Source: Candidatus Buchananbacteria bacterium (GTDB lineage: Bacteria; Patescibacteriota; Patescibacteriia; 2-01-FULL-39-33; JBAYJR01). Taken from it: a stretch of DNA of 60,814 nucleotides. The notes below the pieces were generated by a model. The model was not told the origin of the DNA and made no database searches. It saw only the letters and a program-made list of their open reading frames with translations. Position numbers and translations under genes: made by a program. Positions 1 to 60,814 of the stretch are shown in pieces; position 1 is the first letter of the stretch, and each line of letters opens with the position of its first letter. Location: contig JBAYJR010000001.1 of the NCBI GenBank assembly GCA_041665005.1, positions 70,727 through 131,540 of the forward strand. Reading direction: 5' to 3'.

Positions 1-375
1 GCTGGAATTTCTTTGGTGGTTGGTGGAGTGGGGGTTTCTAATATTATGTATGTTTCAATTAAAGAACGGACTTACGAAATTGGTTTACGTAAAGCTTTGG
101 GCGCGACTGCTAAATATATTTTATGGCAATTTTTATGGGAGGCCGTAGTCATTACTGTGTTTGGGGGGATTATCGGAGTGGTCTTAGGGGTTATTTTTTC
201 GGTTTTAGCTTCGTTGGGTGCCAGTTTAGCGGGCTATGATTGGCCTTTGGCTATTTCGGGAGTCGCGATTATAACTTCTTTTGGTTTGTCGGTTTTGGTG
301 GGGTTAGTTTTTGGTGTTTATCCGGCCAGGCACGCAGCTCGGTTAAGCCCAGTGGATGCTTTGCGGTATGAATAA
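1..375 (+). CDS. MacB/FtsX-family ABC transporter permease, C-terminal part (5' truncated by window)
   Basis: Frame open from base 1; motif SLVVGGVGVSNIMYVSIKERTYEIGLRKALGA and ending PARHAARLSPVDALRYE. Confidence 0.92.
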   Translation, partial: AGISLVVGGVGVSNIMYVSIKERTYEIGLRKALGATAKYILWQFLWEAVVITVFGGIIGVVLGVIFSVLASLGASLAGYDWPLAISGVAIITSFGLSVLVGLVFGVYPARHAARLSPVDALRYE

Positions 376-394
376 ATTTAGTTTTGGCCGGGTC

Positions 395-422
395 TTGACA
401 AATTTTTAGATTATGATAAGAT
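395..422 (+). promoter_or_regulatory. sigma70-type promoter
   Basis: TTGACA 395-400; extended -10 TGaTAAGAT 414-422. Confidence 0.6.
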
Positions 423-427
423 AGGTT

Positions 428-532
428 TAGAAGGGGTTTTAATCCCCACCATTCGGCCAATAGGAAGGGTCTGGCCGGATGATTGATTCAATCGATGGGT
501 AGAAGCGTCAAAACTTCTACCCTTTTTCTTTT
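428..532 (+). ncRNA. candidate small structured RNA or attenuated leader (~105 nt)
   Basis: Between promoter and terminator; hairpins GGGG-TTTTAAT-CCCC (433-447) and CATTCGGCCA/TGGCCGGATG (450-481). Confidence 0.45.
497..532 (+). terminator. intrinsic terminator
   Basis: GGGTAGAAG/CTTCTACCC stem followed by TTTTTCTTTT. Confidence 0.8.
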
Positions 533-557
533 CTAGTAAATTTAGTATGATATAGCT

Positions 558-1670
558 ATGTCTTTAACTCGTTTTATACCTGGATCGAAACATTTTGATT
601 GGCCACTGTTTTTGGCAGTGTTGCTGTTGGTTTGTGTTGGCCTGGCGGCTTTGTATAGTATGGCCCAAAGTCAGGATCAGGCTGATTATTCTACACTATA
701 CAAACAAATTATAGCGACGGCAGGTGGAATGGGGTTGTTAATTTTTTTTGCGGTGATTGATTATCGGCAGTGGCGCAAGGCTTCAAAGTTCTTTTATTTA
801 ATTTCTTTAGTTTTATTGGTTGGCGTTTTATTTTTTGGCCGAACGATTAGAGGTACTAGAGGCTGGTTAGTAATTGGGGGTTGGCAGTGGCAGGTAGTTG
901 AGGCGGTAAAATTTTGTTTAATTTTTTTCTTAGCCGATTTTTTGGCAAATAATTTAGCTTTGATGTCGTTTAAAAAAATAATTCAGAGTGGATTTTTAGT
1001 GTTAATATTTTTTGTTTTAGTAATATTACAACCAGATTTTGGTTCGGCGATGGTTTTATTTTTTATTTGGTTGGCTAGTTTATTTTTTTCTAAAATGCCG
1101 ATTAAATATTGGCTAGTAATAGTGGGTTTGGCCTTAGTGGTTGGTGCCGTAGGTTGGTTGTGGTTGTTGCAAGATTTTCAAAAAGATCGTATTTTGACTT
1201 TTTTTGATCCATCGCTAGACCCTTATGGTCGGGGATACAACGTTACGCAAGCCAAGATTGCGGTGGGGGCGGGACAAATTTTTGGCCGTGGGTTGGGCTT
1301 TGGTACCCAAAGCCAGTTAAGATTTATTCCCGAAGCGCAGACGGATTTTATTTTTGCGGTGGTGGCCGAAGAATTGGGTTTGGTTGGCGCCGGTTTAATT
1401 ATTGGTTTATTGGCCCTAATTTTTTGGCGGGGAATTAAAATTGCCAAAGAGGCTCGCGACGACTATGGTTCGTTATTAATAATGTTTTTTTTAGGCTTAA
1501 TTTTTGTCCAGGCTTTTGTTAATATTGGGATGAATATTGGTTTGTTGCCGGTCACGGGTATTGCCTTGCCATTTGTTAGTTCGGGTGGTAGTTTTTTAAC
1601 CATTTGTTTGGCTTTAGTCGGAGTGACTGAAAGTGTTGCTTATCAGGCTAGAAAAATTAAATATACCTAA
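558..1670 (+). CDS. rodA: SEDS peptidoglycan glycosyltransferase RodA
   Basis: Multi-TM; motifs GTRGW, LQPDFGSA, GYNVTQAKIAVGAG, FIPEAQTDFIFAVVAEELG, GIALPFVSSGGS. Confidence 0.88.
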   Translation: MSLTRFIPGSKHFDWPLFLAVLLLVCVGLAALYSMAQSQDQADYSTLYKQIIATAGGMGLLIFFAVIDYRQWRKASKFFYLISLVLLVGVLFFGRTIRGTRGWLVIGGWQWQVVEAVKFCLIFFLADFLANNLALMSFKKIIQSGFLVLIFFVLVILQPDFGSAMVLFFIWLASLFFSKMPIKYWLVIVGLALVVGAVGWLWLLQDFQKDRILTFFDPSLDPYGRGYNVTQAKIAVGAGQIFGRGLGFGTQSQLRFIPEAQTDFIFAVVAEELGLVGAGLIIGLLALIFWRGIKIAKEARDDYGSLLIMFFLGLIFVQAFVNIGMNIGLLPVTGIALPFVSSGGSFLTICLALVGVTESVAYQARKIKYT

Positions 1671-1762
1671 AAATAAAGATTTTTTGTTTATATTTTTTAG
1701 AGTTGAAACTTGACCAGCTGTTTAGTTGTATAATATAATAGCAGTAATAAAGCCAAGAAAAT

Positions 1763-2101
1763 ATGAGAGAATTCAACTTTTCTAACAACTTACCAAATTT
1801 TTCTGACGAAAGCCTAAAGTTAGTGGCTTTTTGTCCGGTTTGTCAGATGCGTTATAATCCTTTGCAGGCTCAGGTGGTCAGCGAAAGAGAAGGGGCGCAT
1901 TTGTTACATATCAAATGTCATAATTGCTATAGTTCAATTTTAGCTTTAATTTTAGCCAATAATTTTGGAGTTTCTTCGGTTGGTCTAATTACTGATTTGG
2001 ATGGCTCGGAAGTAATCAAATTTAAAGATTACGCCCAAATTTCAGATGATGAAGTGTTAGCTTTGGAGGAAGTATTAGCTAAAGCGGAACAAATTTTTTA
2101 A
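1763..2101 (+). CDS. hypothetical protein with two CxxC pairs (putative Zn ribbon)
   Basis: CPVC...CHNC; own promoter-like TTGACC...TATAAT upstream. Confidence 0.7.
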   Translation: MREFNFSNNLPNFSDESLKLVAFCPVCQMRYNPLQAQVVSEREGAHLLHIKCHNCYSSILALILANNFGVSSVGLITDLDGSEVIKFKDYAQISDDEVLALEEVLAKAEQIF

Positions 2102-2185
2102 TAATCTTGGTGGGTCTTGCCAAAGTTTGATTTTTTTGCTAAACTACGGCTACTAGTAGTTTTTTAATTTGTAAATAATTTATTT

Positions 2186-2860
2186 ATGATTTTAGATCTC
2201 AAAAGCCAATCCCGACAGTTAGTTGGTAAAAAAGTTGAAAGTTTACGTCAGCAAGATTTAATTCCGGCGGTAATTTATGGCCACGGTGTGGAAGCCAAAA
2301 ATTTAGCCATTGCGGCCAAAGAGTTTGGTAAAATTTTTAGTCAATCCGGTGAAAGTACTTTGGTAGATTTGACTATTGATGAGCAAAAGCCTGTTAAAGT
2401 ATTAATTCAAGCCGTTCAACGTGATCCCATTAGCTCTAAGGTGATTCATGTTGATTTTCATCAAGTTAGAATGGATGAAAAGATTATTACCGAAGTGCCG
2501 TTAAAATTTGTTGGTGAGGCTGGTGCAGTTAAGAGCTTGGGAGGGGTATTTGTTCATGTGTTAGATCACGTTAAAATTGAATGTTTGCCAACAGAACTAC
2601 TTTCAGAAATTGTGGTAGATATTAGTGTTTTGGCTAACTTCGAAAATAAAATTCACATTAAAGATTTAAAGGTTGGAGCTGGGGTTAAAATTTTAGGCGA
2701 AGCTGAAGAAACGGTTGCCTTGGTAGAAGCCCCGCGGACTGAACAAGAAATGGCTGATTTGGAAGCTACTGCCACCGCTACGGTAATTGAACCAGAAGTA
2801 GCTGGCAAAACCGAAAGCGCGGCTGCTACTGCTACTCCTGCTGCCGAAGAGAAAAAATAA
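2186..2860 (+). CDS. rplY: 50S ribosomal protein L25 (long Ctc type)
   Basis: LRQQDLIPAVIYGHG, HVDFHQV, GGVFVH; Ala/Thr/Glu-rich tail. Confidence 0.95.
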   Translation: MILDLKSQSRQLVGKKVESLRQQDLIPAVIYGHGVEAKNLAIAAKEFGKIFSQSGESTLVDLTIDEQKPVKVLIQAVQRDPISSKVIHVDFHQVRMDEKIITEVPLKFVGEAGAVKSLGGVFVHVLDHVKIECLPTELLSEIVVDISVLANFENKIHIKDLKVGAGVKILGEAEETVALVEAPRTEQEMADLEATATATVIEPEVAGKTESAAATATPAAEEKK

Positions 2861-2881
2861 TTTTAGTTTAATTTAAAACTT

Positions 2882-3928
2882 GTGAGCAAGCTTGTCGCTT
2901 ACAAAAAAATCATCATCATTGGTCTGATTACTTCAGTCGTTCTGATGGTGATTTTTTATTTTGCTTATCGTGGCCGGGAGGTGGTATACGTTAATCAGCC
3001 AACCAACAGCTTGGTCAGCGAGGTACCAAAATTGAGGCGGGCCTTAGACGGAGTGTTGGTGGAAAACCCAGAATTGCAAAATAAGTTTCCCGTTGCCGTG
3101 ATGGTTGAGAATTATATTGAAGCCAGACCACAGGCGGGCTTAAATCAAGCACAGGTGGTCTATGAGGCGCTAACGGAAGGTGGCATTACTAGATTTTTGG
3201 CTTTGTATGACTTAAGTGTGCCTGTGTCAAAAATTGGTCCCGTACGTTCGGCGCGTCCTTACTATTTAGATTTAGTGGCCGAATACCAGGCCGTGTATGC
3301 TCATTGTGGTGGCAGTGACCAGGCTTTGACAGAAATTACCCAGGGTAAATTTTTAGATTTAAATGAATATGCCTACGCTAAGTATTATTGGCGTGATACT
3401 ACTCGACCGGCCTCGCACGATCTTTTTACTAATTCGGAAAAACTTAGTTTGGCGGTAGCAAAATTAACCAGTAAAACCACTGGTCAATTTAAACCCTGGT
3501 CATTTAAAACAGACGGGCCAATTACCCCTTCACCGATTAAAGAAATTAGTGTTTTGTATAGCAAAACGGAAAAAAGTTATCAAGTGGCTTGGGCTTACCA
3601 AAAAGAGACCAATGATTATTTACGCTATCAAGCGGGAACCAAGCATCATTTAGAAGATGGTTCAGAAATTAAGGCCAAAAATGTTTTGTTGATGTTTGTT
3701 AAAAAGCAGGAATTAAATGATGAATTACAACATATTAATCTAACTTTAACTGGCCAAGGTCGTTTGGTGGCTTTTTTGGATGGTCGGGTAGTTGAAGGGC
3801 AATGGCAAAAAACCGATCGAACTAGCCGGACTAAGTTATTAAATAGTAATAACGAAGAATTGATTTTAAACGCAGGACCAATTTGGATTGAGTTGGTGCC
3901 CGAAGGCACGGTTACGGCTTGGCAATAA
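2882..3928 (+). CDS. DUF3048 (YerB-like) membrane-anchored protein
   Basis: AVMVEN...ARPQAGL...VYEALTEGGITRF, IGPVRSARPY, AHCGGS; N-terminal TM. Confidence 0.88.
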   Translation: MSKLVAYKKIIIIGLITSVVLMVIFYFAYRGREVVYVNQPTNSLVSEVPKLRRALDGVLVENPELQNKFPVAVMVENYIEARPQAGLNQAQVVYEALTEGGITRFLALYDLSVPVSKIGPVRSARPYYLDLVAEYQAVYAHCGGSDQALTEITQGKFLDLNEYAYAKYYWRDTTRPASHDLFTNSEKLSLAVAKLTSKTTGQFKPWSFKTDGPITPSPIKEISVLYSKTEKSYQVAWAYQKETNDYLRYQAGTKHHLEDGSEIKAKNVLLMFVKKQELNDELQHINLTLTGQGRLVAFLDGRVVEGQWQKTDRTSRTKLLNSNNEELILNAGPIWIELVPEGTVTAWQ

Positions 3929-3958
3929 TAATTATTTTTTATAAAGTTAAAATAAATT

Positions 3959-4930
3959 ATGACAAAAAACAAGAAAATTGCTTGGTGGTGTGTGTTGGGA
4001 CCAGTTTTATTAATGGTTTTAGATTTTATTATTTACGCTGGGGTAGGATTTTTAAAGGCGCAGGGAAGTTTAGCTCAAGATTCTTCAAGTTTGGTAATTA
4101 TTAATCTGGTGGCTGGTTTGGTTATGTTAATTTCGGTGATCGGACTAATAATTGGGATTGTTCTGGCAGTATTTTATAGTAACAAAAAAGAAGCGGTTGA
4201 TTTTAGTACAGAATTAGAACAACAAAAATACATTGATAGTTGGTCTTGGGCCGGCTTTTTTGGTAGTTTTGTTTATGCTTTTGGTAATCGATTAAAAAAT
4301 TGGGGCCTGGGTTTAATATTTTTATGTATAGTGGAGATGATTTTTTTTATTTTGCCTTATTTAGATAAAAATTTGGCGGCCAGTTTAGCGATGAGTAAAT
4401 CAATGTTTAGTTTAATAGGTTTAGTCGCGGCGATTTATTTGGGTATTAAGGGACGCAAGTTGGCTTGGCAAAAGGGCGCTTGGTCGTCTTTTGCGGAGTT
4501 TCAGGTTAGACAACAAAAGATTATTAAATACATTTGGTTGTATTTAATTTTAATGTTTATTGTTGGTATAATTATCGGTGGAGTGGCGGTTTATTCGCAG
4601 TTTGGTGCAGTTTTAAAGGGTGCGGATAAAATGTCTTTGGAGGAAGAAGCTAAGGTAATGGTTAGCTACATTGAGGCGCAAGGTCGGACAGTAGAGGATA
4701 AGGAAATTTTTAAAACTGCGTATATAATTGGTCGGACCGAAGGCGGTTTATTAAAAGCAACCAGCACAGTGCCAGTGGTAGTTAAGGTTGATTATGTAGC
4801 GGGTTATGCTTCGGGTTACGCGGTTGGTTGTAGCAAATTAAAACCGCCGATACCTGACTGTGAAAAACGCGCTAAAGCAGCAATGACAGAACTGTTAAAT
4901 AAATTAATCAAACAGGAGTTGGTCAAATAG
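3959..4930 (+). CDS. multi-pass membrane protein with WSWAGFF motif
   Basis: About 5 hydrophobic segments, W-x-W-A-x-F motif, soluble C-terminus with a Cys pair. Confidence 0.7.
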   Translation: MTKNKKIAWWCVLGPVLLMVLDFIIYAGVGFLKAQGSLAQDSSSLVIINLVAGLVMLISVIGLIIGIVLAVFYSNKKEAVDFSTELEQQKYIDSWSWAGFFGSFVYAFGNRLKNWGLGLIFLCIVEMIFFILPYLDKNLAASLAMSKSMFSLIGLVAAIYLGIKGRKLAWQKGAWSSFAEFQVRQQKIIKYIWLYLILMFIVGIIIGGVAVYSQFGAVLKGADKMSLEEEAKVMVSYIEAQGRTVEDKEIFKTAYIIGRTEGGLLKATSTVPVVVKVDYVAGYASGYAVGCSKLKPPIPDCEKRAKAAMTELLNKLIKQELVK

Positions 4931-4934
4931 TAAT

Positions 4935-4965
4935 AAAAAACCCTTGCTAGTGCAAGGGTTTTTTT
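4935..4965. terminator. bidirectional terminator
   Basis: A6-CCCTTGC-tagt-GCAAGGG-T7 between convergent genes. Confidence 0.8.
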
Positions 4966-5816
4966 ATTTTTAACAGACGGTAACGTTTGGCGTAATCTTT
5001 AATAAAAATTAATTGATAGTTGGGTAATAGTTTTTTTACTAGTTTAATTAGTGCGGTTTTTTGATTTGGATCTATCTCTATCATCAAGTAACCGCCGGGC
5101 TTTAAATATAGGTCTGTTTGTTTGATGAGTTGTCTATAATACTTTAAACCATCAAAGCCCGCCAATAAGGCCAATTTTGGCTCGTGAACAATATTATTGT
5201 TCAGTCGGCTAAGATATGGTAAATTAGCGATAATTAAGTCAAAATATTGGTTTTTAAAAGGAGTCAAGAGGTTGCCTAACTTAAAGATAATTTTTTTAGT
5301 TACCTGATGCCTTTTGGTATTTTTTTTAGCTACGGCTAAAGCTTTAGCGGAAAGGTCGCTAGCCCAAAGTTGGCCACAAAAGTTAGTAGGAAGATTTTTG
5401 GCCAAGCTAATAATAATACCGCCCGAGCCAGTGCCAACTTCGCAAATAGTAAGTGGAGATTTTTTGGCCGTTAGTGGTGGTTGGCAAATCGCCAAAGCCT
5501 GCTCAACCAAAAGTTCAGTTTCGGGGCGGGGGATGAGCACGCGATTATCAACATAAAAATCTAGGCCAAAAAATTCTTTATGGCTTGTTAAATAAGCCAG
5601 GGGATAATTAGTGGCTCGCTTGGTGACTAGTTTTTTAAATTTAGCCAAAGATTTGGTTGAAACTTTTTGTTCGGGGTGAGTGTATAAATAAACTTTAGTT
5701 TTTTTCAAAACAAAAGCCAACAAAATTTCGGAGTCAAGATAGGCCGAATTTTTGAGTAATTTTTTTAGTTGCTGTTGCCCCCAAATTAGAGCTTGTTGGA
5801 TGGTGTTTTTGTTCAT
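4947..5816 (-). CDS. prmC: release factor glutamine methyltransferase PrmC/HemK
   Basis: VLIPRPETE, EVGTGSG, ANLPY (NPPY-like), EPKLAL. Confidence 0.95.
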   Translation of the reverse strand: MNKNTIQQALIWGQQQLKKLLKNSAYLDSEILLAFVLKKTKVYLYTHPEQKVSTKSLAKFKKLVTKRATNYPLAYLTSHKEFFGLDFYVDNRVLIPRPETELLVEQALAICQPPLTAKKSPLTICEVGTGSGGIIISLAKNLPTNFCGQLWASDLSAKALAVAKKNTKRHQVTKKIIFKLGNLLTPFKNQYFDLIIANLPYLSRLNNNIVHEPKLALLAGFDGLKYYRQLIKQTDLYLKPGGYLMIEIDPNQKTALIKLVKKLLPNYQLIFIKDYAKRYRLLKIKKPLH

Positions 5817-5881
5817 CTTGACAAAAGGTTAAATAAGTGTTAAGAATAGATTAGAAAAATTTTATAAAAGGAGGCAATCAT

Positions 5882-6361
5882 ATGCGTATTAATGGTCGGC
5901 ACTATGAATTTTTTTGTGAGGTTTGCAAAAAACCTTATAATTTAAAAGATGCGAAGAGAAGGCATTATAAGGTCAAGGACCATCATCACGATTGTGATTC
6001 TTACTGTGGTTATTGCTGTTGTCCTTATTGCGGTTATTGTAGAGATTTTTTCAGCGTGATTGATCGGGTTTGTGCTTTGGAGGAATTATCGGTGGTTTTC
6101 TACCCAGGAACTAATCCATTGAAAATGGAGATTAATCAAGCTAAAGAAGTTACCGATGAAATTATTGACGAAATAAAAAGATGGTGGCCAACGGGTCGTC
6201 ATTTTCCAAAGCATCTAACGGCATCTGTGTCCAGGGCGATAAAAGAAAACCTTATGTTTGTTGCCTCAGTAGATGATAGCATGTTAGATACTAGTGCCAT
6301 CTTAGAAAGTATTTTAGCAGAGGTTGCCGCGAGTTGGCCAAAACCCAAAAAACGTCGGTAA
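5882..6361 (+). CDS. Cys/His-rich orphan protein
   Basis: CEVC, HHHDCDSYCGYCCCPYCGYC; AAGGAGG SD at 5868-5874; TTGACA at 5818-5823. Confidence 0.7.
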   Translation: MRINGRHYEFFCEVCKKPYNLKDAKRRHYKVKDHHHDCDSYCGYCCCPYCGYCRDFFSVIDRVCALEELSVVFYPGTNPLKMEINQAKEVTDEIIDEIKRWWPTGRHFPKHLTASVSRAIKENLMFVASVDDSMLDTSAILESILAEVAASWPKPKKRR

Positions 6362-6366
6362 ATTTT

Positions 6367-6400
6367 AAGCCTAGTTTAACAAAAACTAGGCTTTTTATTT
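6367..6400 (+). terminator. intrinsic terminator
   Basis: AAGCCTAGTTT/AAACTAGGCTT followed by a T-run. Confidence 0.75.
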
Positions 6401-7447
6401 GTCTTTTCTATCGGCGGCTTTTAGGGCGGTAATAATATCGTCAAGATTGCCTTCCATGATATTGGGTAAATTATGAAAGTTTTGTTCAATGCGGTGATCG
6501 GTGACGCGGTCTTGGGAAAAATTATAAGTGCGGATTTTTTCACTGCGGTCGCCCGAACCAATTTGTGAGCGACGCAAGGAGTCAAGAGTGTCTCGTTTTT
6601 TTTCTTCTTCTAAAGCTAATAGCCGAGAACGCAACACCATCATCGCTTTTTCGCGGTTTTGCGCTTGAGAGCGTTCGTCTTGGCAGGTAACAACTAAGCC
6701 AGTTGGTAAATGGACAATGCGAATTGCGGAATAAGTAGTGTTAACACTTTGACCGCCATGTCCGCCGGCGGTGGAGGTTTCAATTTTTAAATCTTTAGCC
6801 TCAATTTTTAAATCAATTTCTTCAGCTTCGGGGATAACCGCTACGGTTACGGTTGAAGTGTGTACTCGGCCGCTTTTTTCAGTTTCCGGTACTCGTTGGA
6901 CGCGATGGACACCGCTTTCATATTTTAAATAGCTATAAGCCCCGCGGCCGCGAATTTCAAAAATTACTTCTTTAAATCCGCCAATGCCTAAGTGACTGGC
7001 AGAAATTAAAATTGTGCGCCAGTTTTTTTTATCGGCAAAGTGCGAATAAACACGAAATAATTCCCCAGCAAACAAGGCCGCTTCATCGCCGCCGGCACCT
7101 GCCCGAATTTCCACAATAATGTTTTTGTTATCATTGGGGTCGGCGGGGGTTAAGAGCAAACCAATTTCGGTTTCTAGTTCGGTTTTTTTATGCCCCAAAG
7201 AAGTTAATTCTTCCTCATAGATGCGCCGTAGTTCTAGGTCGGTTTCTTCTTTAAGTAAAATTTGAGTTTCGGCCAATTCTTGTTTAACTTTGGTCAACTT
7301 TTCGTAGCAACTATTTACCTCTTGCAGTTCTTTGTATTCTCGAGAGCATTCTTGCAATTTTTTGTGGTCGCTAATTAGCTCCTGGCTTTGGAGAAGTTTT
7401 TCTAATTCTTCAATTCGTTCGCGGATTTTTTTTAGACGTTCTTCCAT
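6395..7447 (-). CDS. prfA: peptide chain release factor 1
   Basis: [25 protein letters not shown] (PxT), GGQ motif, SEKIRTYNF. Confidence 0.97.
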
Positions 7448-7530
7448 AAATATTTTTTGGGTAACAAAAAAAGATTAATCGTGCTTTACTATAAATAGTA
7501 TAGTCTGATTAATCTTTTTTTTCAAGGTTA

Positions 7531-7809
7531 TTATTTGGTGGCTTTCTTTTTATCAGCTAAGGCCTGCTTTTTTACCTTTTTGCCTTTTCGATCAGCGGAA
7601 GCCTTAACTTTATTGGCTACCTTGGCTTGGTATTTTTCTACGCGACGAGCGGCATCTACCAATTTTTGCTTACCGGTATAAAAAGGATGGCAAGCAGAAC
7701 AAATTTCTACGTGTAGTTCTTTAACAGTAGAACCAGTGGTAAAGGTATTACCGCAGGCGCAGATTACTTTGGCGTCGGAGTAATATTCGGGGTGAGTCTC
7801 TTTTTTCAT
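7531..7809 (-). CDS. rpmE: 50S ribosomal protein L31 (Zn-binding type)
   Basis: [26 protein letters not shown]. Confidence 0.97.
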
Positions 7810-7935
7810 AAGAATATTGAGTCTTAAAAAGATTAATAATAGAATAGCTATATGATAACATAATTATTTTAGTTTGGCAAGCGCCAAGTTGGGTAAAAAA
7901 TAAACCCTGGATTTTTTGAATCCAGGGCCAAGGGT

Positions 7936-8112
7936 CTAGCAAACTAGGCCCAAAATACACAATACTACGGCTATTATTAAAAATAATAGCCCTAGTACGA
8001 AGTTGGCTATAGTATTTCTTCTTGACCAGAAGAATACTACAGCGATAAATAAAACCAACACACCAATTACCACGGTGGTTGGGTTAATGCCGTTGTTTAG
8101 TAGCTCTAACAT
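7936..8112 (-). CDS. small 2-TM protein, 58 aa (not in ORF track)
   Basis: MLELLNNGINPTTVVIGVLVLFIAVVFFWSRRNTIANFVLGLLFLIIAVVLCILGLVC; AAGGGGG SD; upstream TTGACA; downstream hairpin CCCTGGATT/AATCCAGGG. Confidence 0.7.
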   Translation of the reverse strand: MLELLNNGINPTTVVIGVLVLFIAVVFFWSRRNTIANFVLGLLFLIIAVVLCILGLVC

Positions 8113-8240
8113 TTTTCCCCCTTTTTTTATTTAGCTAAGTCTAGCATAATTTTTAGAATTTGTCAAGGCCAGTTGATTGAAAATCCCCAGCTTAATATTT
8201 TTCTAAGTTGGGGACTATAATTTTTTCAATCTGGAAAGTA

Positions 8241-8432
8241 CTAGGTGAATAATAATAGTAACATGATTATTCCCAACACAAATAATATTACTCCCAATCC
8301 CTGGGAGTCCTTGTTTTCTAGTATTGCTCCTGTAATTATTAAAACCAAGGCAATGGCTATTAAAAAGAATTTCATACAGCACATAAACAATATAGCCAAA
8401 AATAAAATTGAGAACTCGCCAAGTTTTTTCAT
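8241..8432 (-). CDS. small hydrophobic membrane protein, 63 aa
   Basis: ATG at 8432 follows AAGGAGG; the TTG at 8486 in the track is the -35 box TTGACA. Confidence 0.7.
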   Translation of the reverse strand: MKKLGEFSILFLAILFMCCMKFFLIAIALVLIITGAILENKDSQGLGVILFVLGIIMLLLLFT

Positions 8433-8555
8433 TGGATATTCCTCCTTTGTTTTTTCAAATTTAATCTTTTTAGTTAATTTTGTCAAGTCATAAAAAATCC
8501 CCCCTAGAATTATTTTTTAAATTCTAAGGGGGGGTTGGCGAGAGTATGACACTAG

Positions 8556-9290
8556 CTAATAAGAAATATACAATGATCCCCAAAATAGGAGACCAAAGAT
8601 TATGGCGAGGGATAATCCTTCGCCACCAAGCTTCTCGTTTTTTGTTGCTCTTGAACGGAAAATTATTACTATTCCAGTTATAAACAGTATAAGCGGAATT
8701 AAGGTGTAAAGCCTGTACACTACGAACAAATAATTAAAATACCAAGAGACGCATCCGTAGTAAAAAAGCAGGCAAATGGCCACGAGTATTATAAGCATTC
8801 CAATTATTTGTATCCCATCGCTAGGGATGGAACAAAGTATAGCTCCAAAAAGTAACGTTAGCCATAAAAGTATTGGTAAGAAAAAAGTAGGATCACCAAT
8901 GTCCTTTATTTGGTGGCCGCTGATTGCCGACAGCGATTTTTTCATTTCAATTTTACGTTGTTGGCTAATGGCAAGCGGTGACCGCGCCAGATAACTATTT
9001 ACTGTTTTTTCTAAACCGGGGTCAATATTAATCTTAACACCGTTGCTGTAGGTTTTGTTGAAATTCTCTCTAAGTTTTTCCCACATCGCTACTTGATAGA
9101 TGATGTCGGTTAACTCGTCGGAGTCAACTAAATCATCTTCTGCGCTTTTTTCTATTTCATAGATGATTTGTTGCTTGAAAGATTCCAGTTTTTGGATTTT
9201 TTCGGCTCGCTTGGTGGTTGTTGTCTGGTTTGCTGCCAGAGTTGTGATACTTAGTAATACAGCGATTAACAATAAAAGAATTTTTTTCAT
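8556..9290 (-). CDS. signal-peptide protein with C-terminal TM hairpins
   Basis: N-terminal signal peptide, helical soluble part, about 4 TM helices; AAGGAG SD. Confidence 0.75.
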   Translation of the reverse strand: MKKILLLLIAVLLSITTLAANQTTTTKRAEKIQKLESFKQQIIYEIEKSAEDDLVDSDELTDIIYQVAMWEKLRENFNKTYSNGVKINIDPGLEKTVNSYLARSPLAISQQRKIEMKKSLSAISGHQIKDIGDPTFFLPILLWLTLLFGAILCSIPSDGIQIIGMLIILVAICLLFYYGCVSWYFNYLFVVYRLYTLIPLILFITGIVIIFRSRATKNEKLGGEGLSLAIIFGLLFWGSLYISY

Positions 9291-9434
9291 TGTGCGTTTC
9301 TCCTTTTTTCTCTAAGGTTGTAAAGAGCATTTGATCGTATAGTATTTATTTATCAAATTTAGGGATTTTTGTCAAGGTCTTTGACTCTTGACAATATTTG
9401 GCTTTTTTATTATAATTAGCCTATCTTAATTTAA

Positions 9435-9551
9435 TTACCCATATTTCTGGATTATTCAGCTCCTGACTCTGCTAATTGCAGCAGCCCGCTGAATGAGATG
9501 AAAGAAATAGAGGCGTTTGCGATTTTCGCAAACTAACAAAAGGAAAAAAAT
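9435..9551 (+). promoter_or_regulatory. structured rpsB 5' leader (candidate S2 autoregulatory element)
   Basis: Nested stems TATTTCT/AGAAATA, ATTCAGC/GCTGAAT, CTGC/GCAG, then GAGGC and hairpin TTTGCG/CGCAAA. Confidence 0.5.
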
Positions 9552-10250
9552 ATGCAACAACCTACTTTGCTGGAATTACTCCAGTCGGGCGTTCATTTTG
9601 GCCACCAGGATTCACGCTGGCATCCTAAAATGAAACCCTACATTTTTGCCACCCGTAACGGTATTCACATTATTGATTTGGAAAAGACCCAAGCCAAGCT
9701 AAACGAGGCCACGTCTTTTATCCAAAAATTAGTGAGCACCGGCGGGGTTTTATTATTTGTGGGCACCAAAAAACAGGGCAAAGGCCTAGTTAAAGCCGCG
9801 GCCGAAAGCTGTGGCATGCCTTATGTGGTAGAACGTTGGCTGGGCGGTATTTTCACCAATTTTGCTAATATTAATCGCTTGGTCAAAAAATATTTAGGTT
9901 TAATTGATCAACAAAATTCTGGCGCCTTGGCCAAATATACCAAAAAAGAACAATCGCAATTTCAAAAAGAAATTAAAAAATTGCAAACTTTTTTATCCGG
10001 TTTAACCACCTTAAACAAATTGCCCCAAGCAGTGTTTATTTTGGATTTAAAAAAAGATAAGACGGCCTTAAATGAAGCACGCAAGAAAAAAATTCCAGTC
10101 ATTGCTATCTGCGATACCAATGTTAACCCCGATTTAGTGGATTATCCTATTCCCGCTAACGACGACGCCGTTAAAGCTATTGCTTTAATTACCAATTATC
10201 TGGCCTTAGCCGTTAATGAGGGCAAACAAATTGCCGAAAAAAAGGCTTAA
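9552..10250 (+). CDS. rpsB: 30S ribosomal protein S2
   Basis: GVHFGHQ, WHPKMKPYI, RWLGGIFTN, IPANDDA. Confidence 0.98.
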   Translation: MQQPTLLELLQSGVHFGHQDSRWHPKMKPYIFATRNGIHIIDLEKTQAKLNEATSFIQKLVSTGGVLLFVGTKKQGKGLVKAAAESCGMPYVVERWLGGIFTNFANINRLVKKYLGLIDQQNSGALAKYTKKEQSQFQKEIKKLQTFLSGLTTLNKLPQAVFILDLKKDKTALNEARKKKIPVIAICDTNVNPDLVDYPIPANDDAVKAIALITNYLALAVNEGKQIAEKKA

Positions 10251-10277
10251 GTAAAATTCAAAATTAAAAAATAAAAT

Positions 10278-11126
10278 ATGGATAAAAATTTAGTTGTTAA
10301 ATTGCGTGAACAAACCGGCGCGGGTATGTCTGATTGCTTAAAGGCTTTGCAAGAAAGTCAAGGCGATTTAGTTTTAGCCGCGGAAATTTTAAGGAAAAAA
10401 GGAATTACTAAAGCCGCTAAGCGCAGTGAGCGAGAAACTAAAGAAGGATTGATTAAGGTTTTAGTTACTGATCAAGGTAAAACTGGTTATTTAGCAGAAT
10501 TTAATGCCGAGACTGATTTTGTCGTGCGAAGTGAAAAATTTCAACAATTTGCCGAACAAGCTTTCGAATTATTAGTTGCCCAAAAATTAGATAATCGAGA
10601 CGAGTTACTGCAAACTAAATTGCTTAATAATACGGTAGCAGAAACTTTGGACAGCTTGAGTGGTATTATTGGTGAAAAGTTAGAAATTAAGCGGGTGGCC
10701 AAGCTAACCGCCAAGGGTTTAGTGGCAGCTTATACTCATAACAACAACAAGGTGGGAGTTTTGGTGGCCCTGGATTGGTCTGGTGATTTGGTTGATCAGA
10801 CGGCAGTGGATTATTTGGCCAAAGAAATTGCCATGCAGGTGGCTGCTTTGAACCCGGCTTATTTAGTGCCGGCCGAAGTGCCAGCCGAAATTGTGGCCAA
10901 AGAAAAAGAAATTTATCAAGAAGAATTAAAGCAACAAAATAAGCCAGAAAATATTTGGCCCAAAATTATTGAAGGCAAGTTACAAAAGCTTTATGCCGAG
11001 GTTTGTTTACTAAAACAGCCAAATATTAGAGAAGAAGAAAAAACGGTTGAACAAATTATTGCGGAATTATCTAAAAAATTAGGCGTGGAAATAACGGTGG
11101 CTAGCTTTATTAGATTTAAAATTTAG
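10278..11126 (+). CDS. tsf: elongation factor Ts
   Basis: LREQTGAGMSDC, NAETDFV, AMQVAA, PKIIEGK; follows rpsB. Confidence 0.97.
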   Translation: MDKNLVVKLREQTGAGMSDCLKALQESQGDLVLAAEILRKKGITKAAKRSERETKEGLIKVLVTDQGKTGYLAEFNAETDFVVRSEKFQQFAEQAFELLVAQKLDNRDELLQTKLLNNTVAETLDSLSGIIGEKLEIKRVAKLTAKGLVAAYTHNNNKVGVLVALDWSGDLVDQTAVDYLAKEIAMQVAALNPAYLVPAEVPAEIVAKEKEIYQEELKQQNKPENIWPKIIEGKLQKLYAEVCLLKQPNIREEEKTVEQIIAELSKKLGVEITVASFIRFKI

Positions 11127-11128
11127 TT

Positions 11129-11911
11129 ATGAAAATTATTGAAGTACAAATTACTCCTTGGGAACAAACGTACTTCTCAGAAGCTGGCTTATTTGAACCA
11201 AAAGTTGGCGATTTAGTAATAATTAAATTAGTGGAAGGTTTAGAGGTGGCTAAAGTTTTGGGTTTTAAAGAATTATCCGCGGCCGATTTTTCGGCGGTAG
11301 TGGAAAAAACTTCTTTAGAGCGCTTAGCTAACGCCGAGGATCAAAGAATTATTGAAGAAAATAAAACCCAGGCGGAGTTGGCGGTTGATTTTGCCCGTAA
11401 GGCGATTAAGCGTTACAATTTACCGATGAAACTGGTTGATGCTCATTTTTCGTTTGATGGTGTTAAAGCGATTTTTGCTTTTATTGCGGATGGTCGGGTT
11501 GATTTTCGTGAACTAGTCAAAGATTTAACGCGGCACTTTCATAAAAATATTCGGTTGCAACAATTAGGAGTGCGTGACGAAGCTCGGTTGTGTGGAGATT
11601 TTGGCGGTTGTGGCCGAGATTTATGTTGTCGCCGTAGTCAACAAGAGTTAAATAGTGTTTCTTCTGACTTAATGGAATTGCAACAAATCGCTCATCGTGG
11701 CTCTGATCGGATGACGGGTTTATGCGGGCGTTTACGTTGTTGCTTGGCTTATGAACAGGCCACCTATCAGGAATTAAGTAAAAAGTTACCCGCCTTAGGT
11801 AGCACGGTTAATACCGCCAAAGGTAAGGGGCAGGTGATTCGTTGGCACGTCTTAAAGGGTACGGTTGATGTTAAGGTTAATAGTGAAACAATTGTAGAAC
11901 ATAAAGTTTAA
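11129..11911 (+). CDS. PSP1-domain protein (RicT/YaaT family)
   Basis: ADGRVDFRELVKDL, RIRLQQLGVRDEA-like segment, CGRDLCC, GLCGRLRCCLAYE. Confidence 0.9.
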   Translation: MKIIEVQITPWEQTYFSEAGLFEPKVGDLVIIKLVEGLEVAKVLGFKELSAADFSAVVEKTSLERLANAEDQRIIEENKTQAELAVDFARKAIKRYNLPMKLVDAHFSFDGVKAIFAFIADGRVDFRELVKDLTRHFHKNIRLQQLGVRDEARLCGDFGGCGRDLCCRRSQQELNSVSSDLMELQQIAHRGSDRMTGLCGRLRCCLAYEQATYQELSKKLPALGSTVNTAKGKGQVIRWHVLKGTVDVKVNSETIVEHKV

Positions 11912-11953
11912 TTTTTATTATTTGTAGTTCAGTGCTAGAATATTAGTATACAT

Positions 11954-12472
11954 ATGCGCTATAAATTACCAACAATTTTAACAGTGTTACTACTAGCCTT
12001 GGTTTTGGTTGGCTTTAGCTGTGTTCGTAACCAAGTGGCTAATTCTAATGGAGTTGCTAATACTAATGGTAATAGCAATAGTGACAGTAATAGTAATAGC
12101 AACAGCAATCAAATCAGTAACCAGCCAGGGCAAAACGTGATTGATCTTTCGGATAAAAATGGTAAAGAGATAATTGTTAAAGTTGGTGATTTGTTGGTTT
12201 TGGATTTAGTTGGTAATATTAAAGAAAATCAAACAAAATATTATCAGTGGAACGCTAAGCCAATTCCTTCTTCGGTACCAGAAATTGTTTCTTTAATTAG
12301 CCACACCAATAGTACGGAAAGTCCAAAAATTAAAGAAGGGGAATGGGTTTCGCATTGGGAATTGCGAGTGGAAAAAGTTGGTGATTTTACTTTAAAGTTT
12401 GATTATCAGGGTTACAACTTAAATTTAAAACCCAAGCAGAGTTTTGAAATGCATATTATTAGTGTTAAATAA
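11954..12472 (+). CDS. lipoprotein with probable chagasin/I42 protease-inhibitor domain
   Basis: Lipobox LVGFSC, Asn/Ser linker, IIVKVGD...NQTKYYQW...VGDFTLKFDY pattern. Confidence 0.55.
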   Translation: MRYKLPTILTVLLLALVLVGFSCVRNQVANSNGVANTNGNSNSDSNSNSNSNQISNQPGQNVIDLSDKNGKEIIVKVGDLLVLDLVGNIKENQTKYYQWNAKPIPSSVPEIVSLISHTNSTESPKIKEGEWVSHWELRVEKVGDFTLKFDYQGYNLNLKPKQSFEMHIISVK

Positions 12473-12584
12473 GCTAAAGTGTTGGTTTTTGGCGCCTAAA
12501 TTTTATGTCCCTAAAGGGGCTTTTTTTTATTATTTTTTTTTGCTATAATATTTGCAAGTCTTAATCTAACTAAACTTGAATTTT

Positions 12585-13577
12585 ATGATTAAAATTGCAA
12601 TTAATGGTTTTGGTCGTATTGGCCGAGCCGCTTTTAAAATTGCCCATGAACAGCCCGGGGTTAAAATTGTGGCGATTAACGATTTAACGGACACTAAAAC
12701 GTTAGCTCATTTATTAAAATATGATACGGTTTATCGTAATTATGTCCCAGCGGTTAATTATGATGAAAAAAATATTATGATTGATCAGGCTAAGTATCCG
12801 GTTTACGCAATTAAAGATCCGGCTTTATTACCTTGGGGGGAACTGGGAGTGGATGTGGTTTTGGAATGCACCGGACGTTTTACAAAATTAGAAGAGGCCT
12901 CGTTGCATTTAAAAGCGGGGGCTAAAAAAGTAGTAATTTCGGCTCCGGCCAAAGGGGTGCCAACTTATGTTTTAGGGGTTAACGCGGATCAGTGGCAAGC
13001 CGAGGAAAAAGTTATTTCTAATGCTTCTTGCACCACCAATAGTTTAGCGCCAGCCGTTAAAGTACTGCACGAGGTTTTTGGCGTAAAAAAAGCCATTATG
13101 AGCACGGTGCATTCCTATACCGCTGATCAAAATTTGGTTGATGGGCCGCACAAAGATTTACGTCGAGCTAGAGCGGCCGCCCAAAATATTGTGCCGACGA
13201 CTACTGGCGCGGCCATCGCCGTAACCGAAACTATTACTGATTTAAAAGGCTTGTTTGACGGTTTGGCTTTACGGGTACCAACGGTTGCTGTTTCTTTATC
13301 TGACGTGACCATGGTGTTGGCTAAAAAGGTAACGGTGGCTGAGGTTAATCAAGCTTTAGCTGCTGCCGCGCAAGGCGAATTAAAAGGCATCTTGGCGGTG
13401 ACTAACGAAGAATTGGTTTCCTCGGATTTAATTGGTAACAACGCCTCATCAATTGTTGATTTATCTTTAACTAAGGTGGTGGACGGTGATTTAGTAAAAA
13501 TTATTTGTTGGTATGATAATGAATGGGGTTATTCGGTGCGTTTGGTAGAGATTGCCGAAATGATTGGTAAAAAATAA
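12585..13577 (+). CDS. gap: glyceraldehyde-3-phosphate dehydrogenase type I
   Basis: INGFGRIGR, ASCTTN, WYDNEWGY; start placed at ATG 12585. Confidence 0.98.
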   Translation: MIKIAINGFGRIGRAAFKIAHEQPGVKIVAINDLTDTKTLAHLLKYDTVYRNYVPAVNYDEKNIMIDQAKYPVYAIKDPALLPWGELGVDVVLECTGRFTKLEEASLHLKAGAKKVVISAPAKGVPTYVLGVNADQWQAEEKVISNASCTTNSLAPAVKVLHEVFGVKKAIMSTVHSYTADQNLVDGPHKDLRRARAAAQNIVPTTTGAAIAVTETITDLKGLFDGLALRVPTVAVSLSDVTMVLAKKVTVAEVNQALAAAAQGELKGILAVTNEELVSSDLIGNNASSIVDLSLTKVVDGDLVKIICWYDNEWGYSVRLVEIAEMIGKK

Positions 13578-13613
13578 GGCAGCTTTTTTTAAAAAAATAA
13601 AAATTTTTAAAAC

Positions 13614-13646
13614 AAAAAGCGTTCAAGCTTAATTTGGGCGCTTTTT
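13614..13646 (+). terminator. intrinsic terminator after gap
   Basis: AAAAAGCGTTCAAG/TTTGGGCGCTTTTT. Confidence 0.7.
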
Positions 13647-13715
13647 GCTTCATTGACAGTTTGATCGTTATCTGTTAATTTATCTACAAATATACAATCA
13701 ACAGGAGGACTTATT

Positions 13716-14558
13716 ATGTTATATTTTGAAGCTCTGGAACAGGCAGTCCCATGTCGTTATGAATTGAGTTGGCAGGCTGAACCACCAGCTTTAATTCTAA
13801 GGGTTAATCGTCAGCTAGTTTTTTTGCTTGAAAACCCCGATCAGGATGAAATTGCGGAGTTGGCAAAAGTCAACGAATTCAAAAATGATTTTTTAGCCAC
13901 TGCTGATAGTTTTGGTTTTGATGGTGTAGTTAAAAAAGTTGGGCTTAAAGGTGAATTCGTCGAGTATGAGATTGAAATCCCGAGAGTTAAAAAAGAATCC
14001 GGTACTTGCCCTATTTGTAGGGGTGCTAGTAAATTTTTCGCGGTTTGTGCCTATTGTAATAGTACGGACAAGACCTATAAGCATGACGAAAACAAGGTGC
14101 GGATGATTTCGGCCAGCTTAACTATACTTTTGCGGTTACTGAATTGGTCTGATCAAGAAATTAAGAGCAAGAGTATTCAGTTGTTAACCGTACAACCCAT
14201 TACTGCTCTGGGGGCTAATGGTGGTAGTATGTCGGGGATCTATAGTAAGTCTTTGGTGGCTTGGTTGGATAAAACTGATATTTTTGAGTTAAGCCAGGCG
14301 ATGATCGCGGCTATGCAAACATGCTGGATACAGCTGTTGCAGGAGACCGCGACAAAATTTTTTGTCAGTCTCAATGGTGATGGCAAGTTAAGTATTACTT
14401 GTCCGGGCAATTCTTGTGGTTTAGATCCGGGAGGCTTGCAAACAAAACAGGGCTACGAATTTAGTAGTCACAACGCAGACTCAGTTTGGCAACAATTAAC
14501 ATTGTTGGTTGGTTTAGCGGTTTTGTACGACCAAGCCCGGCAAGCTAATCAAAAATAA
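13716..14558 (+). CDS. orphan protein with CxxC pairs
   Basis: CPICRG...CAYC, CPGNSCG, HNADS; AGGAGG SD; TTGACA upstream. Confidence 0.72.
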   Translation: MLYFEALEQAVPCRYELSWQAEPPALILRVNRQLVFLLENPDQDEIAELAKVNEFKNDFLATADSFGFDGVVKKVGLKGEFVEYEIEIPRVKKESGTCPICRGASKFFAVCAYCNSTDKTYKHDENKVRMISASLTILLRLLNWSDQEIKSKSIQLLTVQPITALGANGGSMSGIYSKSLVAWLDKTDIFELSQAMIAAMQTCWIQLLQETATKFFVSLNGDGKLSITCPGNSCGLDPGGLQTKQGYEFSSHNADSVWQQLTLLVGLAVLYDQARQANQK

Positions 14559-14581
14559 AACATAACAAGGAGGAGACAAAA

Positions 14582-14989
14582 TTGTCAAAAATAAAAAGAT
14601 GGTATAACCGATTAAAACAGAGGATTAAAAGTAGTAGTTTTATCCTTTGGGCTATGTTGATTATTTTTGGCTGTTCGCTTATTTTTATTTTGGTAATTTC
14701 TTGGCCTTTTCGCTCGTTGATAAAACTGGCACTCAAAAGGTTTTATCGGAAAAAACTAACCTTAGAGCAATTGGAATTACTAGAGGAATTATCTGGTATC
14801 TACTTAATGTCGGATAATACTTTAAATGAGGTAGGGTTTGAAGCTGGACATCAGGCCTTTGACGGTGCGTATCGTTTAGAACAAGATATCCAAAGATTGC
14901 GGCAGGCTAGAGCCTTAGAGCAAAAATGTCTTGATTTGGGAGTCCCAAGATGGCAGGTAAAATTATATCTGCCGAAAAATTATCATTAA
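14582..14989 (+). CDS. orphan single-TM protein
   Basis: AAGGAGG SD before TTG start; one TM helix. Confidence 0.65.
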   Translation: MSKIKRWYNRLKQRIKSSSFILWAMLIIFGCSLIFILVISWPFRSLIKLALKRFYRKKLTLEQLELLEELSGIYLMSDNTLNEVGFEAGHQAFDGAYRLEQDIQRLRQARALEQKCLDLGVPRWQVKLYLPKNYH

Positions 14990-14990
14990 T

Positions 14991-15023
14991 AAAAAACTGG
15001 TCATAAAATTGGCCAGTTTTTTT
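14991..15023 (+). terminator. intrinsic terminator
   Basis: AAAAAACTGGTCA/TGGCCAGTTTTTT. Confidence 0.75.
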
Positions 15024-15122
15024 GTTTAAATTTGGGTTATTAGGGTTTTGATTAGGGTTTATTGACAGGCAGCTATTAACCTGATAGAGTATTGATAATT
15101 AAAATAAAGGAGGTGTGTCTTA

Positions 15123-15626
15123 ATGAGTAAAAGAGGCGAATCTCAAGATATTAAGCTTAGTTATTATTGGCTGAAAGTTATTTTGGCCATGCTGGCTTTG
15201 GCCCGTCGGTATAAGTTTAATCTATCAAGAACTTTTGGTAGGGATTTTAAGAAGTTTAGAGATTTAGCCAGAAAAGAAGAATTTCTGTGCAGTTGGGTAG
15301 TTAACAAAAAGGTGGTTGATACAGACTTAGAATTAGACCGGATATCGTTTAGGCCTTTTTTTATTGGCCGCCGAAAAGTCAGTAATAGTAAAGTCGTAGT
15401 GGATGAATTTCTGCTCGGGTCAGACCGCTGTTTATATGTCTGGCACACAGTATATGTAGTTAAGTTTAATAAAGCTTATCCTTTTGCGATTAAGCCCCGG
15501 GTGTATATGGCAGTTTCTAGTAAAATAGAAAATTTCATTTATACAGACATAGAACTTTATGGGATAAAACCAAAAGTTTTCCGGGAAATATTTGAATATA
15601 TGAAATATTGGCCAGACAGGTTCTAA
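15123..15626 (+). CDS. orphan basic protein
   Basis: AAGGAGGT SD; TTGACA upstream; 167-aa ORF. Confidence 0.62.
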   Translation: MSKRGESQDIKLSYYWLKVILAMLALARRYKFNLSRTFGRDFKKFRDLARKEEFLCSWVVNKKVVDTDLELDRISFRPFFIGRRKVSNSKVVVDEFLLGSDRCLYVWHTVYVVKFNKAYPFAIKPRVYMAVSSKIENFIYTDIELYGIKPKVFREIFEYMKYWPDRF

Positions 15627-15651
15627 CTCTACGATGAATTTAACAAAAAAT

Positions 15652-15680
15652 AAACCCGAGTTTTTAAAACTCGGGTTTTT
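15652..15680. terminator. bidirectional terminator
   Basis: AAACCCGAGTTTT/AAAACTCGGGTTT between convergent genes. Confidence 0.75.
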
Positions 15681-15702
15681 CTTATTAAGCAAAAAAATAA
15701 TT

Positions 15703-16623
15703 TTATCTTTTTTTCATTGACCATAAGTGCCAATCAACCACTAATGGAGAGGCAATAAAAATGGAAGAGTAAGTACCAATTAAGATACCAAAAGACATTG
15801 CTAGGGCAAAGTTTTTAGTACTAGCTCCACCAAAGAAGTATAAAGCGAGTACCACTAAAGCGGCGGTTAAGGAAGTGTTGATGGAACGAACAATAGTGTC
15901 ATTAACGGAATGATTGACGACCTCTAAGAAAGTTCCTGGTAGTTGCTTTTTTAAGTTTTCTCTAATTCGGTCAAAAACTACAATAGTGTCATGTACAGAA
16001 AAGCCCAGTAAAGTTAAGAGTGCGGTGACAAAATAACTGTCTACTTCAATGCCAGCAAAATGGCCAAGTAAGGAAAACAAACCAACGGTAATTAAAGTAT
16101 CGTGAGCCAAAGCGATTACCGCCGCTACGCCGTATTTCCAGGAAGGTACTGGACGCGAAACTTGGCGAAAGGCAAAGGCGACATACAAAATAATGGCCAG
16201 TAAGACAATTATCATGGCACCCCAAGTTTTTTGTTTTAATTCAGCCGAAATAGTAGGGCCGATGGTAGTAAAGCTGGACTCTTCAATTTTAGCATTGGTT
16301 TGGCTGTTAGCCGACTTAGCGTTAAGTGTAGCAATGATTTGTTGATGAGTTTTTTCATCCACTTCTTTAAAGCGTAAAACCATTTCATCTTCGGCTACTG
16401 GCTGGGCTAAAATTACGCCCAAGTCTAATGGTGCTAAGGTGCTGGTTATTTGTTCGCTGGTGGCCGGAGCTTGATTAACGAATTTTATTTGCAGTAGTGA
16501 ACCGCCGGTAAAATCTAGGCCATACTTTAAACCCCAAACGCTTATACTAATAATACCAACTAAAGCGAGTAAGATAGAAATTGAGTAATTAATCCAACGT
16601 TTTTGAATGATTTTATATTCCAT
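15703..16623 (-). CDS. secF: protein translocase subunit SecF
   Basis: GLDFTGGS, LLTLLGFSVHDTIVVFDRIREN, TIVRSINTS, GTYSSIFIA. Confidence 0.97.
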   Translation of the reverse strand: MEYKIIQKRWINYSISILLALVGIISISVWGLKYGLDFTGGSLLQIKFVNQAPATSEQITSTLAPLDLGVILAQPVAEDEMVLRFKEVDEKTHQQIIATLNAKSANSQTNAKIEESSFTTIGPTISAELKQKTWGAMIIVLLAIILYVAFAFRQVSRPVPSWKYGVAAVIALAHDTLITVGLFSLLGHFAGIEVDSYFVTALLTLLGFSVHDTIVVFDRIRENLKKQLPGTFLEVVNHSVNDTIVRSINTSLTAALVVLALYFFGGASTKNFALAMSFGILIGTYSSIFIASPLVVDWHLWSMKKR

Positions 16624-16635
16624 AAAAATATTTAG

Positions 16636-18381
16636 TTATTGTTGTTCGGTTTTCCTTCTAACACCATATAAGCGATGGTGCTGGGTCCATTGCCAGTTAG
16701 AAATTAAACGAATAAATTGTCTAGTAATAAAGATGGCGGAGAAAATTGAGACCAAAATACCAATGGCTAAAGTAATAGCAAAACCTTTGATAATACTGGA
16801 GCCAAACCACATCAAGACAGCACAGGTGATTAAACTGGAAATATTGGAATCGCGAATAGAAGTCCAAGCGCGTTTAAAGCCTTCGTCAATGGCAATGGCC
16901 GTAGGTTTACCACGGCGTAGTTCTTCTTTAGTGCGTTCAAAAATTAAAACATTAGCGTCTACAGCCATACCAACAGAAAGGATAAAACCGGCAATGCCCG
17001 ATAAGGTTAAAGTAATTGGCCAGGGAGTAAAGACGCTTAATTTAAAGATTGCCAAAACTACCGCGGCGTAGATTAATAAAGCTAAGACGGCTAAAAATCC
17101 TGGCAAGAAGTAAACGGCTAACATAAAGACTGCCACTATGGCCATACCGATCAAGCCAGCTTTAATGCTTTGTTGCAAGGCTTTAGCACCCAACGAAGCG
17201 CCAATGGTTTGTTGGCTGACTAGTTTTATTGGCACCGGTAAAGCGCCGGCGTTTAAACGTTGGGCTAAGCGTTTGGCTTCGGTTAAACCAAATTGTCCAG
17301 AGATAACCGCCTTGCCGTCAGTAATTGGTTCTTCTACGTTAGGCGTAGAAATTGGCGTGCCATCTAAAAAGATAGCGACGGGTTTGCCAACATTGCGGGT
17401 AGTAATTTCGGCAAACAATTTAGCGCCTTCAGCATCAAATTCTAAAGAAACTTGTGGGGCGTTAGTATTGGATTCAAACTGAACCAAGGCTTTCTTTAAA
17501 TTTTTGCCGGTTAAGTTAGTCCCGCGCCATTCACCAATTGCGTAGTCGTTGGCGCTTTTGGTTTTAATTAAAATATGGGCACCATTAACTTCTAAAGTAT
17601 CACCAGTACCTTTGGTGGCTAAACGTTTAATTATGTGATAGCCAAAATCTGTTTTGACTAATTGAGGGTAAATTTTTCCGTCGGTTAATTGGTCAAATAA
17701 AACTTTTTCAAATTCTGGTACAAACTGACCTTTTTTAGCAAAACCCAAATCTCCACCAGTATCTTTAGAACCAGCGTCTTCGGAATACTGTTTAGCTAAG
17801 GCGGAAAAATCGGCTCCGGGCACTAAAACTTTTTTTAATAAATCTTTGGCTTTAGTTTCGGCGCTAAGATTGTAAGTATCAATTTCTTTTCGTTGATCAA
17901 CTGTCAAAGCGGTCTCGCCTTGTTCTTTAAATTCTAAGAGGGGGGTTTCGCCAATTTGTTTAATGGCCTCGTTAACATCTTTGATGCCAGCTAGGTCAAC
18001 GATTACTCGCCAGTGTTCACCCGCTTTTTGAGTTTGAACGATTGGCTCGGCTACACCAAAAGCGTTAACCCGGCGTTCTACTACATCGCGGACTCCTTCT
18101 AAAGAAGAATTTTTATCACTCTCGGAAATTTTACTGGTGTCTGCCTCGTAAATTAAATGAGTGCCGCCGACCAAGTCTAAGCCTAACCGCCAGTTGATCT
18201 TGGAAAACTGTGGGAGGCCCCAGCCTAGCTTGTTATTTAACCAAGACATAGAGTTGTCCCAGTATTTTGGATAAACCAAGCTTCCGGAAATGACCGCTAG
18301 TACGATAATTCCTACAATTTTCCAGCGTAGATTAGCGCGTGGTCCTCGCCATAAACTTGATTGGTTTCGTTTTTCTGACAT
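16636..18381 (-). CDS. secD: protein translocase subunit SecD with inserted parvulin PPIase domain
   Basis: LGLDLVGG, RRVNAFGVAEP, LNAGALP, GMAVDANVLIFER; insert DFSALAKQYSED...GGDLG...GYHII. Confidence 0.96.
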   Translation of the reverse strand: MSEKRNQSSLWRGPRANLRWKIVGIIVLAVISGSLVYPKYWDNSMSWLNNKLGWGLPQFSKINWRLGLDLVGGTHLIYEADTSKISESDKNSSLEGVRDVVERRVNAFGVAEPIVQTQKAGEHWRVIVDLAGIKDVNEAIKQIGETPLLEFKEQGETALTVDQRKEIDTYNLSAETKAKDLLKKVLVPGADFSALAKQYSEDAGSKDTGGDLGFAKKGQFVPEFEKVLFDQLTDGKIYPQLVKTDFGYHIIKRLATKGTGDTLEVNGAHILIKTKSANDYAIGEWRGTNLTGKNLKKALVQFESNTNAPQVSLEFDAEGAKLFAEITTRNVGKPVAIFLDGTPISTPNVEEPITDGKAVISGQFGLTEAKRLAQRLNAGALPVPIKLVSQQTIGASLGAKALQQSIKAGLIGMAIVAVFMLAVYFLPGFLAVLALLIYAAVVLAIFKLSVFTPWPITLTLSGIAGFILSVGMAVDANVLIFERTKEELRRGKPTAIAIDEGFKRAWTSIRDSNISSLITCAVLMWFGSSIIKGFAITLAIGILVSIFSAIFITRQFIRLISNWQWTQHHRLYGVRRKTEQQ

Positions 18382-18521
18382 GTTGAGAAAAGATAATAAT
18401 TAAAGCACGGTTATTTTAACAAATGCTAAATAATTGGTCAAATCGGTAGGTCACTAAAGTTGATTTGACAGTATCTACTTTTTATGATATAATAAAACAT
18501 ATTAAATTAAACTGTTAATGT

Positions 18522-19667
18522 ATGAGTATTTTAGATAAAGTGCGCCAAAGCAAATTTTTGGAAGAAATTGGTCAATTTAGCCCAACTCAGACCTTAAATT
18601 CTTTGTTTGCCCGTTTAAATTCTAAGGAACGAGAAGTATTAATTAGGCGTTTTGGCTTGTTTGGTAAGCCCAAAGAAACCCTGGAACAAATTGGGCAGTC
18701 TTTTAATTTGACTCGTGAACGGGTACGGCAGATAGAAAGACTAAGTGTTAAAAAAATTCGGGAGATTGAAGAACTAAAAGGAGAAGTTAGAAAAATAGAA
18801 AAATTAGTGGGACATTTACTGGGGCAGCATGGTGGCTTAATGTCACAGGAGCATTTTTTGGAAAGTTTTTTAGGTTACCTTGAAGAAAGCGAAGAACACG
18901 AGGCTTCCTTGCTTTTTTTGTTGCGTGAGGTTTTAAAGGACAAAGTAGAACAGCTAAAAAGTAATAATTTTTGGAATGACTTATGGAAGTTGAAAGAAGT
19001 AGAAGTTACTTTTGCTGAACAGGTAATCAACGAGTTGATTAGGATTGTTGAACGTAATGCCAAGCCTTTAAAATTTAGTGAGTTGTTAGCTGAACTGCGA
19101 CAGTCGGAATTTTATCAAAATAATAAGTCTCGTTTTTTGGCCTTAAATCCTTTGTTGGATGAGGCGGATTTAGATCAGGAATTAGAAAAGATTATTTTAA
19201 CTAATTTACGGTCTAGCAAAAAAATTAAAAAGAATTTGTTTGGTGAATGGGGTTTGGCCAGCTGGGGCAGCGTCGTGCCCAAGCGGATTAATGATAAAAT
19301 CTATTTAGTGCTAAAACGCGCCGGGGTGCCGTTACATTTTGCTGAAATTGCCCGGTTAATCAATGAGGCTAAGTTTGATGATAAAGTGGCTTATCCGGCG
19401 ACGACTCATAATGAATTAATTTTGGACGAAAAATATGTTTTGGTCGGGCGGGGTATTTACGCTTTACGTGAGTGGGGTTATAATTCTGGTACGGTGTCCG
19501 AAGTAATTGCCGAAATTTTAAGGAAATCCGGCAAACCTTTAAGTCGGCCGCAAATTATGGTAGAGGTTTTAAAACAACGTCAGGTTAAGCCAACCACAGT
19601 TTATTTAGCGTTAATGAATAAGAAAATTTTTAAAAAAGTAAACAGTAGTGAGTTTGCTTTAGTTTAA
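18522..19667 (+). CDS. protein with N-terminal sigma70 region-4 HTH and C-terminal winged-HTH (RNAP delta/HARE-HTH-like) domains
   Basis: KEREVLIRRFGL...ETLEQIGQSFNLTRERVRQIE; C-terminal YLVLKRAGVPLHFAEIA and AEILRKSGKPLSRPQI. Confidence 0.75.
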   Translation: MSILDKVRQSKFLEEIGQFSPTQTLNSLFARLNSKEREVLIRRFGLFGKPKETLEQIGQSFNLTRERVRQIERLSVKKIREIEELKGEVRKIEKLVGHLLGQHGGLMSQEHFLESFLGYLEESEEHEASLLFLLREVLKDKVEQLKSNNFWNDLWKLKEVEVTFAEQVINELIRIVERNAKPLKFSELLAELRQSEFYQNNKSRFLALNPLLDEADLDQELEKIILTNLRSSKKIKKNLFGEWGLASWGSVVPKRINDKIYLVLKRAGVPLHFAEIARLINEAKFDDKVAYPATTHNELILDEKYVLVGRGIYALREWGYNSGTVSEVIAEILRKSGKPLSRPQIMVEVLKQRQVKPTTVYLALMNKKIFKKVNSSEFALV

Positions 19668-19677
19668 TAATTTTTCT

Positions 19678-20994
19678 ATGGGGGATTTTATTGCTCAAAT
19701 TTTAGCCCAAGGCTCCAGTCCGCTTAATGCTGTCTGGTTAATTTTTTTGTATGGCGGTTGGCTAATTATTTTAATCGCCATTGCTTATGGTATTTATCAA
19801 ATTTGGTTATTTAATAAGCAAGGTGCCTACGCGGCTAGTGTTAGTTATTTAACCTTAGCCATTGACGTGCCTAAACAAAATGAACAAAGTCCTAAAGCCG
19901 TGGAACAAATTTTTGCGCATTTATCCGGTGCGCATAAACCACCTGATTGGTATGAAAAGTATTTTTTAGGAATGTTTCAGTTGGCTTATTCTTTTGAACT
20001 AATTAGTATTAATGGTAAGATTCAATTTATTGTGCGAACGCCAGCCGATTATCATGATTTAGTCGAAGCGGCGGTATATGCGCAATATCCTGATGCGGTT
20101 ATTTCTGAAGTTAATGACTATGCTAAAGATAATTTTTTTAAAGTGCCAAACCCCGAAATGGATTTGTGGGGAACGGAATTTGCCATTTATAATAAAGATT
20201 ATTTTCCCATTCGGACTTATCCGGAATTTGAACATATTTTGTCTGGCGAACTTAAAGATCCGTTAACGCCAATGTTGGAAACTTTAGGCGGTTTAAAAAA
20301 CGGTGAGCAAGTCTGGATGCAGTTAATTTTAACGCCGACTGGTAATGATTGGCAAAAAAAAGGTTTGGAGGCAATGAATAAATTATCAGGCATTAAAGTA
20401 GCGCCGAAAAAAAGCAAATTAGCTAAAAATTTTGGTTTAATTGGTGGAGAAATTAATAGTTTATATAATGAAACGGTTAAGCAGGCCTTAAGTGGTTTTG
20501 GCGAGAGCAGTGCGCCAGCCAGTAAAAGCAAATCAGATGAAGCGGGTATGAAGCTATTGGCGCCACACGAACGTTCGGCGGTGGAAGCGATTCAACGAAA
20601 AATTAGTAAAATTGGTTACTCGGTTAAGTGGCGGGTGATTTATCTGGGTAAGAAAGAAATTTTTTCAGCCGCCCGGGTAATTACGCCTTTGGTGGGGGCA
20701 ATTAAACAATTTAATTCCAGCGAGTTTAATGGTTTTGCTCCACAAAATGCTAAATATGGTATTAAGGTTGGTCATCATCCTTGGGCTAAAAAAATTAAAG
20801 TGAAAAAGCAAAATAAGATAATGCGCGCTTATCGCGATCGCGATCGGGAAATTGGCCATCCGGGCTTTATTTTAAACACCGAAGAATTAGCGACGATTTG
20901 GCATTTTCCGGCTATTTTGGTTAAGGCACCCCAAGTCTCTAAATCCGAAGCCAAGCATGCCGAACCTCCTTCTTCTTTGCCGCTTGGTCGTTAA
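19678..20994 (+). CDS. membrane-anchored hypothetical protein, partner of the downstream ATPase
   Basis: N-terminal TM; AVEQIFAHL, SFELIS, AQYPDA, LNTEELATIWHFP pattern recalled from CPR proteins. Confidence 0.7.
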   Translation: MGDFIAQILAQGSSPLNAVWLIFLYGGWLIILIAIAYGIYQIWLFNKQGAYAASVSYLTLAIDVPKQNEQSPKAVEQIFAHLSGAHKPPDWYEKYFLGMFQLAYSFELISINGKIQFIVRTPADYHDLVEAAVYAQYPDAVISEVNDYAKDNFFKVPNPEMDLWGTEFAIYNKDYFPIRTYPEFEHILSGELKDPLTPMLETLGGLKNGEQVWMQLILTPTGNDWQKKGLEAMNKLSGIKVAPKKSKLAKNFGLIGGEINSLYNETVKQALSGFGESSAPASKSKSDEAGMKLLAPHERSAVEAIQRKISKIGYSVKWRVIYLGKKEIFSAARVITPLVGAIKQFNSSEFNGFAPQNAKYGIKVGHHPWAKKIKVKKQNKIMRAYRDRDREIGHPGFILNTEELATIWHFPAILVKAPQVSKSEAKHAEPPSSLPLGR

Positions 20995-21024
20995 TTAAAT
21001 ATTTGTTAAAATATAAACAAAAAC

Positions 21025-22830
21025 ATGACTGAAGAAATAGATCCAAAAATAACTACGGAAGCAACCGAGCGTTATCAACCAAAAGAAGATGACGTAACAG
21101 TTTTTGCGGAAACAAATTTTCGTAACCGTAAGGTAAAATTTGGCATTAAACGTCGCGACCGTCGCCAGCACATGTACGTAATTGGTAAAAGCGGTGTGGG
21201 TAAATCAACCATGTTAGAAAACATGATTGTTTCGGATATTATGCGCGGTGAAGGCGTAGCGGTGGTGGATCCGCACGGCGATTTGGCCGAAAAAATTATG
21301 CAATACATCCCATCTTGGCGGATTAATGACGTAGCCTATTTTAATCCCGCTGATTTGTCGTTTCCGGTGGCGTTTAATCCTTTAGAAAGCGTGGATGAAG
21401 CCCAAAAACATTTAGTGGCCTCGGGAGTGGTGGGAGTTTTTAAAAAAATCTTTGCGGAAAGTTGGGGCCCTCGTTTGGAATATTTATTGCGCAATGCTAT
21501 TTTAGCTTTATTAGATTACCCCGGTTCTACCTTGTTAGGGATTATGCGTATTTTAGTAGACAAAGGTTATCGAGCTAAAGTTTTAGAAAAAGTTAAAGAT
21601 CCGGTGGTTAAATCATTTTGGGTGGATGAATATGCTAAATATCCCGATCGTTTTCAGGTGGAGGCGGTAGCGCCAATTCAAAATAAAGTGGGTCAGTTTT
21701 TATCTAATTTTTTAATCCGTAATATTGTCGGTCAGGTTAAATCCACCATTGATATGCGGGATATTATGGATAACCGTAAAATTTTGGTGATTAATTTGGC
21801 CAAAGGCCGGATTGGCGAAGACACCACGGCGATGTTAGGGGCAATGTTGGTTACTAAAATTCAAATTGCGGCCATGGAGCGTATTCAAATCCCCGAAAAA
21901 GAACGCAAGGATTTTTATTTATATGTTGATGAATTTCAAAATTTTGCTACGGATAGTTTTGCCACGATTTTATCCGAAGCGCGTAAGTACCGTTTAAATT
22001 TAATAATCGCTCATCAATACATTGAACAGTTAAAAGAAGAAGTTTATTCGGCGGTTTTTGGTAATGTTGGCACTTTGGTTTGTTTTCGGGTGGGTCCAGC
22101 GGATGCGGAAAAATTAATCACGGAATTTTCGCCAATTTTTATTGAAGAGGATTTAGTTAATTTAACTAAGTATGATATTTATTTAAGATTGCTAATTGAC
22201 GGGGTGGCCTCAGACCCTTTTTCGGCGACCACTTTGCCACCGTTGAGTGATGATTTAAAAGCGGGTAATCTTGATAAAATAATTAAAATTTCGCGTGAAC
22301 GTTATGCTGTCCCGCGAGAAGTAATTGAAGAAAAGATTTCGCGTTGGACTAGTATTAAAGATGAAACTTCAGTCAGCCGGCCGGCTAACGCTAGTTACAG
22401 TAAAGAATCAAATTTTAATCAAAAAGCTAAAGCGGCGGTAGCGGGAGTTGGTAGTGATTCAGAAATTAAGACCGCGTTTAAAACAGTTTGTAGTTTGTGC
22501 GGTAAAGAAACCGAGGTTTATTTTGCACCGGATGGAGTGAGACCGGTTTATTGTAAGGATTGTTTAAAAAAGACCCGTGAAGAAAAAATTGCCAAAGCCA
22601 AACTGCCGACGGCTAGCGATCGACCAAGGGTTGGACCAGCCTCGCCCAAGGCAATTAGTTTAAACGAGGCCGTCCAAAAACCGCCAGTTAATTTTGCGCC
22701 CAGTCAGCCCGAACCAGCAGTTAAAGCTCAACCATTAACAGCACCAGAGATTATTAAGGAGCAGTCAGTTGATGATAATTTTACAGCGAAAGCAAAAAAA
22801 ATAGTTTCCGGTCAAACCGTTAAGTTTTAA
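21025..22830 (+). CDS. VirD4/TraD/HerA-like coupling ATPase with C-terminal CxxC-x17-CxxC domain
   Basis: Walker A GKSGVGKS, DPHGD, Walker B LYVDEFQN, ILSEARKY; CSLCGKETEVYFAPDGVRPVYCKDC. Confidence 0.88.
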   Translation: MTEEIDPKITTEATERYQPKEDDVTVFAETNFRNRKVKFGIKRRDRRQHMYVIGKSGVGKSTMLENMIVSDIMRGEGVAVVDPHGDLAEKIMQYIPSWRINDVAYFNPADLSFPVAFNPLESVDEAQKHLVASGVVGVFKKIFAESWGPRLEYLLRNAILALLDYPGSTLLGIMRILVDKGYRAKVLEKVKDPVVKSFWVDEYAKYPDRFQVEAVAPIQNKVGQFLSNFLIRNIVGQVKSTIDMRDIMDNRKILVINLAKGRIGEDTTAMLGAMLVTKIQIAAMERIQIPEKERKDFYLYVDEFQNFATDSFATILSEARKYRLNLIIAHQYIEQLKEEVYSAVFGNVGTLVCFRVGPADAEKLITEFSPIFIEEDLVNLTKYDIYLRLLIDGVASDPFSATTLPPLSDDLKAGNLDKIIKISRERYAVPREVIEEKISRWTSIKDETSVSRPANASYSKESNFNQKAKAAVAGVGSDSEIKTAFKTVCSLCGKETEVYFAPDGVRPVYCKDCLKKTREEKIAKAKLPTASDRPRVGPASPKAISLNEAVQKPPVNFAPSQPEPAVKAQPLTAPEIIKEQSVDDNFTAKAKKIVSGQTVKF

Positions 22831-22859
22831 AAATTTTTAGATAAAGGGGGTATCGTACC

Positions 22860-23408
22860 TTGAAAAAATTATTTTTGAGTTTGGTTTTTTTATTAGTTTA
22901 TTTGCCGGTTTTGGCTACTAGCGATTCCGGCGATTGGTCAACTTTTGGCCAAGATTCTGTGGTTAGTCAGCTAGCAGCGGCTTCCACTAAGACTATTATT
23001 GTTTTAGTGGATTCCCAGGTGTATTATTGTCTGGAAAGTGCGGTGGTGGTAAGATCCGGCAAGGTTTCCACTGGCAAAAAGGGGATGCCAACGCCAGTCG
23101 GCCAGTATAAAATTGGTTATAAAGTGCCTAAAAAAAAGTATATTGATAAACAAACTGGGGAAAGCTGTTGGCTAACCAGTTTTATGCCGTTCTACGGTAG
23201 TTATGCCATTCATGGCATTAAAGGTACAACTGGCCAATATGCGGCTTATGAAAAATTTTTAGGTCGACCGGCCAGCCACGGTTGTGTGCGGGTTTCGCAA
23301 CTTGACGCCGACTGGCTGTATGGTTGGGCAGAAAAAAATACCACGGTCAGTATTATTCAGCTAAAAAACTATTCTTTCGTCACTTCAAAAGTGACTGGTC
23401 AAAATTAA
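22860..23408 (+). CDS. L,D-transpeptidase (YkuD family)
   Basis: VSTGK...TPVG, YAIHG, SHGCVRV; signal peptide. Confidence 0.92.
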   Translation: MKKLFLSLVFLLVYLPVLATSDSGDWSTFGQDSVVSQLAAASTKTIIVLVDSQVYYCLESAVVVRSGKVSTGKKGMPTPVGQYKIGYKVPKKKYIDKQTGESCWLTSFMPFYGSYAIHGIKGTTGQYAAYEKFLGRPASHGCVRVSQLDADWLYGWAEKNTTVSIIQLKNYSFVTSKVTGQN

Positions 23409-23483
23409 TTAGGCTTTATCAGTCACCAAAGTAAAATTGGTGGCTTTTTTTTAGCTTTTTTGCTAAGATATAATCAATTATTT

Positions 23484-24113
23484 ATGAAAATTATTATTGA
23501 ACTAATAGTAGTTTGGATTATTAATTTGATTTCTAAACTGGGTTTAGGGGGGATTGTTTTATTAATGGGTTTGGAATCTGCCAATATTCCTATCCCCAGC
23601 GAAGTGATTTTACCTTTTGCAGGATTTTTGGTCTGGCAAGGTAAAATGAATTTTCATTTAGCGGCTTTGGCTGGAGCCTTGGGTTGTTTGGGTGGTTCAA
23701 TTTTTTCTTATTATTTAGGAGTTTATTTAGGTCGACCTTTGACTGTTAAATATGGTAAATATTTTTTAATTTCAGAAGAGGATTTGAATTTAGCGGATCG
23801 GTGGATTGCTAAATATGGCGATGCGGTTTTTTTCTTTTCGCGGTTGTTGCCGGTGGTGCGGACTTTTATTTCTTTGGGCGGTGGTATTACTAAGGCTCGG
23901 TTTTGGCATTTTTCATTTTATACTTTTATTGGTTCTTGGTTGTGGAGTTATCTCTTAATTTATTTGGGAGTTAGATTGGGTGAACATTGGATAGAAATTA
24001 GGGTAGTTTGGGAAAAATTTGATTTTTTGATTATTGGTTTGGGGATTATTTTAGTAGTCTGGTATATTCGGCGGCATGTTAAAAAAATAAATAAAAATTC
24101 GGTTGTAAGCTGA
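23484..24113 (+). CDS. DedA family membrane protein
   Basis: LESANIPIPSEVILPFAG, SRLLPVVRTFIS; start at ATG 23484. Confidence 0.93.
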   Translation: MKIIIELIVVWIINLISKLGLGGIVLLMGLESANIPIPSEVILPFAGFLVWQGKMNFHLAALAGALGCLGGSIFSYYLGVYLGRPLTVKYGKYFLISEEDLNLADRWIAKYGDAVFFFSRLLPVVRTFISLGGGITKARFWHFSFYTFIGSWLWSYLLIYLGVRLGEHWIEIRVVWEKFDFLIIGLGIILVVWYIRRHVKKINKNSVVS

Positions 24114-24126
24114 TTTAATAATTTGT

Positions 24127-25185
24127 ATGTCTAAAAATTGCGCTGAGTTAACTTTTAAACTAGCCTCCCTCAAACAACTTAAACAACAGTTTGATTTAGA
24201 ATTATCTAGTCTACCTAAAACAGGCAAGACAGAGGATTTAGCTTTAGTCAGAGAAGCTAAAGTCAAATTAAATCAAACCCTCCAAGACCTCCAAAATGAA
24301 TTATGGCTAGAAACTCCCGAATTAACACGAGAAAACCTTAAAGCCCAATATGAATTCCAAGCAGACCTCCTCCGTAAAAGCAACCTCCTAAAAACCCTCT
24401 CCACTGGTGAATTAGGTATTGAAGCAATCGATAACAAAGAATACCCCATACCCACCCTAGAACAGATTGAAGAAATAATGCTAGAAAAAAGAGATTTCTT
24501 CGAAACCAAAATAAAACAAGGCTTTGTTAAATTAGTCATCGTTCCCTTTGGCTTACCAATTAAATCCCTAATAGAGGCTTATGACAATGCCCTAATGGAA
24601 CATCACCGGCAAGGCAAACTCTTTAATACCCAAAATCAACCCTTAGGGCTTAATAAAAAGATTGGCACAAAGTATATTTTTGATTATGTTAATTTTGTAA
24701 AGGCCGAAGCCACAGGAGACTTAGTATATTTCCCCAAAGAATTCTCCGATAACCACCAAGGTAAAACCAAGCAAGAACTTTTGCCCACCCAAGCTTGGCA
24801 AGTCCTACTACTTGAAGACTTGCCCGATATTCCAGATAAAGGCAAGGGCAAAACCGTTAATGGTCGTAAGCAACCAGAAGCTAACCAATCACCCAACGAT
24901 TATCTTAAACAACTCCAAACCGACCAGTATAAAGGTGAACGAGGCTTAACCCCAGAATCCTGGCTAGTTTATGGCTTAAGTCACTTAGAACAAACCGATC
25001 AAGTGATTGATGACTGGGAGGGTTCGGGCAAGGGTTGCTGGTTAATTGATAGTTTTTCTAAAGAAACTGGCCGCGTGCCGAACGCCAGTTTCTACCGTGG
25101 CAGTTTACATGTCAGCTTGAGTCGGGGTATTCCGGGCGACCCTGATTCCTACGGTGCCAGCCGTTTTGCAGTAAGTATTTCTTGA
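24127..25185 (+). CDS. hypothetical protein with DGR-target-like (CLec-type) variable C-terminus
   Basis: Ends VPNASFYRGSLHVSLSRGIPGDPDSYGASRFAVSIS; N-terminal ~50 aa shared with the next ORF. Confidence 0.6.
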   Translation: MSKNCAELTFKLASLKQLKQQFDLELSSLPKTGKTEDLALVREAKVKLNQTLQDLQNELWLETPELTRENLKAQYEFQADLLRKSNLLKTLSTGELGIEAIDNKEYPIPTLEQIEEIMLEKRDFFETKIKQGFVKLVIVPFGLPIKSLIEAYDNALMEHHRQGKLFNTQNQPLGLNKKIGTKYIFDYVNFVKAEATGDLVYFPKEFSDNHQGKTKQELLPTQAWQVLLLEDLPDIPDKGKGKTVNGRKQPEANQSPNDYLKQLQTDQYKGERGLTPESWLVYGLSHLEQTDQVIDDWEGSGKGCWLIDSFSKETGRVPNASFYRGSLHVSLSRGIPGDPDSYGASRFAVSIS

Positions 25186-25266
25186 TCTTTGGTTTTTATT
25201 TTTTAATCACTTTATGTTTAAATCTTGCGTTGAATTAAAATCCGAACTAGCCTCCCTCAAACAACT
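24158..25266 (+). repeat. 22-bp exact direct repeat pair in the 5' ends of two adjacent ORFs
   Basis: AACTAGCCTCCCTCAAACAACT at 24158-24179 and 25245-25266. Confidence 0.95.
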
Positions 25267-26617
25267 CAAAGCAGAGTTTGATTTGGAATTGAGTAAAGTA
25301 AAAAGCTCAGACTCTAAAAAGTCTGATGATTTGGTTTTGGTTAGAGCAGCTAAGGCAAAACTAAAACAAGCCTTAATGATTCGGGAATTTACAGGGGTGT
25401 TCTTAGAAGAAGCTTATGGAGAATATGGTGAGCGTTGTGTGGAGTTGCTAAATGAGGCATTAAAACAAGGAGTAGATAAAGATTCTATCGCTAATGAATT
25501 AAAGCATTTAGATTCTCGGTCCGCCTATGACTTAAGAGATGAATTATTAGATCTGGAAGCAGACGTGATAAATTTAGCCCGTGGTTTAAAAGGATTAGAT
25601 TCTCCCGCCGCTTGGGATTATCGGAAGAAATTAATAACTTCTTGGAATGATTCAGAAAAGTGGACTAATTTGGCAGTTAGTTTAAATGGTTTAGATTCTC
25701 GGCTGGCCTGGAATGCTAGGACAGAAATCTTAAAAAAGATCGGGGCTGATTTTTTTCTGATTCACAGCTTAGAGGGGCTTGATTCTTCGGCGGCTTGGGC
25801 TTTTCGGCAAAGATTAGTAGAGCAAAAAGTGGACAAGGATTATTTGGTAGATACTCTAACTGGTTTGGATTCTCGGTTGGCCTGGCTGTGGCGGGAAAAA
25901 TTATTAGCTGAAGGGGCAATCAAATCCAGACTAGCTTACAGTCTTGATGGTTTAAATTCCCCGCCGGCTTGGGAGTTTAGAGAAAAATTGCTTGGCTTAG
26001 GGTTGAGTCATGGTGATTTTGTTCGAACCTTAACGGGTTTAGATTCTGATCAGGCTTGGGAATGGCGAGAAAAATTTTTTAATGAGAATATAAATAAGAA
26101 CATACCAGTTGATGTTTGGGCTGATTTGGCCAGCAGTCTAACTGGTCTAGATTCGCCAAAGTCCTGGGAGTTTAGGAATAAATTATGGGATCCGGCCTGG
26201 CTTGGTCTGTCATCACAAAATCGATTGCAATCTTTTATCTTTAGCAGTTTAGCAAATAGCCTAAAGGATTTGGATTCCCCGCTAGCCTGGGAGTTTAGAG
26301 AAAAGTTATTTGCCAAAATAGCCTCGTCAGACAAGGCGACACGAAAGGTTATGCAACTGGATTTTGATTTGCTTATTTATAGCTTGGTCGGATTGAATTC
26401 TAAACGCGCTTGGGATTTTAGAGAAAACTTTTTTATTTTAGGAGACTACCCCAAGGAGCTAGCGGAGAGTTTGGCTGGTTTGGGTTCTGAACAAGCTTGG
26501 GAGTTTCGGAAAAAACTATCAGCCGCTGGAGCGCCTAAAGCGGTTATGATCAAAGGTTTACTGGTTGATTTTAAAACTTTTGTTAAATATAATAATAAAA
26601 CCGAGCAACCTATTTAA
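25214..26617 (+). CDS. tandem-repeat alpha-solenoid protein (11 repeats)
   Basis: 11 copies of L-x-x-S-L-x-G-L-D-S-x-x-A-W-x-x-R. Confidence 0.8.
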   Translation: MFKSCVELKSELASLKQLKAEFDLELSKVKSSDSKKSDDLVLVRAAKAKLKQALMIREFTGVFLEEAYGEYGERCVELLNEALKQGVDKDSIANELKHLDSRSAYDLRDELLDLEADVINLARGLKGLDSPAAWDYRKKLITSWNDSEKWTNLAVSLNGLDSRLAWNARTEILKKIGADFFLIHSLEGLDSSAAWAFRQRLVEQKVDKDYLVDTLTGLDSRLAWLWREKLLAEGAIKSRLAYSLDGLNSPPAWEFREKLLGLGLSHGDFVRTLTGLDSDQAWEWREKFFNENINKNIPVDVWADLASSLTGLDSPKSWEFRNKLWDPAWLGLSSQNRLQSFIFSSLANSLKDLDSPLAWEFREKLFAKIASSDKATRKVMQLDFDLLIYSLVGLNSKRAWDFRENFFILGDYPKELAESLAGLGSEQAWEFRKKLSAAGAPKAVMIKGLLVDFKTFVKYNNKTEQPI

Positions 26618-26670
26618 GTAGTAGATAATTTGATTTAAACAAAAACTTAAATTAGTGCTATAATTAAGTT

Positions 26671-27447
26671 ATGCAAATCAAAGTCAAAGCCTATGATATT
26701 GCCCGGAGCGCTGATTTAGGCGCCTTACGAGCAATAAAATTTGGTAAATTAGTTAATGATAGCCCGGTAATTTTTCAGACTAAAGAAAAGTTTTTGGTAA
26801 TTTTTGATTATGGCGTGGCCGTCTTTTTTAATTATGAGCGGGCAGAAATTGTCCGGGCAATTAATGTAATTCGTCAGCACGTAGTTGGTTATAAGAGTAG
26901 TTATGCCAAGGATGATTTTGTAATCGTCGTAGGTAAGCCTTCTTTGCCTAGTTCGCAAGAAGCTTTGGGGGTTAAGGATTTAACTTTAGACGAAATTAAG
27001 CTGGTTAGTATTGTACTGTCACGTTCAGTGGCCTTGGAATATTATGAAAATTTAATCGATGATTTATTAGAAAAATTAGCGCCCATTGTGGAGCGTTTGT
27101 CTAAAAAAGGTAACACTAGAAGAACTACGCGTTCTTTGCGCAAACAAATCGGTTTAGCTTTGGCGGTGCAACACGAATTAGCTTATAATTTAGAAATTTT
27201 GGATGATCCGGATGTGGTCTGGTCGAGTGGGCAAAAAGTAGACGAATTATTTCACGAACTCGCTGGTGCTTTTGATTTAGCTCAACGAGTACAGATTTTA
27301 GAAAAAAAACTTAAAATAATTTCTGACGCCAATAATTTTTTAATTGATCAAGTGCAAATTAGGCAGGCGCATACTTTGGAATGGATTGTTATTTTATTAA
27401 TTGCTTTTGAAATAGTTTGGGCGCTGTGGCAGCAGTTTTTGGTTTAA
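26671..27447 (+). CDS. RMD1/DUF155 family protein
   Basis: VIFDYGVAVFFN, VLSRSVALEYYE, ILDDPDVVW, RVQILEKKL, LEWIVILLIAFEI. Confidence 0.85.
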   Translation: MQIKVKAYDIARSADLGALRAIKFGKLVNDSPVIFQTKEKFLVIFDYGVAVFFNYERAEIVRAINVIRQHVVGYKSSYAKDDFVIVVGKPSLPSSQEALGVKDLTLDEIKLVSIVLSRSVALEYYENLIDDLLEKLAPIVERLSKKGNTRRTTRSLRKQIGLALAVQHELAYNLEILDDPDVVWSSGQKVDELFHELAGAFDLAQRVQILEKKLKIISDANNFLIDQVQIRQAHTLEWIVILLIAFEIVWALWQQFLV

Positions 27448-27590
27448 GATTTTTTAAACTTGAGTAGGTTTATTGGTAGTGAAATCAAAATTCGCTACTT
27501 TTTTGTTGATAAGTAAAAACTTGAAAAACCAGGCTTAAACTTGTAGAATAAGTTAGTCGTTGATTTATAAATTAAGTAATCATAAGCAAG

Positions 27591-28721
27591 ATGGTTAAAG
27601 CAAAAAAAATAGGAAAAGATATTTCTAAAACTTTGGTTTATGTCGGAATTTCTGGCGGCGTAGATAGCGCGGTGGCTGCGGCTTTGTTATTGCAACAAGG
27701 CTATCAGGTGGTTGGCGTGTTTATGAAAAATTGGTCCACCGAAAGTTTTGGTGGCACTTTTAGTGGTGCTTGTCCTTGGGAAAAAGATTTAGCGGAAGCG
27801 CGTCAGGTTTGCCAAAAGTTGAAGATACCGCTTAAAGTTTATAACTTTGAGCAGGAATACGACAAACAGGTCTTGCGTTATTTTTTTAAAGAAGAACAGG
27901 CTGGCCGCACGCCTAATCCCGATATTATGTGTAATCGGGAAATTAAGTTTGGGTTATTTTTAAACCAGGCGGTTAGTGAAGGCGCGGATTTTATTGCCAC
28001 CGGGCATTATGTCAAGAAAAAAGTTGAAAGTTGCAAGTCGAAAATTGCAAGAAAGAAATTAATCAGATATCAATTAGTTATTCCCAAAGATCAACATAAG
28101 GACCAGTCTTATTTTTTGTGTTTATTAAAACAGCCGCAATTGGCCAAAGCGCTTTTTCCGTTAGGCGATTTGACTAAGCCGGAAGTTCGGCAGTTGGCCA
28201 AAAAATTTGGCCTAGCTAATGCAAATCGACCGGATAGTATGGGAATTTGTTTTGTTGGTGAAGTAAAAATTATTGATTTTATTAAAGCTCGTATTAAAGA
28301 AACTCCCGGTCAGATTATTACCACCAACGGTAAAATTATTGGTGTTCATCAAGGTTTACCTTTTTACACTATTGGCCAACGGCAGGGTTTAAACTTAGGT
28401 GGCGGCGGGCCTTATTATGTAGTAGCTAAAAATAAGCGAAAAAATCAGCTAGTAGTGGCCGTAGGCGATCAAGACCCGGCCTTGTATACTAAAAAAATTA
28501 AAATCACTAAAGTCAGTTGGCAACAAGGTGTGCCACCAAAATTTCCTTTGGTTTGCCAAGTGCGCTTGCGTCATCAGCAACCCTTGCAACAGGCTAGAAT
28601 TATTAAACAACACAGCAAGTTGGTAGTTTTATTTACTAAGCCGCAACGCGCCGCCACGCCCGGTCAATTTTGTGTAATTTATAAAAATAAAAAGTTGTTG
28701 GGTGGGGGAGTGATTGTTTAG
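27591..28721 (+). CDS. mnmA: tRNA-specific 2-thiouridylase MnmA
   Basis: SGGVDS, GRTPNPDIMCNREIKF, ATGHY, DQSYFL, DSMGICF, TPGQ. Confidence 0.97.
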   Translation: MVKAKKIGKDISKTLVYVGISGGVDSAVAAALLLQQGYQVVGVFMKNWSTESFGGTFSGACPWEKDLAEARQVCQKLKIPLKVYNFEQEYDKQVLRYFFKEEQAGRTPNPDIMCNREIKFGLFLNQAVSEGADFIATGHYVKKKVESCKSKIARKKLIRYQLVIPKDQHKDQSYFLCLLKQPQLAKALFPLGDLTKPEVRQLAKKFGLANANRPDSMGICFVGEVKIIDFIKARIKETPGQIITTNGKIIGVHQGLPFYTIGQRQGLNLGGGGPYYVVAKNKRKNQLVVAVGDQDPALYTKKIKITKVSWQQGVPPKFPLVCQVRLRHQQPLQQARIIKQHSKLVVLFTKPQRAATPGQFCVIYKNKKLLGGGVIV

Positions 28722-28817
28722 ATTTTAGCTTAAAAAAATAGCTAGTTTAGTAGGCGTTTTTTCTTGCCAAAAAAACTATTTTTTGTTAAACTTATCTCAG
28801 CTTTTAAGCTTAATAAT

Positions 28818-30641
28818 ATGAATAATTTAACCTCGCGAGAAATTAGAAAAAAATATTTAGAATTTTTTAAATCCCAAGGTCATCAAATAATTCCTTCTGC
28901 TTCTTTGGTACCAGAAAATGATCCGACGGTATTATTTACCACGGCTGGCATGCATCCGTTGGTGCCTTATTTATTGGGTGAGAAGCATCCTTTAGGTAAA
29001 CGTTTAGTAAATTCTCAAAAATGTGTACGCACTCAAGATATTGACGAAGTTGGTGATAATCGTCACGATACTTTTTTTGAAATGTTAGGTAATTGGTCTT
29101 TGGGTGATTATTTTAAACGAGAAGCGGTTGAATGGTCGTGGCAGTTTATGACGGACCCGCGTTGGTTAGGTTTAAATCCAAAAAATATTTATGTTACCGC
29201 CTTTGCCGGTGATGCGGATGCCCCGCGAGACGAGGAAGTAATTTCTGTTTGGCAAGAGCAATTTAAAAAAGTTGGCCTAACCGCTTTGGTGGGAGACCCC
29301 AAACAAGGTGTTAGTGAAAATTTTAGAATTTTTATTTACGGCAAAGCCAAAAATTGGTGGGGACCGGCCGGTCAAACCGGACCGTGCGGACCGGATACCG
29401 AAATGTTTATTGACACGGGCAAAGCTCACGATACTAATTATGGCCCGGCTTGTCACCCTAATTGTGATTGTGGTCGCTTTATTGAAATTTGGAACGATGT
29501 GTTCATGCAATATTATAAAGCGATTGACGGCACTTATACTGCTTTACCACAACAAAACGTGGATACCGGCATGGGCTTGGAACGGGTAAGTATGATTAGT
29601 CAAGGCGTTCCCAGTATTTTTGAAACTGATTTATTTGTGCCGATCATGGAAAAAATTAGAAGCTTGGCCAAAACTTCCGAAGTGGTCTCCGAACGGATTT
29701 TGGCCGATCATTTACGCACCGCCACTTTTATGTCCGCTGATGGCGTGGTGCCTTCCAATTTAGAACGGGGTTATATTTTACGTCGGTTAATTCGTAAGGC
29801 TATTAGACATGCTGATAAATTAGGGATTGATAGTCATAATTTATTCCAGGTAGTGCAAGTGGTGATTGATAATTTTAAAGATATTTATTCGGAATTGGCT
29901 AGCAATCAAACGGCGATTTTGGAAAATATTAATAGTGAAGTAGAAAAATTTGGTAAAACTTTAGCTCGGGGTTTGAAAGAATTTGAAAAGATGTCCACGC
30001 AAGATAAAATTGGCGAGCGCTTAGGTGGCAAAGAGGCTTTTGTCTTGTTTGCTACTTATGGTTTTCCTTTGGAATTAACTAAAGAACTGGCTAAGGAACG
30101 AAAAATAGAAGTGGACGAGCGGGCTTATTGGGAAGAATTTACTAAGCATCAAGAATTATCCAGAACAGCGACTGAAGGTAAATTTAAGGGTGGGTTGGCG
30201 GATCATTCGGCCATGACTACCAAATATCATACCACCACGCATTTATTGTTGGCGGCTTTGCGCCAAGTACTAGGCACGGGAGTGGTACAAAAGGGCTCTA
30301 ATATTACGGCGGAACGTTTACGTTTGGATTTTGCTTATGATCAAAAAATGACGCCGGAACAACTTAAACAAGTGGAAAGTATTGTGAATCAAAAAATTTC
30401 TGAAAAAATTGCAGTCACCATGCAAGAGATGTCTTTGGCCGAGGCCAAAAAAGTTTGTACTTATGCAATGTTTGATCAAAAATACGGTGAGCGAGTTAAA
30501 GTTTACACCGTCGGGGATCACAGTATAGAAATTTGTGGCGGACCGCATATTGCTAATACCGGCGAATTGGGACATTTTAAAATTATCAAAGAAGAAGCCT
30601 CTTCGGCCGGGGTAAGGCGAATTAAGGCGATTTTGGAATAG
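28818..30641 (+). CDS. alaS: alanine--tRNA ligase (compact form)
   Basis: FTTAGMHP, FFEMLGNWSLGDYFK, DTGMGLER, editing motifs HTTTH and CGGPH; start at ATG 28818. Confidence 0.96.
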   Translation: MNNLTSREIRKKYLEFFKSQGHQIIPSASLVPENDPTVLFTTAGMHPLVPYLLGEKHPLGKRLVNSQKCVRTQDIDEVGDNRHDTFFEMLGNWSLGDYFKREAVEWSWQFMTDPRWLGLNPKNIYVTAFAGDADAPRDEEVISVWQEQFKKVGLTALVGDPKQGVSENFRIFIYGKAKNWWGPAGQTGPCGPDTEMFIDTGKAHDTNYGPACHPNCDCGRFIEIWNDVFMQYYKAIDGTYTALPQQNVDTGMGLERVSMISQGVPSIFETDLFVPIMEKIRSLAKTSEVVSERILADHLRTATFMSADGVVPSNLERGYILRRLIRKAIRHADKLGIDSHNLFQVVQVVIDNFKDIYSELASNQTAILENINSEVEKFGKTLARGLKEFEKMSTQDKIGERLGGKEAFVLFATYGFPLELTKELAKERKIEVDERAYWEEFTKHQELSRTATEGKFKGGLADHSAMTTKYHTTTHLLLAALRQVLGTGVVQKGSNITAERLRLDFAYDQKMTPEQLKQVESIVNQKISEKIAVTMQEMSLAEAKKVCTYAMFDQKYGERVKVYTVGDHSIEICGGPHIANTGELGHFKIIKEEASSAGVRRIKAILE

Positions 30642-30744
30642 TAAACTTGAGTGGCTATTTTGGAGCTTTTTTCTCTTAGTTTAGCCAAATATCTAGATAG
30701 TTAATTAACACTTGACAATATTTTGTTTTTGCTTTATTATATAG

Positions 30745-30875
30745 AGGCAGTTTCAAGCTTTAAGTTTGAACGGCTAATTACAAAAAACTTCCAAGATCAA
30801 ATGATTAGTTGTCAAAATTATCGTTTATTTTGACAAAATTCTGAGCAAACTGTTGTCAGAGTTTTGTTTTTTTTC
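30745..30875 (+). promoter_or_regulatory. structured infA leader ending in a terminator-like hairpin
   Basis: After TTGACA (~30713): four hairpins, the last AAAATTCTGA/TCAGAGTTTT followed by GTTTTTTTT. Confidence 0.45.
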
Positions 30876-30891
30876 TAACAAATTTTAAATT

Positions 30892-31131
30892 ATGGAACAA
30901 CCAAAAAATTCTGTTGTTTCAAGCAAAGACTTCATTGAAATGGATGGCGAGGTGACCGAGCTTTTGCCAGCGGCAAATTTTCGGGTCAAATTAGATAACG
31001 GACAGATAATTTTGGGCCATTTATCCGGTAAAATGCGAATGAATAAAATTCGCTTATTACCAGGAGACAAAGTAAAACTGCAAATTACTCCTTACGACTT
31101 AAGTAAGGGCCGGATTGTTTACCGCTATTAA
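30892..31131 (+). CDS. infA: translation initiation factor IF-1
   Basis: [36 protein letters not shown]. Confidence 0.97.
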
Positions 31132-31167
31132 TCAAATTTTTTAAAATAAAGTTACTGTAAATAAAAT

Positions 31168-31281
31168 ATGAAAGTTCGTGCTTCAGTTAAACCCTTTTGT
31201 AAAGAATGCAAATCTATCCGCCGCAAAGGTCGGATCGTAGTTATTTGTGTAAACCCTAAACACAAACAACGACAAGGCTAA
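31168..31281 (+). CDS. rpmJ: 50S ribosomal protein L36 (not in ORF track)
   Basis: [37 protein letters not shown] between infA and rpsM. Confidence 0.98.
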
Positions 31282-31320
31282 AAACTAAATTTTTAATTTT
31301 CAATTTTAAATTAACTAAGT

Positions 31321-31713
31321 ATGGCAGCAAGAATCGCCGGCGTCAATTTACCAGCCGAAAAAAGAATAGAAATTGCTTTAACTTATATTTTCGGCATTGG
31401 CCGAACTATGGCTAATAAAATTTTAGCCGAAGTTAAAGTTGACCCTAATATTAGAACCAAGGATTTAACTGATGAACAGGTTAATGTTTTACGTACTTTA
31501 ATTGATAAACAATATAAAGTAGAAGGCGAATTACATCGCGATATTTTAAGTAATATTAAGCGGTTAAAAGAAATTGGTTGCTACCGAGGCACTCGGCATA
31601 CTCGTCATTTACCAGCGCGCGGTCAACGTACCAAAACTAATACTCGCACCGTTCGTGGTAATGTTCGTCGGACCATGGGTTCGGGACGTAAAGGTGGCGC
31701 GGAAAAAACTTAA
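31321..31713 (+). CDS. rpsM: 30S ribosomal protein S13
   Basis: [27 protein letters not shown]. Confidence 0.98.
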
Positions 31714-31757
31714 TTAAATTATAATTTCTAATTTTTTAGCTTTAATTTTTATTAAAT

Positions 31758-32222
31758 ATGGCAGAAGAAACTAAACCTATAACTAAAGAATCCGTCAGCC
31801 CAGAAGCGGTTGTTCCAGAAAAAGCGACTACCGAAAAAAAGTCAGCGGTTAAAAAGTCCAAAAAAGCCAAGCGCCAAGTGGCCTTTGGTCGGGCTTATGT
31901 TAAGGCGACTTATAATAACACCATTGTTACTTTTACTGATCAAAATGGCAATGTCTTGGGTTGGTCTTCGGCTGGTAAGGTTGGTTTTGCTGGACCAAAA
32001 AAATCCACGCCTTATGCGGCGGGAATTATTATTAAAGATGTGGTGGAAAAAACCAAAGATTATGGTTTAAAAGAGGTTAATGTGTTTGTCCAAGGAGTCG
32101 GTTCGGGTCGCGAAGCCGCGGTTAGAGCTTTAAACGCCAATGGGTTAAACGTGCTATCAATTAAAGACGTTACACCAATTCCTCACGGCGGTTGCCGGCC
32201 TCCTCGTCCAAGAAGAGTTTAG
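31758..32222 (+). CDS. rpsK: 30S ribosomal protein S11
   Basis: ATYNNTIVT, KSTPYAA, DVTPIPHGGCRPP. Confidence 0.98.
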   Translation: MAEETKPITKESVSPEAVVPEKATTEKKSAVKKSKKAKRQVAFGRAYVKATYNNTIVTFTDQNGNVLGWSSAGKVGFAGPKKSTPYAAGIIIKDVVEKTKDYGLKEVNVFVQGVGSGREAAVRALNANGLNVLSIKDVTPIPHGGCRPPRPRRV

Positions 32223-32251
32223 TTTAAAAATTTTTCTAATTTTAAATATTT

Positions 32252-32878
32252 ATGGGAAGAAACGTTAAACCACTTACTAAGAGAATTCGCCGAATCGGTG
32301 ATAAGTTTTTTTTGGCCGGCGAGCGTCCTTTTTCTTCTAAGGCCGTGGCCATTAAGCGCAATTATCCACCAGGACAACATGGCCCCAAGGGTCATGGTCG
32401 GCTTTCTACTTTTGGTTTGCAGCTAAAAGAAAAGCAAAAAGCCAAATTAGTCTATGGTATTTTAGAAAAGCAATTGAATCGTTATTTTAAAATCGCTTTA
32501 AAGTATCCTGGTAATACTTCCGAAACCTTATACCAGGCGTTGGAATTAAGGCTAGATTCAGTGGTATTTTTGGCCGGTTTGGCCAAAAGTCGTCCCCAGG
32601 CTAGACAATTTGTTGGTCATGGTCATATTATGGTTAATGGTAAAAAAGTTAATATTCCTTCCTATCGAGTAGAAAAAGGCGAAGTGATTTCTTTATCACC
32701 CAAAGGTAAAAAAGCTAAAATTTTTGAGTTTATTAAAGAGGATTTAAAAAATATTCAAACTCCGGAATGGTTAGCCTTGGATAAAGAAAAAGTTGAGGCT
32801 AAAGTTTTGGATCTACCAACTTTCGGCCAAAACCAATTAGTTAATTGGCAGGCGATCGTGGAATTTTATTCTCGTTAA
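32252..32878 (+). CDS. rpsD: 30S ribosomal protein S4
   Basis: YPPGQHG, QLKEKQK, LELRLDSVV, ARQFVGHGH. Confidence 0.98.
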   Translation: MGRNVKPLTKRIRRIGDKFFLAGERPFSSKAVAIKRNYPPGQHGPKGHGRLSTFGLQLKEKQKAKLVYGILEKQLNRYFKIALKYPGNTSETLYQALELRLDSVVFLAGLAKSRPQARQFVGHGHIMVNGKKVNIPSYRVEKGEVISLSPKGKKAKIFEFIKEDLKNIQTPEWLALDKEKVEAKVLDLPTFGQNQLVNWQAIVEFYSR

Positions 32879-32925
32879 AATTAAAACAAAAATTACATAT
32901 TTTAAACATTTTTTAAATAAAGTAT

Positions 32926-33765
32926 ATGGAAAACATTCCTTTGGCACAAAAAATTAGCGAAGAAGTGCTAGAAGACTATAAATCAAGAATTATTTTTGAA
33001 CCATTGTATCCCGGCTATGGCAATACTTTGGGTAATGCCTTAAGACGAGTTTTACTTTCTTCTTTGCCAGGGGCGGCTGTGATTGCCGTCAAAATCAAAG
33101 GGGCCCAGCATGAATTTTCTACAATTGAACATGTGGCCGAGGATGTAGTGGAAATTATTTTAAATTTGAAACAATTGCGGTTGCGCGTTTTTAGCGACGA
33201 ACCAGTTAAGATTTTTTTAAGAGCTAAAGGCGAAAGAGCAGTTACCGCTAAAGATATTGAAGTTAATAGCGATGTGGAAGTGGTTAATAAAAATTTGCAT
33301 ATTGCCACTTTAACCAGTCCTAAGGGAGAATTGGAAATGGAATTGACGGTGCAACAAGGTCGGGGTTATGTCCCAACCGAAAGTCGCGATAAAGAAAAGG
33401 TGGAATTAGGGGCAATTATTATGGATGCCATTTATACGCCCATTAAGAACGTTGGTTTTAAGGTGGAAGCCACTCGCGTAGGCCAACGGACCGACTATGA
33501 TAAATTAATTTTAGAAATTGAGACTGATGGTTCTATTAAACCTCAGGAAGCTTTAAAACAAGCAACTAAAATTTTATTAGAACAATTAAATTGGGTGGAT
33601 GAGAATATTGAAGAATCTGGTCGCAAAAAGAAAGTTGAAAAAAAGGAAGAAGCGGTTGAAGAAGCAGCCGAAGAAGTAGCCGAAGAAGTGGCGGCCGAAG
33701 ATGAAGAAACCGAGGACGACAGTAAAGCCAAGAAAAAGCGCGGTCGACCTAAAAAAGAAGATTAA
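32926..33765 (+). CDS. rpoA: RNA polymerase alpha subunit; no recognisable alpha-CTD, acidic tail plus AT-hook instead
   Basis: EPLYPGYGNTLGNALRRVLLSS, HEFSTI, TDYDKL; ends SKAKKKRGRPKKED. Confidence 0.96.
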   Translation: MENIPLAQKISEEVLEDYKSRIIFEPLYPGYGNTLGNALRRVLLSSLPGAAVIAVKIKGAQHEFSTIEHVAEDVVEIILNLKQLRLRVFSDEPVKIFLRAKGERAVTAKDIEVNSDVEVVNKNLHIATLTSPKGELEMELTVQQGRGYVPTESRDKEKVELGAIIMDAIYTPIKNVGFKVEATRVGQRTDYDKLILEIETDGSIKPQEALKQATKILLEQLNWVDENIEESGRKKKVEKKEEAVEEAAEEVAEEVAAEDEETEDDSKAKKKRGRPKKED

Positions 33766-33802
33766 TTATATTTTTAAATTTTGTATTTTCAATTAATATT
33801 GT

Positions 33803-34153
33803 ATGCGACATCGAAAAAAGGATAAAATTTTATCAAGAACAGCCGCTCCTAAGAAAGCGTTATTGCGCAGTTTAGTGACCAGTTTGGTGGTGTACGAAAG
33901 TATCAAAACTACTCAAGCCAAAGCTAAGGCCGCGCAAAAAATAGTAGAAAAAGTTATTACTTTAGGTAAGAAAAAAGATTTAGCCTCGCGTCGGCAAATT
34001 TTGACGATTGTTTATGGCGAAAATCCTACCAAAAAAGTGATGGACGTTTTAGCCCCCCGATTTGAAAAAAGAGTGGGTGGTTATACCAGAATCGTTAAAG
34101 TTGGTCGTCGGTTAGGCGATGCGGCCGAAATGGTTAAACTAGAATTTGTTTAA
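33803..34153 (+). CDS. rplQ: 50S ribosomal protein L17
   Basis: MRHRK, IKTTQAKAK, GGYTRIVK...RLGDAA. Confidence 0.97.
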   Translation: MRHRKKDKILSRTAAPKKALLRSLVTSLVVYESIKTTQAKAKAAQKIVEKVITLGKKKDLASRRQILTIVYGENPTKKVMDVLAPRFEKRVGGYTRIVKVGRRLGDAAEMVKLEFV

Positions 34154-34165
34154 GAATAAACTTTT

Positions 34166-34513
34166 ATGATCAAAACAATAAAAATTGACGCTAAAAATCA
34201 AAGCTTAGGCCGTCTTAGTGGCAGTATTGCTAGAATTTTAATGGGTAAAATAAAGACCGATTATGCCCCTAATGTTAGTGGCGAATATAAAATAGAAGTA
34301 ACTAACGCCGCCAAGATAAAATTTACCGGCAAAAAGTTTGACCAAAAGCCTTATTATCATCATTCCGGTTACCCGGGAGGCTTGCGGACCAGAAAGTTAT
34401 CGGAAGAATTTGTCAAGCGACCAGAATGGGTGATTCGTAAAGCGGTATTAGGAATGTTGCCAAAAAATCGTTTGCAAAAAGAGCGAATTAAAAGATTAAA
34501 GATAAGCGCCTAG
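34166..34513 (+). CDS. rplM: 50S ribosomal protein L13
   Basis: IDAKNQSLGRL, HSGYPGGL, AVLGMLPKNRL. Confidence 0.96.
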   Translation: MIKTIKIDAKNQSLGRLSGSIARILMGKIKTDYAPNVSGEYKIEVTNAAKIKFTGKKFDQKPYYHHSGYPGGLRTRKLSEEFVKRPEWVIRKAVLGMLPKNRLQKERIKRLKISA

Positions 34514-34517
34514 ATTT

Positions 34518-34910
34518 ATGTCTAAATATATTTACGCCGTTGGCCGGCACAAAGGATCAATCGCCAAATTAAAATTATACACTGCCGAGCAACAGGAAAT
34601 TTTAGTTAGTGAAAAAAAGCTTAGTGAATATTTTCCAACTTTAAGTTTGCAAAGTTTTATCTATCAGCCATTAAAATTTTATCCGCATCCAGAAAAATTA
34701 AAGATGGTTTACACGGTTTCGGGTGGTGGCAAAGTTGGTCAGGTTAAAGCTTGTCGTTTGGCCTTATCCCGAGCCTTAATTGAATTAGATCCAGAATTAC
34801 GCCCCGCGCTAAAAGCCTCTGGCTTTTTAACTCGCGATTCCAGAATTAAAGAACGGAAGAAACCAGGTTTAAAACGCGCCAGACGAGCCCCACAGTGGCA
34901 AAAGCGCTAG
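34518..34910 (+). CDS. rpsI: 30S ribosomal protein S9
   Basis: GGGKVGQ, LTRDSRIKERKKPG, ARRAPQWQKR. Confidence 0.97.
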   Translation: MSKYIYAVGRHKGSIAKLKLYTAEQQEILVSEKKLSEYFPTLSLQSFIYQPLKFYPHPEKLKMVYTVSGGGKVGQVKACRLALSRALIELDPELRPALKASGFLTRDSRIKERKKPGLKRARRAPQWQKR

Positions 34911-34936
34911 CAAAAACGTTAATCTATTATATATAC

Positions 34937-34966
34937 AAAAAACAGTCCTTTCGGGGGCTGTTTTTT
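34937..34966 (+). terminator. terminator of the ribosomal operon
   Basis: A6-CAGTCC-tttc-GGGGCTG-T6. Confidence 0.8.
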
Positions 34967-34977
34967 GTTGATTTACT

Positions 34978-35036
34978 GTCATCCCAGATCATGCCTACCG
35001 GTCACGCCCCGCCACAGGCAGTGGATCCGGGATCCA
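34978..35036. repeat. GC-rich REP-like palindromic element
   Basis: GTCATCCCAGATC...GATCCGGGATCCA enclosing GCCTACCGG...CAGGC; single copy in window. Confidence 0.4.
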
Positions 35037-35153
35037 TTTACATATAAAAATATCAAAAATCCTCATATTTTTCTAAAGTTGCTACAATGTGATAAGGTGA
35101 TATACTTAAAGCAAGGTTACATCCTTAATTTATAAACAAATAATTTAAATAAT

Positions 35154-35327
35154 ATGGAAAAACTAAAACAATATTGGCTAATAATTGTCATAGTTTTAGT
35201 GGTATTCGGAGGTTTATTTTATTGGTTTCAGTGGCGACCGAGTCAGATTAGAAAAGAGTGTTCTAAATTTACGTTGATGGAAAAAATTTATGAGAGTTGC
35301 CTAAGAGAGAGGGGACTAGAAAAATAA
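35154..35327 (+). CDS. small single-TM protein, 57 aa (not in ORF track)
   Basis: MEKLKQYWLIIVIVLVVFGGLFYWFQWRPSQIRKEC...YESCLRERGLEK; -10 TATACT upstream. Confidence 0.7.
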   Translation: MEKLKQYWLIIVIVLVVFGGLFYWFQWRPSQIRKECSKFTLMEKIYESCLRERGLEK

Positions 35328-35338
35328 TTTTAAATAAT

Positions 35339-36250
35339 ATGAAAGTAAAAATTATTACTTTTCTTGCATTAAGCTTTCTATTTTTAGCCGGTTGTAGCTA
35401 TAAAATTGTTAAGGTTGAAGAGCAATCAAATAAAGCCGCTGAGGCAGAAAATGTAGAGTCAAAAGTACTGAGAACTCCCACAAGCACCGTGGATAATCTT
35501 GTGGAAAGCAAGAGCACCACCACTGCTACCGCTTCTATTTCTCAGCCACCCTCTAAAATAGTAGATAAGGGCAGGCATGATGATTTGATTATCCATTATG
35601 CTCAGTCGTTAGTTGTCTTTAAAGAGCATAAAACATTTTTTGATTCTACTAAACCAATTATTGAGTTAAGAATTGACCATATTAAGAATCGTATTAATAT
35701 TTTCAAAGCCGGTATAATGCCAGAATTTATAGAACCAGAAAAGACAGGTATAAATTATGAAATTAGAAAATGGAATGAAATAGTTAATTTATATATTGAA
35801 ATTCATAGCAAGGATTTGGTTAGGAGTGATGCAACATTTAATATTAATGAAGTTGGGCGAAAATTTGTTGATGCAAGAATTGAATCATACGACAAAGCTA
35901 TGAGTTTTTATTTAAATAATCCGAACGAAGTTGTTGATGAAAAAACATATAGTAGTAGCTTAGAATCAACAAATTTGTTTTTTTCTACACTTACTAAGGC
36001 AAAAGAAGCAGTTAATTTTGGAATGGGTATAATGTGGGATTATGATAGCACTTATAAAGACCTTGATTATAAACTATCTCTGTACAAAGATAAATTAGTA
36101 AGTTATTTTTCAGCTGAAAAACTTAAGTATGAAGCATATAATTCAACGTCTCGTACAAGTTATTCAGCCATTCCACAGCCATCAGTAAATACGTTTGTTC
36201 GTTGCACGATAGACCATACAAGATTTCAATCTTTTGTGACGTGTTATTAA
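35339..36250 (+). CDS. putative lipoprotein, unknown function
   Basis: Lipobox FLAGC after ATG 35339; Ser/Thr linker; helical body. Confidence 0.7.
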   Translation: MKVKIITFLALSFLFLAGCSYKIVKVEEQSNKAAEAENVESKVLRTPTSTVDNLVESKSTTTATASISQPPSKIVDKGRHDDLIIHYAQSLVVFKEHKTFFDSTKPIIELRIDHIKNRINIFKAGIMPEFIEPEKTGINYEIRKWNEIVNLYIEIHSKDLVRSDATFNINEVGRKFVDARIESYDKAMSFYLNNPNEVVDEKTYSSSLESTNLFFSTLTKAKEAVNFGMGIMWDYDSTYKDLDYKLSLYKDKLVSYFSAEKLKYEAYNSTSRTSYSAIPQPSVNTFVRCTIDHTRFQSFVTCY

Positions 36251-36265
36251 TGAAAATAAAATAAT

Positions 36266-37039
36266 ATAAAAAAATGTCCGTTTTGTGCCGAGGAAATTCA
36301 AGATGAAGCAACTAAGTGTAAACACTGTGGGATTGAGCTGGAACCAGAATCCGGTGGAAACACGCTTAATAACATGTCAACGATACGCCTAGTGCTAAAC
36401 GGTAAAGAATTAACGCAGACTCAGTTTAATGAAATTGAAAAGCATGTCATTGAATATTTTAATAATATTTGGCAAGAGATAAACGAATCCATAGAAATAT
36501 TAAGAAAAAATAATTATAGAATGGTAAAGAGCGAGGTTTGTCTCGCACTTATAATCGCTGACGCATTCTCAAGATTTAGAGAAATTATCTTAACCGGCAA
36601 AGAAGAAAAAAATAATGAGTCCCGTTTCAAAGAATGGTTTAACGACTACGTGTTTAATAGCTCAAACCTCATATATAGTAAATATAGAAATGATATGAAG
36701 TACGATTCTTCAAATATTTGGCAACTAAGAAACTCTCTTATTCACTTTTATGGATTACCAACAAACCCAACAATTGCTTTGGGGACCCTTGATTATGAGA
36801 CTGCCAAAAAATTTAAAGAAACTGTTTACAAAAGCCATGACGGGATGCAAGTTTTGGTTGTAAACCCCCTGATATTAATTAAAGCAATTTTGCATGGACT
36901 ATTAGTGCAATTGCAGTCATTTGTGGATATAATAAAGGGAAATGATGACTGCAAAAAAGAAGCTTATGCAAAAGGAATAGTAAAATGTTATGAAATAATA
37001 CAAGCCGAAGGTTCTGTTTTTGTGGAAGCTAAAACTTAG
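36266..37039 (+). CDS. Zn-ribbon plus HEPN-like (Rx4H) protein; ATA start or lost start codon
   Basis: KKCPFCAEEIQDEATKCKHCG is in frame with the ORF starting at 36374; RNSLIH motif. Confidence 0.6.
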   Translation: MKKCPFCAEEIQDEATKCKHCGIELEPESGGNTLNNMSTIRLVLNGKELTQTQFNEIEKHVIEYFNNIWQEINESIEILRKNNYRMVKSEVCLALIIADAFSRFREIILTGKEEKNNESRFKEWFNDYVFNSSNLIYSKYRNDMKYDSSNIWQLRNSLIHFYGLPTNPTIALGTLDYETAKKFKETVYKSHDGMQVLVVNPLILIKAILHGLLVQLQSFVDIIKGNDDCKKEAYAKGIVKCYEIIQAEGSVFVEAKT

Positions 37040-37201
37040 TAAAGTATCTCGTATAAAAAGAGTCCAACAATAGAAGAAAAACTGCTTTATCCTTTCTACT
37101 GTTGAATAAAAATAATCCAGCCATAAGCTGAATTAAAATATTAAGTAAGTTATTTAAAAATAGTTTACTTCTAAATTTCTCTTGATTAGTTAATCTACTA
37201 A

Positions 37202-38329
37202 TTAAGTAGTCAAACCGCGACTGGTTAATTCTTGTTTGGCTTGTTCAAAAGAATCCACGGCAGTTTGTTGTTTTACCCAGTTGGCTAATTCTTTAATTCC
37301 AGTTTCGTATTTTATTTTTGGGGTAAAACCTAAAAGTTTTTTAATTTTAGTAATGTCGGCGTAGCAATGCCGAATATCTCCTTTACGAAATTTAGCGACA
37401 ATTTCTGGTTTAACGGTAGCAGTTTTTCCTAGTTCCTTAATTAATAATTCTGCCACCTGGATTAGGGGAGTAGCGACACCAGTGCCGACGTTGAACACTT
37501 CATAGTTAGCTTCAGCTTTCTCCATCGCCAATAAATTGGCTTGCACAATATCTGAGACGTGAATAAAGTCTCGGCTTTGTTTACCATCTTCGTAAATAAT
37601 CGGGTTGTGGTCGTTGAGAATGCGCGAAGAAAAAATCGCGCCCACGCCAGTGTAAGGATTGGATAAAGATTGGCGGTCACCATAGACATTAAAATATCTT
37701 AAAGCCACGGCGGGAATGTTATAAGCTAGACCAAAGGCCAAAAACATTTCTTCGTGATCACGTTTAGAAATGGCATAAATGGAAGTTGGTAGTAACGGTT
37801 TGGTTTCATCAGTCGGTAAATCTAAAACTGGGGCTTGGCAGTTAGGGCAATGCATTTCCCAATCACCGGTTGCCATTTGAGTTTCGGGGCGATATTTAGG
37901 AAAAACCACGCCACAGGTTTTACAAGTATATTTACCTTCACCATAAATTGACATTGAAGAAGCCACAATTAATTTTTTGACCGTGTGCGGTTCGTTGGCT
38001 AAAATGTCTAGCAAGGTCGCGCCACCAATCGTATTAATATCCATGTAGTCGCGAATTTGATACATTGATTGACCCACGCCCACCGCCGCGGCTTCATGAA
38101 AAACTATTTCCATATCTTTAAGGGCTAGAGCTAGTTTGGCGCGATCACGAACATCACCTTGGATAAATTCGGCCGCCGCATTAAGGTAGGCTGGTTTGGT
38201 GGCATTTTTGCCGTGTACTTGTTCCGCTAAAGAATCATAAACCCGCACTTGATGACCGCGTTGAATTAAAGCGTCAACTAGGTGTGAACCAATAAATCCG
38301 GCCCCGCCGGTAACGAGAATTTTAGTCAT
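37202..38329 (-). CDS. NAD-dependent nucleotide-sugar epimerase/dehydratase (extended SDR)
   Basis: GGAGFIG, ASSMSIYG, YAISK, LRYFNVYG, RDFIHV, RKGDIRH; CKTC/CPNC insert; start at ATG 38329. Confidence 0.93.
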   Translation of the reverse strand: MTKILVTGGAGFIGSHLVDALIQRGHQVRVYDSLAEQVHGKNATKPAYLNAAAEFIQGDVRDRAKLALALKDMEIVFHEAAAVGVGQSMYQIRDYMDINTIGGATLLDILANEPHTVKKLIVASSMSIYGEGKYTCKTCGVVFPKYRPETQMATGDWEMHCPNCQAPVLDLPTDETKPLLPTSIYAISKRDHEEMFLAFGLAYNIPAVALRYFNVYGDRQSLSNPYTGVGAIFSSRILNDHNPIIYEDGKQSRDFIHVSDIVQANLLAMEKAEANYEVFNVGTGVATPLIQVAELLIKELGKTATVKPEIVAKFRKGDIRHCYADITKIKKLLGFTPKIKYETGIKELANWVKQQTAVDSFEQAKQELTSRGLTT

Positions 38330-38485
38330 AAAATATACAGTTAGGGTTAAGTTTAAACTTGCTGGTATTATACTAATAAAAATTTTGTTTGACAACTTAA
38401 AAGGTTGGGTAATTTGAGGTTTAGTTAAACTTTGATTTTTTGCTTGATTTTTGCTAAAATTCAAACATAATTTGTTAATAATTTA

Positions 38486-39934
38486 ATGATCAATTCTTTA
38501 CCAGTAGCCAAAAATACCATTATTTATACCAGCGCTTTAGTAATGCAAAAAGTGCTGTCTTTTGTTTATTTTGTGGTGGTGGCTAGATTTTTATCAGTGG
38601 GAGAAATTGGTAAATATACTTTTGCTTTATCTTTTACTGCGATTTTTGCGATTATTATCGATTTTGGTTTAGGGCAATTATTAACCCGCGAAGTGGCCAA
38701 GGATCGGCGACAAACGCAAAAGTTATTAGCCAACATTCTTAGTTTAAAATTAATTTTAGCGGTGTTGGTTTATGGCCTAGTGGCGGTAATGGTTAATGTT
38801 TTAAAGTATCCCGAATTAACCCGGCAACTGGTTTATCTAAGTGGCCTGGTGATGATTTTGGATGCTTTGACTTTAAATTTTTACGCCGTGTTGCGCGGTT
38901 GGCAAAATTTAACTTTTGAAAGTTTAGGCGCGGTCGGTAATCAAGTAGTGGTGATGTTTTTAGGTTTAGTTTTTTTAAATTTTGGTTGGAGCTTACATTG
39001 GTTAATTATGGCCTATTTGGGTGGTAGCTTATTTAACTTATTATTTTCTTTAAGTAAATATCAAAAGACGGTTGACGGTTGGCCGGCCTGGCAGTTAGAT
39101 TGGCAGTTTTTAAAGCCACTGCTAGTAATGGCCTTGCCTTTTGCGATGGCTGGATTATTTGCTCGGCTTTATGGTTATGCCGATATTGTGTTGTTGTCTA
39201 AATTGGCCGGGGATCAAGCGGTGGGGTGGTATAGTGTCGCTTACAAATTAACTTTTGCTTTTCAGTTTATTCCGCTGGCTTTTATGGCGGCCTTTTTGCC
39301 AGCCATGAGTAATTTTTATGTTCTGGATAAAGCTCGGGCTAAACAGTTGTTGGAAGAAATGATGTTTTATTTATTGTTGATTGTTCTGCCAATCGCTGGC
39401 GGAATTTTTGTGCTAGCCCCAGAAATTATTGTTACCCTATATGGCCCGCAGTATTTACCGGCGGCGACCGCTTTGCGAATTTTAATCACTAGTTTGTTAT
39501 TTGTTTATTTAAATTTTCCGTTTGGTACTACGCTCAACGCCTGTGATCGCCAGCAAAAAAATATGTATAATTTGGCCTGGGCGACAGTGGCCAGTGTAGG
39601 TCTGAATTTGTTATTAATTCCGATTTTTGGTTTTGTGGGTTCGGCCTGGGCGGCCTTGGGCACGGGAATTATTTTAATGATTTTAAATAATTATCAGGTT
39701 CGAAAATTTTTGGCTTATAATTGGTTAAAGATTTTAGGGTCCGGTTTCAAAATTTTAGCCGTAACTAGTTTGATGATGTTAGTGGTTGCCTGGTTAAAAT
39801 TATCTGTTTGGTGGCCGTTAGCGGTGGTAGTTGGGGTAGTGTTCTATGGCCTGAGTATTTGGTGGGTTAAAATTATTAAAACCAAAGATTTAGAATTTTT
39901 ATATCGGTTGATTAAAAAGGAAAAAAGTTTATGA
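38486..39934 (+). CDS. Wzx-type polysaccharide flippase
   Basis: About 14 TM; DFGLGQLLTREVA, AVGWYSVAYKL, FGFVGSAWA. Confidence 0.88.
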   Translation: MINSLPVAKNTIIYTSALVMQKVLSFVYFVVVARFLSVGEIGKYTFALSFTAIFAIIIDFGLGQLLTREVAKDRRQTQKLLANILSLKLILAVLVYGLVAVMVNVLKYPELTRQLVYLSGLVMILDALTLNFYAVLRGWQNLTFESLGAVGNQVVVMFLGLVFLNFGWSLHWLIMAYLGGSLFNLLFSLSKYQKTVDGWPAWQLDWQFLKPLLVMALPFAMAGLFARLYGYADIVLLSKLAGDQAVGWYSVAYKLTFAFQFIPLAFMAAFLPAMSNFYVLDKARAKQLLEEMMFYLLLIVLPIAGGIFVLAPEIIVTLYGPQYLPAATALRILITSLLFVYLNFPFGTTLNACDRQQKNMYNLAWATVASVGLNLLLIPIFGFVGSAWAALGTGIILMILNNYQVRKFLAYNWLKILGSGFKILAVTSLMMLVVAWLKLSVWWPLAVVVGVVFYGLSIWWVKIIKTKDLEFLYRLIKKEKSL

Positions 39935-40986
39935 AAAGATTTGCTTTATTAACTTTAGAATATCCGCCCTTTTTGGGGGGGATTGCCAGTTATTATCAAA
40001 ATTGGTTTGGTTTGTTAAAACCGGAAGAGTTTATAGTAATTGTGCCGGATACTTTGGTGGCGGCCAAAAACGAAACTAACGTGGTTAGGTTGCCATTTTT
40101 TGCCAAGTATTTTTGGCCTCATTGGTTGGTGTTAATTTGGCGGACGGCGCGGGTTTGTCGTCAGGAAAAAATTAAGTATTTGTGGGTACCGCATATTTTA
40201 CCGTTAGGCGAGGTGGCGTTTTTTTTAAAAATATTTTTTGGTTATCAATATATTGTAGCTTTTCACGGCACGGACGCTTTTTTGATTCAGCAATCTGCTT
40301 GGAAAAAATTTCTTAGTCGAATTATTTGTCGTTTGGCTTATGAGGTGGTGGCTACGTCGCAACATACTGCCGAAATGGTTAGTACTTTTACGCGTCAAAA
40401 AATTACCGTATTAACCCCTTGTCTGTCCTTAGCTTTGCCGCCGGCGCTAAAACAGCCGAAGCAAAATATTATTGTTAGTGTGGCGCGGCTGGTGCCCGAA
40501 AAAGGGATTGATTTAGGTCTGGTGGCGGCGGCGCATTTATACCACGAATTTAAAAATTTTAAATATATCGTGGTGGGGGCGGGGCGAGAAAAAGAAAAAT
40601 TATTAAAATTAGTTGATAAATTAGGTTTACAGCCGGTAGTGGAATTTGTGGAAAGCAAGTCGGTGGCCGAGGCTCATGCCTATTACGAAGTGGCTAAAGT
40701 AATGTTGGTTCCCAGTGTGCGCGAGGCGTTTGGCATTGTGGCATTAGAGGCGGCTTGGTATGGCGTGCCAGTGGTGGCTTCCTCTGTGGGTGGTTTAGTA
40801 GAGGCGGTTAAAGAAAATAAGTCTGGTTTTTTGGTGCATCCGGCAGCCACTAAAGTTATGGCGCAAAAATTAAGGCAAGTTTTAGAAATGCCAGAGCCGG
40901 ATTATTTAAAATTAGTCGTCTCGGCGCAGGCTTGGGCTAAAGAATTTAGTTGTGAGCGGTCAAAAATAACCGAAGTAATTTTTTAA
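39931..40986 (+). CDS. glycosyltransferase family 4
   Basis: YPPFLGGIASY, VARLVPEKG, EAFGIVALEA. Confidence 0.9.
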   Translation: MKRFALLTLEYPPFLGGIASYYQNWFGLLKPEEFIVIVPDTLVAAKNETNVVRLPFFAKYFWPHWLVLIWRTARVCRQEKIKYLWVPHILPLGEVAFFLKIFFGYQYIVAFHGTDAFLIQQSAWKKFLSRIICRLAYEVVATSQHTAEMVSTFTRQKITVLTPCLSLALPPALKQPKQNIIVSVARLVPEKGIDLGLVAAAHLYHEFKNFKYIVVGAGREKEKLLKLVDKLGLQPVVEFVESKSVAEAHAYYEVAKVMLVPSVREAFGIVALEAAWYGVPVVASSVGGLVEAVKENKSGFLVHPAATKVMAQKLRQVLEMPEPDYLKLVVSAQAWAKEFSCERSKITEVIF

Positions 40987-40989
40987 AAT

Positions 40990-41670
40990 ATGTCGCAAAT
41001 TAGTATTATTATTCCTGTTTATAATCAAGCTAATGAAATAATTAGTTGCTTGACTTCAATTCAGCAACAAACTTTTAAAGATTTTGAAGTAATTGTGGTT
41101 GATGATGGTTCAACTGATAATTTGGCTTTAGTTTTAGCGCCTTATCAAACAAAAATTAAATTAATTAAACAAATTAACCAAGGAGCCCCGGCGGCCCGCA
41201 ATGCTGGATTTGCACTAAGTCAAGGTAAATATTTATTGTTTTGTGATGCTGATGTAGTCTTACAGCCGACGATGTTAGAAAAGATGTTTAAGATTTTAGA
41301 GAGTCAGCCAGAGCTGGCTTATGTTTATTCCGCTTATAAATTTGGTTGGAAAATGTATCGGGGCTGGCCGTATTCAGTTGAAAAATTAAAAAAGATTAAT
41401 GTCGCGCACACCACCTCACTAATTCGTCGATTAGCTTTTCCGGGCTGGGATGAAAAAATAAAACGGTTACAAGATTGGGATTTATGGTTGACCATTATGG
41501 AACGCGGCGGGCAAGGTTATTGGTTGCCCGAGGTGTTGTTTAGCGTCAAAACTGGCGGAACGATGAGTAGTTGGCTGCCCAGTTTTTTATATCGCTTTAG
41601 TTGGTTGCCACCGGTAAAGAGGTTTCGGGCGGCGGTCGAAGTTATTAAGCAAAAACATCATTTAGTTTAA
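40990..41670 (+). CDS. glycosyltransferase family 2
   Basis: IIIPVYN, VVDDGSTD, GAPAARNAG, FCDAD. Confidence 0.92.
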   Translation: MSQISIIIPVYNQANEIISCLTSIQQQTFKDFEVIVVDDGSTDNLALVLAPYQTKIKLIKQINQGAPAARNAGFALSQGKYLLFCDADVVLQPTMLEKMFKILESQPELAYVYSAYKFGWKMYRGWPYSVEKLKKINVAHTTSLIRRLAFPGWDEKIKRLQDWDLWLTIMERGGQGYWLPEVLFSVKTGGTMSSWLPSFLYRFSWLPPVKRFRAAVEVIKQKHHLV

Positions 41671-41674
41671 AATT

Positions 41675-42541
41675 ATGGATTTATCAATTATTATTGTGTC
41701 CTGGCAGGTTAAAGACATTTTACGGCAGTGTCTAAAATCAATTTATGATCAAACTAAGAATATTTCTTTTGAAGTCATTGTGGTGGATAATAATTCTAGC
41801 GACGGCTCGCCAGCGATGATTAAGCAGGAATTCCCGTCAGTCAAATTAATTGCTAATTCGGATAATCGTGGTTTTGCGCGGGCCAATAATCAAGGGGGAA
41901 ATATCGCGAACGGTGATTTTTTAATTTTTTTAAATCCGGACACGGAAATTTTAGATAACGCTTTAGGTCGGATGGTTGATTATTTAAAAAATAATCCGGC
42001 GGTTGGGATTTTGGGCCCACAGCTATTGAATACGGATCACACTTTGCAACCTTCAATCAGACGGTTTCCACGCTTACGGGATCAATTATTAATTTTAAGT
42101 AAACTGCCAAATTTTTTTCCAAGCTTAATTGCTGGTTATACGGCTCAAGCTTTCAATTATAAGGTTACCCAACCGGTAGAGCAGGTAATGGGCGCGGCTT
42201 TGATGTTTCGGCGAGAGGTGAAAGAAAGGATTGGTTTGATGGACGAATATTTTTGGCAGTATTTTGACGAGATAGATTTTTGTAAACTTAGCCAAGAAGC
42301 GGGCTGGCAGAATTGGTATTTGGCCGAAGCGAAAATTTTACATCACAAAGGCACGGCCTTTAGTCAACAGCGGGCCGTGTTTAAGCAATATCACTGGAAT
42401 CGCAGTTTAATTTATTATGCGGGCAAGCACTGGCCAGCTTGGCAAGTATTAGTGTTGTATTTAGTTTGGCCGTTTAGTATGCTACTGGCAATATTGCAAC
42501 AATTATTTAAAGTTAAAAAAGTAAAACCTAAGTATCTTTAA
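41675..42541 (+). CDS. glycosyltransferase family 2 (WbbL-like)
   Basis: VVDNNSSD, NRGFARANNQG, LNPDT, VMGAALM, YFDEIDFC. Confidence 0.9.
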   Translation: MDLSIIIVSWQVKDILRQCLKSIYDQTKNISFEVIVVDNNSSDGSPAMIKQEFPSVKLIANSDNRGFARANNQGGNIANGDFLIFLNPDTEILDNALGRMVDYLKNNPAVGILGPQLLNTDHTLQPSIRRFPRLRDQLLILSKLPNFFPSLIAGYTAQAFNYKVTQPVEQVMGAALMFRREVKERIGLMDEYFWQYFDEIDFCKLSQEAGWQNWYLAEAKILHHKGTAFSQQRAVFKQYHWNRSLIYYAGKHWPAWQVLVLYLVWPFSMLLAILQQLFKVKKVKPKYL

Positions 42542-42542
42542 A

Positions 42543-43973
42543 ATGTTAACTAATATTTTTGATAAATTTTTTGCAAAGTTATTATTGGGCCTGGTCGTTT
42601 TAGAAATAGCCTCTTTAGCGGTTTATAATCAGCTAATCGGCGAAAGCTTAATGCTGTTTTTGCTGGTTTGTTTAGTTGGTTATTTAACAATTAGAAAAAC
42701 CGAATATGGTTTATATGCGCTATTTTTAGAATTAGTGGTTGGTGGTAAGGGCTATTTATTTTTTTGGCCGTTGGCTAATCAGAAAGTTTCTTTACGCCTA
42801 GCTTTGTTTGTAGTGGTTTTTTTAATTTGGTTGATTAAAACTTGGCAAACTAAAAATTGGTCTTGGTTAAAAAATAAATATTTTTTAAGTTTGTTGGTTT
42901 TGGGGGTGTTTTTGTTAATTGGGGTGGGGGAGGGTACGTTCTTCGGCCGGCCAAAATTAAATATTTTTTTGGATGTTAATAATTATTTGTATTTAGCCCT
43001 AATTGGTTTATATTTAACCAGCACTATTGAGGCTAATAAAATTTGGCAGTTATTTTTAGCGGGCACTACAGTAGTGGCTTTAAAAACAGTTATTACGTTA
43101 TTTATTTTTGCTCATAATTATTGCGGAGTCGGCACTTGTTTATTTTATCATTGGTTACGCAATACCGGGATTGGCGAAATTACCGAAATCAGTTTTCCCT
43201 TATTCCGGATCTTTTTTTATTCCCATTTTTATAATTTAATGGCGGTAATTATTTTGCTGGCTTTAGTTGTGTTTAACAAAACTTTAAGTAAAAAAGAGTT
43301 TTGGCTGGCTGGTGGTTTGTTGTGGTTAAATTTTTTGACAGTAGTTATTTCACAGTCTCGCAGTTTTTGGTTGGCGGGTGGAATGACAGTTCTCTTATTT
43401 GTTATTTGGTTAATTAGTCAGCGAAAAATCGGTTGGCGAATCTTTTTGTTGTTAGTGTTGGCTATGGTTAGCTTTTTGTTAACGGCTGATTTGGCAGTCA
43501 GAGTATTAATTAACGACTATCAGCAAAGCGTTTTTTATTCGCGATTAACCAGTCAGGTTTCGGCAGATGGTTCTTCGGCGCGGCGTGAACAATTTTTACC
43601 GTTGCTGACAGAAATTAAAAAAGCACCGTTATTCGGTTGGGGACTAGCTAAAACGATCACTTATAAAAACAGCGATCCACGAATTAAAAATGAAACTAAT
43701 CCCGAAGGTTGGTATACTACTTATACTTTTGAATTGGCTTATTTGGATATTATTTTAAAATTAGGCCTGCTGGGTTTAGCGGTTTATTTAAGTTTTATTT
43801 TTTTGCTGGGTAAAAAATATTGGCAACTTATGACTAATAATTGGTCGGCAGTTGGTTGGCTGCTGGGCTTGGTAGCTTTATTGATTATTCAAATGTTTAC
43901 TCCCTATTTAAATCATCCGCTAGGTATTGGCTATTTATTATTGCTAGTGGGCTTAGTTAAAAGTTATGCTTAA
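42543..43973 (+). CDS. O-antigen ligase/polymerase (Wzy_C) family membrane protein
   Basis: Multi-TM; SQSRSFW, SSARR, PLFGWGL, ILKLGLLG. Confidence 0.8.
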   Translation: MLTNIFDKFFAKLLLGLVVLEIASLAVYNQLIGESLMLFLLVCLVGYLTIRKTEYGLYALFLELVVGGKGYLFFWPLANQKVSLRLALFVVVFLIWLIKTWQTKNWSWLKNKYFLSLLVLGVFLLIGVGEGTFFGRPKLNIFLDVNNYLYLALIGLYLTSTIEANKIWQLFLAGTTVVALKTVITLFIFAHNYCGVGTCLFYHWLRNTGIGEITEISFPLFRIFFYSHFYNLMAVIILLALVVFNKTLSKKEFWLAGGLLWLNFLTVVISQSRSFWLAGGMTVLLFVIWLISQRKIGWRIFLLLVLAMVSFLLTADLAVRVLINDYQQSVFYSRLTSQVSADGSSARREQFLPLLTEIKKAPLFGWGLAKTITYKNSDPRIKNETNPEGWYTTYTFELAYLDIILKLGLLGLAVYLSFIFLLGKKYWQLMTNNWSAVGWLLGLVALLIIQMFTPYLNHPLGIGYLLLLVGLVKSYA

Positions 43974-44037
43974 TTATTTTTTATTAATTTGTTAAATAAA
44001 AAAGAGAGCCAGGTTGGCTCTCTGCTGTTGTTAAGCG

Positions 44038-44988
44038 TTAATTTAGTAACCAACTGTAGCCGGCGATAAATTCTGCGGCAGTTAAGATTTTTTTGCCTTC
44101 GGGTTGAATTTTTTCTACCAAAACCGCGTTTTGACCACAGGCAATCGCTAGGCTGTTGTGGTGTTTAAAAAAGGTGCCCGGCAGTTGGTTGGTTTGTTGG
44201 TCTAAAATTTTAATAGGTGGCATAATTTTTATCCGGATGGTTTGGCTAGCTTTTTGGGCGGTAAAATAAGTGCCCGGCCAAGGGTGCAAAGCGCGAATTT
44301 GTTGATTAATTACTTGAGCGGGTTTTGACCAATCAATTAGGCCAGCGGTTTTTTTAATAATTTTACAAAGAGTGGCTTGGTCGTCAGCTTGGACTTGAGG
44401 AATAATTTTTTGATCCAGATATTGCGGTAAAGTTTTTAGTAATAATTGGGCCCCTAACTCAGCTAAATTTTTAGTTAGCGATTCTTGAGTTTCGGTTTGG
44501 TCTAAGGCTATTTGTTGTTGAGCCAAAATTGGGCCGTGGTCCATTTGCTGGTCTAGTAACATAATAGTTAAGCCAGTTTTGGTCTCGCCGTTTAAAATAG
44601 CAGTCGCAATCGGGGAAGGTCCGCGATATTTTGGTAACAACGAAGGATGCAGATTAATAATACCCAGAGGGGGTATATTTAAAATTGCCAAAGGAATAAT
44701 TTTACCATAAGCCACTAAAATCATTAAGTCCGGGGCTAAGTTTTTTAGTTCGGCGATTAAGGCCGGGTCTTTAACATCTAAGGGTTGCCAAATTTTTAAG
44801 CCCGCTTGGTTGGCTAATAGTTTTATGGGGGGCGGAGTTAAAATTTGTTTACGGCCAATTGGCTTGTCCGGTTGAGTAATGACGCCTAAAATTTGATAGG
44901 CAGGATTATTAATCAGCGCCCTTAAACTAGGGAGGGCAAATTCCGGAGTGCCCCAAAAAATTATTTTAGTTGGCTTAGAGTTGTTCAT
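44038..44988 (-). CDS. fmt: methionyl-tRNA formyltransferase
   Basis: FWGTPEFA, TQPDKPIGR, NLHPSLLPKYRGPSPI, MDHGPI. Confidence 0.96.
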   Translation of the reverse strand: MNNSKPTKIIFWGTPEFALPSLRALINNPAYQILGVITQPDKPIGRKQILTPPPIKLLANQAGLKIWQPLDVKDPALIAELKNLAPDLMILVAYGKIIPLAILNIPPLGIINLHPSLLPKYRGPSPIATAILNGETKTGLTIMLLDQQMDHGPILAQQQIALDQTETQESLTKNLAELGAQLLLKTLPQYLDQKIIPQVQADDQATLCKIIKKTAGLIDWSKPAQVINQQIRALHPWPGTYFTAQKASQTIRIKIMPPIKILDQQTNQLPGTFFKHHNSLAIACGQNAVLVEKIQPEGKKILTAAEFIAGYSWLLN

Positions 44989-45463
44989 GGTCAAGTTTAA
45001 ATAATTTTTTAGCTTTATCAATATATAAAATTCCCGCTAGGTGATCTAGTTCGTGTTGAACGACTCGGGCGAATAAATCTTTGACGGTTAATTTTTGGGG
45101 TTGACCAGCCGGGTCTAAGTATTTCACGGTAATTATTTTGTGACGACTAACTAGGCCAAGATAACCGGGTACACTTAAACAGCCTTCTTCGCCGACTACT
45201 TTACGGAAGGATTTTTTGGTAATTTTGGGGTTAAGTAAGATTAGCGGTTCAGCCGTCTGGTCTAAGTGCTGGCGGTTGATCACAACCAAGCTAACACTTT
45301 GGGCGACCTGGGGCGCCGCTAGGCCCACGCCGTCAGCTTTAATCATGGCTGGCACCATTTCCTTGATTAGTTGTTGAATGGCGGCACTATTAATTTCTGC
45401 CGCCGTTAATTCTTTGGCGGTTTGGCGTAAAATGGGATTTGGTAGGGTAATAATTTTTAGCAT
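44975..45463 (-). CDS. def: peptide deformylase
   Basis: GVGLAAPQV, EGCLS, QHELDHL. Confidence 0.97.
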   Translation of the reverse strand: MLKIITLPNPILRQTAKELTAAEINSAAIQQLIKEMVPAMIKADGVGLAAPQVAQSVSLVVINRQHLDQTAEPLILLNPKITKKSFRKVVGEEGCLSVPGYLGLVSRHKIITVKYLDPAGQPQKLTVKDLFARVVQHELDHLAGILYIDKAKKLFKLDHEQL

Positions 45464-45498
45464 ATAATTAGTCAAATATTATAGCAAGAATAATTAAA

Positions 45499-47382
45499 CT
45501 AGTCAATATCCAAGAGCCAGTCATCATCAATTAGTTGGCTAGTTAAAAAACTAGAGTTGGTTTTTTTAATGATAATTTGCCAGCGCCAGAAGTGATCATA
45601 AATTCTTTCAGGGGCAAAAACTTGTAGACCACTAATTTGATTTAACTCTTGTTGAATTTTTTCGGCTTTAGACTTTAGTAGGTTTTTTTGGTCGGGGGTG
45701 GAAATTAGTCGGAGATATTGCCAGAAGGGCGGGTAGTTAAATTCTTTTCTTAAAGCTAATTGTTCGCGAGAAAAATTTTCCCAATCGCCGCTATAAGAAT
45801 ATTTAATTACTTCATTTTCGGGGTTATAGGTTTGTAAAAAGAATTTTTTATTGGCTAAGCTGCGAATAAAATTTATAAGATAGAAAGTTTTTTCGGCCGC
45901 GTTAAAATCTGATTGGTTTAGTAAGCTTTCGGCGTTGATAACGGCGGTGGTAGCCACCTGGGGTAAAGCAAAATCTAATAGCGCTTGGGTGGCTACTAAA
46001 AAATCATATTTATGGTTTAGCCAATCAACTAGCAGAGTTTTGTTGTTTTGGGCTAATTGATTAGTATCAGCATCTAAGCGTAAGATTTTTGCCGTGGGGA
46101 ATTGCTGACTTAATTCTTGTTGAACTTTTTGGGTCCCCGCACCGGTTGATTTTAAATTAGTGCCGTGGCATTTAGGGCAATTACTTGGGGAAAATGATTT
46201 TTGACCGCAGTAATGACAAAATAAATCTGCTTGGTTTTTAACGGCCTCGTGTAGCGTTAAAACTTGTTGGCAACTGGAGCATTTGGCAATATAACCACAA
46301 TCACGACAAACTAAGTTACTGGCCAAGCCGCGTTTGTTAATAAATAAAATAGCTTGGGTTTTTTGAGTTAAACAATTTGCTAAATTTTTTAGTAATTCAT
46401 CGCCAAACAAGGAATAGTTTCTAAAGGCGCGTTGTTCTTTGAGATCAACTAACTCGCTGGCAGTGGTAATAATTGGTTGAGGTTCGGTAATCAGTTTAAT
46501 TTTTTGTTCAATAATTTGTTGCTGTAAGTTTAAATCTGGATAAAGGTCAGAATAAATAATTTTAGCGTTGGTTAGTTCGGCAATTTTTTCTATTAGCGTT
46601 TTAGTTTCATAACGAGGATTTAAATCCCACTGCTTTAAACTTTGATTTTGGGAGTTATCAATAATAATTAAACCCAAACGATCAAACGGAGAAAAAACGG
46701 CTAGTCGGGTGCCCAGAATAACTTGTACTTCTTGATTAAAAATTTTTTGCCAAAGGGCGGTATGTTGTCCACTGGCGGTTTGGCTGTTAATAATAGCTAG
46801 TTTATCGGCAAACTTTTTTTGATACCAGGGAATAACTTTAGCTAAAGCTAACGCGGAAGGGACAATTATTAAAACTTGTTTATTTTTGGCAATAGTTTGT
46901 TTAATAGCTTCTTGCCAAGCTAAGTGTCGGGTAATAAGTTCGGCACTAGTTTGCCAAAAAAATTTATTACTTCCCGTTAGGTTTTTGGACAGATTAAAAA
47001 TTTCGCCAGGCAAATTGTTTTTAAAATCAGGGTAGGTTTTAATTTTTAGGATTTTAGTATGCTTAATTTCTGGCAAAGCAGTTTTTAAGGCCGTGGGCCA
47101 GGAAATTAAGTAATAGTTCTTAAACCAGGTTAAAAATTTTAAATAATTGGCGGATAAAGCGGGAAAATAATTTATTACTTCAATTAATTCTTTGGTTTGT
47201 TTAAATTCGGTGGTGGCCTTTAGGTTAATCACCAGGCCGACTATTTTTTGTTGGCGCCAAGGAATTTTAACCAATTGGCCAATTTGTAAATTTTTTAGTT
47301 CTGGCGGTATGGCGTAGTCAAAAACGCCCAAAGATTTCGGCAATTTTAGTAGGGGAACGATTTCGGCAAAATTTTTATCCAT
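45499..47382 (-). CDS. priA: primosomal protein N' with degenerate helicase motifs
   Basis: FDYAIP, V-K-I-P-W-R, ILGTRLAVF, four-CxxC Cys-rich region, GAGTQKV; no GxTGSGKT. Confidence 0.88.
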   Translation of the reverse strand: MDKNFAEIVPLLKLPKSLGVFDYAIPPELKNLQIGQLVKIPWRQQKIVGLVINLKATTEFKQTKELIEVINYFPALSANYLKFLTWFKNYYLISWPTALKTALPEIKHTKILKIKTYPDFKNNLPGEIFNLSKNLTGSNKFFWQTSAELITRHLAWQEAIKQTIAKNKQVLIIVPSALALAKVIPWYQKKFADKLAIINSQTASGQHTALWQKIFNQEVQVILGTRLAVFSPFDRLGLIIIDNSQNQSLKQWDLNPRYETKTLIEKIAELTNAKIIYSDLYPDLNLQQQIIEQKIKLITEPQPIITTASELVDLKEQRAFRNYSLFGDELLKNLANCLTQKTQAILFINKRGLASNLVCRDCGYIAKCSSCQQVLTLHEAVKNQADLFCHYCGQKSFSPSNCPKCHGTNLKSTGAGTQKVQQELSQQFPTAKILRLDADTNQLAQNNKTLLVDWLNHKYDFLVATQALLDFALPQVATTAVINAESLLNQSDFNAAEKTFYLINFIRSLANKKFFLQTYNPENEVIKYSYSGDWENFSREQLALRKEFNYPPFWQYLRLISTPDQKNLLKSKAEKIQQELNQISGLQVFAPERIYDHFWRWQIIIKKTNSSFLTSQLIDDDWLLDID

Positions 47383-47479
47383 AGTTAAAGTTAGTTTAAT
47401 TGGCCCAGACCTTGCCTATATTCTAGCATTTTTTGATAAAAAAATCCCTCGCCCAAGCGAGGGTGATAAATGGGTAAAG

Positions 47480-48268
47480 TTATAGCTTGAATTGAGCGGT
47501 TAAATAGCCAACGCCAAAGGGATTTTCGTAAGCCAAAACTTCCGGTTGGAAATTGATATTTTTGATTACCCCTAATAAAATCATTAAAGAGCGAAAACCG
47601 CATTCTTGAGCGGCTTCAATTAAGGTTTGATCTAAGGCAAATAAACCATTTAAATCATGAGTGGTTAAAAGCTCTACTAATTTATCATCAAAAACTTTTC
47701 CTTGCGGATTGAAGCCGCCGGGAGCCTCCGGTGTTAAACAATGTGACAAATCTCCCGAGGCAATTAAAGCTACCCGGGTCGGGGAATTGACAATTACCTC
47801 TTTAAGGGCGATGCCAAAGTCCAAATGGTGGCGATAATCTGAAGAATTATAGCCAATTGGGATGACAGAAAAGTTTTTTAAGTGGGCTGTTAATTGATAA
47901 AGAGGAATGGTTGCCCCATGGTCTAATTTTGATTCGGTAATAATTGCCAAGGGGGAAGTTTTTTGGATTTTTTCGCGATCCTCGCTGTTAAAAAAGTGTA
48001 AGTTTCCTTTAAAACTTAGTTTAGTGGTAAAATCACCAAACTGTTCAAAATCCGCCTTAAATTCTTCGGCTAAATTAATGGTAAAAGCGTCGGGTAATAA
48101 ATAGCCGTGAGGTGAAATAATAATAATTACTTCGGGCTTAGCGGCATAAAGTTCTTGTTCCAATTTATGCATGGCGGCAGCCGTTTGGGGTATTTTGGCT
48201 AGATGTTCACGGCCAATTGTAGGAATGATAATTGGCGGGTGAGGAGTAAAGGCAGAAAAAACCAGCAT
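47480..48268 (-). CDS. AmmeMemoRadiSam protein B (MEMO/LigB-like)
   Basis: PHPPIIIP, ISPH, LDHGATIPL, ASGDLSH, ECGFRS, YENPFGVGY. Confidence 0.85.
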   Translation of the reverse strand: MLVFSAFTPHPPIIIPTIGREHLAKIPQTAAAMHKLEQELYAAKPEVIIIISPHGYLLPDAFTINLAEEFKADFEQFGDFTTKLSFKGNLHFFNSEDREKIQKTSPLAIITESKLDHGATIPLYQLTAHLKNFSVIPIGYNSSDYRHHLDFGIALKEVIVNSPTRVALIASGDLSHCLTPEAPGGFNPQGKVFDDKLVELLTTHDLNGLFALDQTLIEAAQECGFRSLMILLGVIKNINFQPEVLAYENPFGVGYLTAQFKL

Positions 48269-48277
48269 ATTAAAATT

Positions 48278-49675
48278 TTAGTTAGTAGTGGTTAAGGTAA
48301 TTGGTTCGCCATCAGGATGCAAATTAAGCAAGGCTTTACTAACCACAATGATGTTTTTGTTATTATAGCCCATTTTACCAAATAAGTCAGCTGAGGGAAC
48401 TAAGCGTTTGGTGCCGTTAGAAATTACGTAAACTGCGGGATCATTTTTTGTTTTGACTAATTCTCCGTCTAACAGTTTAATAGTTTCGCCGTTGAATAGC
48501 TGATCTAATTGCGTGCTGGAAACCTGAACAATTTTTTTGTTCTTGAACCTTAGGGTTAATAGTTCTTGATTGAGAATTGGGGATTTGGTGCCCGCCTCGG
48601 CGTAGTAGAGGGCTTTAGTTTTACGATCTTGTAAAATAGTGCCCAGGGGATAAGAACTTTTGGTGGTTAATGGTGTGCTGGTAGTGTAGTAGCTTAAATC
48701 TTGTTCGGCGACGATAACTACTTCTTCGGGATTAAAGCCTAGTAGTTTAAAAACTTGATTGTCAATAATTTGTCTTTTAGTGTCGCCGACAATTAAATAA
48801 ATATTACTGGTTTCGGTTGATTCAATCACTGAGTATTGTGGAAATTTAAGAGGTGAGCCATCTTCAAATAGATCTAAGTCTGAAGCAGGAACGGTCAAAA
48901 TTAATTTAGGATTAAAGCGAGAAACCAAGGCGGCCTTGGTAACAAATTTACGTTTGACGCCGGCTTGAATTAAATAAATATCCGCTGGTGATTCTTTACT
49001 GGTAAGCAAAGTGCCATCCGGGTAAGTGCGTTTAAAATAACGAGTCCAAATTTTCCAAAAAAGTTCGTTGCCATGCCGATAAGGAGTGTAAATATAAAGA
49101 TTGGCGGTGGCTTGGTTGGTGGGAGTAATCTCATAAATTAAGCTACTACCAAAAGTTTCGGCTAAATTGTAAGTGTGTCCCGATTGAATGTTGTATTGTT
49201 CAGATTTTTCAAAATATTTACGCATAATTCTGGCGGTTAGTTCTACTTGATTGCCAAAGCCGCCAAACAGCACAATACGGGGATCAGTTATATCGCAACC
49301 ATCGCAAACTCCATAACCAGTAGCCCATTGATATTGCCGGTTAGTTGGGTTGGGGTCTTCAATCAAACTCTGCTCTTTTTGTAGCATTACTAATAATAAG
49401 CGGGGACTAATTTTATTATTTTGGGCGGCGTTATAAATAATTTCCGTAGCGGTTTTATAATTACCATCAAAATCCGGAAAAGATTTGTAAGCCAGGCTAC
49501 TGCCCTGGGTAGTTAAAAATCTTTGAATTTGTACCAGGCTCATAGCTTGATATTCGGTGGCGTCAAAATCAGAAATAATATAATTTTGGTCAAAAGTTAG
49601 CGCCAGGCAAATATTCGGTGAAATTAGAGTTAGGGCCGTTAGCCAGATTAAAAATTGTAGTTTAAATTTTTTCAT
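48278..49675 (-). CDS. secreted protein: putative lysozyme-like N-domain plus repeated C-terminal beta modules
   Basis: Signal peptide; LLVMLQKEQSL, ATGYGVC; repeated YPDGTLL / IYLI...KR units. Confidence 0.55.
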   Translation of the reverse strand: MKKFKLQFLIWLTALTLISPNICLALTFDQNYIISDFDATEYQAMSLVQIQRFLTTQGSSLAYKSFPDFDGNYKTATEIIYNAAQNNKISPRLLLVMLQKEQSLIEDPNPTNRQYQWATGYGVCDGCDITDPRIVLFGGFGNQVELTARIMRKYFEKSEQYNIQSGHTYNLAETFGSSLIYEITPTNQATANLYIYTPYRHGNELFWKIWTRYFKRTYPDGTLLTSKESPADIYLIQAGVKRKFVTKAALVSRFNPKLILTVPASDLDLFEDGSPLKFPQYSVIESTETSNIYLIVGDTKRQIIDNQVFKLLGFNPEEVVIVAEQDLSYYTTSTPLTTKSSYPLGTILQDRKTKALYYAEAGTKSPILNQELLTLRFKNKKIVQVSSTQLDQLFNGETIKLLDGELVKTKNDPAVYVISNGTKRLVPSADLFGKMGYNNKNIIVVSKALLNLHPDGEPITLTTTN

Positions 49676-49759
49676 TTTAGTGCAGGTAGTATAACAGAAA
49701 AAGTGATTTTTTACCAGGAAAATTTAATTTAGATTATTAAATTAATCATGGTTAAAATT

Positions 49760-49796
49760 AAAACCCCATCTTTTAAACTAAAGATGGGGTTGGTTT
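49760..49796. terminator. intrinsic terminator
   Basis: CCCCATCTTT/AAAGATGGGG; T-run on the - strand. Confidence 0.75.
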
Positions 49797-50287
49797 TACT
49801 TTTTTTCGCCGGTAATTAGGCGAATTTTAGGATCTAATTGATCCTTAAAAACACCACGTCTGGCCTTTTTGATTGAGGCTAAAAGCCAAGCACCTAACAG
49901 TAGCACAAACGAAATAGTTATTATTGCTAACTGCCAGTCTGCCACGGTAAGGGCAGTCGCAGTAATAGCGCCTATTTGGGCTGTGGTATCTGGTGGTGAA
50001 GCAGATATAATTAAATTTTGGTCTGCCAAACCTCCGCCAGTTGCCATGGCGGACAGAAGTCCAACTTTCACAGTTGACCCGGCTTTTTTTCCTTTTCGTT
50101 TTTTTTCTGTTTGCTTAAAGAAAAATGTTACCAATATGGAGCTAATAACCCCGGCTGTAACTAAGTAGAACAGGGCGTGGCTGCTGACCAGTTGGTATCC
50201 AGTACACATAAATGCTATGTGTATAGCAAGTGCTAACGATACAAGCAAAATTGGTATAAAAAAAGCCAGTTTCCATTTTTTTGACAT
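49796..50287 (-). CDS. orphan membrane protein
   Basis: 3 TM segments; AGGAGG SD; TTGACA upstream. Confidence 0.68.
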   Translation of the reverse strand: MSKKWKLAFFIPILLVSLALAIHIAFMCTGYQLVSSHALFYLVTAGVISSILVTFFFKQTEKKRKGKKAGSTVKVGLLSAMATGGGLADQNLIISASPPDTTAQIGAITATALTVADWQLAIITISFVLLLGAWLLASIKKARRGVFKDQLDPKIRLITGEKK

Positions 50288-50483
50288 AATTCCTCCTGTT
50301 GTTTTGAATTTGTTGTTTATAGATTAGGCCTATTTAGCAAGGTTGTCAAGAGGAGTAAAAAATGTTATAATTTAAGCAAGTTGTAATCTTCTTTTGATGC
50401 AATTAGTTTACTTTATTTTGCAGCTTAGAAAAGTTAGAGTAGTTTTATAAGTTTTAAAGCAAAATTCTTTTAAGAAGGTCTTT

Positions 50484-51218
50484 ATGAAATATTCAGTTCT
50501 GGGAGTAGAAATAGATCAAATTAGTCGGTTGGTTTTTTGGGAAAAAGTTGAAACCTGGTTGCAAAGTCAAACTAATCATTGGCTAGTTACGGCTAATCCC
50601 GAAATAGTTTTACGAGCTAAAGATGAAAAATACCGGCAAATTTTAAGTAGTGCGGATTTGCGACTAGCTGATGGAATTGGTTTGGTTTGGGCGGTTAATT
50701 TTTTGTATGGTCAAAAAATAGAAAGAATTATCGGAGCGGATTTAACCGTTGAATTGTGTCAGTTGGCGGAACGAAAAAATTTAGCAGTTTATTTTTTGGG
50801 TGGCGCCGAGGGAGTAGCGGAAGTGGCGGCTGCTAATTTACAAAAAATTTATCCGCACTTAAGAGTAGTTGGGGCTAGTCCGGGGGGAGTCGGTTCGGCT
50901 TTATTTAATCATCCGGAGGTTTTGCAACAAATTAATTTAGCGCAACCAGATTTTTTGTTTGTCGCTTTTGGTTCGCCGAGCCAGGAACAATGGCTGGCCG
51001 AAAATATTAATAAATTGCCAAGTATTAGATTGGCAGTTGGGGTGGGCGGAACTTTTGATTTTTTAGCCCGATTAATTAAGCGCGCACCTAGTAGTTGGCA
51101 AAAGTTGGGTTTAGAATGGCTGTGGCGGTTGATGCAACAGCCTTGGCGTTATCGGCGGATTATCAGAGCGGTAATTATTTTTCCTTGGCGAGTTTTAAAA
51201 CAAAAATTTAGCAACTAA
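50484..51218 (+). CDS. WecB/TagA/CpsF family glycosyltransferase (GT26)
   Basis: VTANPE, ADGIG, GADL, VAFGSPSQE, GVGGTFD, LEWLWRL. Confidence 0.93.
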   Translation: MKYSVLGVEIDQISRLVFWEKVETWLQSQTNHWLVTANPEIVLRAKDEKYRQILSSADLRLADGIGLVWAVNFLYGQKIERIIGADLTVELCQLAERKNLAVYFLGGAEGVAEVAAANLQKIYPHLRVVGASPGGVGSALFNHPEVLQQINLAQPDFLFVAFGSPSQEQWLAENINKLPSIRLAVGVGGTFDFLARLIKRAPSSWQKLGLEWLWRLMQQPWRYRRIIRAVIIFPWRVLKQKFSN

Positions 51219-51246
51219 TTTTTTATTTTTTTAAAATTATTTAAAT

Positions 51247-52713
51247 ATGAAAGTCAGAGTTCGTTTTTCTCCTAGTCCAACTGGATATTTGCATGTCGGC
51301 GGTTTGCGCACGGCTTTGTATGATTATTTAGTGGCTAAACATTACCACGGAACTTTTGTCTTACGGATTGAAGATACCGACCGCAAGCGCTTTGTGCCGG
51401 GTTCGGTGGAAACTTTAATTAAAGCTCTAAAATGGGCGGGTTTGAAGTATCAGGAGGGTCCAATGCTAGTTGGCAAAAAACTCGTGTCTAAAGGCAAATT
51501 TGGGCCTTATGTGCAATCCCAGCGGTTACCGCTTTATCAAAAATATGCTCAGGAATTGCTAAAAACCGACCAAGCTTATTATTGTTTTTGTGATGAACAG
51601 CGGTTAGAAAAATTACGTCGGGAACAGGCCTTACGCAAGGAACCAACGCGTTATGATGGAACCTGTCGTAATTTAACCAAAACCGAAGTAGAAAAGTTAT
51701 TAAAAAATAAGGTGCCTTATGTGGTGCGTTTTAAAACTCCCATTACGGGTGAAACTAAATTTACCGATTTAATTCGCGGGGAGGTAGTTTGGCGAAATGA
51801 ATTATTGGATGATCAGGTAATTTTAAAGTCTGATGGTTTTCCTACTTATCATTTAGCTAATGTGGTAGACGATCATTTGATGCAGATTACTCACGTGATC
51901 CGTGGCGAAGAATGGATTCCTTCCACGCCTAAGCATTTATTAACCTATCAAGCTTTTGGTTGGACTCCACCAGCTTATGCCCATTTGCCGTTAGTTTTAA
52001 ATCCCGATAAATCTAAATTGTCTAAACGCCAAGGCGATGTGGCGGTGGAAGATTACGAACGCAATGGTTATCTGCCAGCGGCGCTGTTAAATTTTGTAGC
52101 GTTATTGGGTTGGAACCCCGGTGGTGATTTGGAAGTGATGTCCTTAGTGGAAATGGCCAAATTATTTTCCTGGGAACAAATTAATAAAGCAGGGGCGGTT
52201 TTTGATACGCAAAAGTTAGATTGGTTAAATAGTCACTATTTGAGGGAATTAACAGTTAAAGAGTTTGCCAAAAAATTAAAACCATATTTAGTGGCCGGGG
52301 GAGTAAGCCAAGTTCCGGCCAAACAATTATTAGCCACGGCCAAAATTTTACAATCACGCTTAAAAAAATTAAGTGAGATTAAAGAGTTTGTTTATTTGTT
52401 TCAGCCAATTAATTATCCGGTGGATTTATTAGATTGGAAACAAACCACACGAACTAAATTAAAAGCTAATTTAGAATTGTTGGTAAAACATTTAAAACAA
52501 AGCAAGGCTACCGATTGGTCAGCCACTAAATTAGAGCTTAAAATTAAAGAATTAATTGTTAGCCAGCAGTTAAATACGGGCGAAGTGTTGTGGCCAATGC
52601 GCGTGGCTTTATCCGGACAAAAAAATAGTCCAACGCCATTTGAATTAGCGGAAATTTTAGGTTTGGCCGAAACTTTAAAGCGCTTAAAATTGGCGCAAGA
52701 AAAATTAGGTTAA
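51247..52713 (+). CDS. gltX: glutamate--tRNA ligase
   Basis: RFSPSPTGYLHVGG, LRIEDTD, HVIRGEEW, KLSKR. Confidence 0.98.
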   Translation: MKVRVRFSPSPTGYLHVGGLRTALYDYLVAKHYHGTFVLRIEDTDRKRFVPGSVETLIKALKWAGLKYQEGPMLVGKKLVSKGKFGPYVQSQRLPLYQKYAQELLKTDQAYYCFCDEQRLEKLRREQALRKEPTRYDGTCRNLTKTEVEKLLKNKVPYVVRFKTPITGETKFTDLIRGEVVWRNELLDDQVILKSDGFPTYHLANVVDDHLMQITHVIRGEEWIPSTPKHLLTYQAFGWTPPAYAHLPLVLNPDKSKLSKRQGDVAVEDYERNGYLPAALLNFVALLGWNPGGDLEVMSLVEMAKLFSWEQINKAGAVFDTQKLDWLNSHYLRELTVKEFAKKLKPYLVAGGVSQVPAKQLLATAKILQSRLKKLSEIKEFVYLFQPINYPVDLLDWKQTTRTKLKANLELLVKHLKQSKATDWSATKLELKIKELIVSQQLNTGEVLWPMRVALSGQKNSPTPFELAEILGLAETLKRLKLAQEKLG

Positions 52714-52722
52714 AATTTTAGC

Positions 52723-53931
52723 ATGACGACAAAAAAATTTTATATTTTTGTAAGTTTTTTAATTACCCTTTGGCTATTAGGCGGGGTTTTTAGTCAGGGG
52801 CCGGTTTTGGCGCAAACGGTGACGGAGCAAATAACCGATCGTAAACAACGAATTGATGAAATTAATAAACAGATTGCCGAATATCAGGATAAAATTCGAC
52901 AAAAACAAGCGGAGTCCGTAAGTTTAAAAAACGAATTAAATATTTTGGGCAGTCAAATTAGTAAAACGCAGTTAGAAATTAAAGCCAAGCAAGAACAGGT
53001 TCAACAAACGCAATTAGAAATTCAACAACTACAACTGCAGTTAGAACAAAAAAATTTGGAAATTAGTAAAAACAAAGAAGATTTGGCTAATTTTTTAAGG
53101 CTAATTTTTAAATATCAAGAGCAGGGGACTTTGGCGGTCTTTTTTTCGCAAAATAATTTTTCGGATTTTTTTGATCAATTAAAATTTTCTCAAAATTTTC
53201 AAAGTAAATTACAGCAAGACCTGCAAAGCCTGGAGGAGTTGAAAAAAAATCTCGCTGCTAAACAAGCCGACTTGCAAGGTCATAAAATTAGCTTGGAAAA
53301 AATTTCGGATAAGCTAGAAGAAAATAAAGCGGTGTTGGATAATCAGAAAGGAGCAAAAAGCACTTTAATGAGTAAGGCTAAAAATTCGGAAAAAGAATTT
53401 CAAAAATTAGTGACCCAACTAAAAGCCGAGCAGGCGCAAATTAGTGCCGAGATTACCAGTTTAGAAAAAAAAGCACGGCAAAATTTAACTAGTCAGCAGG
53501 CTAAGCAAATTCAAGCCTTGGGTAATGTTTTGTTGCAGTGGCCGGTGCCCAGTCATACAGTGACGGCTTATTTTCACGATCCGGATTATCCGTTTCGTTA
53601 TGTTTATGAACATCCCGCGGTTGATATTAGAGCCGCCCAAGGAACGGCGATTACGGCGGCCGAAGCGGGTTATATTGGTACGGCTAAAAATGCTGGCTTG
53701 GGCTATTCTTACATTATGATTATTCACAACGAACAAATTTCTACGGTCTATGGGCATGTTTCAAAAATTTTGGTTAGCGAAGATGAGTTTGTTAAAAAAG
53801 GCCAGGTAATTGCCTTATCGGGCGGTTCGCCAGGTACCCCCGGAGCCGGTCGGATGACTTTTGGTCCACATTTACATTTTGAAGTACGCTATAACGGTAT
53901 TCCAGTCAATCCTTTAGATTATTTGCCATAG
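52723..53931 (+). CDS. coiled-coil M23 peptidase (EnvC/MepM-like)
   Basis: Signal/TM, long coiled coil, HPAVD, YGH, GPHLHFEVR...VNPLDYL. Confidence 0.9.
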   Translation: MTTKKFYIFVSFLITLWLLGGVFSQGPVLAQTVTEQITDRKQRIDEINKQIAEYQDKIRQKQAESVSLKNELNILGSQISKTQLEIKAKQEQVQQTQLEIQQLQLQLEQKNLEISKNKEDLANFLRLIFKYQEQGTLAVFFSQNNFSDFFDQLKFSQNFQSKLQQDLQSLEELKKNLAAKQADLQGHKISLEKISDKLEENKAVLDNQKGAKSTLMSKAKNSEKEFQKLVTQLKAEQAQISAEITSLEKKARQNLTSQQAKQIQALGNVLLQWPVPSHTVTAYFHDPDYPFRYVYEHPAVDIRAAQGTAITAAEAGYIGTAKNAGLGYSYIMIIHNEQISTVYGHVSKILVSEDEFVKKGQVIALSGGSPGTPGAGRMTFGPHLHFEVRYNGIPVNPLDYLP

Positions 53932-53935
53932 TTTT

Positions 53936-54496
53936 ATGGAGAGATTTGCTAAGGTGCAAACTGCGATTAAAAAAATTATAAAAAAATCTCCGTTGGAGTG
54001 GGATTTGTTGCATGCTCAAAAGACTTTATTTTGGTTATTAAAATTAAATCCCGAGGCTGATGAAATTCTTAAAATTGCCGCTTTGGCTCACGATCTAGAA
54101 CGAGGAGTGACCGGTATAACCGAAACCACGCATTTAAAAAATTTGAGTAACTTAAAAGAATTTAAACGGGAGCACGCCAAGCGGTCGTCCGAGATTATTG
54201 GCGCTTTGGTTAAGGCTTATGATTATTCGCCAGCTGAAATTACTAGATTAAAAAAAATTGTAGAAAACCACGAAGTGGGTGGTGATCAAGAAACTGACAT
54301 TCTAAGAGACGCAGACAGTATTGCTTATTTTGATCAACATATTGAAAAATATTATCAAAGGAATGGTGCGATTAAAACTAAAGATAAAATTAGCTTTATG
54401 TTTGATCGGGTTTCGGATCCGGCTAAACAAATAATTAAACAGTTAAAATATAAAAACTCAGAAGTTACGCAATTAGTCGCGGAAGTTGTTAGATAG
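53936..54496 (+). CDS. HD-domain protein (DUF4202-like)
   Basis: HAQKT, AALAHDLER, HAKRS, HE, LRDADSIAYF. Confidence 0.8.
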   Translation: MERFAKVQTAIKKIIKKSPLEWDLLHAQKTLFWLLKLNPEADEILKIAALAHDLERGVTGITETTHLKNLSNLKEFKREHAKRSSEIIGALVKAYDYSPAEITRLKKIVENHEVGGDQETDILRDADSIAYFDQHIEKYYQRNGAIKTKDKISFMFDRVSDPAKQIIKQLKYKNSEVTQLVAEVVR

Positions 54497-54586
54497 AGGA
54501 TTGAGTGACGGTTTAGTAAAAATGCTCTGTTTTGATGGGGTATTTTTTGTTTATTTTTTTAGGTTTCAGATTCGGGAATAATAAAC

Positions 54587-54615
54587 TTGACTTGCTAAAA
54601 ATATTTTGTTAAAGT
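54587..54615 (+). promoter_or_regulatory. sigma70-type promoter with no downstream same-strand ORF
   Basis: TTGACT-N17-TAAAGT with TG extension. Confidence 0.65.
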
Positions 54616-54621
54616 GTGTTT

Positions 54622-54924
54622 GTTGTATTCTGTTCGGTCATTATTCGTTATGGTGCTTGAGTAATGTAGAAGAGGCAACTTAGTCCTGTACCCTGGTTGG
54701 CCTATAGGATGAAGCGAAGACAACTCACCCAGCCTTTAGGGGGAAATTATAAAGGATATATCTAACTGATTAGGCTTAATTAGTTAGAAAGAAACGATCA
54801 TAAGCTTACCCGGCCTTTAGGGGGAAGCCATAAAGGATATGTCACCGGAGAGTGGTTCACCGGTGAAAGAAACTATGAACCTAAGCCTCCGATAAAAATT
54901 AATTTTTTATCGGGGGTTATTTTA
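54622..54924 (+). ncRNA. unidentified tandem-module structured RNA (~300 nt)
   Basis: Two ~75-nt modules 81 nt apart with conserved CCTTTA-GGGGGAA-TAAAGG-ATAT and AAGAAAC, and a sequence-variable hairpin. Confidence 0.65.
54886..54924 (+). terminator. intrinsic terminator closing the RNA
   Basis: CCTCCGATAAAAA/TTTTTATCGGGGG then TTATTTT. Confidence 0.78.
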
Positions 54925-54934
54925 TTTGGTAAAT

Positions 54935-54969
54935 AAAAAATTCACTGCCATCATCTGGTAGTGAATTTT
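54935..54969 (-). terminator. terminator of the convergent small gene
   Basis: AAAATTCACTGCC/GGTAGTGAATTTT with T-run on the - strand. Confidence 0.7.
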
Positions 54970-54976
54970 GTTAAAA

Positions 54977-55198
54977 TTAATGTTTGGAAATAAAATCAAT
55001 ATTTTCTACTTTAATTAAACCTAAAGGGCCAAGAATAAAGATACTGGGCCAAAAAATGGTAATTAGATAGTCAGGCCAAGTAGGGGATTCTTCAGGTAAA
55101 TATAATAATTCTTGCCAAAAATAAACAACGATTCTTAGATAAGCTATAATTACTAACCACAAAACAAAATTAGTCATTGACAAGCTAATTTGAATAAT
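54977..55198 (-). CDS. small 2-TM orphan protein; start uncertain (ATT 55198/55195 or ATG 55177)
   Basis: Promoter TTGACC-N17-TATAAT (55258-55230), AGGAGG followed by in-frame ATT ATT; hydrophobic ORF. Confidence 0.5.
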   Translation of the reverse strand: MIQISLSMTNFVLWLVIIAYLRIVVYFWQELLYLPEESPTWPDYLITIFWPSIFILGPLGLIKVENIDFISKH

Positions 55199-55340
55199 TA
55201 AGTCCTCCTGTTTTTTCAGGCGGGTGTTTATTATATCAAGGTTGAAGCTTTTGGTCAATTAGTTTGATTTGTGGATAAAATACTTAGGTTATTAAAGCGG
55301 ATAATTATGGGGTCTTGACAAGATTTTTAGCCTATGTTAA

Positions 55341-55370
55341 TATTTAGATATACATCTAAATATCTAAATA
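55341..55370 (+). promoter_or_regulatory. probable ArsR/SdpR operator overlapping the promoter
   Basis: Inverted repeat TATTTAGAT-atac-ATCTAAATA plus a third ATCTAAATA ending on the A of the ATG; TTGACA at 55315-55320. Confidence 0.7.
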
Positions 55371-55663
55371 TGTCTTTAACTAATACTTGGCAAGCGTTAG
55401 GGGATCAAAATCGCCGGCAAATCCTGGATTTGTTAAAAAAGGGGGATAAGGCCGTCGCCGAATTGGCAGTTCATTTTAAAATTACCCTACCAACCTTATC
55501 ACATCATTTAATGGTGTTAAAGGCGGCCAATTTAGTCACGGCTACCAGACAAGGTCAGCAGATTATTTATTCTTTAAATTTAAGCGTCTTTGAAGAGGTG
55601 GCGGCCGAAGTATATAATTATTTTAATAAATCTAAAAAATTAATTAAAAAAAAGTATGACTAA
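55370..55663 (+). CDS. ArsR/SmtB family repressor (SdpR-like)
   Basis: ALGDQNRRQILDLL, TLSHHLMVLK, RQGQQIIYSLN; start at ATG 55370. Confidence 0.9.
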   Translation: MSLTNTWQALGDQNRRQILDLLKKGDKAVAELAVHFKITLPTLSHHLMVLKAANLVTATRQGQQIIYSLNLSVFEEVAAEVYNYFNKSKKLIKKKYD

Positions 55664-56318
55664 TTATCTTAAAGCTTCCTGGCGGACGGAAATTATTCCC
55701 GTGTTGTTAATAATTTTAGCGGTGGCCAGCAGCTTTTACTTTTATGCCAATTTTCCAGAGCAGGTGCCAATCCATTGGAATGTTTATGGTCAAGTTGATG
55801 GTTGGTCTAGCCGAGCGTTTGGCGCCTTCTTTTTCCCCGCCTTGATTACCGGGATGTATTTATTATTTTTTATTTTTCCCTATTTAGATCCCAAAAAGGA
55901 ACGTTATGAACAATTTGCCAAGGCTTATCATATTTTTAAAGGAGCGATTGTTGCTTTTGTAGCGTTACTGTATTTTTATACTAGCTTAATTGCCTTGGGT
56001 CATCAATTGTTGCCAGTCAATGTGGCAGTGCCAGTTGGTATAGGGGTATTATTTATTATTATTGGCAACTATTTAGGCAAAGTAAAAGCTAATTGGTTTA
56101 TGGGTATTCGTACGCCGTGGACTTTATCTAGCGAAGAAGTTTGGAATAAAAGCAACCGCTTGGGTGGTAAAATCTTTATCATTATGGGTTTATTTTCGGT
56201 TTTAGGTTTTTGGTTGCCCTCAACCATCTTTTTTGGCATTTTTATCACCATGGTAATTGTGGGTTCGTTAATCCCGATAGTTTATTCTTATTGGTTGTGG
56301 CGCAAACTTAATCATTAA
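55656..56318 (+). CDS. SdpI family membrane immunity protein (DUF1648 + SdpI)
   Basis: PEQVPIHWN...VDG, NWFMGIRTPWTLSSEEVWNKSNR. Confidence 0.92.
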   Translation: MTNYLKASWRTEIIPVLLIILAVASSFYFYANFPEQVPIHWNVYGQVDGWSSRAFGAFFFPALITGMYLLFFIFPYLDPKKERYEQFAKAYHIFKGAIVAFVALLYFYTSLIALGHQLLPVNVAVPVGIGVLFIIIGNYLGKVKANWFMGIRTPWTLSSEEVWNKSNRLGGKIFIIMGLFSVLGFWLPSTIFFGIFITMVIVGSLIPIVYSYWLWRKLNH

Positions 56319-56432
56319 AAATTATTAGTAAGACGCTAAAAGGCGGCTGAAAAATCAGTCGCTTTTAGTTTGGAGTTGATCAAATTAATTAAGCTTGCTA
56401 TAATTGTTTTAACCAAGCGGAATTTATTTTTT

Positions 56433-57110
56433 ATGAAAATTTTGCCAGCCATTACTACGACCGGTCAAACTGATTGGCGAGAAAAAATTGTTGAGCTTAA
56501 CAAACTAGACCTAACCGAGGTCTGTTTTTTTCCGACGGGTTTAGCGTCAACGGAACGCCAAGAGGCTTATAAATTGCTTAAAAAATCTAAAATTAAAAGT
56601 ATTCCTTTTGTGCATTTACGTTCGGATATGTCGCCGGACGAAATTGAATTTTTAATTGCAAATTTTAAAACTAATATTTTTAATATTCACGCCATGAGTG
56701 AATGGCCACTACAGTATGATTTGAGTAAGTATTTAAGCCAAATGTATTTGGAAAATTCCGCTTACCCAATGCCAGAGGCCGAGGTTAAACAATTGGCGGG
56801 AGTTTGTTTGGATTATGCGCATCTAGAATCTCGCCGGTTGGAAGGCTCGCCGTTATATTCGGCGCAGTATCAATTATTTAAAAAATATCCCATCGGTTGC
56901 GCGCATATTAGCGCTTTATCTCAGCAAGCTTATTATAATCCAGAGCGAAAAGAAATTCAGCATGATTTACACCGCTATGCCAATTTAAACCAATTTGATT
57001 ATTTAGAGAGTTATAAAAATTTTTTAGCGCCTTTGGTTGCCATGGAATTAACCAATTCAATTAGTGAACAGTTGGTCGCTATAGAGTATATCAAAAAGAT
57101 ATTCAAATGA
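56433..57110 (+). CDS. hypothetical protein, possible TIM-barrel metalloenzyme
   Basis: FVHLRSD, FNIH, LEN, CLDYAH, AHIS, MEL spacing of metal-ligand residues. Confidence 0.55.
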   Translation: MKILPAITTTGQTDWREKIVELNKLDLTEVCFFPTGLASTERQEAYKLLKKSKIKSIPFVHLRSDMSPDEIEFLIANFKTNIFNIHAMSEWPLQYDLSKYLSQMYLENSAYPMPEAEVKQLAGVCLDYAHLESRRLEGSPLYSAQYQLFKKYPIGCAHISALSQQAYYNPERKEIQHDLHRYANLNQFDYLESYKNFLAPLVAMELTNSISEQLVAIEYIKKIFK

Positions 57111-57182
57111 TTTAGCAGCAAAGATTTGACAAAGTTTTTTGGTATGTGCTAAAGTAAAAATACCTTAACAATTACAACATTA

Positions 57183-57480
57183 ATGAGCAGGAATAGTAGG
57201 GAACGAGTTCGGTTTTAGCGAGCCAAGGTAGTTGCAAGCTTGGTACTAGAACGTTCTTGAACGCGCCTGTGAAATGACCTCGTGAATTAATTCAATAGCG
57301 GGGCCCGGCGGCGTCCGTAATCATGCGCTAACTGATGTCGTTTGGTTTTTAGAGCCAAAGCCTGAGTCAGTGAAAGTGATTAATCAATTCTTGGATTGGT
57401 TAATAACCGAGGTGGTACCGCGGGGTTAACTCCCGTCCTCTGTTGGCATTTTTTGCCAGTAGAGGACGGGATTTTTTATT
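57183..57480 (+). promoter_or_regulatory. T-box riboswitch, specifier CGC (Arg)
   Basis: GA motif AGGAATAGTAG, AGCGAG, GTTGCAA, GAA-CGC-G at 57259-57265, T-box GGTGGTACCGCG at 57411-57422, terminator TCCCGTCCTCT/AGAGGACGGGA+T6. Confidence 0.9.
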
Positions 57481-57510
57481 CCGTAAAATTCAAAAACAGG
57501 AGGAAGGTTT

Positions 57511-58101
57511 ATGAGATTAACCAGTTTTCAGTTAAGGTCAATTCAAAGAAGTGAAATTGATTTTTTGTTAAAGCCGTTAGCGGTTGATATGACTACCGGG
57601 GTTTTACGCCAAAGGACCAGAGAGGAATTAATTGAATTGTTGCCAAGTCTTCAAATTTTTTGGGATCAGGGCAAGTTAGTTGGTATGGTTGCTTTGACAA
57701 AATATGATTGGTGTAGTGAATTATCTCTGCTTTGGGTAGCGCCTAATTATCGCCAGCTTGGTTTAGGTCGGGAGTTGGTGGCTCAAGCTTTTTTTACCGC
57801 TCAGGAGCTTGCTGAAAATTTAATTTTTATTTGCACCGTTTCGCCAACTAAAGTAAATTGGTTTAAAGCATTAGGTTTTCATGAAGCCTCAGCTTCAGCA
57901 GTGCCGGATAAAAAGTGGCAAAATTATCCCGCTAATCGTCAGCCGATAGTTATGCTACAAGAAGTTTCTCATTATCTTAAGCAGTTCTGTTGCTGTCGGG
58001 AATGCGCTGGCCGGGGATGGGAATTTGCTGATCGTTGGGATAAAGTTGATTGTCCGCTGTGTTGCGGTACTGGTTATGAAAATGAACTGCTAAAAAAATA
58101 A
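57511..58101 (+). CDS. GNAT acetyltransferase, ArgA C-domain-like, with C-terminal Cys-rich finger
   Basis: GVLRQRT, LVGMVAL, ELSLLWVAPNYRQLGLG, FKALGF, VPDKKWQNY; CRECAGRG...CPLCCGTG. Confidence 0.78.
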   Translation: MRLTSFQLRSIQRSEIDFLLKPLAVDMTTGVLRQRTREELIELLPSLQIFWDQGKLVGMVALTKYDWCSELSLLWVAPNYRQLGLGRELVAQAFFTAQELAENLIFICTVSPTKVNWFKALGFHEASASAVPDKKWQNYPANRQPIVMLQEVSHYLKQFCCCRECAGRGWEFADRWDKVDCPLCCGTGYENELLKK

Positions 58102-58112
58102 GCAGAAAATTA

Positions 58113-58154
58113 GCCCCGGTATAGTTTAGAGTACTATACCGGGGCCTCTTTTTT
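58113..58154 (+). terminator. intrinsic terminator
   Basis: GCCCCGGTATAGT/ACTATACCGGGGC followed by a T-run. Confidence 0.85.
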
Positions 58155-58206
58155 AATTAGGGGCCTTTACAAATTTTTAAATTAGTAATAGAATGGGCAT
58201 AACTAT

Positions 58207-58479
58207 ATGACTAAGTCTGACCAAGGGCCAATTGATGAAGAATTAGAGTTTGCAATTTTAAAGGAATTACTGCACCAGTATCGACAGCAGGATATTTTAG
58301 CTGTTACCAAGGTGATTTGCGATTTTGTAGAAAAGTTAAGGGAAAAATATCCCAATCATCAAGATTATAAACTTTATCATTTACTGGTTGGCGGTTCGGC
58401 TAAGGGCACACAATTTGATTTTCCGGACGAAGATTCTATTGCTAAGTTTATTGAACAACATTCTAAGTTTGGCGGTTAA
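58207..58479 (+). CDS. hypothetical protein, 90 aa
   Basis: ATG-led ORF with promoter-like upstream; YKLYHLLVGG...FDFP. Confidence 0.6.
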   Translation: MTKSDQGPIDEELEFAILKELLHQYRQQDILAVTKVICDFVEKLREKYPNHQDYKLYHLLVGGSAKGTQFDFPDEDSIAKFIEQHSKFGG

Positions 58480-58522
58480 AAAAGTTTGTTAGTAGTTATT
58501 ATATAAATAAGGAGGCTGTTTT

Positions 58523-58888
58523 GTGAAACAGGTAGTTTGCGCAGTAGTGATTAATAAGGGAAGGGTTTTGGTGGTTAGAAAGAAGGAAGCTTGGTTTTTG
58601 CCGGGAGGTAAACCACAAATTGGAGAAGATGATTGGCAGTGTTTGGCCAGGGAATTTAACAAAGAATTGCCAAAATTAGTCTTGAGCAATTCAGAGTACC
58701 TTAATTCTTTTTTTGGGACCGCGCCACAGCGAAGCGACCGATTTTATGTCAGGGTTTATTTGGTTAAGGTAAAAGGGGAGTTAACTACGGCCGCGGCGAG
58801 ATGGGTCAGTAAGCCTGAAGAGTTGGGGTTAAATGAAATCACCAAAAAAATAATTATTTTTCTTAATCAAAATAATTATTTACAGTAA
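58523..58888 (+). CDS. NUDIX hydrolase (degenerate box)
   Basis: VLVVRK, WFLPGGKPQIGEDDWQCLAREFNKEL; AAGGAGG SD. Confidence 0.8.
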   Translation: MKQVVCAVVINKGRVLVVRKKEAWFLPGGKPQIGEDDWQCLAREFNKELPKLVLSNSEYLNSFFGTAPQRSDRFYVRVYLVKVKGELTTAAARWVSKPEELGLNEITKKIIIFLNQNNYLQ

Positions 58889-58893
58889 TTAAT

Positions 58894-58930
58894 AAAAACC
58901 AGAGAATTTAATTCTCTGGTTTATTTTTTT
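58894..58930. terminator. bidirectional terminator
   Basis: AAAACCAGAGAAT/ATTCTCTGGTTT flanked by A- and T-runs. Confidence 0.78.
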
Positions 58931-59067
58931 GGGTCTTTTATTGGGTGCTGATTGGCCGGTACTGGCCTTAACTCATCTGGGTTGGTTACTCCAGAGCAGC
59001 TTTTGGGTTCTGTTCCGGTTTGTTTGTTTAATTTTTCTATTGCCAAGATGTAATCCGTAGTTAACAT
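58921..59067 (-). CDS. small orphan ORF, 48 aa (not in ORF track)
   Basis: AGGAGG then ATG: MLTTDYILAIEKLNKQTGTEPKSCSGVTNPDELRPVPANQHPIKDPKK; stop codon lies in the terminator. Confidence 0.5.
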   Translation of the reverse strand: MLTTDYILAIEKLNKQTGTEPKSCSGVTNPDELRPVPANQHPIKDPKK

Positions 59068-59164
59068 AAGCTCCTCCTATCTAAAAAATATAGCAAATTA
59101 TTATAAATAAATCAAGCAGTTTAAATTTTTGTTAATTTGGCTTAGGCTTGCATATTCAGTAAAT

Positions 59165-59520
59165 AAAAAAAGGAAGATCACTTGTTGGATCTTCCTTGAT
59201 AAATCGGGCAGGGAAGCCCTGAAACCGTATAGCACCGGATGTCTCCGTACTATTCCGGGGTCACTAATGGCCGTCCGGTCTTCCACTTGTTGACCGTAAT
59301 TTCTGGTCAACTTCGACTCCGACTAGCGGCTGATAAATCAGCCCCGTTCCACTAAACAGTTAGCTAATCATCAAAGTCTTCCGAATTGCTGTGCGTCACC
59401 ATTAGCCTTCAATAGGCATTGGAGCGGGGGACTTGAACCCCCACCATTTTTTTAAAAAAAGAAGTGGTTTTGGTCTGTTTTCAAAAGAGCAATTTGGCTG
59501 CGCCTGCCTCCATATCCCTG
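59165..59520 (-). ncRNA. unidentified structured RNA (~350 nt)
   Basis: Promoter TTGACA-N16-TAATAT (59556-59529); several perfect helices; terminator AGGAAGATC/GATCTTCCT+T7. Confidence 0.6.
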
Positions 59521-59632
59521 TTGCTAGTATATTAGCAGAAGATTAGTTTTTGTCAAGAGAATTTAAGGGGTTGTAAAATGATTAGATTAGGGTTATCATA
59601 TAATGTAATAGCAAGTAAAATTATTATTGTAT

Positions 59633-60520
59633 ATGAATAAATTAAAAATATTGAATGCGGTTTATTGTGATCCGAATAATCACAATCATGGTTATAACGC
59701 TACCGCCATATTAAACAAAATATTAAACGGAAACAAATTATATGTAGCAGGATACCCCGGGTCTTACAATGCTTTGTTTAAAAGTTACGATTCTGCTTTT
59801 AATGACCCGGCGCTAGGAACACCAAAAATTTTAGAAATTAAACTGAATTTTGGATGGAAAGTCTATGAAAAAACTTATAAAGAAGATCAAATAATCAACT
59901 TATTCGATGATTTGGTAGTTGGTAGTAAGAGGTTTGAGTGGAATCGGTTTATTCGTAACCAGTGGGTGGTTGCAATAGGTAGCGGCATAGTTGTTGTTAT
60001 ATTCGGTTATTTTTTTAGCGATAGCAGTCTATTTCAATTTAAAAACAGTAATATAGGACAAATGTCTATTGGGAGCGGCGATAATGTCGCTGGAGATAAA
60101 ATTACTTATTTATCAACATCAACGTCCTCGGTCAACGTTGACAAAGAGTACTCGAATATTAGTCCTCAAGAGATAATAAATATTATTAATAAACAACCGA
60201 ACTCTGCTCTGAAGCAAGAATTTTTTGATAAATACTACAAAGGCAAGAGAGTATCATGGCTGGGAACAGTGGCGGATGTAAAAAATTCTATGACGTTAAG
60301 AGCGTCATCGACAGAATTATTAATATATTTCTATCAGCCGTTCTCAGTAACCTTTAATAGTTTAGATATTCAAGGTCCAAAATTTAATGATCTTAAAACA
60401 TTAGATCAGAGTAATAAAGTACAACTAGTTATTCGGGGAAAAATTGATAGGATTAGTGATATTGGCGGCCGTTTTGATCATTTTTTCATAATTGCCGAGG
60501 ACTATGATTTTGTTAAGTAG
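59633..60520 (+). CDS. single-TM hypothetical protein, AT-rich; N-domain possibly SUEL/DUF3395-like
   Basis: ILNAVY...NATAIL...NDPALGTPKILEI pattern; TM at about residues 110-130. Confidence 0.55.
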   Translation: MNKLKILNAVYCDPNNHNHGYNATAILNKILNGNKLYVAGYPGSYNALFKSYDSAFNDPALGTPKILEIKLNFGWKVYEKTYKEDQIINLFDDLVVGSKRFEWNRFIRNQWVVAIGSGIVVVIFGYFFSDSSLFQFKNSNIGQMSIGSGDNVAGDKITYLSTSTSSVNVDKEYSNISPQEIINIINKQPNSALKQEFFDKYYKGKRVSWLGTVADVKNSMTLRASSTELLIYFYQPFSVTFNSLDIQGPKFNDLKTLDQSNKVQLVIRGKIDRISDIGGRFDHFFIIAEDYDFVK

Positions 60521-60814
60521 CTAATCATTCTTCAACGGATGAAACTTTTTATGCGTTTCTTGGGCATATTTATCTGAGGCATGAACATACCTGGTGGTGG
60601 TATCTAGCGATTCGTGACCAAGCAAAATCTGAATCGCCGCGGGATTGGCGCCGCCTTCGGCTAGGTAAGTGGCAAAGCCGTGGCGTAAAGAGTGCGCCGA
60701 GAGGGGAACAGTGATATCTAATTTTTCCCGGTAGTGTTTAATACGCTCCTGCAAATAATTGGTGGAGATTTTTTTATTTTTATCGCTGGCGTTTAAACCG
60801 CGCAGGGGAATAAA
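60521..60814 (-). CDS. tyrosine recombinase/integrase, C-terminal part (5' truncated by window)
   Basis: HSLRHGFAT, LLGHESLDTTTRY (H-x-x-R, H, Y); frame open to the window end. Confidence 0.93.
   Translation of the reverse strand, partial: FIPLRGLNASDKNKKISTNYLQERIKHYREKLDITVPLSAHSLRHGFATYLAEGGANPAAIQILLGHESLDTTTRYVHASDKYAQETHKKFHPLKND

Follow-up and report, generated by a model that had tools for sequence, protein, structure and literature searches.

A putative tRNA-Leu 3'-end fragment within a GC-rich, ORF-free promoter-to-terminator unit near a tyrosine recombinase gene of a Candidatus Buchananbacteria bacterium

Orphan large bacterial non-coding RNAs (ncRNAs) have been found as GC-rich intergenic regions, using the GC-IGR approach (PMC6429828, PMC8632094). 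The window analysed here, a stretch of 60,814 nt from a Candidatus Buchananbacteria bacterium, contains a region of this kind close to its right end: an ORF-free, GC-rich unit of ~355 nt on the minus strand (59165-59522), which runs from a promoter to a terminator and carries the T-arm of a tRNA. Is this unit a new RNA, a form of a known RNA such as permuted tmRNA, or the trace of another event at this locus? Like raiA, ROOL, GOLLD and OLE, it is a long GC-rich intergenic region without an ORF in an AT-rich genome, and many helices are predicted for it. However, raiA, ROOL, GOLLD and OLE have conserved, covarying structures in many genomes, whereas the unit is a single sequence without a relative in the collections searched. 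An earlier interpretation, made from the letters of the DNA and referred to here as the sequence-only reading, had described it as a novel or highly diverged large structured ncRNA that is reminiscent of permuted tmRNA. The first part of this description is unproven, and the second is considered at the end of the alternatives.

The unit is predicted to be transcribed from a sigma-70-type promoter, TTGACA-16-(TG)TAATAT, located at 59556..59529 on the minus strand. With 10 of the 12 consensus bases and an extended -10 element (TG present), it was the top-scoring promoter-like site of the region, and transcription would start near 59522-59525. The first ~80 nt of the transcript (59446..59522) are AU-rich, of low complexity and not tRNA-like; they hold a GGCAGG strand (59503-59508) and a U7/A7 palindrome. 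This segment is followed at 59417..59447 by a variable-region end (GGU), the T-arm GGGGG-UUCAAGU-CCCCC and GCUCCA-A. The T-arm together with GCUCCA (GGGGGTTCAAGTCCCCCGCTCCA, 59442-59420) occurs only once in the window. Next comes a body of ~220 nt (59198..59416, GC content 0.505), and the unit is closed by an intrinsic terminator (59163..59197, core 59197..59170) with a 10-bp stem, AAGGAAGAUC-8 nt-GAUCUUCCUU, and a U-run. The GC content was 0.505 at 59200-59399 compared to 0.29-0.38 in the flanks and 0.379 in the whole window. No ORF was found in the unit with either code 11 or code 25. The promoter, the GC-rich non-coding body in AT-rich surroundings, the T-arm followed by GCTCCA and the strong terminator had all been listed in the sequence-only reading, and all of them were recovered.

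Known RNA families were searched with Rfam 15. At the gathering score, the whole window yielded only a T-box leader (57174-57443) and nothing for the unit. When the cutoff was relaxed to E<=10 for positions 59000-59700, three chance-level matches appeared: a terminator look-alike on the plus strand, the bare T-arm (mascRNA, 14 bits) and a small hairpin. The models for RNase P, SRP, 6S, riboswitches and group I/II introns remained silent at this cutoff in the same interval; the sequence-only reading had already noted that RNase P and SRP signatures are absent. Two RNase P-like motifs seen by eye, GGAAGACCGG and ACGGAGACAUCCGG, were rejected, given their spacing of 26 nt and the lack of even a weak match to any RNase P model. 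ARAGORN in default mode reported no tRNA or tmRNA anywhere in the window, and at thresholds of 90, 80 and 70% it reported nothing on the minus strand of the unit. As proposed from the sequence, the unit thus matches no catalogued RNA family.

The T-arm was the only part of the unit that matched other DNA in a blastn search of phage and plasmid records: positions 59408-59444 matched tRNA-Leu genes in phages. The reference tRNA-Leu(UAA) of Synechococcus phage S-SM2 (found by ARAGORN; Rfam tRNA model 57.9 bits) ends with ...CGUGGGGGUUCAAGUCCCCCCGCUCCUA. The corresponding segment of the window, ...UGGUGGGGGUUCAAGUCCCCCGCUCCAA, is identical to it through the T-arm and CGCUCC, minus one C, and hence the acceptor strand of the fragment is one C shorter than that of a real tRNA-Leu. 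When the 85 nt upstream of the fragment were compared to the 5' two thirds of tRNA-Leu(UAA), 430 of 2000 shuffled sequences did as well, and neither ARAGORN nor the Rfam model RF00005 found a complete tRNA cloverleaf in the unit. Since the T-arm matches a tRNA-Leu end, the upstream sequence is not tRNA-like and no tRNA was detected, the segment is a 3'-end fragment of class-II tRNA-Leu type, neither a tRNA nor a purpose-built acceptor arm. What lies at 59417-59447 is an isolated tRNA 3' end, from the T-arm to the discriminator, as in an att remnant. The exact 23-mer of T-arm and GCTCCA was found in no tRNA gene of ~185,000 GTDB species representatives, so that no source tRNA could be assigned to the fragment; the pattern had two matches in these genomes, both unrelated and tRNA-fragment-like. 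Within the body, further copies of the tRNA end did not exceed chance: the best inverted copy was UGGAaCGGGG (10 nt, 1 mismatch; at least as good in 359 of 2000 shuffles), and the best direct copy was a 6-mer, for which shuffles did equally well.

It should be noted that in the record of phage S-SM2 (GU071095.1) the annotated tRNA-Leu (22365-22448) is displaced downstream by ~55 nt; according to both ARAGORN and the Rfam tRNA model, the real gene spans 22309-22394.

The fold of the unit was predicted with a free energy of -125.3 kcal/mol (z -4.55), and none of 100 shuffled sequences was as stable. The plus strand of the same stretch was nearly as stable (-120.4 kcal/mol, z -4.20). Since this stability comes largely from palindromes, fold scores decide neither the working strand nor function at the RNA level, and the helices described here are those that the RNA would be expected to form. 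Their probabilities were taken from the thermodynamic ensemble of the full transcript. The T hairpin of 8 bp, GGUGGGGG/CCCCCGCU, would form with a probability of ~1, the helix GGCAGG/CCUGCC (59503-59508 and 59207-59212), which closes the ends of the unit, with 0.98, the terminator helix with 0.97 and the hairpin GGCUGA/UCAGCC with 0.96. In the body, GCCU/AGGC and a long hairpin, AUAGUAC-GGA/UCC-GUGCUAU, are favoured, together with a three-way junction in which GAUUAGC/GCUAGUC closes CUGUUU/GAACGG and GGCUGA/UCAGCC; AAUUGCU/AGCAAUU is also among the favoured helices. The complementary segments named in the sequence-only reading are all present, but the ensemble favours only some of them. The end-closing helix and the hairpin GGCTGAT/ATCAGCC held up. 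The hairpin GUUGACC/GGUCAAC forms in a sub-fold but reaches only 0.07 in the full transcript; CCGGA/UCCGG has a probability of 0, and AUAGUAC/GUGCUAU (0.90) takes its place. The long-range helix CUAAUGG/CCAUUAG is disfavoured (0.02).

Two further hairpins were observed in this context. When read on the plus strand, the T-arm hairpin and the ACCATTTTTTT behind it (59426-59452) score as an intrinsic terminator, which could halt antisense or read-through transcription coming from the left. A hairpin resembling GGCUGAU..AUCAGCC at 56343-56358 is another terminator-like hairpin.

On its right side, the unit is flanked by the gene for a membrane protein of 295 aa (59633..60520, plus strand), which is divergent from the RNA, convergent with the recombinase gene and not syntenic in relatives. 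Its promoter-like site, TTGTCA-18-TAAAAT (59550..59579, plus strand), overlaps the -35 element of the RNA promoter, and the two have their -35 bases at 59550-59556 in common (TTGACAA / TTGTCAA); judging from this overlap, they could be mutually exclusive. The 295-aa protein has a lectin-like N-terminal domain, one TM helix and an OB-like C-terminal domain. A full HMMER scan found 12 distant relatives (best E 2.6e-13), in which the N-terminal domain shared with it matches the DnaJ-like_C11_C / SUEL-lectin models; two of the 12 carry a C-terminal tRNA_anti-like OB fold. The apparent ORFan is probably best described as a lectin-TM-OB membrane protein. Neither this protein nor the GNAT protein encoded further to the left has a close homologue among 5.8 billion proteins. 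The integrase that had been noted nearby is a tyrosine recombinase, of which the C-terminal 97 aa lie in the window (60521..60814, minus strand, cut by the window end), ~1.1 kb from the T-arm fragment. Downstream of the RNA, a 48-aa ORF (58921..59067, minus strand) has an AGGAGG ribosome-binding site and a promoter-like site at 59115..59087; no family was found for it. The neighbouring proteins carry no defence-system or phage annotation, and no replication or relaxase gene was found near the unit.

Five relatives have a common gene order at this locus: LigB/Memo, a gene of ~450 aa, WecG, GltX, M23 peptidase and a small Cys-rich ORF, followed by zero to two variable genes, an Xer-like tyrosine recombinase (minus strand), an FtsQ-like gene and SerRS. 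In the window, 6.6 kb separate the M23 gene (end 53931) from the recombinase gene (60521 onward), and the genes in between differ from those of the relatives. They are DUF4202/HD, another RNA candidate, ArsR-SdpI and a transglutaminase-like protein, followed by the T-box-controlled GNAT, NUDIX, the 48-aa ORF, the RNA and the 295-aa gene. Neither a tRNA, nor an Rfam family, nor an RNA of this kind was found in the loci of the five relatives, and nhmmer with the unit returned nothing there.

The interval between M23 and the recombinase is a variable spot, the cargo of which differs per relative (none, an unknown protein of 284-328 aa, or a 142-aa gene together with an AttH-like gene). The Cys-rich ORF of 35-72 aa (MDKC.KC..P...), which directly follows M23 in all relatives, is absent from the window. 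In some Patescibacteria, WecG and GltX form a single fusion protein of 733-747 aa; the other relatives, like the window, encode them by adjacent, separate genes.

The C-terminus of the recombinase (97 aa) is 31-34% identical to the Xer proteins of the relatives, compared to 70-86% among these proteins themselves. We used GltX as a yardstick, for which the values are 54-57% between the window and the relatives and 60-76% among the relatives. At such comparable GltX distances, the low identity suggests that the recombinase is probably not an orthologue of Xer, and by the same sequence comparison it is probably a different, element-type enzyme. However, it is located and oriented just like the Xer of the relatives, and it could be a fast-evolving orthologue. 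Among viral contigs, the fragment of the recombinase had relatives at 33-37% identity only.

Relatives of the unit itself were searched in larger collections, which were covered by exact patterns only, a weak approach for an isolated lineage. In JGI metagenomes, the pattern of a T-loop, NNN and GCTCCA, then 60-90 nt, then GGGGCTG gave three chance matches in high-GC DNA, and a second pattern gave none. Four pattern scans of viral contigs found only chance matches in phage coding DNA, and blastn against phage and plasmid records gave nothing beyond the tRNA-Leu match described above. The lineage is indeed isolated: only two GltX proteins, both from contigs of 3-4 kb, come close to its own (72% and 65% identity), and all others reach at most 57%. 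The organisms named for the GltX matches agree with an assignment to Candidatus Buchananbacteria. Because of this isolation and the exact patterns, the missing homologues are weak evidence. One DNA run contains the stretch in identical form at a depth of ~9; no RNA run containing it was found. Within the window, the hairpins and arms of the unit are not repeated elsewhere, and the motif GGCAGGCG is not enriched.

Islands that target tRNA genes have the order tRNA, then element, then a distal repeat of the tRNA end. The tyrosine integrases of islands and prophages reportedly duplicate tRNA 3' ends as attL and attR, with one class of crossover reaching from the T-loop to the 3' end. When a tRNA 3' end stands alone and a tyrosine recombinase gene is found 1.1 kb away on its 5' flank, the simplest interpretation is therefore the distal direct repeat. 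We infer that the fragment is of att origin, and we consider the best explanation of the whole unit, with a probability of roughly 40%, to be a duplicated tRNA-Leu 3' end that borders a small integrase element and is fused to an orphan structured RNA body. According to this explanation, the ~30 nt at 59417-59447 would be a duplicated and slightly decayed 3' end of class-II tRNA-Leu type (T-arm, acceptor 3' strand, A73), left behind by a small element with a tyrosine recombinase as the attR-type, distal copy of its attachment site. Located 5' of the fragment (rightward in window coordinates), the element would carry the recombinase and 295-aa genes and include the promoters that lie back to back at 59529-59579, and the order would run tRNA, recombinase, cargo, repeat. 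This explanation predicts that an intact tRNA-Leu gene lies upstream of the recombinase gene, shortly after the window ends; this gene and the partner repeat would be located to the right of 60814, outside the window analysed.

Two origins would then be conceivable for the GC-rich body (59198-59416) and the terminator, namely the old 3' trailer of that tRNA gene and an independent RNA; in both cases, transcription would now start at the strong border promoter of the element. The resulting transcript of ~355 nt would be closed by the GGCAGG/CCUGCC helix. Its T-arm would form no aminoacylatable tRNA-like domain and would act at most as a stable hairpin or processing handle; that the body is a stable trans-acting RNA is a guess. 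RNAs derived from tRNA trailers exist, 3'ETS-leuZ of E. coli being one. Like such trailers, the unit has a structured, ORF-free RNA directly 3' of a tRNA(-like) end, closed by a terminator; unlike them, it has no intact tRNA upstream.

Several features of the locus agree with the att origin. As in attL/attR duplications, an isolated fragment of ~30 nt, composed of T-arm, acceptor 3' strand and discriminator, lies near a tyrosine recombinase gene located on its 5' side, and the surrounding genes are non-syntenic in relatives. The 3' end of the fragment faces the side opposite to the recombinase and 295-aa genes, the conserved locus of the relatives lacks the RNA, and the recombinase is unlike their Xer. 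The fragment differs from such duplications in being one nucleotide short, in having its partner repeat and intact tRNA outside the window, and in lying inside a unit that runs from promoter to terminator and has a structured, GC-rich tail. Furthermore, the segment of 54-60.8 kb shows no compositional anomaly, no tRNA gene exists at the locus of the relatives, the recombinase is placed and oriented like Xer, and the exact 23-mer is missing from the tRNA genes of the GTDB representatives, all of which argues against an att remnant. The composite nature of the unit is supported by the bracketing promoter and terminator, the GC island, the lack of an ORF and the fold z-score. Nevertheless, the plus strand folds almost equally well, and, as no homologue was found in the collections searched, the body may be no functional RNA. 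In practical terms, the T-arm, a tRNA-Leu-type fragment, is a probable border marker of a small integrase element.

The same unit could also be a single lineage-specific structured ncRNA with the T-arm hairpin as an integral module, and we regard this as somewhat doubtful. In this case, the T-arm could imitate a tRNA or serve as a handle for enzymes that bind tRNA, or it could be a processing signal at which the GC-rich body is released. The whole unit has a single promoter and a single terminator at its ends, its 5' and 3' ends are predicted to pair, it forms a GC island within an AT-rich genome, and a T-arm of perfect consensus amid sequence that is not tRNA-like could mean selective retention. 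Against this, neither a homologue nor covariation was found in the collections searched, the opening 80 nt have an AU-rich, low-complexity sequence, the opposite strand forms equally good hairpins, and the location is a non-conserved interval. A more specific proposal is decidedly unlikely: that the ~355-nt transcript is one lineage-specific RNA with a captured T-arm as working module, and belongs to uncatalogued, fast-evolving RNA genes of 300-450 nt in Buchananbacteria-like Patescibacteria. The captured T-arm might, for example, be a handle for tRNA-processing or -modifying enzymes that mature or stabilise the GC-rich body. If the body is a functional RNA, the number of uncatalogued large RNAs in candidate-phyla-radiation (CPR) bacteria would rise by one; the tiny genomes of these bacteria seem rich in genes for such RNAs, none with a known function.

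It is unlikely, in our view, that the unit is no functional RNA at all and consists of decaying recombination debris, composed of a tRNA fragment and hairpin-rich filler, with a promoter and terminator that are fortuitous or serve the neighbouring genes. The lack of detectable relatives and the equal folding of both strands fit this assumption, and promoter-like sites are common in the AT-rich DNA of this region (10 found compared to 3.5 expected). However, a near-consensus promoter with an extended -10 element and a strong terminator bracket the GC island exactly, and none of the hairpins recurs in the window, which argues against a dispersed repeat. Under mutation pressure towards AT, moreover, GC-rich hairpins should be lost over time unless they arose recently or are maintained by selection.

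Two other explanations are considerably weaker. It is very improbable that the unit is a long cis-regulatory leader (a riboswitch-like attenuator) of the 48-aa ORF, even though both are on the same strand and the terminator lies ~100 nt upstream of this ORF with its good ribosome-binding site. The ORF has a promoter-like site of its own between the terminator and the start codon, 330 nt far exceed known aptamers, no anti-terminator alternative is evident, and Rfam gave no match. Equally hard to accept is an element that acts as DNA and not as RNA, i.e., a recombination site or a cluster of hairpins of the single-strand origin type. Many stems are perfect palindromes, fold scores are equal on the two strands and a recombinase gene is 1 kb away, but no replication or relaxase gene is nearby, the arms are not repeated elsewhere in the window, and the bracketing by promoter and terminator would be left unexplained.

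The idea that the unit is a circularly permuted (two-piece) tmRNA, or a tmRNA-like tRNA mimic, is close to refuted. It had been suggested by the T-arm followed by GCUCCA and by GGGGCUGAUU, 74 nt downstream, which could provide a G3:U70 pair. In two-piece tmRNAs (Rfam RF01849-RF01851; PMC11915505), the T-arm and the 3' strand of the acceptor likewise precede a GGGGCUG-type segment, and a G:U at the third pair is possible in the unit. However, tmRNA curation demands an acceptor stem of 7 bp and a valid tag frame (PMC11915505), whereas the unit offers only 5 bp (GCUCC/GGGGC), with an ensemble probability of 0. The GGGGCUG segment is locked in the perfect hairpin GGCUGA/UCAGCC, which uses the same bases as the proposed acceptor. 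None of the reading frames, all of which were read, encodes a tag-like peptide with a hydrophobic or Ala end, and the unit has no encoded CCA, no pseudoknots and no smpB nearby. No tmRNA family responded at E<=10, ARAGORN was empty on this strand even at 70%, and the signature of T-arm, gap and GGGGCUG met only chance matches in the JGI metagenomes. The sequence-only reading had cautioned that the acceptor is 2 nt short and that no tag ORF ends in Ala-Ala; these two caveats proved correct, and the proposed resemblance to permuted tmRNA with a G3-U70-like pair had to be abandoned. The main value of the analysis is thus negative and practical, in that a tempting permuted-tmRNA reading appears to be wrong.

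The interval to the left of the unit contains a second ORF-free candidate RNA (54622-54924, plus strand), which also runs from a promoter to a terminator and consists of two tandem modules; the module CCyrGCCUUUAGGGGGAA...AUAAAGGAUAU is present twice. It matches no Rfam family, neither at the gathering score nor at E<=5, and has no sequence similarity to the RNA at 59165-59522. The T-box leader found by Rfam is on the plus strand, full-length (117 bits) and located directly upstream of a lone GNAT acetyltransferase gene (57511-58101, plus strand); GNAT as T-box cargo is unusual in a CPR genome.
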